A DNA stretch of 64,000 bases from Octopus vulgaris. Its lineage: Eukaryota. Location: NCBI GenBank assembly GCA_951406725.2, contig OX597822.1, forward strand, positions 66,216,001-66,280,000. Direction: 5' to 3'. The position numbers and the translations under genes are program-made. Shown in pieces: positions 1 through 64,000 of the stretch (position 1 is the stretch's first letter; each line of letters opens with the position of its first letter). A model generated the notes under the pieces. That model did not search any database. It worked only from the letters and a program-made list of their open reading frames with translations, and was not told the DNA's origin.

Positions 1-1462
1 ATAATATAAAATAGTAATAAAGAACCCAGTTTGATAGAATCGAACAACCCTTTCAAAGACAATACACAATTGGTTTTGCCTGAATTAGAAGCATTGTTGA
101 TAAGAGATTTTAATAGGCTGCCAAAAGTATCTAGAGGATTTTAGCTACGGCCCTTAACGATTCTGGGCTTAAGTCCAGCCCAAATCAACATTTCCGTTCG
201 TCCATGTACGATCAATAAAACAAAGAACTAATCAAGTATTGGAAACTATTAAATCAAGTAAAAGTTTTCCCTAAATTCCAGTTTTTGTTCCCACATCGGA
301 AACAATTACTATTGTTTAGATGATAGTGTATTTGCGATTCTCAGTTCGAATGTACCTAACTTAAATTTGTCGTTCAACTCACTCCAATATAATATATATC
401 TATGTGTGTTTTTGTATGTATGTTTGTGTGTTTGTGTGTCTGTGCTCATATTGTTTCCATTCATTTCTACTTCTTTTCCTCAACAAATAGTTGGCCTTTT
501 GCCAGTGAGATAAATCGTCATCTTAATAATATAATCATCATCATTATTAATGTTTTTTTCCTATTTTATTCTTTAAAACACCATCATATGTTTCCCACTT
601 CCAACTCACTAATACTCTGTTAGTCTTCTTGATACTATTATAGCTAATCAAATTATTTGCTTGCATAAAGCAAACTATAATCTTAACAAAACGTGAAAAA
701 AATAAGAAGAGAAACGTTACGAATGTTGCTCGGAATATTGGAAGAGATTAAATAAATAAATATGAACATATGCTCATAACTAAACTTGAGAAAATGAAAA
801 AGACACACATTTATACCAAGAAAATATATGCGTTTCAATAAATATTTTTTTTCCTAGAAAAAACAAATAATATAAAATAAAGTCAATAAAGCAAAAATTG
901 GAGTTTTCCGATTAAAAAGTGTCTAAAATTAAAAACCAAAAATAATTGAGTTAGTGTAAAGAAAACAAAATACCTGGTATTAAAATCTAGAATAAACAAT
1001 TTTTAGATTTTATTTGGATTTAAATACGTTGGGATTTGTTCTATATTTGTATCTCCAATATGTGTTTGCTCATCCTACCGACACTTCAGATGTTTTTGGC
1101 GTCTTAATATACCTAACGCATAATTTTCTGTTTGCATTACTCATAGATACGTCCGTGTTGAACATTTCAGCACATGTGTACTCAATACATGTACTTACAG
1201 GCATACATATATACGCATGCATATGCATGTACATATACACATTCGCACAGATAAACACACAGAGATGCAAATATACACATATATGATGTTCACACACACA
1301 CACACACATATTCTTACATATGCCTATAGATATAAATATGTATATTTATATATTAATATCAATATCTATATCTATAAATATGTACATTTGTATGCATTAT
1401 ATATATATGTGTTTCCCATATATATATATATATGCGTCTTTGTGTGTGTGTATAAATATATG

Positions 1463-1503
<41 letters not shown>

Positions 1504-1550
1504 ATGTATATATGTAATATACCTGTGTATGTATATATACATATACATAC

Positions 1551-1588
<38 letters not shown>

Positions 1589-2029
1589 TCATATACTGGC
1601 ATGTATGCATTATACCTACAAGCGTAAGTACTTTTACACATATACAATCATATATACATACATATGGTATGTGTCCAGTCATAAAACTTTTATCTATTTT
1701 TACACTTCAGCATCATAGAAACGTATTTATATATTCCTGTCTGCAAGACGTATATATTTGCAAAATAGAGTATGAGATTATACAAGTTTATATGAGAAAT
1801 AAATAATCTCGTATATACTTATGTTTAACCGAAATCTAGTATATAACACCACGTTAAATCTATCATACAAAATCACATACACAGAGACCTTCACACACAT
1901 AAACACACATACATACGTCCGTATATACCTATGTGGTATATATACTATATTTCTATGTTTCTTTGTTTCTGTGTGTGTATATGTATGCATTTTTATACAT
2001 GTGTATGTGTGTACATATGTGTATTACTC

Positions 2030-2470
2030 AATAATCATGCAAGCATATATCTATATACATCCAGAAACGAACACATACACACAACTATATATATTTTTTG
2101 TATATGGTTTTTTTTTATAAGTAACTAAGTGCAATTTTATATAGTATCTGCTTCAGCTGCTATGGTTTGTAGTGCGTAGAAGCAGCCGAGTCACGGCGTT
2201 ATATAATATTTGAATATATATTATGATTTGCACGCAATTGTAAACATTCAATGCTCCGATCATGGCTCATTGCACAGCAGTAATAACACTATAACGTACA
2301 AAGCTTGCAAGCTTACTGCTTGCATGTTTGATAGTAGATACTACTAATATGACATGGGCTGTGAAAGAACATATAGTTTGTCATACCATAATTATGACAG
2401 ATGCATTGATCCATATTGCTACTCAGACAAACAAACAATCAGGCCTATGAACATCCCATTTCATTGTTCT
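2030..2470 (+). repeat. Diverged unclassified ~450-bp repeat; inverted copy at ~60500-60925
   Basis: ttatgatttgcacgcaattg...cattcaatgctcc...cttactgcttgcatgtttg...agtagatactactaatatga is the reverse complement of 60617-60750; flanks also align by eye. Confidence 0.8.
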
Positions 2471-2697
2471 AGTAAATTGGCAGGTATCTCTCAGTGTTAA
2501 ACTTCTGTAAGTATCTCGACTTTTGTCATATGTTACCTTTATCAGTATTTTGACAGTATTACCATTGCCGAAAGAGCGCTGACACATACACTAGTAACAG
2601 CTTACCGATTTATTTGTGTATGTCTGTGATATAATGCATATATATAATGGCTGACGGTTAGTAAGGAGAAACACAAATAAGAAAGAAGAAAACAAAA

Positions 2698-2742
2698 GGA
2701 CCACTGATGCGGTCACAGGAGTGTGACGAAAGAACTCTGGCC
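2698..2742 (+). ncRNA. Degenerate type-I hammerhead-like motif in a TA-flanked short element (probably Penelope-like pLTR relic)
   Basis: cca-CTGATGCG-gtcaca(ggag)tgtgac-GAAA-gaac-TC-tgg: stem I cca/tgg, 6-bp stem II; A9 replaced by C plus one extra base. Confidence 0.5.
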
Positions 2743-3140
2743 GAAATAAGATTAAGATTAATGTAAAAAACAAATAACAGTGAAGCAAAATAACACCAAA
2801 TATATAGTGCGTGTGTTTTTATTGGCTAAACTGGCAATATGACCATTCCGAAATATAACAATATATATATATACATATATATACATACATATATATATAA
2901 ACATATATATATATGTATATGTATGTATATATATATATATATATATATAGGGATGCATGCATATTTGCGCTAAAATGCATGTGTATGCATCAAGGCAAAA
3001 TAACTGTAGAAATGAGAAAGAGAAAAACCAATACGCAGTAAGAGATTTAGAGTATACAATGGTATTGTCAATTGAAAATGTCAAGAAAGATTAATCTGTT
3101 TTTCACGTAGGTGCGTCGTTCGTTAATAGTGTTTGTATCC

Positions 3141-3783
3141 AGGCATGGATGTGTGGTTACGAAATTCACTCTTCAATCACATGATTTGAGGATCGGTTCC
3201 ACTGCGCAGCACCTCTAAAAGTGTCTTCTACTATAAACCCTGGACCGACCGAAGCCTTTCTTGTGAAGGAATTGGATAGATGGAAACTGACATATATCAG
3301 GGCGGCGAACTGGTGGAAACGTTAGTAAGCCAGGCGAAATGCTTAGAGGTATTTCTTCTGCCGTTAGGTTCTGAGTTCAAATTCCGCCGAGGTCAACTTA
3401 GCCTTTCATCCTTTCGAGGTCGATAAATTAAGTACCAGTTACGCACCGGAGTCGATGTAATCGACTTAATCCGTTTGTCTGTCCTTGTTTGTCCTCTCTG
3501 TGTTTAGCCCCTTGTTACGTTCTGATTTCAAATTCCGCCGACGTCGACTTTGCCTTTCATCCTTTCGGGGTCGATTAAATGTGGCTGCGTATGGCTTTGC
3601 GCTTATCATTGTCCCCCGCGATGCTCATCAATCTTCTATACATCACCGTAACTTAGCGAGCATATGAGGCGATTGAAAATTTACAGACATTAAAATAATA
3701 TCCTGGCGTCCGTTTGCTCGACAAAACCCTTCAAGCTGGCACTCTGATATGACCACTGTCCAAAGTCTTAAATAAGTAAAAGA
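3141..3783 (+). mobile_element. Old family-A SINE split by a family-B SINE insertion
   Basis: 5' half ggcatggatgtgtgg...ggaaactga (3141-3290) and degenerate 3' half ending aaataagtaaaaga (about 3580-3783) match the intact copy at 38903-39313. Confidence 0.7.
3301..3580 (+). mobile_element. Family-B SINE (Meta-domain-like core) with partial second unit
   Basis: ggcggcgaactgg head; gagttcaaattcc B-box-like; core gcctttcatcctttcgaggtcgataaattaagtaccag. Confidence 0.85.
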
Positions 3784-3789
3784 CAATAT

Positions 3790-4007
3790 TGTGGGTGTCG
3801 GGCCCTGTGTGTTCCTGAATTATTGGGATGCTCGTCTCGCAACTACTAAGTTTTTTTTACGATGTATAGTATGTAACGCCAAATGTCAACCCCATAACCT
3901 AATTTCGACATGTAATTGAAGTTTTCCCGGTGGAAACTACGTAGAATCCCGTGTAAAATCTGTTTTTGAATAAATTAAAGATAGACGCATCTGTAGAATA
4001 CTTCTCA
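3790..4007 (+). mobile_element. Possible solo LTR
   Basis: Starts TG, ends CA, flanked by ATAT on both sides (3786-3789, 4008-4011); AATAAA near 3969. Confidence 0.4.
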
Positions 4008-4428
4008 ATATACACTCGAATTCACTGAAATTCAGTCGTTCGAACATCTGAATACTTTGTATAAAACCTACTGATATCTCTTTCTATGTGTATGTGTATG
4101 TGTGCGTGTGTTTCTGTAGATCTGTGTGTGTGGAGGCATGTATGTATGCATGTATAAGCATGTGCACGTTCGTACGTGCGTTTATCACGTAAATGCCCTC
4201 ACTTAGATTAAACGACCTTTCCATCACTAGTAGTTGGCTCTCAGACAAACTCCTCAATCACTCAAACCGAGTAAATTCGCCATGACACCTCTGATGTCGA
4301 TTTGTTTGGAGTCCATTATAATTACAGAATAATCATGTACTTTAGATTGATGTCTTTGAATAATCCACTGTTTAGAATATATTCTACTAATATGGTATCA
4401 GCTCAAACTGTTCGCATATACATTCAGT

Positions 4429-4644
4429 GTACTACCAGCATACCACTAACATACTACTACCATACTGTCAGCACACTGCTTGGATACTGCCAGCATACTG
4501 TCATACTACTACCGTAAAACCGCCATCCTGCTGCCATCCTACCGCCATACTACTTCCATCATACTGTCATTCTACTGCCAGCGTACCGCCGTCCTACTGC
4601 CAGCATACCTCCATTCTGCTTCCAACACACTGACGCAGTACTGA
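4429..4644. repeat. Degenerate 11-bp minisatellite (TACTGCCAGCA-like)
   Basis: tactaccagca, tactgtcagca, tactgccagca, tcctaccgcca and similar units at 11-bp period. Confidence 0.8.
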
Positions 4645-4977
4645 GAAGCGGGCAAACATACAAATACAATGCCTGTTCAATGGTTTCCTCTCAGCTTGTA
4701 TTGAATCTATTATTTTTGTTCACACTTCATTGAAGATAATGGTGTTGTTTGCTTCAGAAGATGTATCAATGACTTAATAGCAACGCTTTGTTTTCCTTCC
4801 TATTGTTTTCTTCTTTGGATTGTTCTTTGTTTGGTCGCCTTTCTGTATTTTTTTTTTATTATTTGTTTCCCAATTTGGTTCAGTTTTGTTTGTTCATTCC
4901 CATTGTTGTTGCTGTAATTGGTAGGAATAATGCTTCGGCGGGGATTTTGTTGTATATATGGTTGATGTTGCCGTTTG

Positions 4978-5041
<64 letters not shown>

Positions 5042-5142
5042 GTATGTATGTATCTATGTCTGTGTATATATAAATATATATGTGTGTGTGATATGTGTGT
5101 ATATATATAGATTGCATATATAAGCACACCTATACATTCTTA

Positions 5143-5191
<49 letters not shown>

Positions 5192-8100
5192 GTGTGTGTG
5201 TGTGCGTGTGTTTGTATTTGTATGTGTGAGCGTGTGTGTAGTGGTATGTGTGTATGTGTATGTTTTACCTCTTAGAATTTAGTTTTCATTGTTCATTACT
5301 TTTTTTCTGGTTGGGGTTTCTCTTTATTTTTAGTAAGTCTTGAAGCTGTTTTGGTATTTCTGTTCCTTTGTTGTTAGTGCTGACTACAAACTGAGTTTGA
5401 ACGATTACAGCAATGATGTTCTCCCCACATGTTTTCACGCGATAGGCTAATAGTTGTATTATTTTGTTTTGCTGAAAAAAAAAATATCTGTTGCTTGTTT
5501 TGTTTTCTAAAATTTATTTATTGACTGTCGTTCCTAGATTACGTAGTTGTTGTTTTTCGTAATTGTAGAAGCTAGAGATCATAGTAATAGCGTACTTTTG
5601 TCGATAAGGCTTACTGAGAGTGCGGATGATCATGTGCAACTGATACTCTGGCTGTCGCCTTTTCCTTTCTCTGTTTGCTGGTTTGTTATTTTCTATACAG
5701 AATATGATGTGTTAATTTTGTTGTTTTTGTCCTCGTGTATAAATCTTTAACTTATACCAGACATTGACATATTTCTTTTACTTAATTAATGATTTGCCAC
5801 GTCGTAACCGTTTATTTACTCCGACTGTGTAGTGAGAATCGTGGTTATTCTCCAAAATTTCTCATTATACCTCCTGTAAAGAACGTAGTATGCAATATAC
5901 TACCATAACAACGTGTACAAAACTTGTTCCCAGAAATGCATTCTGAAAAACCCATAGACACCAGAAAACCAAGAGCGCTTCACAAAAACACGTTTATTTC
6001 AGTCCTGGCCGGCTGATAACAATTCTCAGCTTTACCAATATCTCTGGGGTTTTTCTTTTTGGGGGGGGGGGTGTTCCAAGTTAATCATTTTCTTCAGAGG
6101 TGTGTTATTGCCAAAATACACAAAATACATACGGTGCTGTGTTATGGCGCAGGAACGATCATAAATAATATGTTGTTAGGCAGCTGAACCTACATTTTAG
6201 TTTTCATTCTCAGATATCTAAATCGCGAATAACATCGAATTTTATGTATCGTTGTTTTCGGCAGCAACTACGATAAAATTCTTTAAAATGCTCAACGTTG
6301 TTAGGGTTATTTAAATGCGTTATATCTTCTTTAATAATGTGATAAACATTCTTTAAGAGCTAACGCGATATATATTGCAAAGCTTCCATCTTTTAAAATA
6401 TTAAATAGTGTGTTTATATTTTTTAAATAATAATTTCAATAATGATGACAAGAAAGATTTTCGCTGTCCTTGGTTCTGCCGTAGAATTTAGATTCTGCAA
6501 ATGAGTGTGTTTATAAAGGGATTGAATGCGCCATTAATATTCACGTGAGGTTTACTTTAAAAATTCGTTATTTTATTTAGCTGTTAAAGGCAATGAAATA
6601 TGTCATAAATCGAAAATACATCATGTGAAACGAAACGAGTCATTACGGGTTTATAAAAAGTGTATTATAGGACAAAGAAGTTATGTAAAAAAAATTAGGA
6701 GGATCAGAGTATTGAAAAAATACACGCTTTAAAAATCTATGTAAAATTGAGCAAAAACTAAACATAGAAAATGAGTATTTCAAGCAATAATCTGCTACCC
6801 ACAGAAATATATGCTAGATGCTCATTATCTGAAGGAATACTAACAAAACTATTTGCCGTTCCCTTCATTTCTTACGCAAAGCTACGAATTTCCATCTCGC
6901 TAAGATCAATCACACTGAACATTACAAATTGTCATTTCTCAGCGCCATCTCATTTCAAGGATGAAATCGGAGTGACAAACACAAAGATAATGAGCCTAAA
7001 AGCAAAATCAAATAGCAGTAATCACAATACTATAAAGGAGAGCAAAAAACCAGAGCCACTAATGTTTTGCTTGCGTAACCATAATAATGGGGAACTCCAG
7101 GTAAAGCAACAGTTTTCGAAGAAGTAGGCAAAAGTAAAAAAAATAAATGGGTCTTCTAAAAATACATTGGAGAATGTATTTTCCTTGTGACGAGAATCTT
7201 GTTTTAAAGGGTAGTTCCCCTAATACCTTGAAATACAAACATGGAGGACTCCCCAGCCGATGAGTAGCAGTGATGTAGGTTCCCAAGACAAACACAGAGA
7301 TAATATTATTATCGGAATGTTATTTCTATCTCTGGACTGGCTATCATCTTTCCTTATTTTACTATTATTCTTTATTTTCGTAGAACGCTGTCACATACCC
7401 TTGTTTAAAATAGGTATAGTCATTGGATCCTTTACCCTGCACCACCCGTCTGTTTCATCTTCTCTTCACGCGCAATGTAATATATTATACCCGGATAGCC
7501 TTCATATCACTACGACTATTAGATTTGGTTATCTATGTAGATTACACTTAAGCAAAGACAACTGGTTGTCAAACTCACGCTCATTAGATCCCATGCTGTT
7601 TTGCAAATGTGTGCGAGACGAGAATCAACTTCTGATCCAATGTCTCTGATCTTTTGACTTTTACAGACAGATCTTTAACCTTTTACAAGCAGTATATTGT
7701 ATCACTATCCTGAAGGTAGCCATGTGGTATACGGACAATATCTGAGTTCTGATTCACATTCAAGATTATATAAGGGGCATATAACTCCTTATCCCCTGTT
7801 CCACATGAGAGATGATACAGCATGTCTCACATTGCAATAGGCTGTCTTCAACATTTTTTTCTAAGAGTAACAGACATTTCTTTGGGTGTGAATATACCTT
7901 AGTATTCTTCCTAAATTTTGATGATCTAGCCGTTCTGCCAAACGAGGCCCTAAATTAATTCTAACATTAAAGCACAAGGCCTCAATTTTAGAGAGAATTT
8001 ATACGATAGAAAGGTCTGCAGCCCTTTAGTTTCTCGAAATCTAGAAGAAAAATCGAAAAGCAAAGATGATCTACGTGCGATTTAGATGGAAATCATAAAG

Positions 8101-10247
8101 AGACAGTTCAATTGCGGAAAAGCATTTGATCGATTCTCTATCATATCTGCTAATCCACAACACAAATAGTTGCTTGTAATTTTGAAACAACGGCAGCAAT
8201 TTGAACGAAAGAGTGATTGTTGATACCATCGACCAGATTATTTGGAAGATACTTTATTTATCCACTCCGACAGAAGGAAACAATATACTGACCTTGGTGA
8301 GATTTGAAATCAGAACACAGAATCATAATTAAATAATGGAAGACGTATCTGACGCATTAGTGATTTTGCCAATCCACAAAATTAATGATGATAATAAAAA
8401 CTATCATTAAAAGATTAATTTTAACATGTTTCTATAATTACAAAGCTGCTACTGATGATGCTAATGATTATAACAGCGCCGATAACGGCGGCAACTACGA
8501 TGACGAAGAGGAAAAATAGAATTCAACAGCAACAACACCAACATCAAAATTAACAATATTGATGATATCAACAACAAAAAGAACAAGTACAATAAGACTT
8601 ATAAATCCTATTGGAATCAATATTTCAAGTAGGTTATTACAGAAATTTGAATTGCTTCGAGTAGAGATAACATTTTTTTTATTATCTCTCTTCTTAAATA
8701 TTATTATCCGCATCATTAATATTATTATCATCATTATTAATCTCAAAATTAAATAAACTTTTGTTATATTGTCGATCAATAATCGTTGTTTTACAATTAA
8801 AATTATGAATCAATATTCCTTACGATATACACGATGAGAAAACATCACTTCAACAATGAAATTCTTAGAATGGATATATCGGTACACCACTGAATAATCA
8901 GTAACTAGAAGATGACGTCACCGATAATTACGTAATAAATTAATAAGAACCTATCTATACGCTTGTTGAGTAAACAATTAGTAATGAATAACTACGGTTA
9001 ATAGGTACTAAATGTTAATGAAATTGGAAGATACGTATATGTTTTATTTTATAGTGAGGACCAAATTAAGTGCTGACAGTTGAGAATCGATTGCCGATAT
9101 TTTTGTTAAAGCAATGACTGAATCGAATGGTTCACAACCAATCAATGCTTTACTTGCCTTGGCCAGAAAAAAATAATGTATCATTAGATATCTCGAGTAA
9201 AGAATAATTTCATTAAAATTGGATTAGTGCCTAGAGAACCAAATCTATCCATATGTTAAGGAAGAGTTCAGTGTCACTCGGGTGACGAAGCTCAATAAAG
9301 CTCGAATGGAATTTACACCAATACTCAGCTCTAAAACCCTCATGATAAAAACCGAGAGGTATGAAAATAATTTTAGAAAGAAACAAATGTCACTACTGCA
9401 GGTATACGATGTGATTCGACTTGACTACAGTAAAATAATAGAATATTTCTAATGTACAAGGTGAGCAATGGGTGATATCCACGACACCGGAGTGAAGCTC
9501 ATTTTATGTCATAAAAGAAGAGATGTCTACGATTTCAGGCAGAATCTCTTGTGGATGAAAGAAAAAATTTCATCTGGTACAAAATGATTAACGTATCGAG
9601 ATTCTTGAGAGAGAAGCGGAAAGAGAGATACTTACGAATAATCGAGACGTATCAAACAATGGTGAATATATGGATGTTAGACTGTCAAGAAAATAGTATG
9701 TGGTATAGTTCCCAGTAGGAACCTTGTGAAATTTCGATGGAAAAAGATGCTTCCAGTGAAGTGGAGTTTATCTCCCAAACAAAATACTTGAACCTTTTAC
9801 ATTGTTTGCCGTTAAACCGTTATCTTAATTTACTCCCTTTCGAATAAAGCATCAACTAAAATGCAGGAATGACGAGAGGTGAATTCAATGTAGTTCGCTG
9901 CAGCAGATCTTATTAAAGTTTCATTTTAATATTAGTAATTCTCTGAAAATATATAAGGGTCGGTTGTTGGAGCTTCCAGCTTAAAAATTTTCCGATATTT
10001 CTCAATACGTCTTTCACAAGTATGAGTGTTATTTCATTAATATCTTTCCCTGGGTTATTACTATCTTTAATCAAGTTAAATAGCTACGAAAGGGAATCGA
10101 AATATATAAATAAATTATAATGGTTGGTTCAATAACTGCATCGTATTTCACTTCTTAATTTTTCATTGAATGTAATGAAAGAAAATTTATCTCTGTCATG
10201 ACAAAGAAATTAATCCTACTCTTTTTTTTCAGGCTCACATTCATGCC

Positions 10248-10515
10248 AACCGTTGTTCCTTCTCGAGCCACGCCTGGCTCATAGGGCCGGTTTCCCGGTT
10301 TCCTCGATGGGACGCGGTCCGTCGCAGGTGAGCTGCTAGATGCAGGAGGAAAGAGTGAGAGAAGGTTGTTGGCTAAAGAGTCAGCAGAAGTTCGCCATTA
10401 CCTTCTGCAGGAGCCGGGTGGAGCTTAGGTGTTACGGCTCATAAACACACACATCGCCCAGTCTTAGATTCGATCCTGCGATCCTTCGACCGCGAGTCCG
10501 CTGCTCTGACCGTTG
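10248..10515 (-). mobile_element. Family-C SINE (tail type ...ggctcgagaaggaacaac)
   Basis: Reverse complement of the gcagcggactcgcggtcg head and ctctcactctttcc body seen at 60041. Confidence 0.75.
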
Positions 10516-10808
10516 GAATACAGAGGAAGGAACCCTCCCCCACCAAATAGACCATCTGATAAGCAGGCCAAAACTGAGTAGCAGACTATAGCGACCATCC
10601 TACTGGTGCAATTTTCCTTAGCACTGCTCCTGATAATCCATAATGAATGGACCCGTTACCGCGCGATACGCCAATTGTGATAAACAACACAAAACCCACA
10701 CCAAAGGCCGACCCCTCATCCTGGAGTATAATCTGTTAGTATATTCTCATCCTGTTAATTTATTCTCTCTCTTTAACCAAAATTACATTGGGATACATAC
10801 TAACACAC

Positions 10809-10883
<75 letters not shown>

Positions 10884-11329
10884 TAAAGCAAATTGCAAAA
10901 AGACGTTTTAAAAGTTTATTCTACTCTGCACTCATTCATTCACAATGGAATGAAATCAATCTTCTCCCTCTCCATAGGTTTGAATACATACGATTCCATA
11001 CGCATATATCATGTATATCTTTCTGCATCTCCGCCCACATATATTTTATTTCCATCTAACAAGTTATGCGTGTGTCTATATGTGTGTGCGTGTGCGTGCG
11101 AGAGATTTTGTTCCGAGATTCATCAGAAGAAGTGAATTTTCTAATGCACCATTCAAGTAAAAGCTGGTTCTAATGTAAATTACAAGATAAGCTTTACTGA
11201 AACCTTCTGCGAAACTCATATACTTACGTTCATACCCACAAACATACAAACTTACATACATAAATATATACACAAACCCATATGTATACAGATATATCTA
11301 TTACACACGCATCTAGATACACGCACACT

Positions 11330-11364
<35 letters not shown>

Positions 11365-11378
11365 GTATATACACACAA

Positions 11379-11476
<98 letters not shown>

Positions 11477-12114
11477 ATACATATGCATGTAGACAAGTGA
11501 TTTTAATTATATGAAACCTGTAATGCAATCTTCGGTATATGGAGGCATAAGAAGTTAATTATCGTCAAGTAAACGTGAAGAAATCAAGATGTATAAAGTT
11601 GAATGTTAATGCTCAGAAAGAGGTACATGGATATAATGTGCAGTGATAATGATTAATTCTCTTAATGAATTTCCTAGTAATTAATTACAGCAGATAGCTA
11701 TAAAATTATGAGAAAACTGTTTTAATATAACAAAGCTATGTTAACATGACATTTACCAGTTGTTAACACAGTAATAGACATCGTATTAAGGTATATATTT
11801 CCTGTAATTAAGTCGCTAGTTTTAGATCCGACATTCTATTTACTAAAATCGATTAAAGAAGCAGTATTAATTGAAGCCGGCATTTATTACAATTATACCG
11901 ATTGAATTCGATCTTTTGGGAAAGAGGTCCTACCCTAGTTGTTTTTAATTTTATTGTTTTCTTTAATAGTTGAATGTTGGAATGTAGAACATCGCTCTAA
12001 ACCTTTTCTTCTGCTCTTTAGACGGGTGACATAAGATCTTGCTTGATAGGTCGTGCACTAAAACACATACATACAATCACACACATGTATATATCTATCG
12101 CTGTGTTGGTGTGT

Positions 12115-12285
12115 GTGTGCGACCCCTGTTGTACTCTTTCACCACATCTTTCTCTCACACTTTTTTCCTGTTTCTCGAGTAAAGCTGCGATGGACTGGCG
12201 TCCCGTCCATCTAGGGGGAACACATACGCCACAGAAACAGGGAAACCTGGGCCATGGGCCTGGCTAGGCTTGAAAAGGGAGACGT
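12115..12285 (+). mobile_element. Family-C SINE 3' half
   Basis: tgtactctttcaccac...gctgcgatggactggcgtccc...gaaacagggaaacctgggccatgggcctggctaggcttgaaaaggg; same tail as 33726-34010. Confidence 0.75.
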
Positions 12286-12429
12286 TTATTCAGAATATAT
12301 GTGTGTGTGTGTGTACTAATAAATATATATGACTGTGCGTGTGAATGTTCAATATCGAATTCATATTACATCAATATATACATAGATACTCACACATACA
12401 AAGACGCAAAAATGTGTGTATATATATAC

Positions 12430-12480
<51 letters not shown>

Positions 12481-12482
12481 CA

Positions 12483-12531
<49 letters not shown>

Positions 12532-12859
12532 CTGTATGTTTGTCTCCGTGTATGCATGTATACACATATATGTGCATGTATTTCGCCATACATGTGTTTT
12601 CATATGTAGAAATTATGTATGTATGTATGTATGTATTTGCTTATGCATGTGATTGCATGTGAGAGTTAGTGTGTCGTATATAGGTTGCTGCTAATTAGCC
12701 AGTCTGAGGTGGAAAGTAAATACATAATTATCAAAATTATAGATGTCCTCACAGAGACCTATAAGAAGCGTGTGTAATTATGTCCCATTGTTATAAGAAC
12801 GAACTCAGACGAGATTATATCGACTACCTACTATGTTGTTTATATACCAATAATAAGCT

Positions 12860-12935
<76 letters not shown>

Positions 12936-13038
12936 ATGAATATGTGCATACTTCATTATAATACAAATAGGCCTAAATAAATATAGCTACACACACATTG
13001 AACCCCACATGCGTAAACACACACCGATTCCGAGATAT

Positions 13039-13252
13039 TCTTTTCTACTCTCGGCAGAAGGCCCGACATTTGATGGGAGGATGGCAGTCGATTAGCTTGA
13101 CCCCAGTGCGTAACTGGTACTTATTTAATCGACCCCGAAAGGATGAAAGGCAAAGTCGACCTCGGCGGAATTTGAAAACAAGAACATAACGGCAGACGAA
13201 ATACTGCCAAACATTCTGCCCGGCATGTTAACGTTTCTACCAGTTCGCCGCC
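13039..13252 (-). mobile_element. Family-B SINE monomer flanked by ~54-bp imperfect direct repeat
   Basis: Full head-to-tail match to family B; flanks 12986-13039 and 13257-13309 are direct repeats. Confidence 0.85.
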
Positions 13253-13492
13253 CTCGGCTACTCATATATTAAACCACACATGCGTACAACACACCCATTT
13301 AGAGATATTAGTATCTCTATAATCAATGTAATAGCTAATATCGATTTTAAAATTCTAAACTTATATTACAAATAATATATGAGTGTAAGCTAGATTTAAT
13401 TGCTAATCTCGGTGAAGCATCTGGATTTAATTTACGCTGTATTTTTGTTTAACGTCTGTATATATCGTGGGCCATATAAACACCCTCGTATA

Positions 13493-14063
13493 TCCTTTTC
13501 TACTCTAGGCAAAGGCCCGACATTTTTGGAGAGGCGACCAGTCGATTACATCGACTCCAGTACGCAACTGGTACTTAATTTATATACTCTGAAAGGATGA
13601 AAAGCAAAGTCGACCTCGACGGTATTTGAACTCAGAACATAAAGACAGACGAAATACCTCTTCCTATTTCTTTACTACCCACAACAGGCTAAACACAGAG
13701 AGGACAAACAAGGACAGAAAACGGATTAAGTCGACCATATCGACCCAAATGCGTAACTGGTACTCATTTAATCGACCCCGAAAGGATGAAACGCAAAGTC
13801 GACCTCGGCGGAATTTGAATTCTGAACGTAGCGGCAAACGAAATACCTATTTCTTTTCTACCCACAAGGGGCCAAAAACAGAGGAGACAAACAAGGACAG
13901 ACAGACGGATTAAGTCGATTGTATCGACCCCAGTGCGTAACTGGTACTTATTTCATCGACCCCGAAAGGATGAAAGGCAAAGTCGACCTCGACGGAATTT
14001 GAACTCAGAACGTACCACTAAGCATTTCACCCGGCATGCTAACGTTTCTGCCAGCTCGCCGCC
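13493..14063 (-). mobile_element. Family-B SINE trimer (~185-bp period)
   Basis: Three tandem cores (gtcgattacatcgac...aactggtactt...gaaaggatgaaa...gtcgacctcg...tttgaactcagaac) with one head at 14040-14063. Confidence 0.9.
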
Positions 14064-14104
14064 TTGGAACAACCTATTATATTGGTACAACCTGCGTAAA
14101 TAAT

Positions 14105-14575
14105 GTTTTAAGGCCCGAATTTGCGGGGAGGGGTTCAATTTATTAGATCGATCCCAGGTCCGCAACTGGCACTTTATTTATCGACCTCCGAAAGACAAAG
14201 TAGACCTCGGTAAAATTTGAACTCAGAACATAAAGACAGACGAAATACAGATAAGCATTTCGCCCGACGTGCTAACAGTTTAATCGAAAAATCGAATCCA
14301 TGACTTATGTTTTTTAAAGCCTAGTACATACTCCATCGGTCTCTTTTACCGAACCGCTGATTTACGGGAATACAAATCTTCGTAATTTTTCAAGTGGTGA
14401 GGGGACCCAAAGGCACACACACACACACAGGCACACACAAGCACATATACACGACGGACATCTTTCAGTTTCTGTCTACCAATTACACTCACACGGAAGA
14501 CTTTTGGTCAACTTCCCACGCAGTGGGACTGAACCCAGAGCCATGCGGTTATGAAGTAAGCCACGCCTGCGCTTA
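14105..14575 (-). mobile_element. Adjacent degenerate family-B and family-A SINE fragments
   Basis: B core at 14140-14278; A segments cctagtac...ccgaaccgct and cacgcagtgggactgaaccc. Confidence 0.7.
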
Positions 14576-16163
14576 TATTTATATGTACAGTGTGTACACA
14601 ATATAGTTATTTCATTCCAAATATCCACTTCCTTCAATTTGTTTCGAGAAAACAAATCACATGGTATGTGTTATTTATTGCGATAGATGCGTTCTCTATA
14701 ATTTCCCTTGTATAAGATAAAAGGCAATTCCTGGGCAATTATTAGAGCGTTGTTTGAAAGAAAATTGTGAAAATTAATGAACTGGCAAAGAATATATGTT
14801 TTGGAAGTGTAAATGGAGTAAAACTTCTCAGAAACTTCTAATCTGAAGTGAAATAAAGTGCTGAGTAATAAAGAGAGGGAAGGCGAGGCATTGTATTTAC
14901 TGTGTTATTGTTTACGGTCATTTCAATCCTTATCGTTAAAACGTTTGACCAAAATTTTTCCACCGTTACCATCTTGTCCGATTTTTAGATGTACAATAAC
15001 ATATCCGAGTTGACAGTATTCAACGTTTGTTATATAATATGTCATGGAATATCTGCTACTGCAAGTAAGCGTACTATTGTTTCAAATTGTATACACACAT
15101 ATTATGGAAATTTTTTTTACCCCAACATTGAACTATCAGGTAAATTTTATAATAACTTGCGTGGAGAATGTAACACCTCCTGAGAAGGCGAAAAAAATTA
15201 ATCTCCATTAATGGAAAATGATAGACTCCAAAAAGAGAAATAAAGCAAAGAAATGGAAGATAAATGGAAAGAGAAATGTGTAAATTCCTCGATAGGATCA
15301 CAATAAATTTGAAGAATTGAATTCAGTTATGTTGCCTGGGCAGATATTGAGAAAATATCACACACATCTTCACAGGGAAATGTTGGTACATATGGTTTTA
15401 TGCGTTCGATTTGTAGTCCCTGAATAAAAATGTGCTAACACATACACCGGCTTATATATGTATTGATGAACAAGAAAAGTGTCCGCGGTAGGATGAAGAA
15501 AACCAGTATATTTATATCTTGGTTTTCTGTTTTGGTATATAGAGATAAACGAATTCACGCTGCCGCTGAAATAAATGTAAATAAGAAAACCACAAACTTA
15601 TCCAATTGCCAATTATGCAAGATGGATGTCTGAAAAAAATTTTTTTCACTTAACCTGAGTTATGGTTGAATTGTTATAGAAAAATGAAAGCTTTAAATTC
15701 AACAAGTATTAGAATGTAGTCTGACATAAGAATGTTAAAATTAATGAAATGGAGAATATATGAAAGCTTCAGAACAGTAAACGTAGGAAAATTATCGCAT
15801 AAACTTCTAATGTGACGCAAAACAAACTAATTACCACTTACACAATAGCATTATACTTTATGCGATGACTTAATAGAACGATGTCGACGTTATTCACTTT
15901 GAATGCAGAATCGCTTATGTAATAAAATGTGGAGATCATTGAACCTGCAATGGAAACTATGTCTCGGACAAAACGCGCCGATGGCTTAGATGTTGGTGCG
16001 TTTGTTTAGACGTGTTTTGTTAACACGATTGAAAATTTATTTTTCAAAGTGTAGCTGAAATGAAATACAAGACTTATTTAAACTTCAGAGAAACCATTTT
16101 AATTAAAAGCATTGCGAAGTCATGTTACGCACAGGAAAAATAAATATCAGCGGCAAAACAATG

Positions 16164-16180
16164 GTGATGATGATGATGAC

Positions 16181-16228
<48 letters not shown>

Positions 16229-16265
16229 AATAATAATAATGATAATAATGATGATGATGATGATG

Positions 16266-16338
<73 letters not shown>

Positions 16339-16351
16339 CAACAACAACAAC

Positions 16352-16413
<62 letters not shown>
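16164..16413. repeat. Compound trinucleotide microsatellite (GAT)n(AAT)n(AAC)n(AAT)n
   Basis: Direct reading. Confidence 0.98.
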
Positions 16414-16414
<1 letters not shown>

Positions 16415-16630
16415 CCTTTCTACTGTAGATGCAAGGCCTGGAATTTACGGAGAGGGACAAAGTCAATTACATCGACCCCATTGTTTAACTGGTACTTAAT
16501 TTATCGACCTCGAAAGAATGAAAGGCAAAGTCGATCTCGGCGGAATAAATATCGACAACAGAAGTAGCGACGGTCGAATTACCGCTAAGCATTTCGTCCA
16601 GCGCGCTACAGATTCCGCCAGTTCACTGCC
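16414..16630 (-). mobile_element. Family-B SINE inside TAA array
   Basis: B core and head; (TAA)n on both sides. Confidence 0.85.
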
Positions 16631-16633
16631 TTC

Positions 16634-16685
<52 letters not shown>

Positions 16686-16774
16686 TGATGATGATGATGA
16701 GGAGGAGGAGGAGGAGGGGGAGGAGGGGGAGGGAGATGATGAGAAGAAGAAGAAGAAGAAGAAGAAGAAGAAGA
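16634..16774. repeat. Compound microsatellite (AAT)n(GAT)n(GAG)n(AAG)n
   Basis: Direct reading. Confidence 0.95.
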
Positions 16775-17664
16775 AGGTCAGGCTTGTGTAGGATGAAAGT
16801 TTGCAAAGATAAAGCACTATACAAGAAATTGAAAACGAATGAAACTGAAAATAGGTGGGTAAAGAAAAGAATGCACGGTCAATTTCATAGGGATGTTGAG
16901 GATAAGATAGACAGAAAAAAGATGGCTGTTGATGACTAAAAGTGATTTAAAACCGGGAAGGTAGGCTCTAATATGTGCTGCCCAATAGCAAACACTAAGA
17001 ACAAACTGCATAAAATACAGAATAGACAACACAGCAGAAAGTGATAAGTGCAGTATATTTGGACCAAACTTTGAAACCGCATGGTAAATTTCCAGCCAAT
17101 GTACATCACTAGCCCAGAAGGAATCTAAGAGACACTACGACAATATAACCAGGCTCCGATGCAACAAGTATGGTCTTGACAGAGCAAAAAATTGGTACGA
17201 CAACAAACCTGAAGTCATCGTCGAAAATGGAAATGCAAAGATCCTTGTGCGACCATAGGATATAGAATAGGAAGCTGGACATAGTCCTAATTGAGAAGGA
17301 AATCAAACTATGCTGGATCATAGATATAGGATGGCCAGCTGACAACAAGGTTTGCGATAAAGAAGAAAGAAAAGTCGAGAGATGACAAGTTAGCTTGGAA
17401 AGGTAAGCAGTTGTGGTCGATGAAAAAGGTAGCAATAGTACCAATAATTACCGGAGCCCTGGGAATAGTGAGCAAAAATCTCGAGAAGTACGTGGAACAA
17501 ATAGAGGCTGCAATAAATGCGAAGCACTTGCAGAAAACAGCACTGCTTGGAACCGCTCGAACACTCCGGGACGTGCTCGAAAAATAAGAGGTGTTACCTT
17601 TGTTCACTGGTAATGAACAGCTGACACTGTAAGACATCTCTTGGGTTAGAAGCTGGGCAAAGGC
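16775..17664 (+). pseudogene. R4/Dong-like non-LTR retrotransposon 3' remnant (CCHC zinc knuckle region plus restriction-like endonuclease)
   Basis: Frame-broken translation: KRMHGQF...LICAAQ*QTLRTN...DKC...AQKE...DNI...RKLDIVLI...WIIDIG...VPII.GALG...LQKTALLGTARTLRDVLEK*; followed by (AAT)n. Confidence 0.85.
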
Positions 17665-17711
<47 letters not shown>

Positions 17712-17713
<2 letters not shown>

Positions 17714-18156
17714 TTTATTAATTGACATGTGTATTCCTTGCGATCACAATATAGCGGCGAAAGAATTTGACAAGATTAGTAAATATAAAGACTTGCTAAT
17801 ATAAATTGAAAAAATGTGGCATCTCAAGGCGACTACAGTACCAGTGATTGTAGGATCTCTAGGAATGATAAAAAAAATGGTACTGAAGCCTATTTGAAAA
17901 TGATTCCAGGCTTACCATCCCTACAGGAAGTACAAATAATCGTATTAACTGGAACAGCTCATGTACTGAGAGGAGCATTATCGCTGTGAAAACAACATCC
18001 ATCCGTGAATTTATTTATTTATTAATTTTTAAATTCATATTTTATCTGTGAATTTGCGTGTGTAATCTGGGAATGCATACAATGAGCTTCTCTGCCCTAG
18101 GTGTATGGAAAACACTCGGCGAGAAACGGAAGAAAATTTTAAGAAAGAAGGAAAAA

Positions 18157-18157
<1 letters not shown>
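17712..18157 (+). pseudogene. Second, different R4/Dong-like 3' remnant with 3' UTR
   Basis: CLLIDMCIPCDHNIAAKEFDKISKYKDLLI*IEKMWHLKATTVPVIVGSLGMIKK/GTEAYL...VLTGTAHVLRGALSL*; (AAT)n on both sides. Confidence 0.85.
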
Positions 18158-18199
<42 letters not shown>

Positions 18200-18257
18200 T
18201 TGATATGAGTATCCCTTAATTTCTTAGTAATGTTGCAAAAGAATTTCAAAAGCTCTG

Positions 18258-18465
18258 AAAATGGCAGAGTGGTTAACTTGCCGGGGAAAATGCTTACAGG
18301 CATTTCTTCCGTCTTTTTGTTCTGAGTTCAAATTCCGTTGAGGTCGACTTTTCCTTTCACCCTTTCGGGGTCGGTAAAAAGAGTACCAGTTAAGTATTAG
18401 GGTCGATGTGATCAATTAACGCCTTCCCTCAAAATTTCTGGCCGTGTGCCAAAATTTAAGACCAA
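18258..18465 (+). mobile_element. Family-B SINE
   Basis: ctgagttcaaattccgttgaggtcgacttttcctttcaccctttcggggtcgg core. Confidence 0.8.
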
Positions 18466-18759
18466 TAAATATTTTATGTACACCTATCAGTATATACTGC
18501 TCGACAATTCTTGGTAAACTAGCTTCAGATAATTTGCTTATCAGTGCGCTTGGATAGCATATTAATGCTAAAGTATAGGAGATTAAAATGATCTCATAAC
18601 ATAAACGAAACGTGATGCCACATGATTATCCATTCACAACTTAAAGGCGCCTATCTTCTGTAAAGGACGTTAAGTTTAGAGATTTCCTGATAGAGTTAAA
18701 CTTATAATACAGGCATACACACACGCCGCTATGCGTATGCATGTACGTAGGTATGTGTG

Positions 18760-18834
<75 letters not shown>

Positions 18835-19157
18835 ACTGCGTGTGCTTGTACGAGCTAACAACTTAGATTGCTTTAAGGAAATTAAGATTTCACTAAAGAT
18901 AAATTACTCGGATGGAGCGGGTAACTAATAACTGCAAATTCACATTTTCCCGCACAGTCTATTTAAAATTTTAAGATATAATTTGATGGGAAGAAATAAG
19001 AAGCGAAATATTCTTAATAATCTCAGTTTATATACCACAATCACTTATACAGAGGATAGTAGAGCGTTTCATTTTATATAATTAGCATTCACAATTTCTA
19101 AATCGTGTCTAAGGCTACATATTGGAAGTATTACAGTCGTGATTATAACATACATTG

Positions 19158-20690
19158 GTTTCAAATTTTGGCACAAGGCCAGCAATATGGGGAGAGAGTG
19201 TAAGTCTATTACATCGATCCCAGTGCTTGACTGGGAGTTATTTTATCGATCCTTAGAGGATGAACGGTAAAGTCATCCTCGGCGGAATTTGATCTCAGAA
19301 CGTAAGGAGAGACGAAATGCCGCGGGGGATTTTACCCGCTGTGCTACCGACTCTGCGATAGAAAATAAACAATAGTTCAACTAATTATCAGAAACAAGAT
19401 ATTATACTTATGTTCATGAGTATTCAATTTGAGCGAGGAGTGGCCAGCATTCTCTAGAGTATAACAACTTACACGGGGAAGCACACACTCGCGTGGTTCA
19501 GATTCCATTATATGCGCTGTATTGCGTAAGCGGCAGCTCAGCGGTGTTAGAGCGTTGCTTACAGCTTTTTGATCCGGCTCACTGAGTTTTTCATTTCAAT
19601 TTGTAAGGAAAAACACTTGAATTTATGTAGTCTTCATTCCAGACATTTATGATATTATTTCTTTATTACCCACAGGGGGCTAACGGAGAGGGAATAAACA
19701 AGGACAGACAAAGGGATTAAGTCATTTACATCGACCCCAGTGCTTAACTGGTACATATTTAATTGACATCGAATGGATGAAATGCAAAGTCGACATCGGT
19801 GGAATTTGAACTCAGGCCATAAAGGCAGACGAAATACTGCTAAGCATTTCGCCCGGCGTGCTAACGTTTCTGCCAACTGATCTTTATAATATTAAGACTG
19901 TAGTATCTACTCCACAACACAAATTGAGCTGAAATATATATCTTGAAATCTGAATAATATACCATGAAATCTGAATAAGATTTATTGATGTCAAATATGC
20001 AAATCGGTAAACTGAGATAATTGTTAATGCATTGGACAAAATGCTTAATGACATTTCTTCCGGCATTTCACGTTCTGAGTTAAAATTCCGCCGAAGCTGA
20101 TCTTGCCTTTTAACCTTTCGGGGTTGTTAAAATAAGTTCCTGTAAAACACCATGGTTTATGTAATCAAGTAATCATATCTCCCTAAAATTTCTGGCTTTG
20201 TGCCTGATTTTCACACTGTTATAAAAGGCGTAGATCTCGCTGAATCACTAGATCTGGCAGAAAGGCGGTGAGCTGGCAGAAACGTTAGCACGCCGGGCGA
20301 AATGCGTAGCCGTATTTCGTCTGCCATTACGTTCTGAGTTCAAATTCCGATGAAGTCGACTTTGCCTTTCATCCTTTGGGGGTCGATAAATTAATTACGC
20401 ACTGGAGTCGATGCAATCGACTTAATCCCTTTGTCTGTCCTTGTTTGTCCCCTCTATGTTTAACCCTTGTGGGCAATAAAGAAATAAGAATCGCTAGCGC
20501 GTCGAACACACTTCTTAGCACCCTTTTTCCGCCTACGAATTTCTGCCTTCAAGTTCCACCGAGAACCACTATACAATTCGTCCTCTTGCGCTTAATAAAG
20601 TTAGTACTATTTGAGTAGCAGGGTTGACATAATCAACTATTCTACTCTCCTTTCAATTGCAGCGTGTGTCAAAATTTGAAACCATTTCTG
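19158..20690. mobile_element. Cluster of about five family-B SINEs (19158-19360 -, 19657-19877 -, ~20040-20210 +, 20264-20490 +, degenerate 20490-20690 +)
   Basis: Repeated B cores; 19657-19877 and 20264-20490 are closely similar copies in opposite orientation. Confidence 0.8.
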
Positions 20691-21117
20691 TAAAGCAAAT
20701 GAATTTTTTGTATGCGTTGGGAATTCGTAGATGAGTTCTGATAGAAAACTCCTCATGCACGAAGTAGTTTACGGAATGACTAGACAAGCATATTCACCCA
20801 AAACAACTAGTCGTGATCTACAAATCCAGTGTTTCACAAATACCTAACTTATGCTTGGATAAAGACCGAAATTCACATTCCAACGAGAAGTGATGAAATG
20901 CATGCTTGTAGACACGCATAGAATAGGAAATTGTCCAAGATGTTAGGGAACTGAACACAAAAAATCATGGTTAAAAGTTTGACGCATGAATTGGGTTTTG
21001 CATTATGTCCTTTTGCTGCAACTTTACATTTTATCTAGTATTAGAAGGTTATTGTATCTATACATGCATCGAAAACAGGTAGCAAAATCGTGGTTCATGC
21101 CACCTGGCATATTGGCA

Positions 21118-21336
21118 TCTTTTACTTGTTTCTGTCATTTGACTGTGACTATGCTGGAGCACCGCCGTTTTAGTCGAGCAAATCGACGCCAAGACTTATT
21201 CTTTGTAAGCTTAGTTCTTATGCTATCGGTCTCTTTTGCCGAACCGCCAAGTTACGGGGACGTAACCACACCAGCATCTGTTGTCAAGCGTTGTTGGGGG
21301 TACAAACACAAACATACAAACGACACAAACATTTAG

Positions 21337-21369
<33 letters not shown>

Positions 21370-21499
21370 TATATATATATATAATACTAGGATTACAAAG
21401 AATAAGTCCTGGGGTCGATTTCTTCGACTAAAGGCGTTGCTCCAGCATGGCCACAGTCAAATGACTGAAACAAGTAAAAGAGTAAAGAGTAAGAATAAA
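21118..21499. mobile_element. Two family-A SINE 3' parts in inverted orientation around a (CA)n(TA)n tract
   Basis: 21118-21320 (-) and 21384-21499 (+) both carry the tail gctccagcat.g.cacagtcaaatgac.gaaacaagtaaaa. Confidence 0.85.
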
Positions 21500-22597
21500 A
21501 CGATGCAACGACAGCCTGGAATAGTTATACTTGATAAAACACCTGCTTGTTGAATTGAGGGTAGCCTCAGGGTAACACACATGGCAGTAGAAGCCTAAAA
21601 TATCAAAGGCATGGGAAATCGTGACTTGAAAATAACAGTGCGCATTACTTCCAGAACGGGCGGCGTATTATACGACTTTAACTAAGCCCATTACGTTCTA
21701 CTGGCGGGCATCGGACGTACGAACTTAGGCAGAACATCATAGACAAGGGAAAAAGTTAGAAAAAACTTTACTGTGGATTCGGCTAGATATATATACTGAA
21801 ACCAAAGCTGAGTGAATGAAAATACTAAAAATAATTGTTGAATGGTTTGCATGGTTAGAGTAGTTTCAATTTTGGTGCGTTTTTTTTCATGTATGACGGA
21901 AAATAATGAATTACAATGTGAACCGAAGAATTCGAACATTCGCTGATCGCATTGATGGCACAGCAATTTATGTGATCTCTAGGCAGTAGACGCAAAACAT
22001 AAACGCACACGTAGACAGACTTATTCCTTCACTTGCACAAGCGCTCACACATACGCACGCATACACACAAATGCACACAAACGTAGACATATATAGTTGT
22101 AGATAGATACATGCTGAGAAACAGTGAAATACGACGAAAATACTTTTTTTTATGATTATGTAAGCATATACTGTAAGCATCCCGATAAAAGAATGTAGTT
22201 CGTTTCAAGTGGTACATGGAAAAAAAAATGAATATTGGGTTATTTAAGAAGCATTAAGAGTCACCAAATCGTCATCAATGCCAGACAAAGCAGAAGGGTC
22301 CAAAGTGATTATGAGAGAAATTTTCGCAAATCAATAAAAAGTCTGTATAAAATGGTTTAACGGCAGCCACTTTGCTTTAAGCCGTTTTAGACATTCAGAC
22401 ATATGGCTATTCTCAAGGAACCCATTATGTTCACACTATTGCCATTTTGGTCATCACAAATCATCGTTGATTCCTTTCAGCTGCACCAGGATATAAAGAG
22501 AGATATTAAGATACATGTAGATGCACACACAAAGATATATATATATATATATAAAGTATATATATATCTATATATATATATATATAAAGTATATATA

Positions 22598-22633
<36 letters not shown>

Positions 22634-22634
22634 T

Positions 22635-22722
<88 letters not shown>

Positions 22723-23010
22723 GTTCGGCTTGAAAGAGAGCATTGACAGAAGTCAGATCTCCAAGTTAGATTTTTTTTTCTCATCTCCTCAAATATCCCC
22801 ATTCATTTTATTTTCATCCTGAGATAAGTGTAAACTCTCAAGTATGTTATTTACGCACAACGACTATGCACACACAGACACACACACACACACACACTCT
22901 CTCAGACACACACACACATACTCACACACGCACAAATACACATGTAGTTACATACGTATTGTGCACGTATGCTTATGTCTGTGTGTTCGAGCGTGTATGT
23001 GCCGTTTGTG

Positions 23011-23434
23011 TTCTTTTACTTGTTTCAGTCGCATGACTACGGCCATTCTGGAGCACCGCCTTTAGTCGAGCAAATAGACCCCAGGACTTATTCTTTGCAA
23101 GCCTAGTACTTATTCTATCGGTCTCTTTTGCCGAGCCGCTAAGTTACGGAGACTTAAACACACCAACATTGGTTGTCAAGTGATGCTGCCATATTGGCAA
23201 TAATAATAATAAGAAGAATAAAGCTTTAATCTGGAGGAACAAAAAAAAAGACACAAAGACACACAGATGAAAAAATATGCTTCTTTTAGTTTCCGTCCAC
23301 CAAATCCACTCACAAGGCCTTGGTCGGCTCGAGGCTGTTGTAAAAGAAAGATGCCCAATATGCCACGCAGTGGGACTGAACCCAGAACCATGTGATTGGG
23401 AAGCAATCGTCTTGCCACATGGCCACGTCTGTGC
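23011..23434 (-). mobile_element. Family-A SINE
   Basis: Reverse complement of 38903-39313 along its length. Confidence 0.85.
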
Positions 23435-23681
23435 ATACATCAGTATGCAGATTTCACACTTTCGTTCATTATGCCTGTCTACATTTACCCATTCCCTATC
23501 TTCCCTCCCTCTTTCGCTCTTTGCCTTCACCCCACTTTCTAACACTCAGTAGTTTCTATACAAATATGACATACGAGCAGACTTGTTGTTTATAATAACC
23601 TTTTACTCTCTCTTTCCTCTCTCTCTCTATCTATATCTCTCACTGAATAAAATATATATATGTGTGTGTGTGCGTGCATAA

Positions 23682-23768
<87 letters not shown>

Positions 23769-23802
23769 GACAGAGAGAGAGAGAGACAGACAGACAAAGA
23801 AA

Positions 23803-24133
23803 GACGGCGAACTAGCAGAAACGTTAGGACGCTGGGCGAAATGCCTTTTGGTATTTCGTCCGCCGCTGCGTTCTGAGTTCAAATTCTGCCGAGGTCGATT
23901 TTACCTTTCATCCTTTCGAAGGCGGGAAGCTGGCAGAAAAGTTTGCACGCCGGGCGAAATGCTTAGCAGTATTTCGTCTGCCGCTATGTTCTGAGTTCAA
24001 ATTCCGCCGAGGTCGACATTGTCTTTTATCCTTTCGGAATTGATTAAATAAGTTCCAGTTACCCACTGGGGTCGATATAATCGACTGGTCCCCTCCCCCA
24101 AAATTTCGGGTCTCGTGCCTAGAGTAGAAAAGA
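23803..24133 (+). mobile_element. Two tandem family-B SINEs (first one 3'-truncated)
   Basis: Heads at 23803 and 23921, each followed by gttctgagttcaaattc and core. Confidence 0.85.
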
Positions 24134-24198
<65 letters not shown>

Positions 24199-24255
24199 GA
24201 GTGAGAGAGGCAGGCAAACAGATAGAGACAGAGATACAGATATACATGTAATGTA

Positions 24256-24366
<111 letters not shown>

Positions 24367-25010
24367 TATGAATATATAAATGTGTAAATGTGTGTGTGAG
24401 TGTATACCTAAACAGATACATACACTATCATACTTACAAAGATACATTCACAGATACCTTTTACTTACGTTTATATATAGCATATACATATATGTATCTG
24501 TATACGTCTTCTGTTTATATACATATGTTTTGCATGCGTTTATGAAGTCATGAACACGAAAGGTACATCTACTATGTTTGCGAATAAATCTCAACTCATA
24601 TAGATGTAGACAGACACGGACGTGTAGTCGCATGTATCATTCATACATAAAAAGAAAAACATATGTACATAATGAAGCATTCATTCGAGAAGAAACTAAA
24701 AGACTCACTTACTGTGGAAACCAATAAAGCAGAAGATTATTTGCTGAGTTCTACTTTAGCAAATGTATTTAATGCATAAAACCAGTATCTTCGTACAGAA
24801 AGAATGATTATTCTTTAAACATAATATAAATTTTAAGAGTTTTGAATATACTTTTTCGGGATATGTTGTGTCATGTATCCAAAATGGAGGATTTGTTTCT
24901 TGGGCGTACGTATGATGGTGTAAGAGTGTTTGTGGGTATGTTTGTTCGTGTACATTTATAATTTTATCAGCAGCAGAATAATTTAACATACCTAAATTCA
25001 TATGCCCATG

Positions 25011-25041
<31 letters not shown>

Positions 25042-25100
25042 CATACATACACATTATACATATTACATACTATACATATGTATGTATACAGATATATGTA

Positions 25101-25148
<48 letters not shown>

Positions 25149-25256
25149 TACACCCGTATATATACATGCAAATGTATAATGTGTAATACGTTCAACGACA
25201 CACACATATATGTAAAAGTGTGTCTAAAGATCGATATTGTCATGTATATGTGTGTT

Positions 25257-25309
<53 letters not shown>

Positions 25310-25944
25310 AAGAAAGAGAGAGAGAGTGAGAGTTTGTGATTACATAGGTATATATGTATTCAGAAACATTTACAGGGAAAAGGCTGGCAATTACTTTCTC
25401 GTTTGAAGTGTTAAGCAAACGTCATTGATTAAAAGCATCGTTTGCACCTCTATTCAATGCATTCGAGTAATTCTCGGAAAATGATGCTGGAAATTTAACA
25501 TTCAAATCTAAATTGGGTTCTTGTTTGTGTTCAGTTTAAAAACGTGTTATGGTTTTGTCACTGCACAAACGCTCCAAAATATTTGTACACTTTTCACTTC
25601 GTTCGTTTTTTTTTTCATTTCTCTGCATATTTGTGTCTCTTTGTGTTTATATATATATATGTGTGTGTGTAAGTCTGTGTGTGTTTGTATGTGACCGTCT
25701 GTGTGTGTGTAAGTCTGTGTGTGTACGTGTGCGTGTATTGGTAGACACAGGCAGGATATCTCCAATAGGGAGTTATACAAGTGCTGGGGAGTGACCCACA
25801 TCTATTGATGCCAATTTTAGCTAATGTGTTTCGTTAAAAGCCTATGAGGTGCCGTTCTTTGCATGACTGCTCTTTGGTTATTGAGACCGATTGAAAGATT
25901 CGAAACTTATTCTCACCAATGACGGCGTGAACATCGTTTGAACA

Positions 25945-26343
25945 GTGTGGCGAATATGCCACTAGCATTGTACAAATGACTTTAAATTCAAATTTAGAAT
26001 TCATCCAATTATGGAGTCACGAGCCGTACTCCCATTACGCAATTCAGAGTCGAAACACATAAAATCACTGCAACATAATTTCTTCTTCTCAACAGGCTCT
26101 ACTCTAGTATCATCCCCAAACAAACCAAAGTAAACGATTCTATAATCTTCAAAAGATAAATGAACACATTTCTTGAAGGAATACCAGATAAGCCACCAAT
26201 ACCTCGATACATTTCTGTCATCCACATGTTCCTATTCGAATGGTCTATGTTACCACAAAACCTCAGTTAAGAATGACTAAACAGATTCTATCATGTATTG
26301 CTATAAAGTTATACAAGGGCTGGGCAAATTTTTGGTCAAATCG

Positions 26344-26345
<2 letters not shown>
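25945..26345 (+). pseudogene. Degenerate 3' end of a CR1/L2-group LINE (same family as 54331-54548)
   Basis: Translation ...HPIMESRAVLP...LQHNFFFSTGSTL.../TFLEGIPDKPPIPRY resembles the ORF2 C-terminus (LFLLGVPDEP at ~42800); 3' UTR aligns with 54470-54540. Confidence 0.7.
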
Positions 26346-26379
<34 letters not shown>

Positions 26380-26485
26380 CATCCAAGCTATCCATCCATT
26401 CACCCATCCACCCATCCATCCATCCATTTATCTATGTATGTATGTATGTATGTATGTATGTATGTATGTATGTATGTATCTCTCG

Positions 26486-26516
<31 letters not shown>

Positions 26517-26897
26517 CTAGCAGTATCGCCCGGCGTTGCTCAGGTTTGTAAGGGAAATAACTATAAAGCATTTTTAGAGAGTTATAGCCAAAAAATAGCA
26601 AAAAAATGGAAAAAAAATTGGTAAATTATTTTGAGGATTAAAAAAGGTGGAGTTGCGTCCCCTAGACGGTCTGTGGTTTGGGTTTCAGATTCTCGACCCC
26701 ATGTCGAATTTATCGATTTTTTTCAGAACTGGGGGAACTTTTCAAAATTTTCGCTGCGTTAGTTTTGAATTATGACATTGGGCTATGTGTGTGTCAAGTT
26801 TCATCAGAATCGGTTGAAAGCCGTGGTCAGAGTGAGGGTACGAGAAAACAGACACACAGAAAACGCACAGACAAACTGCCGTTTATATATAGAGAGA
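26517..26897 (-). mobile_element. Non-autonomous Helitron-like element
   Basis: On minus strand A|TC start, cctgagcaacgccggg subterminal GC-rich hairpin-like motif, CTAG|T end, no TSD; near-identical to 28768-29150. Confidence 0.8.
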
Positions 26898-27006
26898 TAT
26901 ATATATATTCTGACGGACCGGCGTCCCGTCCAGGTGGGGAATTTCTACGCCACTGAAACAGGGAAACCGACCCTTATGGGCCTGACATGGCTCGAGAAGG
27001 AACATT

Positions 27007-27047
<41 letters not shown>

Positions 27048-28767
27048 GATTAATCAGCCGAAATTGCGAGGATGATCCGATTCTTGACTGAAGATTGAAG
27101 GCTTCGAATGTCCCGTCCGTGTTTTTTGTATCGTCTTCTAAATGTTTTGCGTTCTTGTCCCAATTTGTGTTTTTTTTACATATTCATATATAAATGTATC
27201 AGAACAAACATACACGCGCACACATATATGTGCATATATCTATATCCATCTTCGTATTTTTGTGTGTTCTCCATTACTCATCAACCGGTATTGTTTTGTG
27301 CTTTCGCCCCATGAATTTAATGGGGGCCTACACAAAAACAACGTGTACCACTATTTAAAATAAGTATTCAGCTAAATTTTCTTTAGAAAGCCTTTAATGT
27401 AGTGTCCCGTGATGACCGCAGTGCAATGACTGAAGTGTGTAAAATATAAATGATCAACGATAGGACATAGGAGGAGCTTAGAAAAGATAGTTTATGGAAG
27501 AGACTTGGGCTCGCTGCTGACAACAAAAGGGAATCAATCATGTGTAGTGTTCAACGAGTTTAGAGTACCATATACTCTGGCTTTTACAGACCATCTCTCT
27601 CAGAAACGTCACAGAGAACTCTCAGATGTTATTCAATCTTTCAATAGTACATACCACGCCATTGGATCATAGACCATTCGTAGCATTTACAAGAAATATT
27701 TTTAATCACAAAATAATTTTTTCCATCCATGAATGCGAAGAATATGGAAAATGAATGATATTGAGGATGGCAGAGTGAGAGGAATAAAGAGGGAGTGACA
27801 GAGATCAGGTAGAGAGGAAATGATAGCAATAAATTCATTATGAGGAAAGTAGTTCAGTGAGAAAAAATGTATTCTGTTAATGAATTCCAATACTGCAACT
27901 CCTTGCTAAACCCAAAGTATATTTCTGATATGTAAATAATTAATACGTATTGAACATAAGGTAAATTTTGATAATTAATGCGTATTGAACAAAACGCTAA
28001 TTACTACATTTATGCCACCAAGTGATTTATTAAGGTTATTAATTTATGTTTCATTAATTTAACTAGAATATTAATTCTATATTAATGGAAAGTTTATGAT
28101 GAGACCCTGCAAGCTGAATGTAAATATCTTCCTATTTTAAAATCTCTAAATTTTATATCGCTGAAATCGCTTTAAGGACAAATGGAAAAACTCCGGCACA
28201 GGATGTGTGTATGTGTTTATGTATATATATACATATGTTTATACATATTTTTACATACAGATATAGACGCGTGTCTGTGTGTGTGTGAATTGTATATGCA
28301 TATTTATACATATGTGCATATGTGAGTATATATGTATGTACCGTGCGTTACAAAGATTGTCAGTGTGCTGAAAGAGATGGATATTTCCTAGCTTCGAGTA
28401 TAAGTACAATTACGATTTTCGAGAAAATGTTACGGGAAATTATTATCTTATCCAAGAGATCTAGGTTCTTCTTGACATGTTAGTAAGAGAGAAAAACGCT
28501 ACTTCATCAAATGTGTTGGCAATTAATGAAAATACACAAAATATCCTGATTATTGCTCGGGGTACCTGTCACTATATTTTGATATAATTGACTGTGATGC
28601 AGGAAGTTTAATATTCTTCGAACTTATTTTCCACTGCATGTTTATACTTTTGAAAACGTTTCAGACGTAAAGCAGGAATTCACATTCTGTGTCATAATGT
28701 TTACCACTCAGTTGCATTGCTAGATTTAACGGTGTTTGAAAATCATCCCTGAGCTGATGTTCTTGTA

Positions 28768-29150
28768 TCTCTCTCTATATAAACGGCAGTTTGTCTGTGC
28801 GTGTTTCTGTGTGTCTGTTTGCTTGTACCCTCACCCTGACCACGGCTTTCAACCGATTCTGATGAAACTTGACACACACATAGCCCAATGTCATAATTCA
28901 AAACTAACGCAGCGAAAATTTTGAAAAGTTCCCCCAGTTCTGAAAAAAATCGATAAATTCAACATGGGGTCGAGAATCAGAAACACAAACCGCAAACTGT
29001 CTACGGGACGCAACTCCACCTTTTTTAACTAAAAAAAAAATTTACCTTAATTTTTTTCCATTTTTTTGCTATTTTTTGGCTATAACTCTCTAAAAATGCT
29101 TTATAGTTATTTCCCTTACAAATCTGAGCAACGCCGGGCGATACTGCTAG
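28768..29150 (+). mobile_element. Non-autonomous Helitron-like element
   Basis: A|TCTCTCTCTATATAAACGG...gagcaacgccgggcgatactgCTAG|T; inserted at an AT dinucleotide. Confidence 0.85.
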
Positions 29151-30696
29151 TTATTTAATAAATTAAAACTTCAAGTCTAAAGCAAAAATGCTTTGAGGAA
29201 ATTTAAAATATGTTAATTAATGCGATGCGTCAAATTAATTCATCTCTCTAAAAAGGATTAATTGAACATTATAAATGTACAAACAACTGGATATCAGAAC
29301 CATGGGAACCAAATTGCTGGATTGCCAATCAGAGCTGTAAGCGAAGAATTCACAACACATCATATACTGACAGTCAAAAAGGTTGAACTATTTCTCCTGC
29401 TCTAGGCTTCTCATTTCCTGATTCCTACGTAAGACGAGTCTTGATGAACGAGATTGCCTAATGGTATGCGTTATGTCATAAGTAATCAAGATTTCCAGGA
29501 TTTCTCTTTTTTAGACATAGTTTTCCGGGCATTTTTTTCTGAAACAGATGTTTGCATTTTATTGCAATACAAAAGGAATGTATTTTCTATTTTATTCAAA
29601 TTTTAGATCGGTTTCAAACATGAAATGACAGCCATATAATATTATTTCCTCAAATGAGATGGAAGTTTCCGAATTTTATAAGATTTGTCCTTTAGTAACA
29701 ATATTTTTTTGGTTTTTGGCTTTAGTTCGAATTTATATCAGCTTCAAGAAAACACAGTGGCTTATTCCACTTAAGAACGTTGAATATATTAATTTTCATG
29801 CAAAATAAAAAGTAAAGTTACGTATCTATATCTCAATACGTGTGAGCAAACATGTATCAACACACATTTACATGCATACACACATATACATACACACGCA
29901 TATATATATACATGTATATATATGTACTTATATATATATATGTATAAATATATAGTATATATATATACACACACACATAAACACACACATATATATATGT
30001 ATATGTAAATATATATATGTACATATATACATATATATATATATAAACGTATATATATATATAGATATACATAATTATATGTATGTATACATATCTATGT
30101 GTATATACCTATGCATGTATGTATATATATATATATGCGTGTCTGTGTATGTGACTGTGTGTATATGTTGTAGTATAGGTAGGATGTCATGCCTTTCTTT
30201 ATAAATTGAATCGAAATGAACATATGTCGAACAGTTGCAGAAATTAAATTCTAGAGAATATTAGAGAATATTAATTATTGAATATTAATTATGCCAATTA
30301 CATTTACCTAATTAGTTTTTGTGTCCTACATCCGGGAATACCACTGCTAGTGTTGGCAAATTATGGTAAGATTCTAAAGTAAAAGTCTAAAGGAAAACAC
30401 TTTCCTCTCAGAGGATTGTTAATTATTTTTTGTAGGATCTATGGCTACAAGTTTTTTATTATTTGATAAAATTTTCACATCGATATTCATTAATGAGGTT
30501 CAGTGGGATAAGTATATGTTTTCGTAGCAATTAATCAATCTAAGACAAAATAAGGAACGCTGAGTTGCATAAAAATATACACGTTTTGATTGAAATGCGC
30601 AGATATAATACAGTAATGATAGTGGGTAAGCACATATAAGGCCTATTTAAACAAATATGTTAGTTCTTCTCCTTCTCTCTCTCAATATATAGGTAC

Positions 30697-30819
30697 ATGC
30701 AGGAGTAGCTGTGTGTCAAGTATCTTGCTTTCCAATAACATGTTTCCGAGTTCAGTCCCACTGCCTGGCACCTTGGTCGTCTTCTACTATAGCCGCTGAA
30801 GAAGGAAACTATAAGAAGC

Positions 30820-30880
<61 letters not shown>

Positions 30881-30968
30881 ACGGGAAGGTTTGCGAAAAT
30901 AAACAAAAGACAAAGGCTGGTGGAGTACAAACAAATGTATTAGTATGACGCTCAGGAATAGAAATAGA

Positions 30969-31034
<66 letters not shown>

Positions 31035-31041
31035 CTATCTA

Positions 31042-31088
<47 letters not shown>

Positions 31089-31347
31089 TTACTTGGAAAT
31101 GGATGCATGGCATTCAATTGAATAATAATATAAATAATATATATATATGTGTGTCTGTATTTGTGGTAAGGGCACAAACACAGACACTATGGCATCCCAC
31201 CACACCCAAATACTCACTCCCGCATAACAACGCTTTGATCGGTTCGAAGATATTGTTGAAGACACTTGCCTAAGGCGTTACGCAGTGGGACTGAATGCAG
31301 AGCCATGTGGTTGTGAAGCAAGCTTCTTGCTACACAGCCATGCCTGC
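30697..31347. mobile_element. Two family-A SINE 5' halves in inverted orientation flanking TA tracts and a short repeat (30880-30970) related to 58385-58470
   Basis: gcaggagtagctgtgtg...gttcagtcccactgc (+) and gcagtgggactgaa...acacagccatgcctgc (-). Confidence 0.7.
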
Positions 31348-32153
31348 ATGTTCTGAAGGTGAGGTTAAAGAAAGGCAGATAGATATATATATATGTACAG
31401 GGGAGGCAGTTACATTAAAAGAGAGAGAAAGAGAGAGGCAGAAAGTGTTTGTATTGTCAGAGTAGAGATATATCGACAGCAAGGAAAAGTATATGGTGGT
31501 GGTGGTGGTGGTAGTGGTGGTGTGTTGATAGTGAAAAGTATATTTTATTCATCTAAATCTATAATATTCTTCTACCTCTTCGTTCGCTCTTTACGCTTTG
31601 GTTTATTAGAAAGGAGGAGTTGGACCGTGAGACAGGAAGAGGGAATGTGAAACTTAGTGAGAGAGGAGATAACCAACCGATGCATTATGCTGTCATTCAT
31701 ATGGTTAGCGGAGGTGAGACGTGTTAAAGACATGAAAAGGGGATTACATGATTAAAAAAGTGACGGAGGAAATGAGAGAAATGATAAAATGCTTAGCAGC
31801 GGGAAATTTTAAAATCATACCTTATTGTGGCTGAGAAGTGAAATAACTTAGCAAAATAAAAATAAAAATGCATACTAACCTTCTCTTAGACTTTTTCATT
31901 CTGTGCAATTTCCACGCCTCCCACTAGTATACTACAATATAATATAATATGTCTGTGTCGGCCAAAAATTTATCTAGAAGATATTTTAAAATAAGTTTAC
32001 AGAAAATTGATTTGTCATAAAGAAAAATTCGAAACCCTAATTTTGAACAAATGTTCTTGTCTACATAGCAAGAATTTTTGTTTTATCTGAGAAAACTTCT
32101 GTTTATCGTTACATGGTACTATATTTCTCCTTTCTGCAAAATAATTCACTATG

Positions 32154-32531
32154 GGCGCAGGAGTGGCTGTGTGGTAAGAAGCTTGCTTCTCAGCCACAAG
32201 GTTCTGGGTTCAGTCCCAGTGCGTGGCACCTTCGGCAAGGTGTCTCCTACTATAACCTCGGGCCGACCGAAGCCTTGTGAGTGAATTTGGTGGACGGAAA
32301 CGGAAACAAGTTCGTCGCATATATGTATGTGTATATATATATATATGTGTTTGTGTGTCTGTGTTTATCCCCCCAACATCGCTTGCTGGTGTGTTTACGT
32401 CCCCGTAACATAGCGATTTGGCAAAAGAAACCGATAGAATACGTACTAGGCTTTCAAAGTCCTGGAGTCGATCGGCTCGAATAAAGGCGGTGCTCCAGCA
32501 TGGCCGTAGTCAACTGACTGAAACAAGTAAA
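32154..32531 (+). mobile_element. Family-A SINE, full length
   Basis: ggcgcaggagtggctgtgtggtaag head, internal (TA)n(TG)n, tail ...gactgaaacaagtaaa. Confidence 0.9.
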
Positions 32532-33725
32532 CCAGTATATACATTGGGTACTTCAATGTAAAATTTACGCAGTTGTGTATTGGTACTGTGAAAACAACAC
32601 GTAACTACGAAGCAAATATTTCCACGTGTTTTATGTATACTGTTCAGTGTTCATGTGCAGGTCTGATTATAGAAAATATCGGGTGTAGGATTAGTACATT
32701 TGGTAGATTTTCTTACGATATTTCGTTACCTTCCTTTATATTCCGTGTACAAATTCATCATCTTTGACTGTGTGATTTGTACATGCTTTAATAGAATTCA
32801 AATCACACTATAGTCAACATTGCCTTTCATTATTTCGTTGCCGTTAAAATCAATAAAATTCTTTCAATTAAGTCACCAACTTCAAAGGTGTCACAGTTAT
32901 GTTACTAGCTTCAAAAGTGCGTTGCCATTTCTAATTTAGAAAACATTATTTACAAATATTGATTTGAAACACGAAGTTAAACATTTTCTCAGTTATCTGA
33001 AAGGTGATTGCTGCCATTTAACCCTCGCTCAGACCTCATCGAGAAGATATATGTTTAAAATGTATTCCGGCACTGCTATCTCATTTATTTCCTGATAGCT
33101 GTATAGTGTAGATTATGTCAAGCAGATTGCACTATTTGACTGAACTTTTCCCGCGTAACACGAGACAAGTTTTGCAGGACCATATATTGGAGCATTTATA
33201 GAATTGTAAGCCTTGATATGGTATTTCTGTGGTACGTTTCCTTCTAATAACTCGGAGTTGAATTATTATTAGAAATATTTTTATTATCCTCCTTTATATA
33301 AACATTATTTATATGACAAAATCCTTATATTTTGAAAATTGTTCGATGCTTTGTCGTGAAAGAAACGACATTCCTATCAGGGGAAAACTGTTCACGTTCT
33401 GGCGTTTTCTGGTTATATGTGGTCCGTTTCCTTTAATCTTACGAATCTGGGTGAAGATATCCAACGGTATTGTAGCCATATTTTACTTCTATATCGTCTT
33501 CTACTCACGTGTATGTCGTTTTTTCTCCTTCACCTCAATGTACCAATATTTCATCTGAATCAGTCGAGACTATGCATTTATTTTGACTGAAATTAAACAG
33601 AAAAAAAACTGGACTGACAAATATGTATTAGTAAATAGATTCCCTGCATTGAAAGCATTGTCTTCATTTGTTGTTAATCCTAGGCTTCACTATTTTGTTT
33701 ATATTTCATATAAAAAATGATAATC

Positions 33726-34010
33726 GTCGCCCTTTTCAAGCTTAGCCAGGCTCATGGGCCCGGTTTCCCGGTTTCTGTGGTGTATATGTCCCCCCAGCTG
33801 GATAGGACGCCAGTCCATCGCAGCGTTACTCAAGAAACAGGAATAGAGAGTGAGAGAAAGTTGTGGCAAAAGAGTACAACAGGAGTCGCTACCACTCCCT
33901 GCCGGAACCTCCTGGAGCTTTTAGGCGTTTTCGCTCAATAAACACACACAACATTCGGTCTGGGAATCGAAACCGCGATACTCCGACCGCGTGTCCGCTG
34001 CTCTAACCAC
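33726..34010 (-). mobile_element. Family-C SINE
   Basis: Reverse complement reads gtggttagagcagcggacacgcggtcgg...gtttcgattcccagacc; tail ...gaaaccgggcccatgagcctggctaagcttgaaaagggcg. Confidence 0.85.
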
Positions 34011-34024
34011 TTATATTTCATATA

Positions 34025-34425
34025 TATTTCTTTATTGCTCACAAGGGGCTAAACATAGAGGGGACAAACAAGGCCAGACAAAGGAATTAAGTCGATTACA
34101 TCGACCCCAGTGCGAAACTGGTACTTTATTTATCGACCCCAAGAAGATGAAAGGCAGAGTCGACCTCGGTGGAATTTGAACTCAGAACGTAACGACAGAC
34201 CAAATACCTATTTTTTACTACCCACAGGGGACAATCAAGAGCAGACAAACGGATTAAGTCGATTGTATCGATCCCAGTGCATAACTGGTACTTATTTAAT
34301 CGACCCGGAAAGGATGAAAAGCAAAGTCGACCTCGGCTGAATTTGAACTCAGAACGTAACAACAGACGAAATACTGCTACGCATTTCGCCCGGTGTACTA
34401 ACGTTTCTGCCAGCTCGTCGCCTTA
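34025..34425 (-). mobile_element. Family-B SINE dimer with 16-bp TSD
   Basis: acttatatttcatata at 34009-34024 and 34426-34441; two tandem cores, one head. Confidence 0.9.
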
Positions 34426-36473
34426 ACTTATATTTCATATACTACTTTAATGCCAAACGTCGTTGTGATACTAAATTCAAAGCTGCTCTTTCTTTTACTC
34501 CATAGCTTAGAATTATTTTAGCTTTGCACACTGTCTTACTTGAGGATATTCGATATAAATATTTGTCACTGGATTTTTGTTTTCACAAATTATATGCAAT
34601 TCCAAGTCTTCTACATCGTTTTTTCTCTCTTTTTGTTTTTCTCTTCTTTATTCTTAGTCGTGTAATTAACTTCTGGTTCATTTTGTGCAGTCTCCTTAGA
34701 GATACAGATTTTTTTATTTTTTTCATGTCTCTTTAATTCGCTAATTAGTTTCCATTTGCATGATTCTAATTATTTTTCTAGATACACTACGCTTGCTTTA
34801 TATGAGTCTTCTATTTGCTTCAAGTAAACTTTGGGAGTTGCATCAATTTTATATCGGCTGCTCGACGGTGGTTACAGAACGCTGTTACTTTGCTAGATTC
34901 CCTGTTTAAGAGTATCCATTCACATAATTAGCAACACATTTTATACATGTTATATTCTACAACTGAGATGTCTAATATATTTATACTTGTGGGTTTATAT
35001 CTAGAACTGAGTCCAATTTTAAATATTAGACTGTTAAGTTAGAAAAAGAAACACTTTTTCCAAATTTTCTAAATTTCAGATTATATTTTCTTATCATGTT
35101 CATCCTACGTATTTGAATGGGTACTTTTCTTCTCACTTTAAATATCAGTATTTAGTTTAATAATATTAGTTTAATGTCCACTTCCTAAAATAATACTGAC
35201 CCATTTGTTTAGAAGCATACATAGATTTATATATTGGTTGTGATATAATTACAATCTATTTCACATTACCTCGCATTTCCTTGTATATGAAAAAATCTAA
35301 TTGCTTTAAAATGTTCCCTCAGCATCTTTTATCTGTTCGTATGTGTTTTACACTATCCAATTCATTAATTCTTAAGTATTAGTAAGTCTGTGTTTTGTCT
35401 ACTTATATTGATTATTATTTTTTTCTTTTATATTGGATACATAATTAACTTTTTTTGGAATGAGATATGAACGCTATTTATTTTTAATTTTTTCCATCAT
35501 TAAGTCCGGTTTTTGAATTATGATATTTTTTTCAAATTTATCCATGCATATGGTGTAAAGTTATCGTACTTAACATTTTACACAAAATTTATTCATTGCG
35601 CCATCCGAAACTAACAGCATACACTTGATTAATTCATACATAATTAATTTTAAGAGTTATTTTTATATCATTCATTTAGTTCGATATATATGTAATGGAA
35701 GAATACACACATCATATAGTTATGTTTACAGCGTTTCGTTTATGATCTATTTTCTCTCGTAAACTTGGTTTCAGTAGCGATGATATAAGAACCAACAATT
35801 TCCAAGTATGTGATTTCATTCCTAGATCCCTGTTATTGTGTTTCATTGAATGGACGTCTCTTCTATGCCTGCTTAACGTGTATCAAAGGAGCGTTTTTAG
35901 AATATCTTTTAGATGAGAACGATTATTTAGATAAAAAATATCACGGCTAACAGTTTCAAACTAACTGACCCATAATGCCAAAAGTTTTGGCAGCCGCAAA
36001 GCAAAGAAGAGCCAAAACGAAGTATCCGAATATACATGTCCAGCATCAAACGAAAATGGAGAGCAACGGAAAGTATTGCAACATCCAAAACAGTAAAGCA
36101 TGAAAGGACATAACGAAAGCAGTCGAATAACCGGCAACAAGAAAAACAACAACAAGAGCAACAAAACTGCAGCGATAAGAACAGAATCATAAACAACCAC
36201 ATCAACAAAATAAACAGTGAAATTCAGATGAACCCCTAAAGTACATTGTTCTCCGAAAGGAGTCGAAGAACTTAGTGAAAGGTTTCTCGAAGTACACTGG
36301 CACAGTTGTTATATCTATTTAGTTGATTTTTATTATTGATATTTAAGCATTTGTATTTATGCTGAATATGCATTTTTAAAATCACAATGGAGATTTGGTT
36401 TGATGTTTTGCGATGTACGTAGGAATCTCTCGTCTCAGATCTACGATATTGCTGCCTATTCAGATTTCCGCTT

Positions 36474-36769
36474 ATCTTTTATCTTTTACTTGTTTCAGTC
36501 ATCAGACTGAGGTCATGCTGAAAATACTGCCTTGAGAGATTTTAGTCGAACTGATCGACTCCAGTATTTTTTCTCCCTCTCTTTTCCTTAAACCTGCTAC
36601 TTATTACATCGGTCTGTTTTGCGGAACCGTTAAGTTACGGAGATGTACACACAAAAACAACGGTTGTCGATCGGTGGTGGGCTATCAACACAAACACAAA
36701 GATACAGACAAACACATACACATGCATATGTATATATATATATACATATAAATATATATATATACATAC

Positions 36770-36829
<60 letters not shown>

Positions 36830-36993
36830 GACCGGATTCTTTTAGGTTTCCTTTTCCTGAATGAACTCACAAGGCTTTGGTCGGTCCGAGGTTAGAGTAG
36901 AAGACACTTACCCAAAATTGCCAGGCAGTGGGACTGAACTCGGAGCCATGTCGTCAAGAAGCGAACTTCTTACCTCACAGCCAAGACAGCGCC
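36474..36993 (-). mobile_element. Family-A SINE with expanded internal (TA)n
   Basis: Tail at 36481-36560, head at 36920-36993. Confidence 0.85.
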
Positions 36994-37740
36994 TATTTAC
37001 TTTCATGATCAGGAACTGTAGCTTTAATTTATTATTTCTTTTTGTTTTTTTTATTTTCTTTACTCTCAGTTATAATGTTCTTGACAACGAAACATTTTTT
37101 TCATTGATCTTGTAGTTGGATCTTTTACGTAACTTTGCAGCATAAGCAGCTTCCTTTTCTTCGTGAGAAGGGATTGAAATGGGAGCAGATACATAAAGAG
37201 TACATTAGAGTGTTACACTTCCTTTTATCTCTATAAGAAGGGGCTGTGATGCTAATATGTATTACAAACAGTTATACATCTGCGGTTGCATACGTGAATA
37301 AATACACACATGCACACATTATATACAGAGACAGTGAAAATAAGGAAAACAAAGAGGGTTAGTATTATAATACAAAGAACTTAATTTGGAAAATATGCGT
37401 ATATACGATCGGAGATAATTTAGCAACGAATACTTTAAACAAATTTATTAAGAAGAATATATTTAATATGTGGAGAATTTATCAAGCCTACAGGCATAAA
37501 CATCTTATATTCCCCGTGGGATGTTTTGTCCTTCTTTTTTTTTGCATCGTTTCCATATTTATTTATTTATTTATTTATTCCTACATACAGGCCACATGCG
37601 TACATCTTAAGGAATAGCCTAATTCAATATGTTACGGTAATTCACTTCACATGTGTTATGATTAAATGTCTGTGCATGTACTGAAGATGAGGAAAACTTC
37701 AATCCCTTTTTAGCATCACTAGAACTTCCTTTGTCCTGTT

Positions 37741-38033
<293 letters not shown>

Positions 38034-38902
38034 ATATAAATGTGAGACACACATTTATAAGCATATTTGAATAACTATTTCATATTTTCTAAATGACCGG
38101 AAACATGTCTACCAGTCTATGATACTGATACACTACTTTATTGCAGTAACAACATTGTCTATTGAAAAGGTTGCAAGACGCAACGAAAATTTTAGGAAAA
38201 TAAAAATAAGAAATAAGTGGAAATTTTACCGGTGAGTGTGTTAAATAATAAGGCACAAAAAGAAATATGCTTCAACACCCGAACTCATATAAAGAATCTT
38301 GCAAACCAAAGTCAAAAACGAAATATTTTATGGAATGATTGATAGGAAACATGTAGAAAGAAACGACCCTAGATTAGATGATAACTTTTTATTAATTTTA
38401 ACAATATTCCATGCATCAGTCCATCTTTTCTGACCGCTATTTCTGGAATGGTAGTGGTAATCGTTTTCTCGTATACCTTCATCAACGTGTCCTATCACAA
38501 GTAACTGGCATTGCATTTTCCAGCTCGATTCGCAAGCGTAATCGTGTTAGACGATCTTATTGTCCAACTCCCTTGTTCTTAGTCGAACCCTAGATCCCCT
38601 GTCGGTTAGCTCGGCATCAAAAATACGTTTTCCGATTCTTTCTCGCAACATTTTTATCATCACATATCCCTTAAAACTGGAGCCGTATGTAATCTCTTAA
38701 TATGGAGAAGCAGCGGTTCAACCAGCAAAGACTATACCATATCCGCGTTAAACACCCTATCCGATAACTTTATGCCTGAGAACTTTTGAGGAAACCGCAT
38801 TTCGGCAGCTTATAGTCGTGGTTGTACTGTTTTCGTCATCTCTCAACATTTGCCTTTTAAACACAGCCTTAAATAAAAAGAAACGAAACTATTATAAAAC
38901 AT

Positions 38903-39313
38903 GACGCAGGAGTGGCTGTGTGGTAAGTAGCTTGCTCACCAACCACTTGGTTCCGGGTTCAGTCCCACTGCGTGGCATCTTGGGCAAGTGTCTTCTGCTA
39001 TGGCCCCGGGCCGACCAATGCCTTGTGAGTGGATTTGGTAGACGGAAACTGAAAGAAGCCTGTCGTATATATGTATATATATATATATGTGTGTGTGTGT
39101 GTTTGTGTGTCTGTGTTTGTCCCTCTAGCATTGCTTGACAACCGATGCTGGTGTGTTTACGTCCCCGTCACCTAGCGGTTCGGCAAAAGAGACCGATAGA
39201 ATAAGTACTGGGCTTACAAAGAATAAGTCCCGGGGTCGATTTGCTCGACTAAAGGCGGTGCTCCAGCATGGCCGCAGTCAAATGACTGAAACAAGTAAAA
39301 GAGAAAGAGAGAG
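38903..39313 (+). mobile_element. Family-A SINE, well-preserved reference copy (tRNA-like head, CORE-like segment, internal microsatellite, LINE-like tail)
   Basis: A-box-like tggctgtgtgg, B-box-like ggttcagtcc, CORE-like cttgggcaagtg, tail ggcggtgctccagcatggccgcagtcaaatgactgaaacaagtaaaagag. Confidence 0.9.
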
Positions 39314-39772
39314 TATGTGTAGTAATAAACGTAATAACATGGCGAAAATATCAAAACTAGAAGACGGTGTCCACAGTATTTAGATTACTACATGGATATT
39401 GTTCAAATAACAAGTACTATTAGTTACTCATTCCATGTTTTCTCGGGCACATTCTCCAAATTAACAATAACAATGGCGACATATCATTAACAATAGTAGT
39501 GGAATTATGGAACCAGCAATTCCAGCGATTGCTATGATCGGTTATCTTGACATTTATTGGTTCCTTTAACTCTGAAATTCTGAAGTCTAGCTATATGTGT
39601 TTTGTGTTTGAGTTCGTTCGTTCGAAAAATTCTTATATCAATAATTTCGTCTGCACACTAGCATATCTTTTTTGACTATTCAAAAGTATGCATGTCTCTC
39701 TCTCTATCTCTCTGTCACATTTTCTCTATCTCCACTTCTCTCTCTCTCTCTCTCTCTTTCTGCGCTCTCTCT

Positions 39773-39806
<34 letters not shown>

Positions 39807-39832
39807 GTTTTTATGTCAAGTCATACTTTTTT

Positions 39833-40157
39833 GAAATTTTGGCACAGGAACAGCAGTTTCGGAGTGGGGGTGGATCATTTACATCAACCCCAGTGGTCAA
39901 CCGGTATTAATTTTACCGATTTAGAGGGCATGGCAGAAGAAATAGTGAGAGAAAGTTGTGGCGAAAGAGTACAGCAGGGATCGACACCACACCCTGCTGG
40001 AGCCTCGTGGAGCTTTAAGTGTTTTCGCTGAAAAAACACTCACAACGCGCGCTCTGGGAATCGAAACTCGGCAGAAATTTAACTCAGAATGTAAGAACGG
40101 ACGGAATGACTCTAAGCATTTTGGCCTGCGTGCTAACAACTCTGCTACTCCGCCGCC
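39833..40157 (-). mobile_element. Family-B SINE interrupted by a family-C segment (39938-40068)
   Basis: B tail 39833-39925, C body gtgagagaaagttgtggcgaaagagtacagcaggg...gggaatcgaaac, B head 40068-40157. Confidence 0.7.
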
Positions 40158-40253
40158 ATATATCAAGTTATAATAGAAAATATAAACTAACATTCAATCG
40201 AAAATTAATCAATTATATATAAAAATTATTCAATTACGTTTCTAGAGGCAATG

Positions 40254-40334
40254 TCTAGTATAATGTTACCAGAATAGCCTTTTTTATATGTCCAACGAAG
40301 ACTTCAAAGCCAATGTCACTCCTCGTTTTCTAAA

Positions 40335-40340
<6 letters not shown>
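40254..40340. repeat. Left arm of inverted repeat flanking the LINE
   Basis: ctagtataatgttaccagaatagccttttttat...gccaatgtcactcctcgttttctaaaatc is the reverse complement of 43212-43318 (the latter has a ~20-bp insertion). Confidence 0.9.
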
Positions 40341-40404
<64 letters not shown>

Positions 40405-40410
40405 ATCTAT

Positions 40411-40851
40411 ATGCTCCCAGGGATGACACACCATCAGCAGGCACAGGTGGAGTCCCTGCTCCATCTCACAAATACCTCTTTCATGGAGCAAATAGTTCTG
40501 CAACCAACAAGGGCAGATAATATACTGGATCTCTGCTTCACAAACAATATGGATATTATCCATAATGTTAATGTGATGCCGACAATGATCTCGGATCACA
40601 ACATAATAGAGCTGTCTATGTATGGAACAAAAGCCCCAGAAGACACACAGCCTATACGAAGCACCTACCATCTCTCCAACTTAAACTTTCATAAAGCCAA
40701 CTGGAAGTCGATTGAGAAAGAGATCCTCAAACAGGATTGGCCTAAATGTCTCTCCACACCGGACATAAACATGAAACACAAACACTTCATGTCCATAATA
40801 CAAGCCATATGTGACAAATATGTCCCAATGTGCAGGGCCAGCACACACTAG
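40411..40851 (+). pseudogene. C-terminal part of the LINE apurinic-like endonuclease, in frame with the RT ORF but ending at TAG
   Basis: QIVLQPTRADNILDLCFTNN...MISDHNII; same frame as 40888, with open codons NKNRIPRERKIL between the stop and the ATG. Confidence 0.9.
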
Positions 40852-40887
40852 AACAAAAACAGGATCCCTAGAGAAAGGAAGATTCTT

Positions 40888-42909
40888 ATGAGACGACGGA
40901 CAAGGATTGCAAACCGCCTGAGCAAGCACACCAAAAGTGGTGAGAAGTCTCGGCTCGAAAGAATGCTAATGGAAACTGAGAAAAGTCTACATCAGTCCCA
41001 TGAAAAGGAGAGAGCAGATAAAGAAGCTTGGGTAATAGAAAATATAAAATCAAACCCTAAAGCTTTCTTTAAGTTTGCCAAAGAGACAGCCACAGTGCAC
41101 CAGAGAATAGGACCTCTCTTCCAAAAAGATGGCTCTCTCACAGGAAATCCCACGAGGATAAGTGAAATACTGAACGAACAGTTCCAAAGTGTGTTCACTA
41201 CACCTCTAGGACACAGGCAAGTAAACAACCCAGAAGAATTCTTTGCCACTTTACCAGCGGCCAAAGAGACAAAAATTGAGTACATCAACATCGAAGAAGA
41301 TGATATCACACTAGCCATTGATGAGATTGACACAAACTCAGCTGCTGGACCTGATGGATTCCCAGCGATCCTTCTCAAATCGTGCAAACGAGCCCTTGCA
41401 AAACCGCTACAGCTTCTTTTTCAGAGCTTTCTTGCAAGTGGTAAGCTCCCAGTCAAACTGAAAGAGGGGGTAATATGCCCTATCCATAAGGGAGGTAGCA
41501 GAGCAGATGCTAAAAATTATAGGCCTATCTCTCTGCCCTCACACATCAGCAAAGTCATGGAACGAATAGTCCGTAAGAAACTAATCATGTTCCTTGAAGA
41601 AAATGACTTACTGTCTGACACCCAGCATGGATTTCGACCAGGTAGAGGCTGCCTAACACAGCTCCTGCAACACTATGACTGGGTGTTGAAACAGCTACTA
41701 AATGGCTCAAATGTGGATGTAATATATCTTGACTTTGCAAAAGCCTTTGATAAAGTCGACCATGGTATGATCTGTCACAAACTGCGTGGTCTCGGCATAG
41801 GCGGGAAACTTGGAGAGTGGCTGCACAACTTCCTAAAAGACAGAAAACAGGCAGTTGTGAGCAATGGAGCCACCTCCAGGGAAACGCAAATAACAAGCGG
41901 TGTCCCACAGGGCACTGTCTTGGGGCCACTGATGTTCATAGTGGCCCTTTCAGACATGCCTTCAGTTGCTACGATGACCACCCTTGCTAGCTATGCAGAT
42001 GACACAAAAGTCTCCCACGCAATACAAAACCCTGAAAATATTGCGCATCTGCAACATGAGCTGGACACAATATACAGGTGGGCTGAGGACAACAACATGC
42101 AGTTTAATGCAGGTAAGTTCCAGGCCCTGCGTTACTGGCACACAAAGGTAAATGACGTGAAGACTGGATACACTGGCCCAGGAAGAATTGCAATCCCTGA
42201 GTCAAAATCAGTGCGTGACCTGGGCATTGACATGAGCAATGATGCATCTTTCCAAATGCATATTGCTAATCTGGTGATAAAATGCAGACGGCTAGCTGGA
42301 TGGATTCTCCGAACTTTCAGAACAAGAGAGAAGGAGACACTGATGGTCCTATGGAAAACATTTGTCCTCAGCCGCTTGGACTACTGCTCCCAACTTTGGT
42401 CACCACACAATATAAAACAAACAGCAGAACTCGAAGCAACTCAAAGAAGCTACACAAAGAAAATCGTCTCAATGCAAAATGTCAGCTACTGGGAAAGACT
42501 GAAGGTATTAAACCTCTTCTCCCTGGAGCGGAGGCGGGAGAGATATGCAGTGATATACATCTGGAAAATCCTGGAGGGTCTTGTCCCAAACTTTGGCATT
42601 CAAAGTTACTCCAACCGCAGAACGGGGCGCCGCTGCGTGGTGCCAAGGATTCCAACATCACCATCAAAATACAGGTCCAGATACTGCAACAGCTTGGGTT
42701 TCAGAGGACCACAGCTCTTTAACATCCTCCCTAAATGCCTGAGAGACTTACATGGTGTGGATGTGGGTTTCTTTAAAACTAAACTGGATCTCTTCTTGTT
42801 GGGAGTCCCAGATGAACCTACCTCACGACAGGAGACACGGATGCGGGCAGCAGCATCGAACTCCCTTGTTGATCAAGTGCCACGTATCAGAGGTGGTTTC
42901 ACAAACTAG
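40888..42909 (+). CDS. LINE ORF2 reverse transcriptase and C-terminal region (673 aa open)
   Basis: AAGPDG, NYRPISL, QHGFR, YLDFAKAFDKVDH, GVPQGTVLGP, YADDTK, VRDLG, LDYCSQLWSP, SLERRR. Confidence 0.95.
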   Translation: MRRRTRIANRLSKHTKSGEKSRLERMLMETEKSLHQSHEKERADKEAWVIENIKSNPKAFFKFAKETATVHQRIGPLFQKDGSLTGNPTRISEILNEQFQSVFTTPLGHRQVNNPEEFFATLPAAKETKIEYINIEEDDITLAIDEIDTNSAAGPDGFPAILLKSCKRALAKPLQLLFQSFLASGKLPVKLKEGVICPIHKGGSRADAKNYRPISLPSHISKVMERIVRKKLIMFLEENDLLSDTQHGFRPGRGCLTQLLQHYDWVLKQLLNGSNVDVIYLDFAKAFDKVDHGMICHKLRGLGIGGKLGEWLHNFLKDRKQAVVSNGATSRETQITSGVPQGTVLGPLMFIVALSDMPSVATMTTLASYADDTKVSHAIQNPENIAHLQHELDTIYRWAEDNNMQFNAGKFQALRYWHTKVNDVKTGYTGPGRIAIPESKSVRDLGIDMSNDASFQMHIANLVIKCRRLAGWILRTFRTREKETLMVLWKTFVLSRLDYCSQLWSPHNIKQTAELEATQRSYTKKIVSMQNVSYWERLKVLNLFSLERRRERYAVIYIWKILEGLVPNFGIQSYSNRRTGRRCVVPRIPTSPSKYRSRYCNSLGFRGPQLFNILPKCLRDLHGVDVGFFKTKLDLFLLGVPDEPTSRQETRMRAAASNSLVDQVPRIRGGFTN

Positions 42910-43010
42910 TGTAGCTCATTCAGCGGTGGTGCCCCAGCATGGCCGCGGCCTTCGGGCTAAAACATTTTTAAGGATTTAAGGATTTATATATATATATATA
43001 TATATATATA

Positions 43011-43079
<69 letters not shown>

Positions 43080-43105
43080 ATATGTATATGTATATATATA
43101 TATGT

Positions 43106-43161
<56 letters not shown>

Positions 43162-43204
43162 ATATACATATATACATATATATATATATACATATATATA
43201 GACA

Positions 43205-43572
43205 GATAGATAGATTTTAGAAAACGAGGAGTGACATTGGCTTTTAAGTCTTCGTTAGACAATATAAAAAAGGCTATCGTAGACACTGCCAAAGATATTC
43301 TGGTAATATTATACTAGATATATATACGCCATCAAAAAAGCTAATGCTGATATTTTTCGTGGCTAAAAGCTATGTCTGAAAATAGATATTTACGCTATCC
43401 ACGGGTGCCTCGGGGAAAAAAATAAGTTGACAAAACCCAGATAGGATGTTGACAAATGTCCTCCTAAAATTGGAGCGACATGCGTGCTAATTTGTGGACG
43501 TGCATAAATCACAAACACGTACACACACACACACACACACACGTACACACATCCTCCCTTTTATAGATATGA
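43205..43572 (-). mobile_element. Right inverted-repeat arm (43212-43318) continuing into a possible Helitron-like 5' region
   Basis: Arm matches 40254-40340; far end on minus reads atcatatctataaaagggaggatgtgtgt, like the 5' ends of the other Helitron-like copies. Confidence 0.5.
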
Positions 43573-43587
43573 TATATATACACACAT

Positions 43588-43639
<52 letters not shown>

Positions 43640-44370
43640 TGATTGATTGATAGATAGATGCTTCTGTCTACATATCTAATAAACTAATATAAACTAAAGT
43701 AATAGTTCATCTAATAAATTATCCATTTCCCTAAATATACATACACATGCATGTGTGTATGTGTGTGTATACATACTCACAGATAAACACACATACACAC
43801 ACAAGCAAACATACGCATAAAAATCAGACACACACGCGGACCTACATATATGCGTAAATTTATGAATATTTGCATGTATACTAGTATACTAATATATTTA
43901 TAAATCAACACTGTCTAACAACTTTCATCTCTTGAATACATTTTAAACGAAGGCAGGTCACCTTAATTTCATTATTCATATTTCTTGAATAACTAATACA
44001 TAAAAACTATAATTAATAAAATGCAAAAGATATCTATATACAAGGCGATATTTTATCTCCAATATCAACATATATATATATAGTGTTTATTTAAACATAA
44101 TTATTGATTTGTTGATGCAGTGATGGCGCGCTAATTAAATTATTGATATTAGACGTAAAGTTTTTCTGAAATTTTCAAAACAATATAAAAAAAAAAACGA
44201 GAATAGAAGTTAAATCAGAATTGCAGGAAAATAAATACAAGGGTAAATTATAAGGGGAATGAATATAAAATGGTAGGAAATATATGTAAAAGAACTGATC
44301 TCCTATTAGATTTTCCTATTAGAATCGTGAGATGTCTGATATATTGTTGATAATCCTGAAGACTTTTACG

Positions 44371-44435
<65 letters not shown>

Positions 44436-44444
44436 GTGTGTGTT

Positions 44445-44511
<67 letters not shown>

Positions 44512-44576
44512 TGTGTATATATATATATATATATGTATGTATGTGTGTGTGTTGTATATATATATATATATGTATG

Positions 44577-44652
<76 letters not shown>

Positions 44653-45092
44653 ATATATATATTTATATATATACATTTATGTATATATATATACACATAC
44701 ATATATATATATATATATTACATATATATACATATTACATGCATGCATACATGCTACATGCACACACACTCAAATATATATATATATATATACATGAGTG
44801 CGTGTATCTGCGTGTATGAAAAAGTAAGTTGAAGAAAAATGTACCCGTAAGGAAAGAGGAAAATAAATGTATCAATGAATAAAGAGCCCCCCTCCCCTCC
44901 ACACCCACGAAATAAAAGAAATAGTACAAAAACAAGAATAGGTAAATAAAGTATATATACATACACACACACGTACACAAAAACGCTTATATATAATCTC
45001 CGTTGAATTTATATATGTATATATTTATACATATATATATATACATATATATATATGCACATATATATACATACAGACTCACACACACACAT

Positions 45093-45123
<31 letters not shown>

Positions 45124-46061
45124 CACACTCATAGAGAGATAGATACATATATGCATACTTGTGTGTGTATTTATAATACCTATTAATGCCGCAAAGTGGG
45201 AACAGAAAAAGTATATAGGAAATAAAAAGAAGTCAAATTTATTGGAAATATAAAAAATCAGAGCTCTAAGCTATCGCGGGGATTAGCAGCAATCATAACA
45301 ATGCAAAATGATCTTTCGAGAAAAAAACCTAGAGAGTAATAAACGTTGATATTAATACTGTATATAAAGTATACAATTTATTTTTGTAATTGGCAATGAA
45401 TGAAGACATGACGTGAATGTTGGAATGGTGTCTATTGAATAAAAGGAGAAAAAAAATCTATTATCGATGTTGTGTTAATAAACTTCATTATTTAGCTGAG
45501 CTCAGCATGGAGAGTTGCATACATACATGCGAACATACATCATACTGCTTTATAGGAATGCGTTCGTGTTTGTATTTATATGGATATTTTATTGTATATA
45601 ATGGATATAATAGTTTCAGGGAAAATACCATTCAGGCAGTTGTGAAAGTACATTACAAATTCTCGTTGACGATTGCTTTAATATATTTTATAAATCTCAT
45701 AGCGTTGTGTTTACAAAAAATGTAAGAGCATTTAAAATGATAAATATATATAAATAAATTATCGTTTATTTTTTTTCACTTGTTTCAATGATTTGACTGT
45801 CGCTGGGCTGATGCAAAGCCTTGAAGAATTTTAGCCGAAAGAATCGACCCTAGTAAAAATTTTAATTCTATTGTCTGTTTTGTTTAAACTTTAAGTTACA
45901 AGAACGTGAACACACCAAATCTGGTTGTCAAGCGATGTTGGGGGACAAGCACAGACACAAAAAATACACTTACACGCACGAATATACACACTTATATGTA
46001 TATAACTCTTTTACTGGCCTCAACTCGAGGGCTGCACCTCTTTTATATATATACATATGTA

Positions 46062-46467
46062 CTAGCAGCTAAGCCCGGTTTCACCCGGTCTATTTGGATC
46101 ATGTGGCTGTGATCGTTTTCGGTTAGATATAATCTATAACAGCGTTTGTCAACGTTATCATTTCGGGTCCCCTGTTTCGATTGGAAACTCCAACTATATG
46201 AAAATTCCCCGACCCCACCCCGTCAGAAAACAGCAGCTAAGCAACTGGTTGTTTTAATGGCAAAAGAAAGAGGAAAATCCCATTAGAAAACGTTTAATCG
46301 ATTTTCTCGGTAAGTATGGGATTTAAGAAAAAAATACAAACTGCATTCCAACCTATGCACCTGTCTCCACATGTATGCCCTTTTTCAAGCGAATCCATCC
46401 AGCCTTTTGGCTCTGAACCTCAAGGCAAGAAAGAATACAACTATCACCCATGTCCAATTTATATTTT

Positions 46468-46470
<3 letters not shown>
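46062..46470 (-). mobile_element. Non-autonomous Helitron-like element (second family)
   Basis: Minus-strand 3' end ccgggtgaaaccgggcttagctgCTAG|T; 5' end blurred in microsatellite. Confidence 0.65.
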
Positions 46471-46520
<50 letters not shown>

Positions 46521-46521
<1 letters not shown>

Positions 46522-46742
46522 TTTTACTCTTTTGTTTCAGTCATTTGACTGTGGCCATGTTAGAGCACCGCCTTTAGTCGAGCAAATCGGACACACGACT
46601 TATTTTTTGTACGCCTAGTACTTATTCTATCGGTCCCATATGCCGAACCGCTAAGTTACGGGGACGTAAACACATCAGCATTGGTTTTTAAGCGATGTGT
46701 GTGTGTGGGGGGGAACACAGACACACAAACATATACACGCAC

Positions 46743-46804
<62 letters not shown>

Positions 46805-46970
46805 GGGCTTCTTTCAGTTTCCGTCCACCAAATCCCAAATCCACTCACAATGCTTTGGTCGGCCCGCGGCTATAGTAGAAGACACCTGCCCAAGATGCCA
46901 CGCAGTGCGACTGTACCCGGAACCATGTGGTTCGTAAGCAAGCTACTTACCACACAATCACTCCTACACC
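46521..46970 (-). mobile_element. Family-A SINE, full length
   Basis: Reverse complement of 38903-39313. Confidence 0.9.
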
Positions 46971-47010
46971 TGTGTGTATATATGCCTATATATATATATA
47001 TCTATATAAA

Positions 47011-47380
47011 CTAGGCTTGAAGCCGCCCTTCAGCGGCATTCGGGCGGAGGGCACCCTTGAGGCCTTCGGCCCCACTATCGGGCTAACTCGCCGTCCTCTA
47101 CATTTCTGTAATATACCCAAGTTTATTTCTGCAAATGTGCTAAGCGCGGATCCTGATCATAGTCTAATCAACAAGCGTAGGAGCGAAGTAAATGCAATAA
47201 AAATTTGGAGGTCAGTGGTTCCTAACTAGGCGTCCCTTAAAACATAGACCCCTTGGGGATATTCCTTGGGATTATGGGACTTACTGGATTGAATTTTGCT
47301 GTTCTTGGATCAATGGTCAAGAAGGAGTTAACGAGCATAAACAAGTAACGGACAAAGAAACATCACTCAGATTTATAATA

Positions 47381-47383
<3 letters not shown>
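47011..47383 (-). mobile_element. Non-autonomous Helitron-like element (third family)
   Basis: Minus strand A|TCCTATTATAAATC start; gccgc-tgaagg-gcggc hairpin then ttcaagcCTAG|T. Confidence 0.75.
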
Positions 47384-47419
<36 letters not shown>

Positions 47420-48123
47420 GTGTGTGTGTGTAATGGAATACATTCAATTTCTTCCGTCTTCCAAATTCAATCACAAAACTTTGATCACCCCACCGCTGAA
47501 GCTACAGTAGAAAGTACTTGCCGATCGTGCTAAGCAGTGGGACTCGCACCACGACTATGTGGTGGCAATCTTCTTACCACACAGCTACGCAACGAAATAT
47601 TTAATCATGCCACACAGCGTAGGTAGGATTAAATATTGCGTTGAAGTCTTATATATTTTTTTCAATTATGAAGAAATTCAAATTTCACTTATCAGTATGA
47701 TATTGGTATTAAGCATAGCTTATTATTTACTAATCTGGATTTATTTCAATATACAACACGTAAAAATTGTTATAATGGCAACATAATTGTTCCTGTTTTT
47801 GTTTCCTAGATATAGCAGATGGATTGACAGTTTTACTCTAACATTGAACTAAATAACGGTGGCATACATTTAAATTTATTTACATTCTCAGTTGAAATCT
47901 TGTCATCCTCACACTTGCTTTTCCATCGTCTGTAGGTATATGGAAAAGTACAAATGCTTGGAATCGACATAAGAAACAATAGATATTCTTAAATTTCCCT
48001 TCTAGGTAGATGATTATATATTTCATTCATTATTGCATATTTGTAGGCTGATTTTTAATCATTTAATCACTACGTATCATCATATTCGTTTGGTACTTAT
48101 ACATATTCGTTTGCCTCATATAA

Positions 48124-48548
48124 GGTGGCGAGCTGGCAGAAACGTTAGAGCGCAGGGCGAAATGCTTAGCGGTATTTCGTCTGCCGTTACGTTCTGAGTT
48201 CAAATTCCGCCGAGTTCGACTTTACCTTTCAAACTTTCGGGGTCGATAAATTAAGTACCAGTTACACACTGGGGTCGATGTAATGGACTCATTCCTTTTG
48301 TCTATCCTTGTTTGTTCTCTCTATGTTTAGCTCCTTGTGGACAATAAAGAAAAAAGAAACATTAGCACGCCGGACGAAATGCTTAGCGGAATTTCGTTGT
48401 GTTTATGTTCTCAGTTCAAATTCCGCCGATGTCTACTTCGCCTTCATCCTTTCGGGGTCGATAAATTAAGAACCAGTTGCATACTGGGATCGATCTGATC
48501 GACTGGTCCCCTCCCCACAACTTCGGCCCATGTGCCTAATGTAGAAAA
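48124..48548 (+). mobile_element. Family-B SINE dimer
   Basis: Head ggtggcgagctggcagaaacgttag; second unit from about 48357. Confidence 0.9.
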
Positions 48549-48959
48549 AAAATTAATGACTTATAAACAATTAGGTTATATCATTATTCTGAGTACAGGT
48601 TACTCTGTCCATAATATATATAGATGTAATGTAATGTGTTCAATTCTAACGAATTCATTTCTATGTTGTATAAAGCTTCTTCGTCAATGTTCATCAATGA
48701 ATTTTATTTTCATCGTGAAAATATTAAAAACCAGCAGAGTGAGCGTGTTTTTACTTGACAGGCTTTTTCTCACTAAACAGATCCGTCGGGCCTATACGTA
48801 CATATATGCGTACATGCATGCATACATACATACATATATACATACATACGTATGTACCTATGCGCATATAAAACAGATGGAGTTAACAACTACATTTTCG
48901 GCTGACATACGAATGGGATTTGGCCAGAAATATCTGTAATTGGTTGTTGAACGTGGAAA

Positions 48960-49340
48960 ATCAGTCCGTCAAACTGAAAAATCTCTGCGTCAACGGTTTC
49001 ACTATCGCTTCTGTTCCACACAAAACATGCTACAAATACCTAGGCATTGATGAAAATGTAACTTACAAAGTTGCTGTGAATAAAGATATAGTAACCCGTA
49101 TATATTATATCAGACTTAGAAAGATATGGCGGAAGGAACTCTTCTCTTTTAACAAGACACTTTCCTATAATGCATTTCTAATACTAGAGATGATTCCACT
49201 ATATGAGATATTTGACTGGGAAAATTCACTCCATAGGCATTAAAATCCGCAAGATCCTGACATCAACTGAAAGCCTCCTCAGAAACAGTGGTACCTTGAG
49301 GCTGTACTTTAGAAGAGGTGAAGGTAGAGTTTTCAGATAA
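48960..49340 (+). pseudogene. Degenerate R4/Dong-like RT thumb-region remnant
   Basis: CYKYLGIDEN...YYIRLRKIWRKELFSFNK...FDW / IKIRKILT...LRLYFRRGEG. Confidence 0.7.
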
Positions 49341-50389
49341 GAGCAGACAGTCTTTGAATGTCACAGTCTTACTTAGATTAGTGACCGCTATATCGCATTA
49401 CGCTTCGAAGACTAAGTATTTGTATTCCAATGACTCGAGACAGCTACGAAAATGCCTAATAAGCAAAAGAGACTAATTCTTTTGCAGTACCAAGATTATG
49501 TCATATTTCTGGGGAAAAGAACACACTTGTGCTTAGCAGCTGCCCATAAGTCCATCAGGCATATGTAACATAGATAATAGAAATAAGGTGTTCAAGAGAA
49601 TTATAGTACAAGCAAATCTTGCTACTGATTTGTTTCGAAAAAAAATATCGTTGATAAAAGCAGTGGATATAAAGATAGGAAAGAAAAAGCGTATCTTAAC
49701 TAGTTCATTCACGTTTTATCCTTTACTCCAAAGGCGCAGAAGATTGTTTGGCTTTTCATTTTTCTGCAGTCAGTAATTTCAGTACCAAACAAATTACAGT
49801 GATCTTTTGAAAGTATTGATTTTGCGTACGATATGTAGCAATAAAACTAATAATCTATAATGTTCGGAGAATGCGCTTCGATGAGATTTGAACTGGTTGC
49901 TTAAAAAGAACAATTCTAATTACCTCAATATGTTTCCATACGACGTTCTACAAATCCTGACAGCCACTGACTATGTTTACGTCCAAGATTTAATCACTTA
50001 AACAAGAGAAACAACGTTATATATTTGAAACATGTTATGTCTGCCACTGAGTGACATCTGACAAAATAATTCCAAATGAATGTTAATACAATTATGGCTT
50101 ACTTTTAATAAGAATTAATACACTCCAACAAAAACAAATGTGAAAATACAACGACAATAATTGTCAAAAATTTTAAAGTTGTCTGTAAGAAACACAACAG
50201 AATTATATTCATTCGAGTTCCATAATTTAACTTAAAGAAAAACACATATACCTAATCAAAGAAAGATTCATATTTATGGCAGCACACTATATGTAGGTTG
50301 GTATGGTCATATGATTTACATACAGTGAAAATAACTAACACAAGATTTCACATTAGTATGCTAATACATATTATAGCGACACATGGATA

Positions 50390-50508
<119 letters not shown>

Positions 50509-50586
50509 TATCTATACATATATACATATATATACACATACACACACACACTCACACACACACACATATATATATATATGTGTGTG

Positions 50587-51026
<440 letters not shown>

Positions 51027-51209
51027 CAGATAGGTAGATATAAACAAACATATATTCATACATTCAAACGCTCATCTGCTTGTGTATGTGTGCAGCTTAC
51101 TCTTCTTGATCACACAATGTCTATTGGAAGAAATTTTTGCGCAGAGAAAAACATCCCGCAGCAATTGCGGTGCATAATCTCTTGTTATATCTAGGTGTAG
51201 CAAGTGCTA

Positions 51210-51530
51210 TTCTTTTAGTTTACCTGTTCCAGTCATTAGACTTCGGCCAGGCTGGTGCACCACCTTCAATTTTTAATCGAATGAATAGCCTCAGTACTTT
51301 TTTGTTAAATCTGGTTCTTATTCTATAAGTCTATTTTGTCGAACCGCTAAGTGACGGAGATGCAGCACCAGTTGGTAAGTGGTGGTGGTTTGGTGGTGGC
51401 GGTGGTGCTGCCGGTGGCATAAACACAGACAGAAAGACACCCATATATATTTATATATATATATAATTTTAACATAACAATTAGCTCGGTGTAAAATTCA
51501 CAGAGCAACCTCACAGCCACGCCTGCGCCT
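51210..51530 (-). mobile_element. Degenerate, internally deleted family-A SINE
   Basis: gaaccgctaagtgacggaga and cacagccacgcctgcgcc segments. Confidence 0.6.
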
Positions 51531-52942
51531 ACCTGTGTTCATTATGACATTTTTCTTCTGTTACATTTCCGATGAGGAAATTTATCAAGAAACAATTCCA
51601 TTGTCTCTTTTTATCAGTAACAATACTGGATTCATAAACTGCAGTCATCTATGTAACAGGCCTCGATACCCGCACCGTGCCACGTAGCGTAGATTTTATT
51701 CAAAAGCATCTACGTATGCACTAGAGGATCGACTCTCATATGACTTTAACCACTCGTATCATTTATTGAGTTGGAATTTCATGTGAAATTTCACGCAGAC
51801 ATCAAATGTATACATCGTTACCCAAATACGATTCTTAACCGAAGGTACAATTTTATCCTATGAAAATGCCATACTATAACCGGCATCCCTAAGAATGAAC
51901 TTTTTTCCAGATTTCATTAAGCCTAAGCTTGCCCTCAGTAATTACTCTAGTGTGCCTTAAAATTTATGCCTTCAATGGAGTAACACTGATCTGTGTACGG
52001 TTGCTTTAGCATAAGACACTCTATATTAGGAGATATATTCCGTCTCATATTACCTGAAAAGTCGCTTAAATCCATTAGTTAACTAGATTCATTGTCTAAA
52101 TGGAGTAATTAATTGCTCTTTTGGAATACTATGTCTGACATTTTACCTTTTTCCTGCACCAGGTAGAAATGAATGTCCTAAAACATTCTTGAAAAAGGGT
52201 TTAATAATTTACTAGCAGATTCAATTTAGATAGTAACTCTTTAAACCCATTCATTTTCCAAGACATATGCGAGTATTCAACCATCAATAGTTTCTTCTGA
52301 ATATGCATAAAAAGATTATTGAAGCTTTGATTTCCAGGAGTGATGCTTCGTCACACAATTTAAATATCCTAGCAGAAAGAGGCTTGTGGAAAAACGAAAT
52401 ACCACCAAGTAGATTTAGCCTTTCATTCTCGAGCGAAGATAAATTCTAGTTCATGTATAATGTGTTGTAATTTGCCAAGGGTAACATCCAATATTACATG
52501 TGAAGATTATGATTATAATAGCGGTCCAAGGAATCCTAAATTTAAAACATACCGTATCAACTCCCATTAACACATCAGATTTCATGTTTTCTTTATCGTC
52601 GTCGTCCTGTGTGGCCTTGTTTTGAGATATTAAGGAGTGCAAATTTCATTCATTATCTAAATTCCATAGAAAAGGGGAAAATTTAGTGATTTATTGTTTC
52701 CTCTTGCTTTCAAACGTTTCCCTTAGATTTCAAATAGAAATAGATATGGGAGGAAATAAAACGTAAGATATTGTCAACGACTTTATCTGGCCGTCATCAA
52801 ATATCTATTTCCTCTGCTTAACTGTTTTCTTGAAATATGGGTAGCAACTGATGAAGATACAATAAATAATAGCCCGGATATATTCAGTGTTGAAGAAAAC
52901 TGTACACAAAGGCAATAGCAACAATAAAATCTTCATGTCATA

Positions 52943-53346
52943 TACTCTTTTTACTCTTTTACTTATTTCAGTCATTTGACTGCAGCCATGCTGGAGCACC
53001 GCCTTTAGTCGAGCAAATCGACACCAGGACTTATTCCTTGGATGCTTGGTACTTATTCTATCGGGCGCTTTTGCCGAACAGCTAAGTTACGGGGACGTAA
53101 ACACACAAGCATCGGTTGTCAAGTGATGTTGGGGGGGGGGGGGACAAACACAGACACAGAAACACACACACATATATACATATATACGACGGGCGTCTTT
53201 CAGTTTCCGTCTACCAAATCCACTCACAAGGCTTTGGTCGGCCCGAGGCTATAGTAGAAAACACTTGCTCAAGTTGCCACGCAGTTGGAATGAACCCGGA
53301 ACCATGTGGTTGGTAAGCAAGCTACTTACCACCCAGCCACTCCTGC
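52943..53346 (-). mobile_element. Family-A SINE, full length
   Basis: Reverse complement of 38903-39313. Confidence 0.9.
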
Positions 53347-53699
53347 TGTGTTATATTACAGTAAAACTGAGAATGAAATACTAACCTAATTACAACCATA
53401 CACTCAAAACTGTACAGCTGTAAATATAGAGTCCAGCAAAAGAGTTTCTTCATGACTAGAGCAACACTGGAAATTTTCTTATATTTTCTGATATTAAAGT
53501 AAGAAAAACCATAATAAAAATAGTTTCAATTTTTTGTCACAAAGTTCAGGAATTTTGGGAGAATCTTAATTGATTTTATTGAGCCCGGTACGTGATTGTG
53601 GTTTATTTCATCGATCCGGAAGAGTGAAAAGTAAGCGTTGACCTCGGTTTTATTTCAAATTAAAATGTTGTTAGAGGTCAGAAATGCTGCTAAACATTT

Positions 53700-53985
53700 T
53701 ACTCGGGAAGGGGGCCAGTCGATTAGATTGACCCCAGTATACAACTGGTACTTAATTTATCGATCCCGAAAGGAGGAAAAGCAAAGCCGACCTCGGTGGA
53801 ATTTGAACTTAGAACGTAGCGACGGGCGAAATACCTATTTCTTTACTACCCACAAGAGGCTAAACAAGAACAGACAAACGGATTAAGTCGATTATATCGA
53901 CCCCAGTGCTTAACTGGTACTTATTTAATCGACCCCGAAAGAATGAAAGGCAAAGTCGACCTCGGCGGAATTTGAACTCAGATCG
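53700..53985 (-). mobile_element. Family-B SINE multimer fragment
   Basis: Two cores joined by gaaatac|ctatttctttactaccc. Confidence 0.85.
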
Positions 53986-54330
53986 TATATATGCATATAT
54001 ATATGCGTGTGTGTATGTATGTTCGTAGATGTATGTGTATGCATTAGGTGAATACATTATGTTTCTTAAATATGGTACTCGTTTCATGCATTGAAGGGTG
54101 GCCATCCTTGTACATCTCCGTAGAGGGATTAGTCGGACATATCGACGCCAAAGCTTTTTTTTTTAAGATCCTGTACTTATTCCATTCGTCAGTTTTGCCG
54201 AAGCAATAAATTATATATTTATTATATATTTATTATAAATATATACAATTTATAATAATGATATTATAAATATTATATATTTATAATTTTAAATATAAAA
54301 TATTTATTTAACATTATCCCTAGTTAACTT

Positions 54331-54548
54331 TACCCGAAAGAGATCAAAGAGGAAAAGGATCCCATCACCTTTAAACGGGGTCTGGACAGATTTCTTCAAG
54401 GAATATCGGATACAACTTACTACTTGAATGGACTATAAACAAAACTTGACTTAAACAGGATTTAGATAATCCTATCAGGTGGTGCTATTAAGTTAGACAT
54501 GGCCTGGACCAATCTTTGGTCGAAACATATCTAAGTTTATCTAAGTTT
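54331..54548 (+). pseudogene. 3' end of a second CR1/L2-group LINE family
   Basis: PKEIKEEKDPITFKRGLDRFLQGISD; 3' end ggtggtgc...catggcctg-gaccaa-tct-ttggtc-gaaac-a(tatctaagtt)2. Confidence 0.75.
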
Positions 54549-55362
54549 TATAGGTTATCAAGCACCAGAAGGTGACAAACTCAGACTCAAAGAGAAACAC
54601 GAATGCATACATATATATGACGAGATTCCACATAGATTCTGTCCTGCAAATACACTCGCAAGGCAATGATAACCCCAGAGCTATACTAGAAAGCAGCGGC
54701 CCACGATACCCTGTAGTGGGATAGAACGCGAAACTACGTGACTGCATAAATAGTTTCTATTCCACCCAGACATATTTACTTATATATTTCTATATATAAC
54801 GTTACGCTGAATAAGTTTAAAGCCATAGACAGCTTCATTAGAATTTAGAAATAAATGAATTAATTGTGTTGAAAAAAATATTCTTTAATGAGTTCAGATA
54901 TTAATTATATTTCAGAATTCACCCAAGACAAAATTGCACGCATTAAAAATTATTGATATTTTGCAAAGATATAGGTTAAACTGAAAATATGCCATCGTAG
55001 CAAAATCCATGTAGATTTTCAAATAAAAATATAGTTTCAACGAATAGCTCACTGAAAAATTTTTCTTACTTTCTTTATATAATCTATATATTTCTTTTAT
55101 CGGAAGATTATTTTTTAATCTAAATTTACTTAAGAATACGGCGATTCTATATTACAATTAACTTCTATTTTCCCATAACAATATATAAGATATTGATCAT
55201 TTTGTTACACATCTTTCTTATCTGAAGACTCTTATCATTATATATTCCGCTATTATATTTTCTCCTTAGTTTTGTATGTTGATCGTCATTATATTTCTTT
55301 TCTTTCTTCTTCTGGCTTCCATATTTTGTTCTGAAGCCTAAATACAAATGACCTACGTAATG

Positions 55363-55417
<55 letters not shown>

Positions 55418-55627
55418 TTACATTTATATATTATATGTATATAAATTTATATGAATATATATAATTAAATATCATGTATAAATATGTGTGCATATAAAAA
55501 TATACTGTATCAATATATATGTATGTAAATAAATTGGTGTATATATATATATATATATACACACATTTATTTATATACATATATATATATAAACTTACAT
55601 TTATATAGATATATATGCGTGTGTATA

Positions 55628-55669
<42 letters not shown>

Positions 55670-56437
55670 ACCTTACATTTATATACATATATGTATGCTT
55701 ATATACATAATATACACATATGTATATATATATATGATATATATTATATATACATATGTATATAAATTTACACGTATATATAAGTTATATGTTCATCATG
55801 CATAAATAAATGTATATATGTATGAATATATATCTGTATGTGTATATGTGTGTGTAGCTCTATGTGAGTGTGTATGTATCTGTGTCTTTAAGCTCTAGAT
55901 TGTGTATCGATTGAGCGATAATAATCTCAGGGAACTACGTTTTATCATCCATTTTCCTGAGTGTGCAGATGTTAGAAAACCTAAAGGCTGATTTCGCGTG
56001 ACACAGATATGCATTAAATTAGTACGTCCTATTTAATGCAGCCTTTTCTTTAAACTAGAATAAGATATTTTCTTCCATTGAAAATGTCGCATACTTATAT
56101 TGTTTTCCCGTTGATTCCCAAATGCTTTAACTTCATGGAATTAGCGGGAGGAGATATAAAGCGTGTCCTGTATTAGCTTGCTTCATTGTTTTTCGTCTTT
56201 TAGTTCGTCCCATCAGAATTCTTCCGTATCTCCTTCTATGATCAAACATACCATTGTTCGGACAATAGGAATCGTCAAAGCAGGCGCCAACCAAATGTCA
56301 TAGATACAGGCTCTATCCACGCCTCTAAAGACCCCCTGTCTAATTGAGTTATTCTCTGAAATTGTGGCTTGCTAGCGCTTCTGCATCTAAGTCATAGGCG
56401 AGACTGCATAAACACACACACAGACACACACACACAT

Positions 56438-56556
<119 letters not shown>

Positions 56557-56596
56557 TATATACATATATATATATACATATATATATATATAAATA

Positions 56597-56870
56597 TATA
56601 TATATACATATATATATCAACACACACATATATACACACGCACTTTATAACCAAATACATAGATATACACATACATTCACCCACATATATACACGCATAT
56701 AGATACAAACATATATATATATATTTGTGTGTTTATACATATATATACTTATATATGTTTGTATCTATATGTGTGTATATATGTGGGTGAATGTATGTGT
56801 ATATCTATGTATTTGGTTATAAAGTGCGTGTGTATATATGTGTGTGTTGATATATATATGTATATATATA
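56597..56870. repeat. Foldback: ~120-bp near-perfect inverted repeat, ~35-bp spacer
   Basis: cacacgcactttataaccaaatacatagatatacacatacattcacccac versus gtgggtgaatgtatgtgtatatctatgtatttggttataaagtgcgtgtg. Confidence 0.92.
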
Positions 56871-56943
56871 TACACATATATGTTTAATTAACTGTTTATC
56901 CATCTATATCTATTAACTATTACTTAACCATTCTCTCAAACTG

Positions 56944-56993
56944 TCTCCGATGAAGTGATATATTTAATAAATATCCTAGAATTAGCTGTAAGA
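56944..56993 (+). ncRNA. Decayed hammerhead-like motif (probably Penelope-like pLTR relic)
   Basis: tct-CCGATGA-a-gtgata...tatcct-a-GAAT-tagctg-TA-aga: two core mismatches plus one in the stem III palindrome; same layout as 58907-58993. Confidence 0.4.
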
Positions 56994-57066
56994 AGACCTT
57001 CTATCAGTAAATGTTCTAATATCTAAACAGCCTCGGTTTCTTTTATCTTATTGCGCAAAACAATTC

Positions 57067-57102
<36 letters not shown>

Positions 57103-57106
57103 ATAT

Positions 57107-57148
<42 letters not shown>

Positions 57149-57439
57149 TATAGCAAATGCCCATTTGTGTAAGAATTATTACACACATATTCACATCATA
57201 ACAATATAGTTTCAAAAGTACACGCCTGCAATAATTAATTATATGAGGAACTGCATAGATTCCTCTTTGTCTACTTTAATCAACAGAATTCTTATTTCCA
57301 TGAGCAAATTAACTTCAGTGTATTCAGTTTATTCGATATTCTATCTGCGGCAAAATGAAATAAGCACCATCTCTGCGTAATTATGTTGATTATAATGTAA
57401 AAATGGAATCTGTGTACGATATGTTTAATAATTATATAT

Positions 57440-57850
57440 GGCGCATGTGTGACTGTATGGGAAGAACCTTACTTCTCAAGCACATATGGTTGGCTTCAGA
57501 GGTTCAGTCTTAATGCTTAGCACCTTCGGCAAGTCACCTCTACTATAGCCTCAGGCCGACCAAAGTCTTGTCAGTGGATTTCGAAGACGGAAACTGAATG
57601 AAGTCCGGCATATATATGTGTGTGTGTGTGTGTTTGTGTGTGTATGTTTGTGTATGTGTGTTGTGGGGTTGTCACCCCACCACAGTATGACAATTGGTGT
57701 CGTGTTTACGTCCCCGTATCGTAGCGGTTCTGCAAGAGACCGATAGATTAAGTAATAGGCTTCAAAAAAGTATGTCCTGCACTCAATTTGTTCGACTAAA
57801 GCACATCAACGTGGTGCCCTAGCTGAGTCACAGCCAAATGACAGAAACAT
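57440..57850 (+). mobile_element. Degenerate family-A SINE
   Basis: caccttcggcaagt, gacggaaactgaa, gtttacgtccccgta segments in order. Confidence 0.8.
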
Positions 57851-58474
57851 TTTGATGATAAAAGATGTATTTTCCCTTCGGGAATAGGATTTATGTTCAA
57901 ACCAAACCAGAAATCTCTTCCATAAATTTTGCAATGTTGATCAGCGTCTTAATCCGATTGACTCTACGGAATTTAAGAAGATATCTTCATATACATGTTT
58001 CACTTCATCACAAAGTCTAGATATATGTCAATGGAAATATCCCATGATATTCCCATGTTCAATTACTTACGGACACGTATTATAATAAATTGTTGTATAA
58101 GAATACCTGGAATTTGAAATTGTATTTTTTTAAGTGGTCTGAAGTGGAAAATATTTACCTCTTTTCTCCACATACCAGTCGTAGAACCACTGATTTATGT
58201 ATAGGTTATATTTTTAAAGAGGTTATAGATATATGTATGATTCATATGTACATCCGTACACGCGTCAACCGATGCCCAGCGTACACACACACACACATAT
58301 GTATATATGAATGTATATAAATATATAGAGTATTATACATATATATGCACATATATATGTATAAAGATGTCTACCTGTATATATAGATGAAATTTACAGA
58401 AAAACGAAAGACGAAGACAGGTGTATGAACAATAAGTAGATGTATTTGTTTGAAGTTCTGGAAATTGAGAAAAT

Positions 58475-58510
58475 CTTTTACGTTTCAAGCCTACGCTCTT
58501 CAACAGAAAG
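58475..58510 (-). ncRNA. Minimal hammerhead-like variant within a TA-flanked short repeat (about 58385-58580)
   Basis: Minus strand: cttt-CTGTTGA-a-gagc(gtag)gctt-GAAA-cg-TA-aaag; A6 replaced by U. Confidence 0.45.
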
Positions 58511-58580
58511 GTATAAGAGGAAATAAGCAGAGGGAAAACAAAATTAAAAACTTGGGGATATAGCGATCAATCATGACGAC

Positions 58581-58639
<59 letters not shown>

Positions 58640-58672
58640 CTATCAAAAGAAAAATAGGATGCAAAGGGTTTT

Positions 58673-58759
58673 GCGGTACATATGTTTCTGGCTTTATTGA
58701 ACAATTTATATCAATGCATAATTGATATAACATGTAGGTCAACAGCCTTCTTCAGCCGC
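58673..58759 (-). ncRNA. Type-I hammerhead ribozyme-like motif
   Basis: gcgg-CTGAAGA-a-ggct...agcc-a-GAAA-catatg-TA-ccgc; stem I gcgg/ccgc, long stem II with ttatatcaat/attgatataa, palindromic stem III. Confidence 0.65.
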
Positions 58760-58906
58760 GTACAATAACCACACCAAAGACATATATTACATTATAGCAG
58801 GTTTGAGAAAAAGTTTGGGAAAAAAACGAGTTTCATTGGGAAGGTAAATCTTCATAGTCGTAGACCTGCTATAATGTAATATATGTCTTTGGTGTGGTAA
58901 TTGTAC

Positions 58907-58993
58907 GCAGCTGAAGAAGGTTGTTGACCTACATGTTATATCAATTATGCATTGATATAAATTGTTCAATAAAGCCAGAAACATATGTACCGC
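58907..58993 (+). ncRNA. Type-I hammerhead ribozyme-like motif (second copy)
   Basis: gcag-CTGAAGA-a-ggtt...agcc-a-GAAA-catatg-TA-ccgc; one stem I mismatch. Confidence 0.6.
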
Positions 58994-59094
58994 AAAACCC
59001 TTTGCATCCTGTTTTTCTTTTGATAAATATATCCTATCAGCTACATCACTAGCTGGCATATACAGGTGCTTACAGTTATCAAGTATCCACCCTG

Positions 59095-59125
<31 letters not shown>

Positions 59126-59131
<6 letters not shown>

Positions 59132-59945
59132 TTTGGTAACAAAGTTCTTGGACAATTTTAACTTTAGTAACAATTAAAAAACGACAACGAACAATCAATC
59201 CAAAAGGTAATCACCCTCGTTATCGCTCACATTTTTTCCATCTTTCCGTCAAAGTTTTGAAGCCTTTCATCCCGAAATCGCGTGGCTTTGAATGAATAAA
59301 GTGAGAAAGGAACGATTTTCCTTCTTCGTTTTCGAACTCTGTATCGCCAATCGCTCGTTGCAAGGCAAAGAATAAGTGGTAGACAGAAGCTTCCTTCAGC
59401 TTCTCTGACGTCTTCTTTGCATGATGCGCTGGCGCGTTGTCATGGCTGTAAATTATCTTCTTCAAATTTGAGCATTTTTCGGCCATCGATTTATTCGCGG
59501 TAGACATCCTTATCAACAGTGGTCTTGCGTGGGAGAGGATCCAACATGATCACACCACGGCAATTTTACCAAACTGAGATCATAACTTCTTTTGCACAAG
59601 CGGTCCGTTTGGCGAAGGTTTTGGCTGTAGACCTTTGCTACACCAGGATCGTCTACACATCATGTTGGAGTACACTACCCACTTTTCATCCATATTGATT
59701 ACTGACTCCAACCAATCGAATCTTCGGCTTCGCCAGAGCAGACTTTGACATGCAGTGACGCGTGCTTCTTTGTTCACTTCAGTCAATTCATGTGGCACCC
59801 ATTTTCCAAGCTTGCTGACCTTGCCAAGACGATGCAGGTGGTTAATGATCGTGACATGGGAGACGCCAAACGTGCAGTTTGCATTGGATCGGTTTCAATG
59901 ATTTGCAGCAATGATTTATCCAAAAACTTTCTTACCAATGTAATA
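59126..59945 (-). mobile_element. Internally deleted mariner transposon
   Basis: PHELT, DEKWVVY, HDNAPAH, ERWKKC; imperfect ~30-bp TIRs ttggtaacaaagttcttgga / tccaaaaactttcttaccaa; TA flanks. Confidence 0.85.
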
Positions 59946-59953
59946 TATATACA

Positions 59954-60029
<76 letters not shown>

Positions 60030-60040
60030 TGTGTAAGTGT

Positions 60041-60342
60041 GGAGGCACAATGGCCCAGTGGTTAGGACAGCAGACTCGCGGTTGTAGGATTGCGGTTTCG
60101 ATTCCCAGACCGGGTGTTGTAGGTGTTTATTGGGCTAAATCACCTAAAGCTTCCGTCAGGGAGTGGGTTGGCGTACTCTGCTGTACTCTTTCGCCACAAC
60201 TTTCTCACACTCTTTCTTCTGTTCGCTTGCTCGCTTAGCCAGCGGGGTGGTGTCATTTGAAGGCTAAAACAATGTGAAATGCATTGTGACCAACGATGTG
60301 TAGCAATATCTGATAACGTGGTCGGTCACGGTGATTACGGTG
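60041..60342 (+). mobile_element. Family-C SINE, full length, 14-bp TSD
   Basis: A box tggcccagtgg, B-box-like gtttcgattccc; atatgtgtaagt(g/a)t at 60027-60040 and 60343-60356. Confidence 0.92.
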
Positions 60343-60499
60343 ATATGTGTAAGTATAGATGAGTATGTACACACACACACATACACACACAGACGTACAC
60401 ACGCACATACACACACACACATACACAGGCACATAATGATGTCACATAGATGATGTCACGTGTTAATTTTGCTACTCATAGATTGAGACCTATATCCTT

Positions 60500-60925
60500 A
60501 AACAGGGAAATGAGACGCTCGTGGATCTACTTGCTAGTGTTAGTAGCCGTATGGATTAATACATGTGTCATTATTATGGTATGACAAAATATTTTTTTTT
60601 TTTTCACACCTGCTATCATATTAGTAGTATCTACTGCCAAACATGCAAGCAGTAAGTTTGCAAGTTTTGCACTGTATAGTCTTATTACAGCTGTTCAATG
60701 AACCATGATTGGAGCATTGAATGCTTTCAATTGCGTGCAAATCATAATAGTTACTGGAATATTATATAACACTGGTTCTATGATCTGCAAAACATACCTG
60801 AAGCAAATGCTATATTGGCTCGCACTTAGTTACTAATATTGAACATCAAATAACAAACAAAACATTAGGTGTACGTATGTCTTTATGTGAGATTGTATAT
60901 AGCTATTTGCTTGCATGATTAGTCA
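60500..60925 (-). repeat. Inverted copy of 2030-2470
   Basis: Reverse-complement alignment by eye. Confidence 0.8.
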
Positions 60926-61023
60926 TTCAAATACATAGGTAGATATTTACCCGTATGAATATATACAGATATTGAATACTTTCATATACGATGAATGCTT
61001 GCATGCATCCATATATTTGTTTG

Positions 61024-61594
61024 TATTGAGTTGTCCGGAAAGTTCGTGCCGATTTATAGTAGCTTATCTTTCAACATATTTTAGAACATGGTTGAGTCCA
61101 TAAAATAGCATTTTACTACACCTCAATTTAGGACACAGTTTAAGCTATCTTTTCGTGAAAGAAGTTTTTATGTTCCTATAACCTGTATTAATTCTGTAAC
61201 CCTTTAAAATGGAAGATAAGAAAGTTCCTTTTCGGCACTTGATGCTTTGAGAACTAGAAAAAATTGCTGCAGCTCGGCTGGGATGTGTTAACCCACCCTC
61301 CATATTTATCAGATATTGCTCCTTCGGATGTATAATTACTCAGGTCTCTGCAGAATAGTCTTAATGGTAAAAATTTCAAAATTCTTGGATGACGTAAAAA
61401 GATACCCTGATGAATTTTTTGCCATGAAACCATTTCAATTCTGGTGAGAGGGTATTTTCAAGTTAAAGGAAAGATGGAGATGCATTGTACAACAAAATGG
61501 TTCATATTTGGTTGATTAAAAATGTAATGGCAAGTATTTATTGACCTTTTTCTCTCCTTTAAAATTCGGCACAAACTTTCCGGACCACTCAATA
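61024..61594 (+). mobile_element. Mariner deletion derivative with TIRs and TA TSD
   Basis: TAttgagttgtccggaaagttcgtgccga ... tcggcacaaactttccggaccactcaaTA; LGWDVLTHPPYLSDIAPSD and ERWRCIVQQNGSY. Confidence 0.9.
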
Positions 61595-61642
61595 AATGAA
61601 AAGAATTCTATATGTTTGAGTATCTGTATGTTAACATGTATT

Positions 61643-61850
61643 TACCAAGATTGTGCTGAAAAGTTCCTGGTTCTAAAGGTGTCGGGAAAGGCCAGGTTGG
61701 AGGCTCTTCCTTCCAAATTTTTTTACAGGGCTACAAAAAATCTGAAGGACAGCTACGATAATTGTGTCAATCTTAAAGGGAAAATTCCTGAATAAAATCA
61801 TAATTAACTGATCTTACCTACAACTTAGAGCTTTTCAGTAAACCCTCTGC
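61643..61850 (+). mobile_element. Short mariner-type MITE; partial second copy at 62366-62473
   Basis: tgctgaaaagttc ... gagcttttcagta termini; internal ttggaggctc...tttacagggctacaaaaaa.ctgaaggacagctac repeated at 62410-62468. Confidence 0.6.
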
Positions 61851-62474
61851 AAAGTATATTTGCATGCTTATAATATGATATATCTTCCTGTCTCCCGTCC
61901 ACAAATATCATGCAGTTTGAATCACTCCTCCTAACATTCATTCCAATCCCGAAATTGCTGCCCAGATTCTCTAATTAGTATATATATATATATAACGCCA
62001 TGAAATATTCAAGTGCATGAATCCAGTTTTATTATCAATTAGTTCAAATAATTCAAATACTTATTTGTTTTTATTAATGACTTCATTTATGTTGAATTAG
62101 CTACGTCACTTTGAATCGACAAACTATTTTATCTGTTGTGACCAACAACAAAACAACTAATTTCATCACCACCGTTCATCCCATTGCCCGACACTGAAAC
62201 CATGCGACCAAATTTATGACTTCTCATCTCCATCTTGAACAAGTGATAAGTCTGTTTTCGAGCACAATGACACAGCACGCCAATAAATTGCAGTTTATTG
62301 TTCACTTTATTTTGAGGTTTGAGGTGATGTTTTAAACACAAAATATTAAAATAAATTATATATGTATGCTGAAAAGTTCCTACCTCCAAAGGTATCGGGA
62401 AAGGACAGGCTGGAGGCTCATCCTTCCAAGTTCTTTTACAGGGCTACAAAAAACTGAAGGACAGCTACAAATAA

Positions 62475-62638
62475 GGCGTAGGAGTGGCTGTGTGGTAAGT
62501 AGCCTGCTTACTAACCACATGGTAACGGGTTCAGTCCCACTGCGTGGCACCTTGGGCAAGTGTCTTCTGCTAAAGCCTCGGGCCGACCAAGGCCTCGTGA
62601 GTGGATTTGGTAGACGGAAACTAAAGAAGTCCGTCATA

Positions 62639-62686
<48 letters not shown>

Positions 62687-62970
62687 TATATATATATATA
62701 TGTATATACGTATGTATATACGTGTGTGTGTGTGTATGTTTGTGTGTCAGTGATTGTTCCTCCAACATCGCTTGACAACCGATGCTGGTGTTTTTACGCC
62801 CCCGTAACTTAGCGTTTTGACAAAAAATGTCCGATAGATACAATAGGCACTAGGCTTACAAAGAATAAGTCCTGGGTTCGATTTGCTCAACTAAAAAAAA
62901 AAGGCGATGCTCCTGCATGGCCGCAGTCAAATGACTGAATCAAGTAAAAGAATAAAAGAATAAAAAGAAT
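62475..62970 (+). mobile_element. Family-A SINE, full length
   Basis: Head, accttgggcaagtg, internal (TA)n(TG)n, tail (TAAAAGAA)n. Confidence 0.9.
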
Positions 62971-63188
62971 GTAATGAAATTTTTCGATAAGTTTGTTATT
63001 GTAATTTCTTATATTAATTTCCTATCTGCATTTATGTTGCCTTCTATAAAAGATCATTCTCTGCATATTCCCCAATGTTTCAATCAAACTACAAACATCA
63101 TCTCTATATAAGTATCTATATGCGAAAGACAAATATTTGTTATATTAATTATAAGTATTTTATCACCATATATACATATGTATCTATC

Positions 63189-63228
<40 letters not shown>

Positions 63229-63296
63229 AAGAGAGAAAGAAATAGATAGATAGATGTATATATATATTTATATATATATGTGTGTGTATATATATT

Positions 63297-63375
<79 letters not shown>

Positions 63376-63807
63376 ATGTGTATATATATATGTATATATG
63401 TATATACACGCTGTATATAGTTTTACCCTTTATATAATAAAACATAAATCACATCGTTTGGGAAAAGGTATACACTTATTATATCCTTCTTTGTTTTTAT
63501 TCTCCCTGTTCAATTAGGTCGACTATTTCGAGTGAATAACCAAGTCCAATTATCGATATCGAATATAGAAATGAGTTCCATAAACTTAATTTTAGATTTC
63601 CGTTCTGAATGCATCTACTTTTTTTTTTTTTTTTGTTTGGCAAAATCTAATTTCGAAGTTAAATAAATTCAATGTCAAGTTTTGTTTCAGAGAACATCAA
63701 AATATCAACAAAACAAAATCATTAAGAGTGACAACACCTGTAAGAATAACAATAAACATGAGGAAAAGTATTAATATCTACATATTACATGTATTTCTTA
63801 TACATGT

Positions 63808-64000
63808 GAAGGCGCATGGCTCAGTGGTTAGAGCGTCGAGCTTACGATCGTGAGGTTGTGAGCTCGAATCCCGGACCGGGCTGCGTGTTGTGTTCTTGAG
63901 CAAGGCACTTTATTTCACGTTGCTCCAGTTCACTCAGCTGTAGAAATGAGTTGCGACGTCACTGGTGCCAAGCTGAATCGACCTTTGTCTTTCCCTTGGA
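63808..64000 (+). mobile_element. Family-D tRNA-derived CORE-type SINE, runs off the window
   Basis: A box tggctcagtgg, B-box-like gctcgaatccc, then tgtgttcttgagcaaggcacttt...ccagttcactcagctgtagaaatgag resembling the CORE domain. Confidence 0.8.

What the first reader, a model, noticed from the sequence alone, without database searches (positions are those of the whole stretch)
58641..59025. 385-bp foldback carrying a hammerhead-ribozyme motif on each strand
Seen: two 162-bp near-perfect inverted arms around a 61-bp spacer. Each arm, read outward from the spacer, gives stem I - CUGAAGA - A - long stem II - A - GAAA - CAUAUG - UA - stem I'. The extra A on both sides of stem II is non-canonical, and stem II is long with its own 10-bp palindrome. 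Known: Penelope-like retroelements carry type-I hammerheads with palindromic stem III that cleave as dimers, and their pseudo-LTRs often occur inverted. Inference: this is a young non-coding Penelope-dependent (retrozyme-like) unit. A read-through transcript from either side makes the antisense arm first and would lock the ribozyme in a long dsRNA hairpin, whereas transcription starting in the spacer would free it.
Basis: partly seen in the sequence, partly recalled or inferred. Interest (0 to 1): 0.85.

Follow-up and report, generated by a model that had tools for sequence, protein, structure and literature searches.

The report
Truncated Penelope retrotransposon, inserted head-to-head
This is an ordinary scrap of a Penelope-like retrotransposon: two short copies of its ribozyme-bearing end sit head to head in a TA repeat, an arrangement already described for these elements, and this particular copy is likely dead.

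Summary
The inverted arms and both hammerhead motifs are real. They are not a dedicated non-coding unit. The element (58634-59099) is two 5'-truncated copies of the pseudo-LTR (pLTR) of a Penelope-like element (PLE), joined head to head in a (TA)n tract; only the right copy carries the ~67-nt tail. The 'spacer' is the extra upstream length of the left copy. Longer relatives in the same genome join this pLTR to an RT plus C-terminal GIY-YIG-type ORF with most Hydra-clade motifs. 17 of 51 sampled loci are inverted pairs, with scattered junctions; only 9 keep two whole ribozymes. A published table shows an extra base on both sides of stem II in most Hydra hammerheads, and one family with a hammerhead on each strand. 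The core is conserved between subfamilies, but inserted copies decay neutrally; the + arm has a stem I mismatch. Neither arm holds the likely promoter. Mildly new: a ~5-kb family with a 58-nt stem II, and 5' ends piling up at an Inr/DPE-like site. Cleavage is untested.

The parts
58581..58633 (.). Left (TA)n target tract
   Evidence: sequence; (TA)n flanks most family copies
58634..58862 (-).
58673..58759 (-). Type-I hammerhead motif, intact relative to the family majority; predicted cleavage between 58677 and 58676
   Evidence: activity untested
58803..58862 (-). 'Spacer' = upstream pLTR sequence present only in the left copy; lies downstream of the Inr/DPE-like site, which is absent here
58863..58864 (.). 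Head-to-head junction, with one base (58863) that matches neither side of the family sequence
   Evidence: comparison with copies
58864..59032 (+). Direct 5'-truncated pLTR copy (169 nt)
58907..58993 (+). Type-I hammerhead motif with A.C mismatch in stem I (58909) and a U-G wobble in stem II (58921); predicted cleavage after 58989
59033..59099 (+). PLE 'tail': start of the leader that runs into the ORF in full-length copies
   Evidence: continues into the ORF in L154
59100..59128 (.). Right (TA)n target tract
   Evidence: sequence

Best explanation
The locus is two 5'-truncated copies of a Penelope-like retrotransposon's pseudo-LTR, joined head to head inside a (TA)n tract, likely made in one insertion event and likely dead since. 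Shown: the same pLTR flanks an RT plus C-terminal endonuclease ORF elsewhere in the genome; the hammerhead is part of the pLTR, so any inverted pair long enough has one on each strand. Inferred mechanism: the element's protein nicked both strands of the TA tract and primed two cDNAs on uncleaved element RNA, one at the pLTR end and one about 70 nt further on (the tail); both stopped early and their ends were joined. The ribozyme matters to the source elements (likely a slow, dimer- or protein-assisted cutter of the transcript between promoter and ORF), not to this copy.
For: L154: inverted pLTR | pLTR + tail running into the ORF | RT-EN | ~2.4-kb 3' UTR | pLTR. L139: arm 97% identical to the window arm, preceded by EN and RT, with an inverted tail-less arm at the 5' end, between (TA)n tracts: the window's layout with a longer direct copy. 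One contig of run X1 holds the L139 arm-to-ORF junction as a loose end. RT piece 35% identical over 346 aa (E 2e-62) and EN piece 39% over 135 aa to an intact 671-aa database protein. 17 of 51 loci inverted, 16 of these with the tail on one arm only (counted by eye); in a second sample 12 of 60 loci have two pattern hits, 10 with exactly one tail. Core invariant between 6 subfamilies (0 of 11 vs 36 of 113 other columns, p 0.019) while private changes hit core and rest alike (0.9% vs 1.1%, p 0.66). 5' ends do not pile up at the cleavage site (1 of 72). Literature: inverted 5'-truncated copy plus one-sided tail, and Hydra motifs (PMC8557442); paired HHRs on opposite strands 100-700 bp apart (PMC4209133); both-strand nicking, two internal RT starts that define the tail, unprocessed RNA as substrate (PMC11167929).
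Against: No intact ORF of this family was found: the longest stop-free stretch with an RT/EN motif among 20 EN-selected loci is 384 aa. Pfam gives no significant match to any ORF piece, so the assignment rests on motifs and one homologue. RWK reads RWA/KWA in 3 of 3 copies and DKT reads DKI in 5 of 7. The in vitro mechanism was shown for a Poseidon-clade element, not this clade. Samples are top-scoring or exact-match copies, not random. The window's own junction was not bridged by any of the 32 listed contig pieces of 1102.
Confidence: 0.92

Rival explanations
1. Same element, different origin of the inversion: self-priming (fold-back) of one strand, on an antisense template as proposed by Arkhipova et al. 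2013, rather than two independent priming events.
For: Several junctions sit in palindromes or stem microhomologies (L002, L060, L179). PMC3846280 argues for self-priming from such palindromes (passages).
Against: A simple fold-back of one sense-templated cDNA needs the tail on the arm with the longer 5' part; it is on the shorter one here and in about 12 of 15 scorable loci (by eye; that sample is enriched for tails). The window junction has no palindrome. An antisense-template version is not excluded.
Confidence: 0.2
2. A dedicated non-autonomous, retrozyme-like unit whose long hairpin locks the ribozyme unless transcription starts in the spacer.
For: Most copies are short and non-coding; 21 of 53 arms that reach the DPE-like motif end within -3..+10 of an Inr-like site, so a TSS-to-tail unit of ~290-360 nt is common. 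The full locus folds into a very stable hairpin.
Against: No tandem arrays of whole HHR units among 51 loci, which is what defines non-LTR retrozymes; junction position random with respect to the HHR; neutral decay of the core in inserted copies; + arm stem I broken; promoter-like site absent from both arms; direct linkage to an ORF.
Confidence: 0.04
3. Assembly fold-back artefact.
For: No listed contig piece bridges the junction (contigs of a repeat break up, so this is weak).
Against: Arms differ at 4 of 162 sites, are of unequal length, and only one has the tail; the same layout recurs at 16 other loci of 51.
Confidence: 0.02
4. A DNA-transposon foldback/MITE with long terminal inverted repeats.
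For: Some copies look like 530-545-bp palindromes (L002, L003).
Against: Most copies are single-armed with a fixed 3' end and ragged 5' end; linkage to RT.
Confidence: 0.01

Closest known systems
Hydra-clade PLEs (Craig et al. 2021, PMC8557442), e.g. Penelope-13_HM and Hydra-1_Obim
   Same: RT with C-terminal GIY-YIG-type EN lacking the internal CCHH; CxCX5C linker; CxxC..E..N..CxH; (TA)n targets; HHR in the 3' pLTR with an extra base each side of stem II; Penelope-13_HM is listed with a 5'-truncated inverted copy and an HHR on both strands.
   Different: Unit about 5.3 kb (2.4-kb 3' UTR, Asn-rich ORF inserts) against '<3 kb'; stem II region 58 nt against about 10-25 nt in the Hydra rows of File S2; RWA for RWK, often DKI for DKT. 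By eye its N-terminal protein sequence and HHR differ from Hydra-1_Obim, so it is another family.
Minimal PLE hammerheads (Cervera and de la Pena 2014, PMC4209133)
   Same: Type I, short helix I, enlarged helix II, unpaired base 5' of stem II, palindromic helix III; pairs on opposite strands 100-700 bp apart already noted.
   Different: G10.1-C11.1 is called highly conserved there; here that position is mostly A.A or A.C.
Poseidon element PAc (Frangieh et al. 2024, PMC11167929)
   Same: HHR at the pLTR-ORF junction, two 3' end points defining a tail, AT-rich targets, no sign that cleaved RNA is the template.
   Different: Other clade; tail here 65-110 nt rather than 30-40; the ORF starts about 190 nt downstream of the cleavage site instead of inside stem II.
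Non-LTR retrozymes (PMC7229834; bioRxiv 10.64898/2026.07.22.740005)
   Same: Short non-coding sequences with a type-I HHR, related to PLE pLTRs.
   Different: Retrozymes are head-to-tail tandem repeats expressed as circles; this is a head-to-head pair of unequal truncated pLTRs.

Membership tests
EN+ Penelope-like element | pLTR linked to a single ORF with RT and C-terminal GIY-YIG-type EN | tested here: met
   In relatives L139 (arm 97% identical) and L154; ORFs are broken. The window copy itself has no ORF.
EN+ Penelope-like element | Fixed 3' end, ragged 5' truncation, inverted 5' copy, tail at one end | tested here: met
EN+ Penelope-like element | Type-I HHR in the pLTR | tested here: met
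   (motif and conservation only)
Hydra clade | CxCX5C linker upstream of the EN | tested here: met
   found in most EN-bearing loci
Hydra clade | No CCHH cysteines between GIY and YIG; CxxC and CxH around conserved E and N | tested here: met
   (about 13 residues between the two half-motifs, no CxxC; CxxC-E and N..CxH present)
Hydra clade | DKG changed to DKT | tested here: inconclusive
   DKT in L150 and L154, DKI in L139, L143, L144, L145, L147; never DKG
Hydra clade | N-terminal RWK motif | tested here: inconclusive
   RWA in L143 and L154, KWA in L147; aligned position and W kept, K replaced
Hydra clade | (TA)n insertion preference | tested here: met
Hydra clade | Groups with Hydra references in an RT tree | not testable with these tools
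   Reference sequences were seen only as paper text and were not available as input; so clade is 'probable', not filed as proven
Neptune/Nematis/Poseidon clades | CCHH motif within GIY-YIG | tested here: not met
   against the definition
Non-LTR retrozyme | Head-to-tail tandem units each with an HHR | tested here: not met
   0 of 51 loci; definition
Non-LTR retrozyme | Expressed as circular RNA | not testable with these tools
   only contigs of runs guessed to be RNA were available
Hammerhead ribozyme (active) | Site-specific self-cleavage | not testable with these tools
   needs in vitro assay; core selection in source lineages is indirect support

The most novel reading that the evidence does not exclude
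This family records the PLE replication cycle in the genome: most short copies are run-off cDNAs primed at the 5' pLTR-ORF junction and copied back to the transcription start (an Inr with a DPE about 28 nt on), and inverted pairs come from two primings, one at each of the two RT start points, across an uncleaved hammerhead that stays under selection with an A.A or A.C 10.1:11.1 mismatch and a 58-nt stem II.
Probability: 0.4. Interest if true: 0.4.

Novelty: new member of a known kind. Interest (0 to 1): 0.15.

Why it matters
The locus itself matters little: it is one of hundreds of decaying pLTR fragments. The family is of modest use to PLE specialists: an HHR variant with a very long stem II to assay, and a large set of insertions whose ends (one tail per inverted pair, 5' pile-up at a promoter-like site, none at the cleavage site) can test in vivo the internal-priming mechanism so far shown in vitro for one element.

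Tried and rejected
Rfam scan at E<=5: no hammerhead family matched. GIY-YIG-like reading of the arm itself: frames are closed by stops; rejected. Nematis clade (my first guess, from recalled motifs): rejected after reading the clade definitions. Idea that cDNAs stop at the ribozyme cut: two ends at that base in the first sample (L044, L060; L060 is explained by stem I microhomology) but only 1 of 72 in the pattern sample; rejected as a general feature. One search tried to map 5' ends by alignment; subfamily indels made a false cluster, so it was dropped and redone with an anchor; the p-values printed are for my by-eye counts (24 of 48), not the script's (21 of 46 at risk). Pfam on ORF pieces: nothing significant. 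Sequencing runs: no RNA holder listed; contigs of four runs guessed to be RNA cover the family pLTR but say nothing on this locus, strand, start or cleavage; no listed DNA contig piece bridged the window junction. Lunse et al. 2017 was not held; known to me only through a review passage. Earlier scan findings: none. Searches 'octopus + hammerhead ribozyme' and 'Penelope-like/solo pLTR/transcription start/truncated' showed no paper on this family or on a TSS pile-up in their listings; Repbase and Dfam were not searchable, so the family may already be catalogued.

Full report
Observation. The inverted repeat is there: arms 58634-58802 and 58864-59032, 169 nt, 96% complementary, 61 nt apart, with 4 differences in the first 162 nt. 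Each arm carries CUGAAGA, a 58-nt stem II region, GAAAC, a palindromic stem III and GUA, with predicted cuts after 58989 (+) and between 58677 and 58676 (-). The minus arm folds into the hammerhead shape as its MFE structure (z -2.75); the plus arm does not, because G>A at 58909 breaks stem I. Rfam has no matching model at E<=5.

It is a repeat family. The genome is 2.8 Gb in 227 contigs; size and microsatellite load suggest a cephalopod (my inference, not tested). An arm query gave 1098 first-look candidates, 40 scored, with arm matches at 94-98%; a 27-nt pattern has 171 exact matches, control 0. Candidates are not copy numbers. Copies end at one of two 3' points, the pLTR end or 65-110 nt further on, mostly next to (TA)n, and have ragged 5' ends.

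Parent element. Walking upstream reached an endonuclease C-terminus joined to the arm through a long 3' UTR (L098, L101). A search with that piece and 20 fetched loci gave L154: inverted pLTR, pLTR, tail running into the ORF start about 190 nt after the cleavage site, RT, EN, about 2.4 kb of UTR, pLTR. L139 has the window's layout with a longer direct copy: (TA)n, inverted tail-less arm, truncated RT-EN ORF, arm 97% identical to the window, tail, (TA)n. The RT piece is 35% identical over 346 aa and the EN piece 39% over 135 aa to an intact 671-aa database protein, the one hit among 623 candidates. Pfam gave nothing significant. No intact ORF was found in the 20 loci; the longest stop-free piece of this family is 384 aa. 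The motifs fit the Hydra clade as defined in section 11 of PMC8557442: CxCX5C linker, no CCHH, CxxC/CxH around E and N, (TA)n targets; DKT is DKI in 5 of 7 copies and RWK is RWA/KWA in 3 of 3. No tree with references could be run, so PLE membership is firm and Hydra membership probable.

The inversion is routine. 17 of 51 distinct loci chosen on the arm or the tail are inverted pairs; by eye 16 have the tail on one arm only and only 9 keep two whole hammerheads. In 60 further loci (fetched from the first 100 of 171 pattern matches, leaving out most already held) 12 have two hits: 10 with one tail, 1 with two, 1 tail-to-tail with none. This is the published PLE signature (PMC8557442 passages; PMC3846280 passages; PMC2377424 passages). 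PMC4209133 (parts 1-2 of 4 read) already reports paired hammerheads on opposite strands 100-700 bp apart, and File S1/S2 of PMC8557442 (part 2 of 59 and term searches) lists Penelope-13_HM with an inverted truncated copy and an HHR on both strands.

The ribozyme. File S2 shows an extra base on both sides of stem II in most Hydra HHRs. In 142 rows here these two positions are A.A 78, A.C 57, G-C 4, A-U 2, G.U 1: a variable 10.1:11.1 pair, not two insertions. Between 6 subfamilies 0 of 11 core columns vary against 36 of 113 others (p 0.019), and one stem II pair changes on both sides in 9 rows, probably one event. Private changes hit core and rest alike (11/1193 vs 133/11941, p 0.66); shared variants are 0 vs 46 (p 0.07). 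So source elements kept the ribozyme and inserted copies decay; 72 of 142 rows remain intact. What differs from the listed Hydra HHRs is the long stem II. Only 1 of 72 arms ends exactly at the cleavage site, so templates were mostly uncut there, as in vitro for PAc (PMC11167929, parts 1-2 of 4 read).

Mechanism. Shown: anatomy, linkage to the ORF, end distributions. Inferred: nicking of both strands of the TA tract, two cDNAs primed at the two 3' points, early termination, head-to-head joining. A single fold-back of a sense-templated cDNA would put the tail on the arm with the longer 5' part; here, and in about 12 of 15 scorable loci, it is on the shorter one, though that sample is enriched for tails. 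Self-priming on an antisense template (PMC3846280) is not excluded.

Side result. Of 53 arms that reach a DPE-like motif, 21 end within -3..+10 of an Inr-like A about 28 nt upstream, 12 of them at -1..+2, 25 run beyond it and 7 stop short: about 46% of those at risk against about 8% expected from the rate downstream. D. virilis Penelope has an Inr/DPE promoter in its pLTR; the Inr consensus itself is recalled. This suggests that many solo pLTRs are run-off copies of the 5' end of the transcript. TA microhomology with the target could also favour that spot, and a second cluster of about 8 ends lies some 30 nt downstream. The window's arms start about 60 and 120 nt downstream of the site, so neither has it.

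No tandem HHR units as in retrozymes (definition: bioRxiv 10.64898/2026.07.22.740005 part 1 of 5; PMC7229834 passages), no fixed unit length, junctions indifferent to the ribozyme, neutral decay, a damaged plus arm and no promoter-like site in the spacer. Read-through RNA would form a long hairpin, which would more likely feed silencing than switch a ribozyme (inference). Expression and cleavage could not be tested: no run on record as RNA holds the stretch, and contigs cannot show ends or strand. The junction was not bridged in the listed contig pieces, so an artefact is excluded only by internal evidence. Age: arms differ by 2.5%, so moderately recent.

Verdict. Real, explained, known in kind: a new family member of the Penelope-like elements, probably Hydra clade. 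Interest 0.15. Other supplements, Repbase and Dfam were not seen and may already hold this family.

Noticed in passing
L101:2580-5422 (-) and L147:5803-9715 (G000 C8 and C16): A second PLE family with a stop-free 565-aa RT-EN stretch, copies 98-99% identical, and a tiny hammerhead with the same extra base on each side of a 2-bp stem II; L147 is a head-to-head pair. Probably more recently active than the window's family.
   Followed up: partly
L044:1441-1687: The tail end is joined directly to sequence starting at the first base after the hammerhead cleavage site; may be a template jump from a cleaved RNA or a ligated circle. Single case.
   Followed up: partly
family pLTR, about 245 nt upstream of the cleavage site (e.g. 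L096 ~8089): 5' ends pile up at an Inr-like site with a DPE-like motif about 28 nt downstream.
   Followed up: partly
L139:4100-5030 and L154:4880-5700: Two long Asn-rich inserts in the ORF, after the RT and before the EN, like those reported for rotifer PLEs.
   Followed up: no
window 59129-59945 (-): Decayed mariner-like transposon directly after the right (TA)n tract; WVPHEL-type motif in ORF 59580-59894 (motif recalled).
   Followed up: no
window 40264-42909 (+): LINE-like ORF (endonuclease part plus 685-aa RT) interrupted by one stop (label from recalled motifs).
   Followed up: no
window ~26807 (-) and ~28859 (+): An identical stretch of at least 80 nt occurs inverted about 2 kb apart, possibly terminal repeats of a DNA element.
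   Followed up: no
window 56558-56909: Low-complexity inverted repeat, 173-nt arms, 88%, 6 nt apart.
   Followed up: no
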